From Promethearchaeota archaeon (lineage in GTDB: Archaea > Asgardarchaeota > Lokiarchaeia > Sigyniarchaeales > SOKP01), in the NCBI GenBank assembly GCA_048940645.1, contig JBHLOI010000033.1, positions 1-22,020 on the forward strand: a stretch of 22,020 nucleotides of DNA. Reading direction: 5' to 3'. The notes beneath the pieces are model-generated. The model made no database searches, was not told the origin of the DNA, and worked only from the letters and a program-made list of their open reading frames with translations. Position numbers and translations under genes: made by a program. Below are positions 1-22,020 of this stretch, piece by piece (within the stretch, counting starts at the first letter, position 1; each line of letters begins with the position of its first letter).

Positions 1-58
1 TATACGCTTTTCTTGCTAAGTTATATACATCTTGTTCAGAGAAGCTTCCTACTTTCAT
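1..58 (-). CDS. 5' end of a CDS running off the left edge (MKVGSFSEQDVYNLARKAY...), product unknown
   Basis: ATG (cat at 56-58) with a GAGGAG RBS (ctcctc 67-72) upstream; open frame to the window edge. Confidence 0.65.
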   Translation of the reverse strand, partial: MKVGSFSEQDVYNLARKAY

Positions 59-265
59 ATTTTTTTCTCCTCATATAGATTAATTTTTGAATATTTTATT
101 ATATTCAAAAAAATATTAAAGCCTTATTCCGGTTCACACCATATAATTTATCTGACTTTTTAGAGCTTCCCAATTTGCTTTACAACAAATAGAGAAAAAA
201 AGTCACAAGTTTTCCTTGTAAAGCATTTCTATACTCTTATTCAGTATTGCGAAGATAATACATTA

Positions 266-300
266 TTTTTCTATGAAAATTGGATGGAAAGTTAAATTCA
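266..300 (+). repeat. Dispersed intergenic repeat, copy A (tttttctatgaaaattggatggaaagttaaattca)
   Basis: 32/35 identical to 5688-5722; core also at 1564-1586. Confidence 0.7.
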
Positions 301-465
301 TAATTCTTCTAAGGTTATATCGAATTTTTCTTAATCGTTCACTCTTTATTATGATTCTTTTATTGTTTTTCATTTTTTTTAGAAAGGTTTGGAAAAAATA
401 AATAATCTAAATATAAAAAAAAGTGCTATTAATATTATACAAAAAAGAATAAATTTTGTTATCAA

Positions 466-1569
466 ATGAAGCTTAAGAAAGGTACTTCGATATTCCTTTT
501 ACTTAACATAATGGTTATCGCTAATATGATTTATCCAATTTGCTTTTTCACTCCTCATAAAGATATCAGTAAAAATTTTGTCTCTGACACGCCTAAGATG
601 TCCAACTACTTTGAGTTAACCCCATTTGCTATCCCTAATGATTATACTTGGGCTCAAGCTGTCACGCAGCCCTGGTGTTCTGGAGCTGGGACTGAAAACA
701 ATCCCTACATCATTTCAAATGTCAAAATTGACGCCCAAAACCAAAATATCCGGTGCTTATCTATCGAATCAACTAATGTTTTTTTCCAAATCAAAAATTC
801 TATATTTTACAATTCCGAGAGTAGCGGTATTAGACTAACCAATGTGCAAAATGGGGAACTCCTTAACAACACCTGTTATAATAATCATTATGGCATATGT
901 GTGGAAAGTTCAAACAATATTTTAATGGAAAGTAATTATGTTAAAGGTAATTACTATGGAATCGGGATTTACTCAACAGACAATAGCAAGTTATTAGACT
1001 CTACTATTCTAAATAGTTATACCGCCATTGATTTTATGCACAATGATAACAATATCATTTCCACCTGTGTTATGCGGAATAATTCCTATGGTGGCGGACT
1101 ATCTATGTATGAATCTTTCAATAATAAAATAACTTTCAATTCCTTTTCTTATAATGATCCTGCAATACATCTGACTCGGTGTGATTCCAATACTTTTGAC
1201 CAAAATACTTTAATCTCTAATGAAAATGCAGCAATACAATTCTTCCAAAGTAGTTACAATTTATTTACTAAAAATACCATCCGGGGCCACTCGACAGCCA
1301 TACTCCTGTCGCCTCAATCCAATGAAAATATCATCAGCGAAAATATAATGATTGATAATAATGTATGTATTAGAGATAACGGTGAAAATAATGTTATTAG
1401 CGGTAATATATGTCTTACAATGCCCATAATCTTTACATTAATATCGCTTGTAATCATTTTCATTAATGCGCTTATCAGCTTAACTGTAGTAGTTATTGTG
1501 AAAAAAAGGAAAAAGAAAAGAAGAAATAAATTCATTAACACAGCAAAAAGTTCGAGTCTCTTGAATTGA
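466..1569 (+). CDS. Membrane-anchored right-handed beta-helix (NosD/CASH-like) surface protein
   Basis: N-terminal hydrophobic signal, WCSGAGTENNPYII motif, many Asn-rich GI-x-x-x-x-S-x-N-N-x-I-type repeats, C-terminal TM helix followed by a KKRKKKRR stop-transfer tail. Confidence 0.85.
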   Translation: MKLKKGTSIFLLLNIMVIANMIYPICFFTPHKDISKNFVSDTPKMSNYFELTPFAIPNDYTWAQAVTQPWCSGAGTENNPYIISNVKIDAQNQNIRCLSIESTNVFFQIKNSIFYNSESSGIRLTNVQNGELLNNTCYNNHYGICVESSNNILMESNYVKGNYYGIGIYSTDNSKLLDSTILNSYTAIDFMHNDNNIISTCVMRNNSYGGGLSMYESFNNKITFNSFSYNDPAIHLTRCDSNTFDQNTLISNENAAIQFFQSSYNLFTKNTIRGHSTAILLSPQSNENIISENIMIDNNVCIRDNGENNVISGNICLTMPIIFTLISLVIIFINALISLTVVVIVKKRKKKRRNKFINTAKSSSLLN

Positions 1570-1608
1570 ATGGAAAGGTAAATTCAGCATCTGATTTCCA
1601 TGAAAATT
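1564..1608 (+). repeat. Dispersed intergenic repeat, copy B (aattgaatggaaaggtaaattcagcatctga, then tttccatgaaaatt)
   Basis: Shares ggaaaggtaaattcag..tctga with 5709-5730; overlaps the stop codon of 466-1569. Confidence 0.65.
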
Positions 1609-1848
1609 CCTTTTAAAAACAAATTTCTAAGGTAGTTTAATTATAAGGATAGTAGACCTTTTATTCACTACCCAAGATTTATTATTTGTACGATATTTTG
1701 AAGATTTCTCGATAGCTTAAGTCTAAAGAAATTTCTTAAAATATTGTATAACACTCCAAATAATACCAAACCATCCGATTATTTCTAATAAACGCCACAT
1801 CAATTTGTATAAATTTAATACTAGGGGATTCTTGGAATAATCTCACTA

Positions 1849-2133
1849 TTGACTGGATTTCTTTTAGAAAGCGTAATTGGTTTTATTCCAAGTGTTAGCT
1901 GGGGAGATCCCGGTTATGAGGAATATATCGACTTGATAACGAAATTAGGAACCTTTTCGACACTTTTTCTGAATCTAGGGCTAGGCTTTTTTTTAATATC
2001 AACTTTTGTAGGAGCAATGACTGATAAGCGATTTTCAATAGAAGTCAAAAGGGGAATGTTGATAGCATCCGTTTTAGGAATTATCACATTGGTAATATTT
2101 AATTATTTGATTATGTATATCGGAATAACATAA
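1849..2133 (+). CDS. Small multi-pass membrane protein, probably 5'-truncated or frameshifted
   Basis: Two clear TM segments. The hydrophobic frame extends upstream of the TTG (GILGIISLL) to a TAG at a G4 run. Confidence 0.55.
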   Translation: MTGFLLESVIGFIPSVSWGDPGYEEYIDLITKLGTFSTLFLNLGLGFFLISTFVGAMTDKRFSIEVKRGMLIASVLGIITLVIFNYLIMYIGIT

Positions 2134-2325
2134 AATCAAATGATTTTATTTTTTTTTATTTAGAAACTTTTTAGCAATTTTCTCTTTCATATCGAAGATA
2201 CGATCTTCATCTTGAAAGATGATTATGTAAATCATTTTAAATACGTAAACCTGTAAAAAAAGAACCTCTTGCTGTTCTTCTAGAGTCAAATCGAGTGTCT
2301 TTACTTTAAAATTCCAAATATTATT

Positions 2326-3141
2326 TTACAATTCGGTTTCATCCCTAATCCCAAATAAATAACATATTTCTTCCCATTGATTTTTAAATCTATATTTCTG
2401 ATTTATATAATTGTTTCTTATCTTCTTAATAATTTTATCTCTATTTTTTCCCGGTTCGGTTAGTATGCTATTATTAAAAAAATATAATGGATCAGCGTTT
2501 ATCTTTTCAAAAATCTCGGGATCTTCAATCAATTTTGTCATTAAATATGTAAGACTGGTCGTTAAATAAAGGATGAGTTCATCTCGAAATTTAATAACAG
2601 CGTTAGTAATCTTTCCCTCATTCATACAATACCTTTTTCTTATAAGTTTTTCAAACTCATTTATCCAGTCACTTCCGTGTACTGTTATTGACCTTATCCT
2701 ATAAATTTTCCCCATAAACTTGTATATCTTCCAAAAGTTTTTTCTATATTTAGCTAAGATAGAAGCAGCATTAAGCCTTAATCGTAAACTCACAAAATCA
2801 TTACTACCTTTAGTGAACATTGCTTCCAAAAATGTTGACGCATCAATAATGAAATAGGCATCAATCATATCATGTTGAAATAAACGAAAGTAACTGGGCA
2901 ATATAACTCTGTCTTTGTCTAACAATTTCCCTTCTTTTAAGTAAGAAATCTGGTTAAAATTTTCTTGTTTTAGATATCTATCTAATGGACCAAATTTGCT
3001 CTCAAGATTTTTAAAATTAAATAATTCGGGATTGAACCACCAAGGTAGACAGATCACTGGACTTCGCCATTTAAATTGAAATCCATTTATATATAATGCA
3101 TTCACGAGTAAATGTAAGTCTTTTAATGCTTCTTGATACTG
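2326..3141 (-). pseudogene. ApeA-like HEPN domain protein, probably a 5'-truncated remnant (ORF-track call 2326-3105)
   Basis: LEAMF...LRLRLNAASIL...IYRIRSITVHG contains the HEPN R-x4-H motif. The frame continues 12 codons upstream of the GTG (QYQEALKDLHLL) to a TAA, and there is no RBS. Confidence 0.65.
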
Positions 3142-3144
3142 TTA

Positions 3145-3264
3145 CTAAATAAATTTAGATTTTCTTACTTTGTATTCTTTTATTCTCATGATAAAGAAAA
3201 TAATAGTAGAGACTAGTAAAATAATGGTAATGGCAGAAAAAACTATAATGAGAACCATATACAT
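3145..3264 (-). CDS. Small single-pass membrane protein, 39 aa (MYMVLIIVFSAITIILLVSTIIFFIMRIKEYKVRKSKFI)
   Basis: Translated by hand: ATG start, ~24-aa hydrophobic helix, basic tail. Below the ORF-track length cut-off. Confidence 0.45.
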   Translation of the reverse strand: MYMVLIIVFSAITIILLVSTIIFFIMRIKEYKVRKSKFI

Positions 3265-3492
3265 TTAGTTAATAGAAAATTTTTAAAAACCCAACTAAAT
3301 ATTTCTATTCAATTTTCAGCAATAAATCTCCTTGCCCACCTCGTAGAATTAATCCTTTCGATTCTTATTATCTTAGTTTAGAAATCTTTAAGCAAACTTT
3401 TCTTTCTGCTTGTAATAATAATTAAGATATTTAAAGGATTGAAGATTAAATGAAATAGATAAAATGGGCAAATCTACTCACAACTAAAGAGA

Positions 3493-4911
3493 ATGAAGAA
3501 AATGAATGAAAATATTGTCCCATTCAGGGGAACAGAACTTGTTAAAGCTGAGGTTAATGTAGTTTTAGAATTTGAAAAGATTCTTGGATATCAGTTTCTA
3601 ATAGTAGATGAGATTACGTGGAAAACTTTTGAACTCCGTAAACTCATAATAAAAGCTGAAAGTTATTTATATGATAAGAGCCATGAAGTTGATTTTGTTT
3701 GGCAATTAGCAATTTCAAATAATAATGTAGTTGGAATGGGTTTATATGTCAATCGCATGGCTAATCTTCCAAGCTTCATATCTGAATTTAAATCACTTAA
3801 GTATTTAGTGTTAAACGCAGGTGCTCTTGAAAATATCCCTGAGTCGATTGGAAATCTTCACTCATTGAAAGTGCTTAATTTGGGTAATAATCAAATAAAG
3901 AAACTTCCAAGCACGATCGGAAATCTTAAATCCCTGGAGATACTCGATTTAAGCCAAAATCATATAGAGGAACTTCCTGATTCTATTGGAAATTTAAATT
4001 CACTTATTACTTTAAGGTTAGGCAATAATCAAATTAAAACTATTCCCGAATCTTTTAAAAACCTTAAAACTCTTGATGAACTTCATTTAAACTCAAATTT
4101 CTTACAAAAGTTACCAGATCCTATAAAAGACTTAATATCATTAAGAACTTTGTATGTTGTTAATTCTAAACTTAAAGAGCTTCCAGATTGGATTGGAGAT
4201 CTAAACTCACTTGAGTTGCTAGTTATAACAGATAATGAATTATCATTTATCCCCGAATCGATTGGGAACCTCAATTCACTAAAAACTTTATTATTAAATA
4301 ATAATAATCTAACGAACCTCCCAGAATCAATATTAAATCTAAATTCTCTTAAACTTTTAAATATAAATGGAAATAATATTGAGAATCTCTCAAAATTCTT
4401 TGTCCCATTGAAGAGAAAGGGAGTTTCTGTTGTTACATCTGCAGAAGAAGTAAGCATCGATTGGGATTTAAACAATAGGATAAAAATTAATGAGATTCTT
4501 AAGAAAGGAAGTAGTCTCATTTTAACAAGAAACTATAATGAAGCGATGAACAATTTCGAAATTGCCACAGAACTTGCTGAAAAATTAAGCGATTTTAACC
4601 ATAAGTTACATTATAAATCAGCAATTTTAAATCTGACAGGGCGAGTGTATATATTGCAAGGGAATTATCATAAATCACTTGAAACTGCTCTGGAAATGTT
4701 AAAGTATGTGGAATTAAAAAACGATCTCCCTGGAAAAGCTATAGTGTATAATAATATAGGAAACGCTTATCATGGGATGGGTAAAAGTAAGGAAGCATTA
4801 AAATACTACAAAATGGGATTAAAAATATTGAAAACTCAAGGATTAGAAAATTCTCCTGATGCTTTAACAATAAAAAATAGTATAAATAAATTAAAAAAAA
4901 AGATAAAATAG
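3493..4911 (+). CDS. Leucine-rich repeat protein with C-terminal TPRs
   Basis: About 9 regular 23-aa LRRs (LPxSIGNLxSLxxLxLxxNxI), then TPR helices (AILNLTGRVYILQGNYHKSL; AIVYNNIGNAYHGMGKSKEALKYY). Confidence 0.92.
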   Translation: MKKMNENIVPFRGTELVKAEVNVVLEFEKILGYQFLIVDEITWKTFELRKLIIKAESYLYDKSHEVDFVWQLAISNNNVVGMGLYVNRMANLPSFISEFKSLKYLVLNAGALENIPESIGNLHSLKVLNLGNNQIKKLPSTIGNLKSLEILDLSQNHIEELPDSIGNLNSLITLRLGNNQIKTIPESFKNLKTLDELHLNSNFLQKLPDPIKDLISLRTLYVVNSKLKELPDWIGDLNSLELLVITDNELSFIPESIGNLNSLKTLLLNNNNLTNLPESILNLNSLKLLNINGNNIENLSKFFVPLKRKGVSVVTSAEEVSIDWDLNNRIKINEILKKGSSLILTRNYNEAMNNFEIATELAEKLSDFNHKLHYKSAILNLTGRVYILQGNYHKSLETALEMLKYVELKNDLPGKAIVYNNIGNAYHGMGKSKEALKYYKMGLKILKTQGLENSPDALTIKNSINKLKKKIK

Positions 4912-5006
4912 AAGCAGGCGCAAATGGTATCATCATAGGCTCTGCAATGGTTAACATAATTAAAAGAAATTTTGGTGATTTTGAAGTTCTTAACTTCCAT
5001 TTGTAG
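4908..5006 (+). pseudogene. Relic resembling the C-terminal segment of tryptophan synthase alpha (IEAGANGIIIGSAMVNII)
   Basis: Matches the TrpA phosphate-binding motif GADGxIVGSAxVxII; no start codon or upstream remainder. Confidence 0.55.
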
Positions 5007-5035
5007 GATGCCAGATTAGATCTTCATCTTGACAT

Positions 5036-5278
5036 TTACTTTAATTTATAAAATTTCTTCCCATCTTTAATTTCCATTTCAGCTAATCCCTCTCTTTTTA
5101 AATCCATTAATTTTAACTCTACATAATAGTAATCTATAGGATGTTTTACTTCTTTTATGTTAAATACAATATTATTTACACTTTGAAATTGTTTACTTAA
5201 TGAGTTTAAGACAATTTCTTTTGTAACTCTCTCTATATCATTATCTAAGTTATTTTTCTTAAGTTTCTTCATATACAA
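5036..5278 (-). CDS. Small hypothetical protein, possible winged helix
   Basis: 80-aa ORF ending LMDLKREGLAEMEIKDGKKFYKL, a helix + wing pattern. Confidence 0.55.
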   Translation of the reverse strand: MYMKKLKKNNLDNDIERVTKEIVLNSLSKQFQSVNNIVFNIKEVKHPIDYYYVELKLMDLKREGLAEMEIKDGKKFYKLK

Positions 5279-5390
5279 TACGATTTAATGAGGCTTTTAT
5301 TGTATTAAACAATTAAGCTATTTATACAAAAACGATAAGCAAAATTTCTGCTCTATCGCAGATAGGGTAAAGACTAGCAAAACCGCTAAT

Positions 5391-5627
5391 TTATAACCCC
5401 GCATCTTTGCGAGCTTTATCTGCTTCTCCTCGACCAATATGACCTTTTTCGCCATTTTGTAGCAAAATTTTTAGGCCCTCCAAATATTTTATCCCGCAAT
5501 CTTGATGCCAATAATAATTATAACCTTTTTGTGGGGCAAATCTAAGCCTAAGTGTGCTTTTTTTAATAAGGTCTCCACACCAATCACATTTAGTGGTGCC
5601 CGTGGGTGCTTCTTCTATTTGAAACAT
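5391..5627 (-). CDS. Stand-alone PARP-type zinc finger protein
   Basis: IEEAPTGTTKCDWCGDLIKKSTLRL...YWHQDC fits the zf-PARP consensus (E-A-SGR-KCxxC-I-K-LR...W-HxxC); ligands C14, C17, H41, C44. Confidence 0.8.
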   Translation of the reverse strand: MFQIEEAPTGTTKCDWCGDLIKKSTLRLRFAPQKGYNYYWHQDCGIKYLEGLKILLQNGEKGHIGRGEADKARKDAGL

Positions 5628-5687
5628 CGCATAAAATTCCTCATTCTGTTAAACAATATTTTGTATTTAAATCTCATTGAATTAAAA

Positions 5688-5730
5688 TTTTTCTGTGAAA
5701 ATTGGAAGGAAAGGTAAATTCAGATTCTGA
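5688..5730 (+). repeat. Dispersed intergenic repeat, copy C (tttttctgtgaaaattggaaggaaaggtaaattcagattctga)
   Basis: Direct comparison with 266-300 and 1564-1594. Confidence 0.7.
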
Positions 5731-6040
5731 GTTTTTATTGTTAAATACAACTCTTAATAGAAAGTTATTTAATCAACCGCCGAAATTTATGAACTCCACA
5801 TTAAGCAAAAAAATAAACAATTTTACGCTAAACTAATTGTCTTCACATGTATCTTGATAGTTGGGATAGTTCTAAACGTGTGGGTTGATATAACTGAAAA
5901 GTAAGGAATAGATTGATATTTATAGTGGTGTTTATTATATTGGTAATAAGTATTGTGCTTTTTATATTTTTAGTTTAGCTAGTTATCCATTCGTAGAATT
6001 CATTCCTAGTATGAAAAAAGCGATAAGGAGGTCAAAATAA

Positions 6041-6538
6041 ATGACAGGACAAGAACCAGATCGATTTTATTATAAAGATCAGAGATTAGATCTTATTGGT
6101 ATAAATGGTAAAGGGTTACTCCTACCGTCAGATTTTGGAATTGAAACTCATATGACTGCTACTAGTTGTCGGAGAGGATATATAATGAGATACAAAATAG
6201 TTGAAAATCAACTTGTTTTGGATGGCTTTTGGTTTAGTTCGAAAACTGATGATCTCCCTGAGATTAATGGTATAAAACCTGTTAAATTGACTGAAGAAAC
6301 GGCAGGAGAGGATGATTATATGCACCATATGTTTAAATTTGAATACAGGAATTTAGAGAAAAAAATATCGTTTAAGGGGAGTATCATATTAGCGAAAGAT
6401 TTAATACGATCGAAATATGTTCATATGGGATTTCAGAGCTCAACAGCTTATAAAACAGTCTTAAAGTTTGAATTTAAAGACGGGATGATTGTCAATGTTC
6501 AGGATATATCTAAAGCCGCTAAAAAAGCCAGAAAATAA
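6041..6538 (+). CDS. Conserved hypothetical protein (MTxQxxD... T-x-C-x-RGY ... HMGF family)
   Basis: Strong AGGAGGT RBS; motifs recalled from a widespread uncharacterised prokaryotic family. Confidence 0.75.
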   Translation: MTGQEPDRFYYKDQRLDLIGINGKGLLLPSDFGIETHMTATSCRRGYIMRYKIVENQLVLDGFWFSSKTDDLPEINGIKPVKLTEETAGEDDYMHHMFKFEYRNLEKKISFKGSIILAKDLIRSKYVHMGFQSSTAYKTVLKFEFKDGMIVNVQDISKAAKKARK

Positions 6539-6703
6539 TTACTGATAAGTACTATCTGAGGGGTTCGATCTGAGTCTTTTACAAGTAAATTTATTATCAC
6601 TTTTCTACTATGATTATAATAAGAATAAAGGTATTCTGATTCAATAACTAATCTAAAAATTTTTTTTATTTTTTTAATTAGATAACAATAGGAGGAATTA
6701 ATA

Positions 6704-7522
6704 ATGAGAGAAGGAATTAATAGAAGTGAAAAAGTTAATAGTTGGGATGAAATTAATAATATCCTTTTTATGAAATCTTGGAATGAAGATCTTGGACGGT
6801 ATCGTTCTCCTTATGCATTTCGTGGTCTTCCGGACAAGGATTATAAACTTAAAACTAGTTTAATTAGGTTAGGTGGAAATTATATGAAACGCGAACAAGA
6901 TTTGCTTCGAAATTTTAGAAAATATGCTAGTAGAAATCTTGTCGAATACGATTCTATATGGCATTGGTTAGCTTTAGCTCAGCATCATGGATTACCTACT
7001 AGACTTCTAGATTGGACATTTTCTCCTTATGTAGCATTACATTTTGCTACAGCAAATATGGAGCATTTTGACAAGGATGGTATAATTTGGGCAGTTAATT
7101 ATGACCATTATCACCAACTACTGCCTGTTGAATCTAAACTTAAGAAAGAATTAGATGATGAAGGAGCAGCCCTTTTTACAGTTGAAATGTTAGCTAATTC
7201 CGTTAAAAATCTAAATGATCTAAAAACCATAATGGATGATACATTTGTTATTTTTTTTGAACCACCATCTATTGATGATAGAATAGTAAATCAATCAGCA
7301 TTGTTCTCACTTATTTCACGTTCTGATGTAACTCTGGATGATTTCCTTTACGATTTTCCATTATTAGAGGATGCTTGGTTTAAAGTTATTATTCCAGCAT
7401 CGTTAAAATGGGAAATTCGAGACAAACTGGACCAATCAAATATTACAGAAAGAGTTTTATTTCCTGGACTAGATGGTCTAAGTCAGTGGTTAGCAAGATA
7501 TTATAGCCCTAAAAATAAATAA
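6704..7522 (+). CDS. FRG domain protein
   Basis: AFRG motif, LAQHHGLPTRLLDWTFSPYVALHFA signature, RIVNQSALF, C-terminal ITERVLFPGLDG; AGGAGG RBS. Confidence 0.95.
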   Translation: MREGINRSEKVNSWDEINNILFMKSWNEDLGRYRSPYAFRGLPDKDYKLKTSLIRLGGNYMKREQDLLRNFRKYASRNLVEYDSIWHWLALAQHHGLPTRLLDWTFSPYVALHFATANMEHFDKDGIIWAVNYDHYHQLLPVESKLKKELDDEGAALFTVEMLANSVKNLNDLKTIMDDTFVIFFEPPSIDDRIVNQSALFSLISRSDVTLDDFLYDFPLLEDAWFKVIIPASLKWEIRDKLDQSNITERVLFPGLDGLSQWLARYYSPKNK

Positions 7523-7584
7523 ATAGTACTAGGATGCTAATATGATTCGAAGAAAAAAAAATATTTTTTAAGAAATTAGAACCT

Positions 7585-8127
7585 TTAATGCTGAGCATGT
7601 AGCTTATTCTTTATAAAAGAGTGATTTGAAATCATCTTTCCATTTTTTAAGTAGTAATCCATCAGATGGATTATGGGAGTATGTTGTTTATTTTCAACCA
7701 TTTTTTCAATTTCTTTATTTCCTTTTTCAGATAATGATGTTGAAATAGTTTTCCAAGTTATTGTCGTTGTTCCATCACTGTTTTGAGATAAACTTATTTT
7801 GCAATGTGATAACATATCTTGTTGGAACCTTACAAACTCAATATACTCATTTAACTTGAATCCAGTAAATGTCCATAAAACTTCCCCTCCAGAATTCGAT
7901 TTTTTTGTACGAAATACGCACTTATCTTCTGCATATCCAGAACTTGTATAAATTAACTCCGTATCCCATCCTGGAATCCAATCAGCTTCACGAGCAGGAC
8001 ATAAAAGAGGGAAAATTTTATCTGGAGTTGTTTCTAATGTTCCAGTAAATTCCCGTATTTCTCTTTTATACTTGGGCTCCTGCTGTAAAAAGTTTTGTAC
8101 TAAATTTTCTGATCTTGTAGTATCCAA
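7585..8127 (-). CDS. SRPBCC/START-like ligand-binding protein
   Basis: TPDKIFPLLCPAREADWIPGW motif; TTG start with a GAGGT RBS. Confidence 0.75.
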   Translation of the reverse strand: MDTTRSENLVQNFLQQEPKYKREIREFTGTLETTPDKIFPLLCPAREADWIPGWDTELIYTSSGYAEDKCVFRTKKSNSGGEVLWTFTGFKLNEYIEFVRFQQDMLSHCKISLSQNSDGTTTITWKTISTSLSEKGNKEIEKMVENKQHTPIIHLMDYYLKNGKMISNHSFIKNKLHAQH

Positions 8128-8164
8128 ATTTATTACCTCTAAAGTTTTTAATATAAATTGTTCT

Positions 8165-8183
8165 GTGTTTAGTATCTAAACAC
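8165..8183. promoter_or_regulatory. Putative MarR operator 1 (GTGTTTAG-TAT-CTAAACAC)
   Basis: Perfect 8-bp inverted repeat between the SRPBCC start and a minus-strand TTTATAA box (8208-8214); near-identical to 8704-8720. Confidence 0.8.
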
Positions 8184-8207
8184 TAAGAAGAATAAGATTT
8201 CGATTGC

Positions 8208-8220
8208 TTATAAACCTTTC
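8208..8220 (-). promoter_or_regulatory. Putative archaeal BRE/TATA promoter for the SRPBCC gene (GAAAGG-TTTATAA)
   Basis: Purine-rich BRE-like element followed by a TATA box, ~25 nt upstream of the operator. Confidence 0.5.
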
Positions 8221-8252
8221 TATACTTATTGGATAATATCGTATAGAACCTA

Positions 8253-8699
8253 CTAAACTTTTTTATACATTATTGAAACCAAGGTATCAAGAAAATCTGA
8301 AATCAATTGTTTTTCTCCACTTGTTTTCGTTTTTAAATAGCTTAAAAATTCAGTTTCAAGAAATCCTCTAAATTCTTTCACATGATCCATCAATATTTTA
8401 CCTTTATCTGTAAATTGAATATGTAATTGGTTCTTTTGAAATGGTTCAGCCTCTTTTATTATTATCCCTTTCTTTTGAAGACGAGATAGAGTTTGAGAAA
8501 TTGCTCCTTTAGTCAAGCCAAGATGATCAGCAATCTGTGTAATGTTTTTATCCTGAATATGATAAACAAATAATAATAGATGAATTTCTGAAGGATACAG
8601 TTTGATACTCTTATATGTGATTTTTCTTCTTCTCTCTAAAAATGTTAATTTACTAATAGTCTCCAAAATTTTGCTTACAAGATTCTGATTAGTTATCAT
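8253..8699 (-). CDS. MarR-family transcriptional regulator
   Basis: LYPSEIHLL...NITQIADHLGLTKGAISQTLSRLQKKGII...FTDKGK wHTH signature. Confidence 0.95.
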   Translation of the reverse strand: MITNQNLVSKILETISKLTFLERRRKITYKSIKLYPSEIHLLLFVYHIQDKNITQIADHLGLTKGAISQTLSRLQKKGIIIKEAEPFQKNQLHIQFTDKGKILMDHVKEFRGFLETEFLSYLKTKTSGEKQLISDFLDTLVSIMYKKV

Positions 8700-8703
8700 T
8701 CTA

Positions 8704-8720
8704 TGTTTAGTAACTAAACA
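8704..8720. promoter_or_regulatory. Putative MarR operator 2, autoregulatory (TGTTTAGT-A-ACTAAACA)
   Basis: Perfect palindrome 5-21 nt upstream of the marR ATG; same sequence as 8166-8182 except for one base. Confidence 0.8.
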
Positions 8721-8740
8721 CTTCAGAAAAAGTTAACGGA

Positions 8741-8820
8741 TCATAGTCAATATTGTAATTTTTGAAGTCATAGTCAATATTGTAATTTTTGAAGTCATAG
8801 TCAATATTGTAATTTTTGAA
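8741..8820 (+). repeat. Tandem repeat, 3 x 27 bp (tcatagtcaatattgtaatttttgaag)
   Basis: Copies at 8741-8767, 8768-8794 and 8795-8820 (the last lacks the final g); no spacers. Confidence 0.95.
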
Positions 8821-8992
8821 AAAACGGATTATACCAGCTTGATTCTTAATTATTTCCTACTAGCTAAAAAATTTCGAAAAAAACCTATCTATTTAGCTTT
8901 TTGGTATAATTGATTGTTTGATTTTTTAGCAAAAATTTTAATAATTAAATTGCTATGTCAATTGTGAGATTTAATTTTTCCTTAAAGATATA

Positions 8993-9769
8993 ATGCGAGG
9001 TACTTACAAAAGCGAAGTTAATATAATAATTAGTATTTCTGGTTTCTGGAATGATATAAATCAATTAAGAAAGTTAATTGATAATTCTACTAAATGTAAG
9101 TACTGGTTAATTGAAAATCATTTATTGCATAAAGAGGGAAAGGGAAAATTTATCTTTCATTTTGAGAATTATAAACATATATTAAATAGATACAATACTC
9201 ATACAGGTCTTAATCCATTGAAAAAACATGAAGAGAATAAAAATAATCAACACCACTCAACCTTATATCTCATGAGTAAAGGAGGATCTATAGAAAATGC
9301 TAAAAAAATAATGTTAGCTGCTAATTGTATCCTTAATGTTGGTGGATATGAGATTGGGATCGTAACTGCTGGAATAATACATAGCAAAGAAACTTGGAAA
9401 AAATTTATAGAAAATGATAGATTAATGGATTTTATCTTTGCCTTCGTAGAAACCATCCAAAATGTTGAAGAAAATTTTTATTTTACATGTGGAATGCATA
9501 ATTTGGGATATCCTGATGTTGTTGTTCCAGGTTACCTAGATTATAACCAAGCAAATTACTTGGCTAAAGCTTTCGCGTATTATTTAGTAGAATATAATCC
9601 TGTCCTCCTATCTGGTGGTAAGTTCCGAATCGATGAAAATTCACCTAATATATACAGATATACTTATGAGAAATGCCACATCTACGATAATTTTGATAAA
9701 AACATCTATTGGCTATGCCATAATCCATATGGGTTATGGAGATTAACAGAATCTAATTTATGGACTTAA
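8993..9769 (+). CDS. DUF4261-like protein
   Basis: FTCGMHNLGYPDV, AFAYYLVEYNPVL and C-terminal HNPYGLWRL motifs. Confidence 0.7.
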   Translation: MRGTYKSEVNIIISISGFWNDINQLRKLIDNSTKCKYWLIENHLLHKEGKGKFIFHFENYKHILNRYNTHTGLNPLKKHEENKNNQHHSTLYLMSKGGSIENAKKIMLAANCILNVGGYEIGIVTAGIIHSKETWKKFIENDRLMDFIFAFVETIQNVEENFYFTCGMHNLGYPDVVVPGYLDYNQANYLAKAFAYYLVEYNPVLLSGGKFRIDENSPNIYRYTYEKCHIYDNFDKNIYWLCHNPYGLWRLTESNLWT

Positions 9770-10014
9770 TCTTTAAAAATTTTAAAACGTCTTATAATTC
9801 TTAAAATAAAAAAATAATAGTAGATACATAGATATCTTAAGCTCAAGTTGCAGAATGGCAAACTCTAATTATCCCATTTGCTAATCGACGCAATTTCCAA
9901 AGTTATGATCATTAAAAATCTTAATAGACTTCCCAACTTTAATTCTTAGTTCATATTATAAGTAAGAAAAAAAAGTCAAAATTCCGCTTAAATGGAAATA
10001 AAGTATAATATTTT

Positions 10015-10329
10015 TTATGATGAGCCTGAGCTTCGTGAGGACATTAAATCTATTAAGGATTCGGATGTTATTACAGAATTACATTTTGAACAAGAGTGGA
10101 ATATTAGAGGTATGGCTCCAACTCGATCTAAATATCGATCAACAAATTTTAAACTATACTTTGCCATTCTTTTTAGCATCTTTCCCCCAAATGGGACAAC
10201 CTCGGCTTGAATTTCTATGAAACTCTCGTAACTTTTTAATAGATCATTTTTAAACTGGTCATTGATAGGTGTTGGGTTTATTTCGAGTTTTAATTCGAGT
10301 TCTTCTTTACAATACGGGCATTTTGGCAA
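10015..10329 (-). CDS. Small zinc-binding protein (CPYC...CSKC with a helical insert)
   Basis: Two CxxC pairs at the termini; TTG start with a GTGA RBS. Confidence 0.75.
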   Translation of the reverse strand: MPKCPYCKEELELKLEINPTPINDQFKNDLLKSYESFIEIQAEVVPFGGKMLKRMAKYSLKFVDRYLDRVGAIPLIFHSCSKCNSVITSESLIDLMSSRSSGSS

Positions 10330-10526
10330 TTTAAATCACATTTTTATTATTTTAATTATTGAATTTCTGCAATATAGTTAAACATTCTATTTAAAGGGTA
10401 GAGCAATCTCATTAATAAGGTAATTGAAATATATAAGATTTTAGCTCATTCATTTTTTTTTCTACCTTTAAATAGTAAAAAGAATAATAATTTAATATTA
10501 AAAATTGATTAAATGCAATGAAAAAT

Positions 10527-10532
10527 AGGTGA
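10527..10532 (+). promoter_or_regulatory. Shine-Dalgarno AGGTGA for a CTG start at 10541
   Basis: Archaeal-type SD 8 nt upstream of an in-frame CTG. Confidence 0.6.
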
Positions 10533-10540
10533 AATAGCCG

Positions 10541-12334
10541 CTGGTCGGCCCAATAAAAATATTATTAGTAGGTGAAGCAGCCGTTGGTAAGACAAGTTTA
10601 GTTCAGAAATTTGTCAAAAACAAATTTGCAGCTGATTATAAGCTTACTGTAGGTGTAGATATTCTAACTAAAGATGTGGAATTCAAACCTGGAGAAATAG
10701 TTACTTTAAGCATCTGGGATATCGGTGGACAACAAAGATTTGACTTTATTCGAGAAGCTTTTTATAAAGGAGCGACTGGGGCTCTAATAGTTTTTGATTT
10801 AACAAGAGAAGCGACATACACTGAAACAAGAAAATGGCTCTCTGATATTCGTCAAAGTGCGGGTAATATTCCATTCGCTTTAATCGGAAATAAAGAAGAT
10901 TTGCTTGAAGATGTTGGTGCAGTTATAAACCGAGACGAAGCTCGCTCTTTTGCAGAAAATGAGGGAAGCATTTATATAGAAACATCTGCGAAGACAGGTG
11001 TAAATGTTGAACATGCCTTTAGGGAATTAACTCGAAGAGGAATCGGGTATCGTGGACAAATTGGAGTTTTGGACATTAAAGATCATTATATTCAGCCTGA
11101 TAGTAAATGGTCGGATCTACTAATAGATTATAAGGATCAGATCAATTCACGAGTTAGAGAAATACTAAGTTCCTCAAAAGAACAAGATTTCCGATTTTTA
11201 ATTCTAGGAAATCCAGAAGTACAAAAATTCTTAATATCGAAATTATTAAGCGTAGAGGGAGTTGTCTGGCCCCCAGAATCTATTAATATTCTTTATAACA
11301 CATCAAGTTATAAAATGAATTTATACTCTAAAGATTGGAAATTTCAAGTTTTTTTCTTAAGCGATTTGAAAAAAATAAATGAAAATAAGGATATTTTTCT
11401 TAAGGCATGCGAAAAAGCTGATGGGGTTATTGTTTTTTACGACCCAAATACCCGAGAAGGTTTTAATAATGCCGCTGATATGTGTATTAGCCTAAGAAAT
11501 ATGTTTCCAGATTTAGAAATAATTTTAACTACAGGTTCAGAAGATTTCATTGCTCCATCCAATCTAGAATTAGAAAGATATGTAGAGTTAGAAAAATTAG
11601 AAGAAAAGTATCAAATCAACAATTATGATGATTATGAATCAATTCTTTCAGAGATCTTAATCAACGTCTTAAAACGAAAAAAGAAGATAAATAAAGAGAT
11701 TAAGCTTATGAAAAGCAAATTGAAAGAATTCCAAGACCAGCTTAGCGATCAAAAAGCCGAACCAGATAAAGTTAGAATGGAAATAAAGGAATTTTTAATT
11801 TCTATGGAGAAACCAGAAGAGATAATGGAAGCCAAAACAAAGGTTTATGGAAAAATTAAATCAGAACCATACACTCCCGCTGAAGAAAATGTGATCTTTA
11901 TTAGTTATAGTCATGCAGATAAAGATCCTTGGCTTAAGCGTTTACAGATATACCTGAAACCTCTTGAAAAAGAAGGAATAATTCGCAGATGGGATGATAC
12001 GCTCATTGAGCCGGGACAAAATTGGTTTAATGAAATAAAACGTGCTTTAACTTCAGCAAAAGTTGGTATCTTTTTAGTAAGCGCAGATTTCTTAGCTTCT
12101 GATTTTATTTCAGAAGAAGAGTTGCCAGATTTACTATATGCTGCTGAAAAGCGAGGAACAAAAATTATTCCTGTGATTATAAATCCTTGTAGATTTTTAA
12201 AAACGAAAGGCTTAGCAGATTTTCAAGCAGCCAATGATCCTATAAACCCATTGGTGAATTTAACAAAGGGTGAACAAGACGCTGTTTTTGAAATGGTTGC
12301 AAATCAGGTTGAAAAAATACTTTCAAAGAAATAA
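10541..12334 (+). CDS. Rab-like small GTPase / degenerate GTPase-like domain / coiled coil / TIR fusion protein (~597 aa)
   Basis: Extending in frame upstream of 10676 gives KILLVGEAAVGKTS (G1) and YKLTVGVD (G2). These are followed by WDIGGQQRF (G3), GNKED (G4) and ETSAK (G5). C-terminal IFISYSHAD...WDD..IEPG..W..EI...LVSADFLASDFISEEELP is a TIR_2-type domain (~11891-12331). Confidence 0.9.
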   Translation: MVGPIKILLVGEAAVGKTSLVQKFVKNKFAADYKLTVGVDILTKDVEFKPGEIVTLSIWDIGGQQRFDFIREAFYKGATGALIVFDLTREATYTETRKWLSDIRQSAGNIPFALIGNKEDLLEDVGAVINRDEARSFAENEGSIYIETSAKTGVNVEHAFRELTRRGIGYRGQIGVLDIKDHYIQPDSKWSDLLIDYKDQINSRVREILSSSKEQDFRFLILGNPEVQKFLISKLLSVEGVVWPPESINILYNTSSYKMNLYSKDWKFQVFFLSDLKKINENKDIFLKACEKADGVIVFYDPNTREGFNNAADMCISLRNMFPDLEIILTTGSEDFIAPSNLELERYVELEKLEEKYQINNYDDYESILSEILINVLKRKKKINKEIKLMKSKLKEFQDQLSDQKAEPDKVRMEIKEFLISMEKPEEIMEAKTKVYGKIKSEPYTPAEENVIFISYSHADKDPWLKRLQIYLKPLEKEGIIRRWDDTLIEPGQNWFNEIKRALTSAKVGIFLVSADFLASDFISEEELPDLLYAAEKRGTKIIPVIINPCRFLKTKGLADFQAANDPINPLVNLTKGEQDAVFEMVANQVEKILSKK

Positions 12335-12354
12335 TTATTATTAGGTTAAGTAAA

Positions 12355-14295
12355 ATGACGCTCCCTGACAAAATAATAAAAATTATCAATAAAATTCCCA
12401 AAAAACATGAGGTCTTGAGAAAACTTATAGAAAAAAATTATCAAGTTCTGAATTTGGATGAATTGGAGGCAATTGATTTCAATAAAAAGGAAATAACAAC
12501 TGATTTTTATACAACCATCGTAACAGAAATACTATCCGCTAACTCCGAAGCTTTAGAATTACTCAAGAACTTAAGTGTTTTGAATGTGCAAATAATAACT
12601 AATATTCACCGAAAAAGTGTTGAGAAGTCGTACGATATGCATAACATTCTAGACAAATTGAATTATTTGGTGGAAACGGGATTACTCATTTATAAAAGAG
12701 AGCAGAAAGAAATCCTTGAATTTACATCCATGTATGTTCAAAATGCGATATTAATTATTTCCGACAAAAAATGCCATGAAAACGCTGTAAAATATTACGA
12801 ACAAAAAAGTAAGTATTTTAAGGAAGACTACAATAATGTAATGGAGATTTTACAACATCAATCGGAAATTGCTATCGATGAAGTGCTTGCTATCGGATTT
12901 CTTGGAGTAAATAACACATTACGAGTTGCTGGTTTTGGACTTCAAAAGCTAATTTCAATTGGAGAGAAATTGATCGGTATGGAAGATAAATATAAAGCCC
13001 CGGTTTTGGTGGCACTTGGGAACCTTTATGCCGATTTGGGAAGACGGGAGGAAGCAGAAATTGCCTATCTTGACGCCTTAAATACTTACAAAGAATTGGC
13101 AGGAACTTATTACAAGATATATTTACCTTACGTTGCAACGGTTCACAATCGTCTCGGAAAATTATACGTGGATCTCAAGAGATTTGAGGAAGCGGAAAAA
13201 ATTTATCTTGAAACGTTAAAGCTTTATAAGGAGGTAGAAAAAAGCTATAATGATATTTTCTCACCTGATGAGGAAGATATAAAATTCCAAGGAAAGTTAG
13301 ATAAACCCGACTATCAGAAAATCGAGGTGGACCTACCCATCGATTTGGACCCTGAAAAACTATGCCAGGAAGCTTTTGAGGATTATAGGGAAATAGTGAA
13401 GGAGTATCATGATGTATTTTTACCCGATATCAATTCAAGCCAGGACGAGATTGGTCATGTGTACATCGATCTGGATCTCTTGGGAGAGAAAAAAGGGGCC
13501 GTTCTTGATGAGCCGACTCTAAAAAAACTATATGCAAAAACGTGTTACGACGGACATTTAGCTGATGTGGCTACAGTATATAGCAATTTAGGCTTAACCT
13601 ACATGGAAATGGCTCAGCATGGCGATGCTGAACGGATGCATCTTGAAGCTTTAAGAATTCGAGCTAAACTCGCCGAACAATACCCCGATAAGCATCTTCC
13701 TTTGCTTGCAATCATCCAAAACGACTTAGCAACCTTATACACACATTTATTTCGGAATCAAGATGCCGAGGAGATGTACCTGGATTGCTTGAAGACCAAG
13801 AAAGAACTTTCGGAGCGAAATCCGACCTTATATTTGCTCGATTATCTTGGAACACTAAATACTGTAGGACATTTTTATTTGGGGATCTATTATTACAATA
13901 AGGCAGAAAAGATGTATCTTGAAGCTTTAAAAGGTCTCGAAAAATTAACCAAAAAAGAGCAAAAACTCTATGCTACCAAAATAGCTCTCGTACAGAATAA
14001 TGTTGGAAATGCAAACCTCTTTTTAGGAGATTATGAAAAAGCAAAACATTATATTGATAAAGCATTAATGGGTTATCCTACCAATGGTGATATTCTCTAT
14101 AATTGTGCCTGCATAGAAGCTTTAAATAACAACAATGAAAAGGCTTTAGAATTATTGGGAAAAGCAATTGAAGCTAATAAAAAATTTAAAAAATGGGCCA
14201 AAACCGATAGGTTCTTAAAAAATGTTAAGGAATTGCCAGAATTTAAAAGGCTAATTGGAGAAAAAGTGCCTATCAAGAAGAACAAAACTAGTTAA
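12355..14295 (+). CDS. TPR protein with an N-terminal winged-helix-like region
   Basis: Long TPRs (VATVHNRLGKLYVDLKRFEEAEKIY; VATVYSNLGLTYMEMAQHGDAERMH) and a terminal YNCACIEAL...AKTDRFLKNV cap. It starts 20 nt after the TIR gene. Confidence 0.9.
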   Translation: MTLPDKIIKIINKIPKKHEVLRKLIEKNYQVLNLDELEAIDFNKKEITTDFYTTIVTEILSANSEALELLKNLSVLNVQIITNIHRKSVEKSYDMHNILDKLNYLVETGLLIYKREQKEILEFTSMYVQNAILIISDKKCHENAVKYYEQKSKYFKEDYNNVMEILQHQSEIAIDEVLAIGFLGVNNTLRVAGFGLQKLISIGEKLIGMEDKYKAPVLVALGNLYADLGRREEAEIAYLDALNTYKELAGTYYKIYLPYVATVHNRLGKLYVDLKRFEEAEKIYLETLKLYKEVEKSYNDIFSPDEEDIKFQGKLDKPDYQKIEVDLPIDLDPEKLCQEAFEDYREIVKEYHDVFLPDINSSQDEIGHVYIDLDLLGEKKGAVLDEPTLKKLYAKTCYDGHLADVATVYSNLGLTYMEMAQHGDAERMHLEALRIRAKLAEQYPDKHLPLLAIIQNDLATLYTHLFRNQDAEEMYLDCLKTKKELSERNPTLYLLDYLGTLNTVGHFYLGIYYYNKAEKMYLEALKGLEKLTKKEQKLYATKIALVQNNVGNANLFLGDYEKAKHYIDKALMGYPTNGDILYNCACIEALNNNNEKALELLGKAIEANKKFKKWAKTDRFLKNVKELPEFKRLIGEKVPIKKNKTS

Positions 14296-14447
14296 TCAAT
14301 TACTTATTTTTAAGAAATCGAAGTAATTTATAATTTTTACCCATCGTTGGTTTCACATTTGAATACCTAATAAAGCAATCAAAAAATTTTAATATGTGAA
14401 TTTTCTTTTTCATCACGGAATAAAATAATACGGGGGGAAATTTAATA

Positions 14448-15236
14448 ATGTCCAGCTCATATAAAATAAAGGTAGTAGCTGCTGGATGGGAACCAGCAAA
14501 AAAATATTTCTTTCAAAATTGTGATCGAAATCTAAATAGCTTCTTTGATGGGTGTTATATAACTGTAGGAGTTGCTATTAGAAGAATTTCTTATTCCGAC
14601 GAATTTGGAGATTGTTTATCTATGTATATTTGGGATATCAACAGTTCAGAAAGATTTCATTTTATTGTTCCCACTTTTTTTAGAGGTGCTGCTGCTTGCC
14701 TTTTATTTTATGATATATCAATTCCCCAAAGTTTTGAACAATTAAATCATTGGATACAACACATTAGAGCAAACCCTGGTTATGTTCCAATTTATATTGT
14801 TGCCTATAAATCTCAGATTAAGGAAAAAACTAATTTTGAAGAGATTAATGATTTTGTTGAAGCAAACGATATTAATGAGTTTTATCTTATGTCTATTCGA
14901 AAAGTATTTAGAGCCTCCCAAATATTTGATGATATTACTGCTCGAATATCTGAATATATCTTCTCTCACAAAGCTCAAATTCCAAAAATCTCTATTAATG
15001 ATCAGAACCTCTATAAGAAATTTATCTTAACTTTTTCAAGATGTCCAATTTGCCTTGCTAAAAACCATCAAAGCACTTTAAATAGAGTTTTTTTCTCTAA
15101 AGATACTCGTATGAAAAAATTTAAAGAAAAACTAATACAATTAATGAATTTCTCTGAAAATTTTGAAGATCATTACCTGAATAAAATTAAGATAGGAATC
15201 CCTTGTTGTTCTTGCCATAATAAGATATTTTCCTAA
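14448..15236 (+). CDS. Degenerate Rab-like GTPase (pseudoGTPase) with a C-terminal Cys4 Zn-binding domain
   Basis: YITVGV, IWDINSSERF, FFRGAAACLLFYDIS..SFEQLNHWI retain the Rab fold, but G1, G3 and G4 are degenerate. C-terminal CPIC...CCSC; G-rich RBS. Confidence 0.85.
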   Translation: MSSSYKIKVVAAGWEPAKKYFFQNCDRNLNSFFDGCYITVGVAIRRISYSDEFGDCLSMYIWDINSSERFHFIVPTFFRGAAACLLFYDISIPQSFEQLNHWIQHIRANPGYVPIYIVAYKSQIKEKTNFEEINDFVEANDINEFYLMSIRKVFRASQIFDDITARISEYIFSHKAQIPKISINDQNLYKKFILTFSRCPICLAKNHQSTLNRVFFSKDTRMKKFKEKLIQLMNFSENFEDHYLNKIKIGIPCCSCHNKIFS

Positions 15237-15279
15237 AGAAAGGTAATAATTTAGAAATAAAATAAAAAAAAATTAATGT

Positions 15280-15471
15280 TTATTTGTTATTCCTTCTAAT
15301 AATATAAGGGTATTTATCGATTAATTCAAATTCCTCAGGATATTTAAGTTTCCATCCACGCGATTTGAGAATTTTTTTCTTTATTTTTTGCGTATGAAGC
15401 ACTTTTCTACTGATTCGGTTTCGTGGATATTTTTGTTTTTTTCTTTTTTGCCTTTGATATATAATTGACAT
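15280..15471 (-). CDS. Small, very basic hypothetical protein
   Basis: 63-aa K/R-rich ORF with a GAGGTG element and a hairpin upstream. Confidence 0.45.
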   Translation of the reverse strand: MSIIYQRQKRKKQKYPRNRISRKVLHTQKIKKKILKSRGWKLKYPEEFELIDKYPYIIRRNNK

Positions 15472-16089
15472 GCTAATCCGTCATCCGAATTAGCCACCTC
15501 ATCTACTCTTTTTAAATCTTTTTCTTATTCTATTATTTAATTTTATTAAGTCTTGAATAATGACTACATATTGGGCTCATAATAAATAATGGATAAAAAA
15601 GTCTAATATAACTTTTCATAATACTTGATAATCTTCTTATTATAATTAAAAGTATTCTTCCATATCGTATTAATTATTTAATATCATCTATAGTACTTAA
15701 ATGTTTTGATTAGCCATTAGAAAAGTGTGTACATATATATAATTAACGTTATGATTCAATAATGCACTTTTTGTCACAAATCTCAAAAATCTTGCTCTAT
15801 TGAGGCACTATTTCCTATATCACTTATTGAGAATTTTGACTCAATGGCATGTATTTTCAAAAAGCGCGTAATAACCTACTCTTTACCGTAAAAAATTACT
15901 TAAAGAACCGTAAGTTAAAATCTCGTATGTAAATTTTCCAAAGTAGCCTTCGAGGGCTACAACTACATTATTGCCAATAGTATTGAAAAAAAAGTTTGTA
16001 TTTCATAGAAAACTGGTATTTTAAGTATAACAAAATTCAACACCTACTAAAATTAATAATATCAAGGATAACTAAATTTAAATATTTAC

Positions 16090-17040
16090 TTATAATCTTT
16101 TCTTTTTTCTTCTATTTAATAATAGCAAAGCTACTACTATTACTATTCCTCCACTAATACTTAAAATTGGAATAATCAATTCATAAGGAATCTCTCCACC
16201 ACCTAAATAAAGAGTGCAATAATTTTCACTAAATACATTTCCATGACAATTCTCTTCAATGATGCATTTATCATTTTTTAATAGAATGTTTCTCGAAACT
16301 GTGTTATAACTACTCCTCCGTAAAAATATTCCATACTGATTGTGATTTGCGGTACTTTCCAATAGATCATTATCATAACAATTGTCTAAATATATCCCAT
16401 AAGTATTGTTACTTGCTGTGTTTTTTATAAGATTATTGCCATTACTATAGATTAAATACATCCCATAATCATTATTATTTGCTGTGTTTCCCGATATCTC
16501 ATTAATATTACTATATGTTAATCGTATCCCTCCATTGTTTTTATTTAAGGTGTTTCCCAAAACTATGTTATAATTACTCCTCCATAAATATATCCCATAA
16601 TAAGTAGATGAACAATTATTGGCAACTAGCTGGGCATTCTCAACATCTGTTATTTTGATTCCCGCATTAGGAGATCCTCCAGAATTATATACCGTACAAT
16701 TTTCAATTTTAAAGTACACATCGGAATTTTGAATAAGGATGCAACTTTCCGAACCTCCGCCATCGATTTCTAAATCTTTTATGACATAAGGGTCGGAATA
16801 AGTACCCTGCCCCGTACAATTATCCGCATTTCTAAAAGCAACCCATCCTGAATTATTGATTATATGAATTTTTCCCGATATTTTTGAGCTTTTTAGATTT
16901 ATACTTTCTAAATTATTATTATCTATTTTTCCCGAATTCATTTGCCTATTTCCATCATTGAAGTTAATATTTATGTAATTAATAAGTGTTAAGGTGAAAA
17001 GGATTCCTAAAACTATAATAAAAATAAATTTAGGTTTCAT
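16090..17040 (-). CDS. Membrane-anchored right-handed beta-helix (NosD/CASH-like) surface protein, paralogue of 466-1569
   Basis: Signal peptide, CTGQGTYSDPYVI motif, YGIYLxxSNxNxIxxNTANNN repeats, C-terminal TM plus RRKKKR. Confidence 0.88.
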   Translation of the reverse strand: MKPKFIFIIVLGILFTLTLINYININFNDGNRQMNSGKIDNNNLESINLKSSKISGKIHIINNSGWVAFRNADNCTGQGTYSDPYVIKDLEIDGGGSESCILIQNSDVYFKIENCTVYNSGGSPNAGIKITDVENAQLVANNCSSTYYGIYLWRSNYNIVLGNTLNKNNGGIRLTYSNINEISGNTANNNDYGMYLIYSNGNNLIKNTASNNTYGIYLDNCYDNDLLESTANHNQYGIFLRRSSYNTVSRNILLKNDKCIIEENCHGNVFSENYCTLYLGGGEIPYELIIPILSISGGIVIVVALLLLNRRKKKRL

Positions 17041-17418
17041 AATTGCTTACTTGTCAATTGCTCATTAATAAGGAGGTTAATTTCCTTTATATATATTTCA
17101 ACTAATCGAAAGAAAGCACTCACAAATGGATTTACTCAATAAATTAACAAATATTGAATGATTAAATAAATCTTTTTAAAGCCATATATCATTTTTTATT
17201 TATATATTTTGTCCACAACTGATGGATCGGTTAAGCCGGCGCCAATATCTGTTACTGAAAGAATTGATTTTAATATCTTTATTGAAAAGATCAAGCGGAT
17301 TTTAAAAATGAATCTTATAATTTATAGTAAGGAAATTTTAAAATGAGGGAATCTTAATTGATTCAATTGAAAGCAGTTCTTCAAACATTTTAATTCTCTA
17401 GTACTAAATGTTTCAGAT

Positions 17419-18486
17419 TTGAAGAAAATGAACAGAAAAAGAAAAGCATTTATAAGATATATTGGGATTCTTATTTTATTACTACTCCCCTTATTTGGAC
17501 TGATTGGAGTTGTAATTAGTAGAACTAGTATTACTCCTAATGATGAATTTTTTGTAATAACTAAGGGAGAAATCCCAGATATTAATATAAGTAACTGGAC
17601 ATTAACGTTTGACGGACATATTAACAATAACTTGCTCTTTAATTATTCCGACTTTACTTCTCAGCCTTCAAAAGAGGTTTTGGCAACAATTCAATGTGTT
17701 GAAGGGCCTTCTGGTACAGCTTTATGGAAAGGTGTCTCTGTTAAATATTTACTAGACTTAGCAGAATTAAAAACTGGAGCTGTAGATGTTGTTTTCTACG
17801 CCGCAGATGCATATTCTTCCTCATTAACTATTGAAGAAGCAAGTGCAGATGATGTTCTTTTAGCATATGAAATGAATAGTGAGCTTCTTCCTGTTGAGCA
17901 AGGGTTTCCTGTCAGAGTGGTTGCTCCAAACCATCAAGGATATAAATGGGTGAAATGGGTTGTTAGAGTTGAGGTTGTAAATTATGATTATGAAGGTTAT
18001 TGGGAAAGTCAGGGATGGAATGATGATGCTTCCATTACACCTTTCTCAGATTGGATTTGGCATGCTATGCTATTATCGATCTCTTTAGTATTCGGAGGTG
18101 TTGCTATTATATCAGGTTTAAAAAGGTCTCCTATAACAAAATTTTTCCGTGATCTTCCAAAATTTGTAAATAAAAAGTTCCATATTGCTGTTGGTATTAG
18201 CTACTTTCTTACTTCTCTGGGAGTTTTCTTATATTGGATTATTTCTACAATTACAAATAGAGGAGCTATTTTTTATACGATTCATGGTATAACGGCTTTA
18301 ATATCCATCATTCTAGTTATACCTGGAGTTATTACAGGTTTTAAAAAATCAAAAAAGAGAGATAAATACGAAAAAACCTTGCACTACAGGTTTAACCTCT
18401 ATTCTTTTTATCTGTTTTTAGCAACAATTTTATTAGGATTTTCATTAGTATTTTTCAATATTTTCCGTTTAGATTTACTCTTTTAG
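17419..18486 (+). CDS. Sulfite oxidase/MsrP-family molybdopterin oxidoreductase fused to a C-terminal 4-TM domain (start may be ATG 17428)
   Basis: TPNDEFFV, TIQCVEG (Mo-ligating Cys), ALWKGV, LLAYEMN..LLP..QGFPVRVVAP...GYKWVKWV, GYWE..GW. Confidence 0.9.
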   Translation: MKKMNRKRKAFIRYIGILILLLLPLFGLIGVVISRTSITPNDEFFVITKGEIPDINISNWTLTFDGHINNNLLFNYSDFTSQPSKEVLATIQCVEGPSGTALWKGVSVKYLLDLAELKTGAVDVVFYAADAYSSSLTIEEASADDVLLAYEMNSELLPVEQGFPVRVVAPNHQGYKWVKWVVRVEVVNYDYEGYWESQGWNDDASITPFSDWIWHAMLLSISLVFGGVAIISGLKRSPITKFFRDLPKFVNKKFHIAVGISYFLTSLGVFLYWIISTITNRGAIFYTIHGITALISIILVIPGVITGFKKSKKRDKYEKTLHYRFNLYSFYLFLATILLGFSLVFFNIFRLDLLF

Positions 18487-18507
18487 TATAATATTAAAAT
18501 TTTAAAA

Positions 18508-18966
18508 GTGAAAATTATGCCTGATGATGAGAAAATCCTTGAAAATTACGAAGAACCCGACATTGCGGTTGAGTATATCTTTATCGAAAGGGCAGAGGAA
18601 CAAATCAAACCTATTAATGAGGATCAAGGATATTTAATGGGATTTATTAATATATTTATCTCTGATACTTTTAAGAACGATAATCTTATTGCGTTTAAGA
18701 CTCAACTATTAGATGAGTTAAACTACAGCGTAAAAACTTATGACCATTTTAAATCGGAAGCTGTTGATCTGAATGAATATAAATTTGGTCTAGTTGACAA
18801 CCATCGAAACGTTATAGAATTTAATGTAATGAATGATGCATTTTTCAAGGCTCTAATGGATTCATTAAGAAATTTAATGATTGTTGGAAATAATTTTGAT
18901 ATAGAAAAATTCAAGAACCACGACATTTTCTACAGTTGGTTTGATAATTATACTAACAAGATTTAG
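18508..18966 (+). CDS. Acidic hypothetical protein (start may be ATG 18517)
   Basis: 152-aa ORF tightly packed between co-oriented genes. Confidence 0.7.
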   Translation: MKIMPDDEKILENYEEPDIAVEYIFIERAEEQIKPINEDQGYLMGFINIFISDTFKNDNLIAFKTQLLDELNYSVKTYDHFKSEAVDLNEYKFGLVDNHRNVIEFNVMNDAFFKALMDSLRNLMIVGNNFDIEKFKNHDIFYSWFDNYTNKI

Positions 18967-18989
18967 AAATTGAATCTGTTCATAGTTCC

Positions 18990-20333
18990 TTGTTCTTAGT
19001 GATACTTTATATAATAGAAACCACTTCTTTATATTTAATGAATTTATCTGCAGTAATACTTATCTTGGTTTTATTTGCGATTTTAATGGCTTTTTTTTCT
19101 CAATCTAAAATTGATTATTTCCCTATTGCATTAATCATTGGAGCCATCGCAGTAGTTTCAATGCTCACGTTTACTACTATGGATGAGGCGGAAATTCTCG
19201 GATTTATCGATTTTAACACGTTAATTTTCATATTTGCCATGCAGATAATCATCTATTTTGCCACATATAATCGAGTAATAGAATATATTGCGATTAAATT
19301 GATTTTTATCACGAAAGGGAATAATCGGTTATTTTTCTATATGATTTGTTTGTTTACTGGCACTATTGTTGCCTTTGTAGAGGATTTAACCCTCTCATTG
19401 ATATTGATTCCATTGATCTACAGGACATGCCGAATTTTAGATATACCCGCTGGTACTTATATGATGGGGATGACTATTACTATAAACATCGGAGCAATAC
19501 TAACGCCTGTCTCTAGCTTAAAAAATTTGATCATTGGGAGGGAGTTTGAGTGGGGTTTTGGACAATACCTTGCTAATATGGGTATATTGTTTATAATCAC
19601 GCTAATATCCACTATTTTCTTAATGGATCGGTTCATATTAAAAAAAGAAGAGAAACCGACTGAAAAGAACAAGAAAATACTGTTATCAATAATCGAGCCG
19701 GAAATTGTGATCCTGAGTAAAAAGTACTTTGTAATAACAATTATCATTATTCTTACCACTTTTGGGTTAATGATCATAGGATTTGAACCTGCTCTTGTTG
19801 CAATCATATCTGCAGCTATTCTTCTTCTTATTCACTCTAAAAAAACTAAATTTTCGGATCTTAAAGACGAAATTTCGTGGAGGATCATCATAATTTTTGC
19901 AATCTTGTTCATTCTTTCGAATTCTTTATCACGATTAGGTTTTTCAGAGTTGATCTCCACAGGTCTGGTAAACTTGGTAAATGATAACATTTACCTCGCT
20001 GTATTGATAACACTAAGCCTTTCTTCTCTCTTGTCCGCATTTCTAGCTGGAACGCCCGTTACTATAATCCTTCTCCCGATTTTTTCGGCACTCATCGGAG
20101 AAGGTTTCTTTCCTAATCCGATCATCATTGCGTTCATAAGTGGTGTTAATATGGCAGGCAACTTTTTACCTCAAGGTTCTGCTTGTGATCTTCTAACCCT
20201 CTCATTGGCAAAAAAATATAAAGTGGTGAATTTAAATTACAAGCGCTTGCTAAAAAATGGCGCTCTTTTCGCAACGATTCACTTCTTTATTATATTGGGA
20301 TACACAATGATTTACACTTTATTTTTAAGTTAG
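18990..20333 (+). CDS. ArsB/NhaD/CitMHS (SLC13-like) ion transporter superfamily permease (start may be ATG 19038)
   Basis: About 11-13 TM segments; IDFNTLIFIF, NIGAILTPVSSLKNLII and NMAGNFLPQGSACDL hairpin motifs. Confidence 0.88.
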   Translation: MFLVILYIIETTSLYLMNLSAVILILVLFAILMAFFSQSKIDYFPIALIIGAIAVVSMLTFTTMDEAEILGFIDFNTLIFIFAMQIIIYFATYNRVIEYIAIKLIFITKGNNRLFFYMICLFTGTIVAFVEDLTLSLILIPLIYRTCRILDIPAGTYMMGMTITINIGAILTPVSSLKNLIIGREFEWGFGQYLANMGILFIITLISTIFLMDRFILKKEEKPTEKNKKILLSIIEPEIVILSKKYFVITIIIILTTFGLMIIGFEPALVAIISAAILLLIHSKKTKFSDLKDEISWRIIIIFAILFILSNSLSRLGFSELISTGLVNLVNDNIYLAVLITLSLSSLLSAFLAGTPVTIILLPIFSALIGEGFFPNPIIIAFISGVNMAGNFLPQGSACDLLTLSLAKKYKVVNLNYKRLLKNGALFATIHFFIILGYTMIYTLFLS

Positions 20334-20582
20334 GAGATAATAATTATTCTAACTCATTATAAGTAATTCAGTTTGGAGGAGATAAGTTCATTCATTATAT
20401 TAAAAATTTCTCTAATTTCTTTAAACCCAACAATTTTGTGTTAAATTAAACTCGTTATTACTAAGGATCTAAATATATCTTCCTTTCTATTACAAAAAAA
20501 TAAATTTATGAAAAGTTTTTTAATATTTAAGAAAGAACAATTAATAGGTAGATTCCATAAATAAAATATTATAAAATTCTTT

Positions 20583-21950
20583 ATGACTGAGGAAGGAAAG
20601 TTTATTTCAGTACTTAATGAGATTAAAGAAATCTTTCAGTTTTTAACTGAAGGTGAACCATCACCGGACGATGAGATAGATGCTAGAGGAAAACTTATTA
20701 ATAATTTCAGCCATATCAAAAATTTCAATGTGTTTCCCGAATATAAAGAGCTTACTGAAACCATTCTTCACAAATTAGAAGATTGGGATACGCTTGATTT
20801 ATGGTTTTCAGAGACTTCAATTCCTGATGATATAAGAACATTATTAAAAATACCTCAAAAACCAGAAGAAATTTTAAAAAAAGAAGCTAGCGAATCAATC
20901 AAACAACCAACTGAACGAGTAGTTGAGAAAACAGAGATAGATATGACCCAAATTGTCAATAAAGTATCTGAACAGTTTAAAGGAGAAATTGAAGGTTTAA
21001 AAGGTAAGATTGAAGATCTTAAAAAAGAATTAGAGAAAAAGGATCAAACTCTTAAATCCATTTCTAAAAAGAAAGAAGTTAAGAAAATCGTGCCTAAGAA
21101 AGAACCTATATTACCTCCCCCAAAAATAAAAATTCCAGTTTTTAAAAGACCACCAATAAAACCTCAGATAAAAACTCAAGAGAAAGAAGAAACTAAAATC
21201 GAGCCAATTAAGCTAGAACCTATAAAAAGACATGAGGAAGAAGTTCATAAGGAGTTAACCCCTATTCCTAAGAAGTCAGCTGAGGAAATTTCTGGAGTTG
21301 CAATTCCTATTCCAAAAGAAAAACCACAGATAAGTACATTTGTACAAGAAACCAATGATATCCCAATCATCACTGAAAAACGTAAAATTACTCCCATTGT
21401 AGTAGAAGAATCTGAATTTGAACCAAAACTGGAGTTAGAGTCGGAAGAAAAGCAATCTGTAATTTTTTCAGTTGAAAAACCTAAAATTTCCTCTATGAAA
21501 ATCGAGGAAATCGAAACAGGATCAATAAAATCAAGTACAACAGATTTATTCAATGTTTTTTCATCGGTAGGAGAAAAATCATCAGAATCTAAAGAAAAGA
21601 AAGCAGGATTAAAAGGACCTAAGATGAATTTAAATAGTGAAAAAGAAGAAGGTTCCCAGGTCACTCCGTTTATTAATTTTAATCAATCAGAGCAAGCTAT
21701 TAGGGAGAATGAGATTATAGGGTCTGAAGAGGAACTACCAACAGATAAGGATTCTTTATACCAAGAATTAATCGCCTTAGAAGGAAAACGGTATTCATTA
21801 GAAAAAGATTTTAAAGAATTAGATACAAATTATCAAAAAGGTTCTATTGCTGATATTCAATACAAGAATGAAAGTATGGTTCTTAAAAATAAATTAAATG
21901 ATATAACCTCGAGAATCAATAAAATAAGAAGAATTATTGCTAGTTTATAA
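20583..21950 (+). CDS. Coiled-coil/Pro-rich low-complexity protein with a C-terminal steadiness-box-like helical hairpin
   Basis: Helical N-domain, heptad coiled coil (FKGEIEGLKGKIEDLKKELEKKD), PILPPPKIKIP region, long E/K/P/S linker, C-terminal LYQELIAL...LE.....L......GSI. Confidence 0.8.
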   Translation: MTEEGKFISVLNEIKEIFQFLTEGEPSPDDEIDARGKLINNFSHIKNFNVFPEYKELTETILHKLEDWDTLDLWFSETSIPDDIRTLLKIPQKPEEILKKEASESIKQPTERVVEKTEIDMTQIVNKVSEQFKGEIEGLKGKIEDLKKELEKKDQTLKSISKKKEVKKIVPKKEPILPPPKIKIPVFKRPPIKPQIKTQEKEETKIEPIKLEPIKRHEEEVHKELTPIPKKSAEEISGVAIPIPKEKPQISTFVQETNDIPIITEKRKITPIVVEESEFEPKLELESEEKQSVIFSVEKPKISSMKIEEIETGSIKSSTTDLFNVFSSVGEKSSESKEKKAGLKGPKMNLNSEKEEGSQVTPFINFNQSEQAIRENEIIGSEEELPTDKDSLYQELIALEGKRYSLEKDFKELDTNYQKGSIADIQYKNESMVLKNKLNDITSRINKIRRIIASL

Positions 21951-22020
21951 TGTTAAACTTAATTAGTAGAAAATTTATCTTTAATAATTTCATACACTGG
22001 TGGCATTACTAACTTATGTT

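What the first reader, a model, noticed from the sequence alone, without database searches (positions are those of the whole stretch)
10541..15236. Candidate Asgard innate-immune-like locus: Rab-TIR fusion + WHD-TPR sensor + pseudo-Rab
Seen: three co-oriented genes (gaps 20 and 152 nt) that together encode an intact Rab-like GTPase, two degenerate GTPase folds, a coiled coil, a TIR domain, a TPR array and a Zn-binding domain. Established: TIR domains are oligomerisation-activated NAD+ hydrolases or signal generators in Thoeris, CBASS and NLR-type immunity, and TPR arrays act as sensors in STAND/Avs systems. Inference: the TPR protein senses a ligand and a Rab-type GTP switch, rather than a STAND ATPase, licenses TIR clustering, with the pseudo-Rab as a regulator or decoy. 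I do not recognise this combination as a described system.
Basis: partly seen in the sequence, partly recalled or inferred. Interest (0 to 1): 0.88.

Follow-up and report, generated by a model that had tools for sequence, protein, structure and literature searches.

The report
Asgard Rab-TIR gene beside truncated NLR
An Asgard archaeon encodes a protein that joins a Rab-like GTP switch to a TIR (NAD-cleaving type) domain, next to an immune-receptor-like TPR protein that has lost its ATPase; the parts are real and unusual, but the three genes travel together only within one genus.

Summary
R (10541-12334) encodes an intact Rab-like GTPase, a P-loop-less Ras-fold domain, a long helix and a TIR domain that keeps the catalytic Glu. 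T (12355-14295) encodes a helical/winged-helix module plus TPRs. P (14448-15236) encodes a degenerate Ras fold plus a CPxC...CCxC ribbon. The gaps are 20 and 152 nt, and all three genes are under purifying selection.

New findings:
- R belongs to a conserved but patchy Asgard family (about 30 full-length members; 8 of 400 genomes). Divergent members stand alone, without T or P.
- R's GTPase is 79-81% identical to the genome's most conserved small GTPase; the next paralogue is 43%.
- GTPase and TIR modules were shuffled within the family.
- T's first 215 residues are the HD1-WHD-HD2 segment that follows the NTPase in Asgard DUF4062(NIR)-STAND-TPR proteins, so T is an NLR/Avs-like half without NTPase or effector.
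- The R-T-P order occurs in five further contigs, all from close relatives where placed. T-P exists without R, and R-T without P.
- In this genome, R's ancestral start is followed by a TAG at codon 3.

Verdict: R is most likely a self-contained, GTP-switch-controlled TIR conflict protein. A three-gene system is possible but unproven. A Ras-like GTPase standing in for a STAND NTPase is a published idea in bacteria.

The parts
10541..12334 (+). Gene R: Rab-like GTPase - pseudo-GTPase - long helix - TIR (597 codons counted from CTG 10541)
   Evidence: Open frame 10538-12334; Pfam Ras 2e-50 and TIR_2 3e-15; 24-member family alignment A1; dN/dS 0.14 against the G257 orthologue.
10529..10537 (+). 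Ancestral start GTG-AAA followed by TAG, where orthologues have CAG (nonsense at codon 3)
   Evidence: DNA alignment with three orthologous loci. No PylD above cut-off in the genome. A Logan contig of run X3 covers 10456-10637 with no difference, but that run may be the source sample.
10553..11047 (+). R: Rab-like GTPase domain with intact G1-G5
   Evidence: It is 79-81% identical to the 174-aa core Asgard GTPase, with switch I identical; the next paralogue in the genome is 43%.
11186..11746 (+). R: P-loop-less Ras-fold (pseudo-GTPase) domain, the signature of the family
   Evidence: AF2 topology; hhalign to the N-terminal GTPase, E 2e-4; invariant WPP and ILYNT motifs; Atlas feature hits to Ras/Arf clusters, which count as a lead only.
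11642..11842 (+). R: long charged helices (res 368-434), a candidate coiled coil or linker
   Evidence: AF2 secondary structure, with low pLDDT at 425-448. Coiled-coil formation was not tested.
11888..12325 (+). R: TIR domain, with candidate catalytic Glu527 in SEEEL (nt 12110-12124)
   Evidence: Pfam TIR_2; PADLOC ThsB 7.9e-17; phmmer to AbTIR 8g83 at 3.8e-5, with the Glu aligned.
12355..14295 (+). Gene T: NLR/Avs-like sensor half without NTPase or effector (646 aa)
   Evidence: dN/dS 0.10-0.19 against five orthologues.
12355..12999 (+). T: HD1-WHD-HD2-like module (res 1-215)
   Evidence: Homologous (29-40% identity, E down to 1e-25) to residues about 360-600 of DUF4062-AAA_16/NB-ARC-TPR proteins. 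AF2 pLDDT 89. VIA-align: 6mfv Z 12.6 (chain 278-494), MalT Z 11.5 (200-414), Apaf-1 Z 9.3 (304-540).
13000..14274 (+). T: TPR array with a TPR end-of-group cap
   Evidence: Pfam TPR_10/TPR_12 and related families; NCBIfam TPR_END_plus 8.9e-17.
14448..15236 (+). Gene P: pseudo-Rab (res 1-170) plus C-terminal CPxC...CCxC ribbon (nt 15042-15215)
   Evidence: Pfam Ras 1e-14; family alignment A2 with degenerate G1/G3/G4 and cysteines conserved in at least 90% of members; dN/dS 0.26-0.42.

Best explanation
R is one member of a conserved, patchily distributed Asgard family of single-chain proteins. Each has a GTP-competent Rab-like domain, a degenerate second Ras fold, a long helix and a TIR domain. 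I read R as a self-contained conflict (antiviral or abortive-type) or stress-signalling protein.

Proposed mechanism:
- The nucleotide state of the Rab-like domain acts as the switch.
- The pseudo-GTPase domain and the helix pass that state on to TIR-TIR assembly.
- The assembled TIR cleaves NAD+ or makes an NAD-derived signal.

The GTPase is a near copy of the cell's most conserved small GTPase, with an identical switch I. R therefore probably reads the same exchange factors, GAPs or (viral) modifiers as that housekeeping GTPase.

T is the sensor half (HD1-WHD-HD2 plus TPR) of an Asgard DUF4062(NIR)-STAND-TPR receptor. It has lost the NTPase and effector but is still under purifying selection. 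P is a pseudo-GTPase with a zinc ribbon. T-P looks like the older pair, and R lies upstream of it only in a subclade of one genus. In that subclade T and P may serve as accessory sensor or regulator, but R does not need them.

Shown: the domains, motifs, homologies, distribution, synteny and selection. Inferred: switch function, oligomerisation, NADase activity, an immune role and any R-T-P contact.
For: - Family: about 30 full-length Ras-mid-TIR proteins of 37-90% identity, all from Asgard MAGs or unlabelled metagenomes.
- Distribution: the family-specific middle domain is found in 8 of 400 Asgard genomes, 5 of 41 in the same genus.
- Motifs: G1-G5 are intact and Gln64 is present. A TIR Glu is conserved to within one alignment column in the 23 members with a canonical TIR block and aligns with the Glu in the YEL motif of AbTIR. 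PADLOC ThsB 7.9e-17.
- Stand-alone members: L005/L006, L007, L093, L104 and L105 have no T or P nearby.
- Module shuffling typical of conflict proteins. Against P0001, group B members have 40-46% GTPase identity but 50-75% TIR identity. Group A members have 52-68% GTPase identity but only 17-20% TIR identity. The middle domain is 44-60% throughout. TIR-Ras and Ras-linker-TIR architectures also exist.
- Defence-type neighbours: AAA_15/21 ATPase plus integrase; HD-CE/HATPase_c_3; a TIR-STAND gene 4 kb away; SLATT plus a second TIR inserted between R and T in G265; a PDC-S15 (FRG) gene 3 kb upstream in the window; a full STAND-TPR gene convergent downstream in G240/L107.
- Core-GTPase likeness: 79-81% identity against 43% for the next of at least 51 paralogues, with switch I identical.
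- T as a receptor half. DUF4062 is an experimentally shown NADase effector of Avs2 (bioRxiv 10.64898/2026.09.04.749371).
- Selection: dN/dS is 0.10-0.42 for all three genes.
Against: - No experiment and no expression data exist, so no NADase, GTPase or defence activity has been shown for any member.
- Several R loci (L093, L104) sit among ordinary metabolic or signalling genes, so defence-island enrichment is anecdotal and was not tested statistically.
- PADLOC recognises only the TIR domain, not a system.
- The Trp of the bacterial WxxxE TIR motif is Phe here.
- In this genome the ancestral start of R is followed by TAG at codon 3. R may therefore be weakly expressed from CTG/ATA or recently inactivated.
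- The R-T gap of only 15-20 nt in three loci and the recurrence of R-T-P leave room for real co-operation, which would make 'self-contained' too strong for this clade.
Confidence: 0.5

Rival explanations
1. One reading: R, T and P form one three-component, split NLR-like system. T's TPRs sense a ligand, its HD1-WHD module engages the Ras-type switch of R in place of a STAND ATPase, the TIR of R then clusters, and P acts as regulator or decoy.
For: - R-T-P order is kept in five further contigs (L088, L096/G238, L106, L107, L108/G240; L107 and L108 probably show the same arrangement).
- The R-T gap is 15-20 nt, with an AGGT 10 nt before T's ATG.
- T is exactly the half of an NLR that lacks NTPase and effector, while R supplies an NTPase and an NADase-type effector.
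- T lies next to a Ras-like gene in three different arrangements: R upstream, P downstream, or an unrelated 364-aa degenerate Ras upstream in G265.
- All three genes are under purifying selection.
Against: - Every such locus comes from close relatives (R at least 86%, T at least 84% identical; same genus where placed), so the order may simply be inherited.
- T-P exists without R in G258/L099, and R-T without P in G257.
- Four or five genes separate the partners in G265 and L089.
- Distant R homologues, T-like paralogues (38-42% identity) and P-like paralogues (31-36%, in 28 of 41 genomes) are not linked to one another.
- T orthologues have mostly lost the KH of the FxFKHIQ(D/E)AL motif that STAND-bearing relatives keep.
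- In some loci the R-T gap is 100-160 nt.
Confidence: 0.2
2. Chance neighbours in a variable chromosomal spot. R, T and P are functionally independent genes that accumulated between conserved flanks, and R is being lost in this genome.
For: - The segment between P and the conserved Mo-oxidoreductase/CitMHS/NAD-synthase block differs in every relative. It holds a beta-helix gene here, a WD40/TPR/isochorismatase insert in L089, a STAND gene in L107, and nothing in G257.
- SLATT, a Zn-ribbon protein, a TIR protein and a pseudo-Ras are inserted between R and T in G265.
- TAG at codon 3 of R.
Against: - The tight 15-20 nt R-T junction is kept in three loci.
- The rest of R is intact over 597 codons, with dN/dS 0.14.
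- T is repeatedly juxtaposed with Ras-like genes, although only about 51 such genes exist in 3.8 Mb.
Confidence: 0.2
3. Not immunity. R is a regulatory or cell-biological protein of the Asgard small-GTPase network, in which the TIR domain serves as a protein-protein scaffold or makes a housekeeping NAD-derived signal.
For: - The GTPase is nearly identical to a core housekeeping GTPase.
- Some loci lie among histidine kinases and metabolic genes.
- Asgard genomes carry dozens of Ras-like genes in many fusions.
Against: - Presence is patchy: 8 of 400 genomes and 5 of 41 within the genus.
- The TIR module was swapped between two types only 17-20% identical.
- The catalytic Glu is retained.
- TIR, STAND, SLATT and AAA_15/21 genes recur nearby.
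Confidence: 0.12

Closest known systems
Bacterial conflict proteins in which a small Ras-like 'AP-GTPase' (Roc-COR type) replaces the STAND NTPase, sometimes with a TIR effector (Kaur, Burroughs, Iyer, Aravind; PMC7159879, PMC8195603; restated in bioRxiv 10.64898/2026.10.19.760177)
   Same: A Ras-superfamily GTPase is proposed as the switch, linked to an apoptosis or immunity-type effector such as TIR. Repeat arrays (LRR/TPR) act as sensors. An LRR-Roc-COR-TIR protein also appeared among the distant hits (P0086).
   Different: R has no COR domain. Its GTPase is Rab-like and almost identical to a core Asgard GTPase. It carries a second, P-loop-less Ras fold and a long helix, and has no repeats in the same chain. 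It was seen only in Asgard MAGs and unlabelled metagenome contigs.
NIR(DUF4062)-Avs2 and other Avs/NLR-like STAND proteins (bioRxiv 10.64898/2026.09.04.749371; structures 6mfv, MalT 8bob, Apaf-1 3sfz, Avs3 8dgc)
   Same: T shares the post-NTPase HD1-WHD-HD2 module and the TPR sensor with Asgard DUF4062-AAA_16/NB-ARC-TPR proteins. These proteins have the effector-STAND-TPR layout of NIR-Avs2.
   Different: T has no NTPase and no effector, and has mostly lost the conserved His-containing motif after the WHD. Neither T nor its long Asgard relatives hit the PADLOC Avs models.
Thoeris ThsB and stand-alone bacterial TIR NADases (AbTIR 8g83/7uwg, PdTIR 3h16)
   Same: The best PADLOC hit of R's TIR is ThsB (7.9e-17), and the best solved relatives are AbTIR and PdTIR, with the catalytic Glu aligned.
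   Different: No ThsA-like (SIR2/SLOG/Macro) gene is present among the window's ORFs. The TIR is the C-terminal module of a 597-aa GTPase protein. Phe replaces the Trp of the WxxxE motif.
Plant NLRs with integrated decoy domains, and tandem GTPase/pseudo-GTPase proteins (a resemblance recalled from my own knowledge, not tested here)
   Same: A copy of a host protein (here the core Rab-like GTPase at 79-81% identity) is fused to an immune-type effector. An active fold is paired with a dead fold of the same type in one chain.
   Different: No evidence exists that any virus targets the core GTPase. There is no NB-ARC in the same chain. This is an analogy only.

Membership tests
Ras-superfamily small GTPase, Rab-like (R, res 1-170) | G1 GxxxxGK[ST], G2 Thr, G3 DxxGQ, G4 NKxD and G5 SAK motifs, plus the Ras fold | tested here: met
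   Motifs GEAAVGKT, T36, WDIGGQ, NKED and SAK; Pfam Ras 2e-50; Foldseek Rab7/8/4 at TM about 0.9, 32-40% identity.
Ras-superfamily small GTPase, Rab-like (R, res 1-170) | C-terminal Cys prenylation motif of true Rabs | tested here: not met
   The domain continues into 420 further residues and the protein ends ...KILSKK with no Cys motif. It is therefore 'Rab-like' and not a canonical Rab.
TIR-domain NADase | TIR fold scoring above the family threshold | tested here: met
   Pfam TIR_2 57.1 bits against a cut-off of 28; the AF2 TIR region has alternating strand and helix.
TIR-domain NADase | Catalytic Glu in the alphaC motif | tested here: met
   E527 in SDFISEEEL aligns with the Glu of AbTIR's DWTNYEL. 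A Glu is conserved to within one column in the 23 family members with a canonical TIR block.
TIR-domain NADase | NAD+ cleavage activity | not testable with these tools
   This needs a biochemical assay.
Thoeris | ThsB TIR protein together with a ThsA (SIR2/Macro-SLOG) effector gene | tested here: not met
   There is a ThsB-like hit, but no SIR2, SLOG or Macro domain in any window ORF of 80 aa or more.
STAND / NLR / Avs (gene T) | P-loop STAND NTPase domain (NACHT, NB-ARC, AAA_16) | tested here: not met
   T has no NTPase family hit. T begins at the position that lies just after the NTPase in its relatives. The module has no second copy in this genome.
STAND / NLR / Avs (gene T) | HD1-WHD(-HD2) module followed by a repeat sensor | tested here: met
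   Sequence homology to residues about 360-600 of DUF4062-STAND-TPR proteins; VIA-align Z 12.6, 11.5 and 9.3 to 6mfv, MalT and Apaf-1 at their post-NBD segments; TPR families.
STAND / NLR / Avs (gene T) | N-terminal effector domain | tested here: not met
   T has none. Its relatives carry DUF4062 or TIR_2.
ROCO / AP-GTPase conflict proteins | A COR domain following the Roc GTPase | tested here: not met
   R has no COR (PF16095) hit. What follows the GTPase is a second Ras-like fold.
Pseudo-GTPase (R middle domain, and P) | Ras fold with nucleotide-binding motifs lost | tested here: met
   R middle domain: GNPEVQK, FFLSD and TTGSE at G1, G3 and G4. P: a P-loop one residue short, with WDINSS and AYKS. 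Loss of nucleotide binding is itself inferred, not measured.

The most novel reading that the evidence does not exclude
R is an 'integrated-mimic' immune sensor. A near copy of the cell's core Rab-like GTPase, with identical switch I, is wired to a TIR NADase, so tampering with that GTPase pathway (for example by a virus) fires the effector. In this genus R has also been coupled to an NTPase-less NLR half (T) and a pseudo-GTPase (P). Together these would form a split NLR analogue in which a Ras-type switch takes the place of the STAND ATPase. That would be an archaeal precedent for small-GTPase-gated innate immunity in the lineage closest to eukaryotes.
Probability: 0.15. Interest if true: 0.85.

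Novelty: new variant of a known kind. Interest (0 to 1): 0.6.

Why it matters
[quoted passage not shown] TIR domains and NLR-type receptors are core parts of eukaryotic and bacterial innate immunity.

A conserved Asgard protein family that wires a Rab-like switch directly to a TIR domain gives a concrete, testable function for at least some Asgard small GTPases. In one genus it sits beside an NLR half that has lost its ATPase, which offers a case for studying how immune switches and sensors are exchanged.

The Asgard small-GTPase and defence papers I searched do not mention this family. If the GTPase really gates the TIR, this would extend to archaea the published bacterial idea that GTPases can replace STAND NTPases, and to a GTPase type shared with eukaryotes.

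Tried and rejected
- Complex prediction on full R plus T(1-215): 'no answer' (score 0.00, controls not run). This is evidence neither way.
- The look-up of sequencing runs: no RNA holder listed, so co-transcription could not be examined. Read laying used contigs only.
- Rfam on 9700-16200: no hit.
- Pyrrolysine read-through of the TAG at codon 3: PylD not found above cut-off, so this was dropped.
- Foldseek on the whole R model returned only Rab chains. The middle domain was therefore judged from hhalign, AF2 topology and Atlas leads, not from its own fold search.
- A conserved small membrane protein downstream of distant R homologues: the roughly 200-aa ORFs in L005 and L007 are not detectably related to each other or to P.
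- The gene after the T-like protein in L100 is not P-like.
- T-like paralogues (38-42% identity) have no Ras-like neighbour, so a general 'T pairs with Ras' rule was rejected.
- The genome-contig scan with A1 was swamped by the core 174-aa GTPase. The metagenome scan with T gave only two loci.
- The GTPase tree (quick IQ-TREE, many unresolved forks) cannot show whether GTPase modules were captured more than once.
- PADLOC Avs models hit neither T nor its long relatives.
Full report
**Observation.** The window (G000 contig C55, about 30% GC; related contigs are labelled Promethearchaeota) has three co-oriented ORFs.
- R is open from 10538 to 12334.
- T runs 12355-14295.
- P runs 14448-15236.
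- The gaps are 20 and 152 nt.

Pfam gives Ras (2e-50) and TIR_2 (3e-15) for R, many TPR families for T, and Ras (1e-14) for P. PADLOC sees only the TIR (ThsB 7.9e-17) and a generic TPR. The described content is real.

**Gene R.**
- The N-terminal domain has all five G motifs, including the catalytic Gln. It superposes on Rab7, Rab8 and Rab4 at TM about 0.9.
- An AF2 model built on 24 homologues (pLDDT 80.5) shows a second Ras-like strand/helix series at residues 217-402, long helices to 434, and a TIR fold.
- hhalign places the middle domain on the N-terminal GTPase in the expected register (E 2e-4, probability 47%). GNPEVQK, FFLSD and TTGSE stand where G1, G3 and G4 should be, so it is a pseudo-GTPase.
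- The TIR is closest to the NADase AbTIR and to PdTIR. E527 aligns with the Glu in AbTIR's YEL motif, and Phe replaces the motif's Trp.

**The R family.** A database search found about 30 full-length proteins with the same architecture at 37-90% identity. The named ones are all Asgard: Promethearchaeota, Thor-, Hermod- and Hodarchaeota. The middle domain is highly conserved (invariant WPP, ILYNT, LEII) and is the family signature. It was found in only 8 of 400 Asgard genomes, 5 of 41 in the same genus. Only some first-look candidates were scored in that search, and G240 was missed because its contig ends inside R.

Per-domain identities show mosaic evolution.

| Compared with P0001 | GTPase | Middle | TIR |
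|---|---|---|---|
| Group B (P0015-21, P0025) | 40-46% | 48-60% | 50-75% |
| Group A (P0022, P0023, P0026-32) | 52-68% | 44-54% | 17-20% |

Other Asgard proteins have TIR-Ras or Ras-linker-TIR layouts, and one has the Ras-middle core without a TIR.

**Likeness to a core GTPase.** The genome scan was swamped by a 174-aa stand-alone GTPase that is almost invariant across MAGs labelled as five Asgard phyla.
- R's GTPase is 79% identical to it, with an identical switch I and a near-identical switch II.
- In the window's own genome the core copy lies on C121.
- R is its closest paralogue at 81%, against 43% or less for the other 49 or more Ras-like genes.
- R should therefore be recognised by the same regulators as that housekeeping GTPase. 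This is an inference.

**Gene T.** An exhaustive phmmer search with residues 1-215 found 65 relatives.
- Most are proteins of 900-1350 aa in which the matching segment starts at about residue 360-400.
- In these, the segment sits directly after an AAA_16/NB-ARC STAND NTPase and before TPRs. The N-terminus carries DUF4062, or TIR_2 in one case.
- The named relatives are Promethearchaeota.
- An AF2 model of T(1-215) (pLDDT 89) aligns over about 190-210 residues to the post-NBD segments of a Pyrococcus STAND-TPR protein (6mfv, Z 12.6), MalT (Z 11.5) and Apaf-1 (Z 9.3, residues 304-540). Plant NLRs and Avs3 score lower.
- T is therefore the HD1-WHD-HD2-plus-TPR half of an NLR/Avs-like receptor, without NTPase or effector.
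- DUF4062 was recently shown to be an NADase effector ('NIR') of Avs2 (bioRxiv 10.64898/2026.09.04.749371).
- STAND-bearing relatives keep the motif FxFKHIQ(D/E)AL after the winged-helix hairpin. T orthologues have SMYVQ, SEHIK, SEFVQ or SEYVQ there. I read this as loss of the nucleotide-sensing His, which is an inference.
- The module has no second copy in this genome.
- T is not a dead remnant: dN/dS is 0.10-0.19 against five orthologues.

**Gene P.** Seventeen homologues (39-76% identity) share a P-loop one residue short, WDINSS, AYKS and well-conserved CPxC...CCxC cysteines. dN/dS is 0.26-0.42. Paralogues of the same length at 31-36% identity occur in 28 of 41 genomes of the genus.

**Synteny.**

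| Arrangement | Loci |
|---|---|
| R-T-P | window, L088, L096 (G238), L106, L107, L108 (G240; L107 probably shows the same arrangement) |
| R-T without P | G257 |
| R, then SLATT/DUF4231, Zn-ribbon protein, TIR_2 protein and a 364-aa degenerate Ras, then T | G265 |
| T, four genes, then P | L089 |
| T-P, contig starts inside T so upstream is unknown | L091 |
| T-P with a divergent ORF upstream and no R | L099 and G258 (T 72%, P 63% identical) |

- All the R-T-P loci come from close relatives; those that could be placed lie in the same genus.
- Every R homologue at 56% identity or less with readable flanks is alone: L005/6, L007, L093, L104, L105.
- T-like NTPase-less paralogues (38-42% identity) have no Ras-like neighbour.
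- More distant P homologues have no T.
- T-P therefore looks like the older pair, and R lies upstream of it only in a subclade. The triplet may be kept by descent alone.

**Context.** Defence-type genes recur around these loci.
- A PDC-S15 (FRG) gene lies 3 kb upstream in the window.
- An AAA_15/21 ATPase and an integrase are next to R in L007.
- A TIR-STAND gene lies 4 kb from R in L105.
- SLATT and a second TIR are present in G265.
- A full STAND-TPR relative of T lies convergent downstream in L107.

This is suggestive, but it was not tested statistically.

**The start of R.** Orthologues begin GTG-AAA-CAG-CCG (VKQPLVGP). The window reads GTG(10529)-AAA-TAG.
- No PylD is present.
- A Logan contig from a possibly identical sample shows the same letters.
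- R here must start at CTG 10541 (GGTGA lies 9 nt upstream) or at ATA 10559 (which fits the start of the database entry P0004). Otherwise it is a very recent pseudogene.
- The remaining 597 codons are intact.

**Interpretation.** The best reading (confidence about 0.5) is that R is a self-contained, GTP-switch-controlled TIR conflict protein, and that T and P are at most clade-specific accessories.
- Chance neighbours in a variable spot is also about 0.2.
- A non-immune role is about 0.12.

The idea that a small Ras-like GTPase can replace a STAND NTPase in TIR-bearing systems is already published for bacteria (PMC7159879; bioRxiv 10.64898/2026.10.19.760177). I found no description of this Asgard Rab-pseudoGTPase-TIR family, or of the NTPase-less T family, in the Asgard GTPase and defence literature I searched. 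I rate it a new variant of a known kind.

Noticed in passing
window 10529-10537: Nonsense at codon 3 of R: GTG-AAA-TAG, where three orthologues have GTG-AAA-CAG. In the orthologues the 5' end holds a tandem duplication of about 36 nt from the P-loop-coding stretch (AAAATATTATTAGTAGGTGAAxCAGCCGTTGGT occurs twice). The first copy, read in another frame, provides the start codon.
   Followed up: yes
window 6704-7522 (+): An FRG-domain protein matches the PADLOC candidate defence family PDC-S15 at 1.6e-49, 3 kb upstream of R.
   Followed up: partly
window 3493-4911 (+): A 472-aa protein combines leucine-rich repeats (LRR_14, 7.8e-43) with C-terminal TPRs. It is another repeat-sensor-like gene in the same window.
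   Followed up: no
L048 1232-5621 (G265): Between the R and T orthologues this relative carries four extra genes: a SLATT/DUF4231 2TM protein, a Zn-ribbon protein, a 394-aa TIR_2 protein, and a 364-aa Ras-like protein with degenerate motifs (LLLGEPSASKY, WDCDCQ, GCKLE).
   Followed up: partly
L107 8238-12071 (-) = G240:C21: A full-length STAND (AAA_16/NB-ARC)-TPR protein of at least 1277 aa, 29.5% identical to T over 600 residues, lies convergent about 1.2 kb downstream of the R-T-P triplet.
   Followed up: partly
G000:C121:572-1093 and L010-L087: A 174-aa Rab-like GTPase is almost invariant (tree branch lengths 0.006-0.09) across MAGs labelled Prometh-, Hod-, Thor-, Hermod- and Odinarchaeota. 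The window's genome holds at least 51 Ras-like genes.
   Followed up: partly
P0038, P0039, P0034: Other Asgard Ras/TIR layouts exist: Ras, a linker of about 380 aa, then TIR (681 aa); TIR then Ras (336 aa); and a Ras-middle-domain protein with a non-TIR C-terminus (557 aa, Hodarchaeota).
   Followed up: no
L098 (P homologue, 53% identity): This P homologue sits with a WD40 protein, an isochorismatase-like protein, ARPP-1, another Ras-like gene and a NADAR-domain gene. Isochorismatase-like and NAD-synthase genes also lie near P in L089 and L091. This may be a theme of NAD and ADP-ribose metabolism, or chance.
   Followed up: no
PDB 9m0n/9umd: A solved 824-aa 'tetratricopeptide repeat protein' with an N-terminal TIR is a weak hit (E 0.059) to R's TIR. 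It may be a useful structural comparator for TIR-plus-TPR proteins.
   Followed up: no
window 15237-17418: The stretch between P and the conserved Mo-oxidoreductase/CitMHS/455-aa/NAD-synthase block differs in every relative (a beta-helix/NosD gene here; other inserts or nothing elsewhere). It behaves like an insertion hot spot.
   Followed up: partly

Follow-up and report, generated by a model that had tools for sequence, protein, structure and literature searches.

Can a Rab-like small GTPase of the Asgard type act as the switch of a TIR effector? The question is raised by a stretch of 22,020 nucleotides from a Promethearchaeota archaeon, hereafter the window, in which a single open frame (10541..12334; 597 codons plus stop; protein P0001), located on the + strand like all features given below, encodes a GTPase domain, a pseudoGTPase domain, a coil, and a TIR domain. 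Immune systems of bacteria, plants, and animals have in common that TIR effectors are set free by switches driven by NTPs; the switches known so far are STAND ATPases, to which bacteria and animals add Roc-COR GTPases. To our knowledge, Rab-like GTPases of the Asgard type have otherwise been discussed only as the forerunner of eukaryotic membrane traffic. The protein from the window displays a rare architecture, in which a Rab-like switch is joined to a second, degenerate version of its own fold, a coiled coil, and a TIR domain.

Domain architecture of the GTPase-TIR protein

The N-terminal Rab-like G domain (residues 1-172; 10541..11056) starts at residue 5 and preserves all five G motifs together with the switch II Gln, including (i) G1 at residues 11-18, (ii) the switch I Thr, T36, (iii) G3 and the Gln at 60-64, (iv) G4 at 117-120, and (v) G5 at 149-151. 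These motifs are invariant across 19-26 homologues. The G domain matches the Pfam Ras model at 2e-50 (171 bits), and its nearest solved relatives are Rab11A, RabA1a, and Rab14 (~5e-37), with the Rab from Thorarchaeota (PDB code, 7ezb) matching at 3.7e-35, in agreement with the five intact, Rab-like G motifs of the original prediction. The domain looks active on the basis of its motifs and is predicted to cycle between GTP and GDP. Eukaryotic Rabs and stand-alone Asgard Rab-like GTPases such as 7ezb share 35-44% identity over the G domain, which displays the Rab-type switch I and switch II motifs and the catalytic Gln. In contrast to them, the Asgard protein lacks the C-terminal prenylation Cys, the chain running on for 425 residues past the G domain and having no Cys at its end, and its G domain forms the first module of an effector protein of 597 residues. 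A linker (11057..11176) follows, with low confidence at residues 174-187 and then two short helices.

The original prediction placed at ~11189-11670 a second α/β domain that echoes a GTPase fold while lacking Gly-Lys-Thr. This domain is real, comprising residues 213-367 (11177..11641), and displays a Ras-type fold in which the P-loop Gly-Lys-Thr is missing and G1, G3, and G4 are degenerate. In G1, Gln replaces the second Gly and the Ser/Thr is lost, with Pro, Phe, or Leu instead; in G3, Asp is changed to Phe; and in G4, Asn-Lys is changed to Gly-Ser. This degenerate state, as read from in-register alignments, is kept in 28 sequences. No other part of the family's proteins is as well conserved as this domain, which contains an invariant, family-specific Trp-Pro-Pro motif. 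Its profile matches GEM and Rab8/1/3/5 in register (E 0.0075-0.6), and hhalign aligns it, also in register, with the protein's own G domain (E 7.6e-4). The AF2 model of the domain (pLDDT 84, pTM 0.85) returns at least 500 Foldseek matches, the best of which are all Rabs (TM ~0.7 by target; probability 1.0 to Rab5/8/11). VIA reports Z scores from 14.8 to 13 against Rab32, Rab28, Rab3C, and DiRas, with the superposition on Rab32 (Z 14.8) showing an rmsd of 2.9 over 159 residues, and an Atlas search with the same model reaches a Ras cluster from Promethearchaeota (TM 0.61/0.73). A HMMER search over 1.84 billion representatives recovers the middle domain in 13 clusters, all belonging to the GTPase-pseudoGTPase-TIR family and none outside it. 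The middle regions of a Ras-X-TIR relative (P0036) and a Ras-X relative (P0034) were considered as instances of the same domain and are unrelated to it.

In p190RhoGAP and Miro, too, one polypeptide carries both an active G domain and a second domain of Ras fold in which the nucleotide motifs are lost or changed. Both appear among the VIA fold matches of the middle domain; nevertheless, only the fold is in common, since their partner domains are RhoGAP and EF hands, respectively, and neither has a TIR domain.

The pseudoGTPase domain is followed by a Lys/Glu-rich helical coil (residues 368-445; 11642..11875), with a helical stretch that spans residues 368-433 and low confidence at residues 424-447. 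The first helix of the coil prolongs the last helix of the pseudoGTPase domain. The C-terminal TIR domain (residues 446-597; 11876..12331) matches Pfam TIR_2 at 3e-15 over residues 452-562 and Pfam TIR at 5e-6. Its best PADLOC matches are the ThsB models (8e-17), and its nearest relatives are the NADases AbTir (4e-5), PdTIR, and BtpA. The coil and the TIR domain were thus read correctly by eye, as was the Glu at the catalytic position. In alignments, Glu527 (codon 12119..12121) falls in one column with the Glu of the AbTir, PdTIR, and BtpA motif, which is the catalytic one in AbTir, and sits where a catalytic Glu is expected, where the helix that follows strand three begins. The Glu-Leu-Pro motif is retained in all members with a type-A TIR domain, and a Glu is retained in type B. 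Judged from these matches and the aligned Glu, the TIR domain looks catalytic and is predicted to cleave NAD+. AbTir, PdTIR, BtpA/TcpB, and the Thoeris protein ThsB provide the best TIR sequence matches, with the catalytic Glu aligned; they differ from the Asgard protein in being stand-alone proteins or proteins with a short coiled coil, none of them with a GTPase.

Distribution of the family and gene neighbourhood

The family comprises ~30 full-length members, and all the named ones are Asgard archaea. Strong matches are patchy, being found in ~7 of 400 Asgard genomes and, within the genus, in 4 of 41 other genomes. The dN/dS ratios are 0.10-0.25 in the three folded domains, which are under purifying selection. 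In a tree of the N-terminal 408 residues, built with FastTree only, members with TIR type A are scattered among those with type B, well-supported branches force at least three changes, and the C-terminal TIR type has been swapped at least three times. In addition, the same TIR type is carried by a STAND-like AAA_35 ATPase (P0060; 38% identity). The patchy spread represents the behaviour of an accessory gene. One member, P0032, displays a C-terminus that is not a TIR domain; a sub-threshold match of this C-terminus to HEPN_Apea (E 0.0029) is a lead only.

In the window, a gene located 20 nt downstream (12355..14295) encodes a protein with a STAND-type arm/WHD (residues 1-205) and TPRs, and no NTPase domain. 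The WHD-TPR gene lies directly 3' of the GTPase-TIR gene in the window, in G022, G030, G274, and L007, and at the locus of P0008, which is 69% identical and has different flanks. Its long paralogues in the same genus comprise DUF4062, AAA_16/nSTAND6, WHD, and TPR, and residues 3-204 of the TPR protein from the window match the part of these paralogues immediately past the NTPase. By this homology, the gene looks like a STAND sensor minus its NTPase. The third gene of the block (14448..15236) encodes a pseudo-Rab with degenerate G1, G3, and G4 and a C-terminal four-Cys zinc ribbon, and is maintained in this position in three species. A zinc-ribbon gene from G019 was evaluated as a relative of this pseudo-Rab and is not homologous. 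The DUF4261-like upstream gene was likewise set aside as a part of the module, being common to the nearest relatives only and replaced at the locus of P0008.

Conflict-type neighbours include (i) a 1336-residue AAA_15/21 protein and an integrase at one locus, (ii) a TIR-STAND protein at another, (iii) an HD-CE/HATPase_c_3 protein and a NUDIX protein at another, and (iv) SLATT, TIR_2, and pseudo-Ras proteins at further loci. Beyond one subclade, the GTPase-TIR gene stands alone amid housekeeping neighbours, so that no sensor is identified for most members and a defence-island context is not general. The WHD-TPR gene is absent beside at least 10 other members, so that a repeat sensor is confined to a single subclade, where a separate gene encodes it in trans. 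No ThsA (SIR2/SLOG or Macro) or other signal-receiving partner is linked in the window or at ~15 related loci. The locus is not a Thoeris system, because the ThsB-type TIR domain has no ThsA neighbour at any of these loci.

Start codon of the window copy and rival readings

No stop codon interrupts the reading frame from 10538 until the one at 12332-12334. Of the gene span 10541-12334 given in the original prediction, the open frame holds, whereas 10541 does not qualify as a start, being a non-canonical CTG. The orthologues show ATT, ATT, TTG, and CTG at this position, and therefore the CTG is not conserved as a start. The ancestral start is the GTG at 10529, which is followed by AAA and an in-frame TAG at 10535-10537 as codon 3 (10529..10537). 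Four orthologues begin at the equivalent GTG and read GTG-AAA-(CAG/CCG/AAG) where the window copy reads GTG-AAA-TAG, the codon in the nearest relatives being CAG. The 5' end of the gene underwent a 43-nt tandem duplication, of which a remnant persists in the window (10526..10588) as two 20-nt copies, the copies in L007 being 37 nt long. The 43-nt duplication gave rise to the GTG start and to the N-terminal extension of the window's subclade. Between the TAG and the GTG at 10676 there is no in-frame ATG, GTG, or TTG. Reading of the TAG as pyrrolysine was rejected, PylS being below cut-off in the genome of this organism (best 34.5 bits versus 178; genome 89.6% complete). The window copy is either newly broken, or mis-assembled, or uses a non-canonical start.

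The first of these options, a fresh pseudogene in which a C-to-T change turned codon 3 from CAG into TAG, concerns the window copy only, leaves the explanation of the family unaffected, and is a serious, if doubtful, possibility. The sense codon of the four orthologues at the position of the TAG speaks for it, as does the search for a pyrrolysyl-tRNA synthetase, which stays below cut-off in a genome that is 89.6% complete. The earliest canonical in-frame start after the TAG, GTG 10676, falls downstream of G1 (the P-loop) and switch I; with the canonical start upstream of the P-loop gone, no functional switch would therefore be made. Nevertheless, the other 597 codons stay open despite a genome of 30% G+C, and the pairwise dN/dS of the window copy is 0.14-0.24, not above the 0.17 between intact orthologues. 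Moreover, the related members P0008 and P0009 naturally start right before the first strand, so that initiation at CTG 10541 or at ATA 10553/10559 would yield a complete G domain; a public gene call skips the first six codons of the open frame and begins at ATA 10559, the seventh. The TAG may also be a consensus error of the metagenome assembly.

At the level of the family, an ordinary Roco protein (Roc-COR plus effector), with a COR too divergent for recognition by eye, is scarcely credible. Pfam Roc does match the G domain (4e-31), and LRR-Roc-COR proteins turn up among the distant database matches, with a TIR domain in one case (P0084); however, the Ras model lies far above Roc (171 versus 108 bits), and the nearest solved structures are Rab11 and Rab14. 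In keeping with the earlier view that the protein differs from Roco proteins in having neither LRR nor COR, Pfam finds no LRR, COR-A, or COR-B in it even at E≤5, and no repeats are present, the G domain starting at the very N-terminus. The domain after the G domain displays the Ras fold in two independent structure searches, Foldseek and VIA, and the LRRK2 and Roco rows of VIA, Roco2 included, align with it through their Roc G domains, not through COR. The models support the assignment of the middle domain as a Ras-fold pseudoGTPase and not a COR, because of this fold with degenerate G1, G3, and G4. Also unlikely, though far less so, is a housekeeping or regulatory protein in which the Rab-like switch would serve membrane or cytoskeletal organisation, and the TIR domain would be a homotypic adaptor or else supply, under regulation, an NAD-derived second messenger. 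Asgard genomes encode very many Rab-like GTPases with non-immune roles. The radiations of Rab-like GTPases in these genomes are large, with many multidomain proteins (bioRxiv 10.1101/2020.10.19.343400); several members of the family lie amid housekeeping genes or beside other Arf/Rag-like GTPases, and most loci have no linked cognate signal receiver or sensor. Against a housekeeping role stand the sporadic distribution even inside one genus, the repeated exchange of the C-terminal TIR type, the retention of the catalytic Glu, the presence of the same TIR type on STAND-like ATPases, and, in the window's subclade, the linkage of the gene to a STAND-derived TPR sensor gene and to other TIR genes.

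A proposed GTP-switched TIR effector and its closest relatives

Our preferred reading, in which we place moderate confidence, is an Asgard-specific, single-chain, GTP-switched TIR NADase effector of the conflict/immunity type. The patchy distribution, the swapping of effectors, and the gene context favour an immune effector. The domain identities, the states of the motifs, the conservation, the distribution, and the linkage of the genes are established by the data; along with the immune role, we infer NADase activity, nucleotide control, and contact of the two G-fold domains. The Rab-like G domain would cycle between GTP- and GDP-bound states, with the nucleotide-dead Ras-fold domain as its docking partner in cis, where a Roco protein would have its COR. 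The coiled coil, into which the final helix of the pseudoGTPase domain leads directly, would in turn place the C-terminal TIR domains for pairing and for cleavage of NAD+ at Glu527. This cleavage may lead to NAD+ depletion or to a cADPR-type signal, with growth arrest or abortive infection as the predicted outcome. The complex prediction for the G domain and the pseudoGTPase domain reaches an ipSAE of 0.38 (runs 0.38/0.38/0.35) versus 0.00 for the best control, a weak pass at a mark that 58 out of 80 solved complexes attain, as do 2 out of 110 mismatched pairs; just 7 of those 80 complexes, and both mismatches, do so with 0.60 or less. At least 69% of contacts are common to the runs, the partner pLDDT is at least 83, and our own alignments and the riding ligand depart from the calibration.

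In the window's subclade, the infection signal would probably come in trans from the downstream WHD-TPR protein devoid of an NTPase, and the Rab-like GTPase may stand in for the STAND NTPase of the TPR-gene paralogues. A further proposal, which we regard as speculative, is that this genus of Lokiarchaeial Promethearchaeota encodes an NLR-like immune receptor of two or three genes, with a small GTPase of eukaryotic type where a STAND ATPase once was. The first gene would provide the TIR effector and the switch, made up of the Rab-like G domain and the cis pseudoGTPase, gene 2 the WHD-TPR sensor half of a DUF4062-STAND-WHD-TPR paralogue, and gene 3 a trans-acting pseudo-Rab/zinc ribbon that modulates the switch, so that engagement of the sensor would change the nucleotide state and lead to TIR assembly. 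The proposed arrangement resembles the STAND/NLR-like proteins (effector-STAND NTPase-WHD-TPR) in that the downstream gene is homologous to their WHD-TPR half, the two Asgard genes would jointly give an effector, an NTP switch, and a repeat sensor, and the same TIR type occurs on an AAA_35 ATPase. On the other hand, the Asgard switch comprises a small GTPase and a pseudoGTPase instead of an AAA+ STAND module, switch/effector and sensor are located on two polypeptides, and most family members are without such a neighbour.

The principle of a GTPase switch with a variable effector has already been described for the bacterial AP-GTPase/Roco proteins (PMC8195603), and these prokaryotic Roc-COR systems (Kaur, Iyer, Burroughs, Aravind 2021, PMC8195603) share with the Asgard family a Ras-like switch, a fixed domain next to it, variable C-terminal effectors including TIR, a sporadic distribution, and a predicted logic in which the switch frees a lethal effector. 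The Asgard protein differs from them in that its G domain is Rab-like and not Roc, a nucleotide-dead Ras-fold domain and a coil replace COR, no LRR or other repeat sensor is present in cis, and the family is restricted to Asgard archaea. In the papers searched on Asgard GTPases, Asgard defence, archaeal pseudoGTPases, and Ras-like GTPases with TIR domains, the architecture is not described. If the preferred reading is true, part of the large Asgard small-GTPase expansion would serve conflict or immunity, not trafficking, and the family would offer a compact single-chain system for a direct test of GTPase control over a TIR NADase, as well as a natural case in which the ATPase of a receptor of the NLR kind has given way to a small GTPase.

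Domain organization of the GTPase-TIR protein

The 597-residue protein encoded at 10541-12334 on the forward strand (P0001, counted from the start given in the original prediction) comprises a Rab-like G domain, a pseudoGTPase, a coil and a TIR domain, the originally proposed order being upheld by Pfam, the fold searches and the TIR alignment. The N-terminal domain is, judging from its sequence, a Rab-like and presumably active GTPase, matching Pfam Ras over residues 6-165 (E 2e-50, 171 bits) and Pfam Roc at E 4e-31 (108 bits). The G1-G5 motifs, already read as intact and Rab-like, are all present together with Thr of switch I and Gln of switch II, and are invariant in 19-26 homologues. The closest solved structures are Rab11A, RabA1a, Rab14 and Ypt31/32 (~5e-37), and the Thorarchaeota Rab 7ezb matches at 3.7e-35.

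The middle domain is the best conserved portion of the family; Pfam returns no match for residues 170-445, and a HMMER search against 1.84 billion representative proteins recovers the domain in 13 clusters only, all belonging to this family. It had been described as a second α/β domain echoing a GTPase fold without GKT, and the profile and structural comparisons all lead to the Ras/Rab fold: (i) a profile built from 28 sequences matches GEM, Rab8A, Rab1A, Rab3 and Rab5 weakly (E 0.0075-0.6) and in register; (ii) a profile-profile comparison with the G domain of the family itself gives E 7.6e-4, also in register; (iii) the AF2 model displays the Ras strand-helix order (pLDDT 84, pTM 0.85) and retrieves with Foldseek at least 500 PDB matches at E≤1e-3, the uppermost all Rabs; (iv) the independent all-against-representatives search VIA places Rab32 first (Z 14.8, rmsd 2.9, 159 residues), then Rab28, Rab3C and DiRas1; and (v) the ESM Atlas structure search is concordant. 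At aligned positions, G1 shows the second Gly replaced by Gln and the Ser/Thr by Pro, Phe or Leu, G3 shows Asp replaced by Phe, and G4 shows Asn-Lys replaced by Gly-Ser, with an invariant, family-specific Trp-Pro-Pro in the region equivalent to switch I. Since the profile and fold matches are to Ras/Rab and G1, G3 and G4 are degenerate, the middle domain is best modeled as a Ras-fold pseudoGTPase and not as a COR domain. In the VIA search LRRK2 and Roco2 align through their Roc G domains only.

The last pseudoGTPase helix carries on into long helices (368-402 and 408-433) followed by the TIR domain, matched by Pfam TIR_2 (residues 452-562, 3e-15) and TIR (5e-6); the top PADLOC match, ThsB (8e-17), is confined to this part. 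The nearest relatives of the TIR domain are AbTir (4e-5), PdTIR and BtpA, whose conserved Glu aligns with Glu527 (codon 12119-12121), bearing out the predicted position of this residue; in AbTir, this Glu is the established catalytic residue. All type-A members preserve Glu-Leu-Pro at this position.

A contact between the two G-fold domains is suggested by complex prediction of the G domain, GTP and Mg with the pseudoGTPase, which yields ipSAE values of 0.38, 0.38 and 0.35, the highest-scoring of three controls giving 0.00, a result rated by the tool as weak support. Among solved complexes 58 of 80 attain the ipSAE mark, as do 2 of 110 mismatched pairs, with scores ≤0.60 accounting for 7 of the 80 solved complexes and both of the mismatches; unlike the calibration set, these runs used our own alignments and a riding ligand. 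Contacts agree among runs by at least 69%, with partner pLDDT of at least 83.

Distribution, modularity and the 5' end of the gene

The family comprises ~30 full-length homologues of ~600 residues, and all named ones are from Asgard archaea (Promethearchaeota/Lokiarchaeota, Thor-, Hermod- and Hodarchaeota). Strong matches occur in ~7 of 400 sampled Asgard genomes, including the source genome (89.6% complete, one copy), four of 41 in the genus, one of 54 in a sister genus and one in another family, the weak matches being ordinary small GTPases. Two TIR subtypes occupy the C-terminus; these are interleaved on a FastTree phylogeny of the first 408 residues, with at least three changes forced by well-supported branches. 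Other, related proteins of Asgard archaea display TIR-Ras and Ras-X-TIR orders, and an AAA_35 ATPase carries a TIR domain of the same type (38% identity). One member, P0032 from Hodarchaeota, has a non-TIR end, of which residues 425-557 show a sub-threshold Apea-like HEPN match (E 0.0029); if real, the switch module would carry a further type of effector besides TIR. In addition, a sister genus encodes stand-alone ~200-residue Rab-like GTPases (locus L021, 1423-2025, and locus L022, 1486-2082, both on the reverse strand), one of which has Glu for the second P-loop Gly retained in its orthologue, a replacement that may represent an initial stage in the emergence of a pseudoGTPase.

The early stop in the window copy was not part of the original prediction. 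In this ~30% G+C window, a frame scan finds a single open frame at 10538-12334 (+), with no in-frame ATG, GTG or TTG between TAG 10535-10537 and GTG 10676, the latter downstream of the P-loop and switch I. Four orthologues (genomes G022, G272 and G019, and locus L007) start with GTG-AAA-CAG/CCG/AAG, and the window reads GTG(10529)-AAA-TAG, one base from CAG. The subclade start region (window 10526-10588; L007 6635-6714) goes back to a tandem duplication of 43 nt at the ancestral 5' end, covering the original start and the P-loop-strand region, which persists as 37-nt copies in L007 and as 20-nt remnants in the window, where the upstream copy bears an additional 9-nt deletion. The duplication moved the old ATG out of frame, where it begins a 7-codon dead-end frame, and the new start is a GTG within the upstream copy; the more distant members P0008 and P0009 start immediately ahead of the first strand. 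Beyond the TAG the gene is intact, its dN/dS in comparisons with orthologues (0.14-0.24) is similar to the value for pairs of intact orthologues (0.17), and a PylS search of the 89.6% complete source genome for pyrrolysine machinery gives none above the cut-off. Therefore, the TAG either arose recently as a nonsense mutation, reflects an error in the assembly, or is bypassed by a non-canonical start, possibly CTG 10541, ATA 10553 or ATA 10559; a public gene call begins at the last of these, codon 7 of the frame.

A conserved gene block in the genus

Within this genus, the GTPase-TIR gene is part of a conserved block of two to three genes that includes a putative sensor of STAND origin, a further addition to the original account. 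A 646-residue TPR gene (12355-14295, +) lies downstream in the window, G022, G030, G274, L007 and the P0008 locus (69% identical, with another upstream gene), separated by 15-20 nt where both ends are visible (window and G022). The first 205 residues of its product are similar to the WHD/arm in STAND proteins of the MalT type and are homologous to the segment that directly follows the NTPase domain in long paralogues from this genus, which have the order DUF4062-AAA_16/nSTAND6-WHD-TPR; the gene appears to encode an NTPase-less counterpart of the WHD-TPR half of STAND proteins. DUF4062 is a TIR-like domain. At all six genomic loci with a readable neighbor, WHD-TPR orthologues adjoin a TIR-domain gene, the other domains of the TIR gene differing. 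This includes orthologues without a GTPase-TIR neighbor: in G020 (locus L044, 2475-7667) a divergently transcribed gene encodes a 1730-residue protein with ~30 LRR units and TIR_2 at its C-terminus, and in G019 the orthologue adjoins genes for a pseudo-Ras and for a TIR_2 protein, the contig also carrying a SLATT gene and a GTPase-TIR. The latter contig (L043, 1-8442) is a dense conflict-like cluster of GTPase-pseudoGTPase-TIR, SLATT/DUF4231 2TM, zinc-ribbon, WHD-TPR, 394-residue TIR_2 and 364-residue pseudo-Ras (degenerate P-loop) proteins.

The third gene in the window (14448-15236, +), G030 and G274, absent at the G022 locus, encodes a 262-residue Ras-fold pseudo-Rab with degenerate G1, G3 and G4 and a C-terminal four-Cys zinc ribbon; its ~70% identity and shared degenerate motifs in G030 and G274 argue for a maintained pseudoGTPase. 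The neighborhoods of distant members vary, some being housekeeping and others conflict-like, with (i) a 1336-aa AAA_15/21 protein and an integrase, (ii) a TIR-STAND protein, and (iii) HD-CE/HATPase_c_3, NUDIX and VWA proteins.

Upstream in the window, an LRR + TPR protein (3493-4911, 472 residues) and an FRG-domain protein (6704-7522) lie a few kb away. DUF4261-like genes (sub-threshold Pfam) flank the module in the window (8993-9769), with two in G022 (locus L015, 4578-5387 and 11181-11909), and an ARPP-1 gene stands in this place upstream of P0008. A 104-codon ORF (10015-10329, -), divergent from the GTPase-TIR gene, has two Cys-x-x-Cys pairs resembling a zinc ribbon and no Pfam match.

Relation to known systems and proposed mechanism

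The nearest described architecture is that of the bacterial AP-GTPase (Roc-COR) counter-invader proteins, which combine LRRs, a Ras-like switch, COR and variable C-terminal effectors (PMC8195603). As anticipated for a difference from Roco proteins, the Asgard family displays a Rab-like G domain and a pseudoGTPase and coil where COR would be; it also lacks a cis sensor and is confined to Asgard archaea. Within a partial coverage of the literature, the family goes unmentioned both in studies of Asgard defence (PMC11291487, PMC13700489) and in those of small GTPases in Asgard archaea (10.1101/2024.02.28.582541, 10.1101/2020.10.19.343400). The PMC8195603 group states again, in a 2026 preprint (10.64898/2026.10.19.760177), that in tripartite systems an AP-GTPase can take the place of the STAND NTPase.

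The most likely mechanism for the family is a GTP-switched TIR NADase, with a putative immune role. The analysis establishes domain anatomy, conservation, distribution and gene linkage; NADase activity, its dependence on the bound nucleotide, the contact of the two G-fold domains and a function in immunity are inferred. The G domain would toggle between GTP and GDP, the cis pseudoGTPase would read the nucleotide state, and the signal would be relayed via the coiled coil, drawing together TIR domains that, once paired, would cleave NAD+ at Glu527. In the subclade, the WHD-TPR protein would probably supply the input, with the small GTPase occupying the position held by the STAND ATPase in the paralogues.
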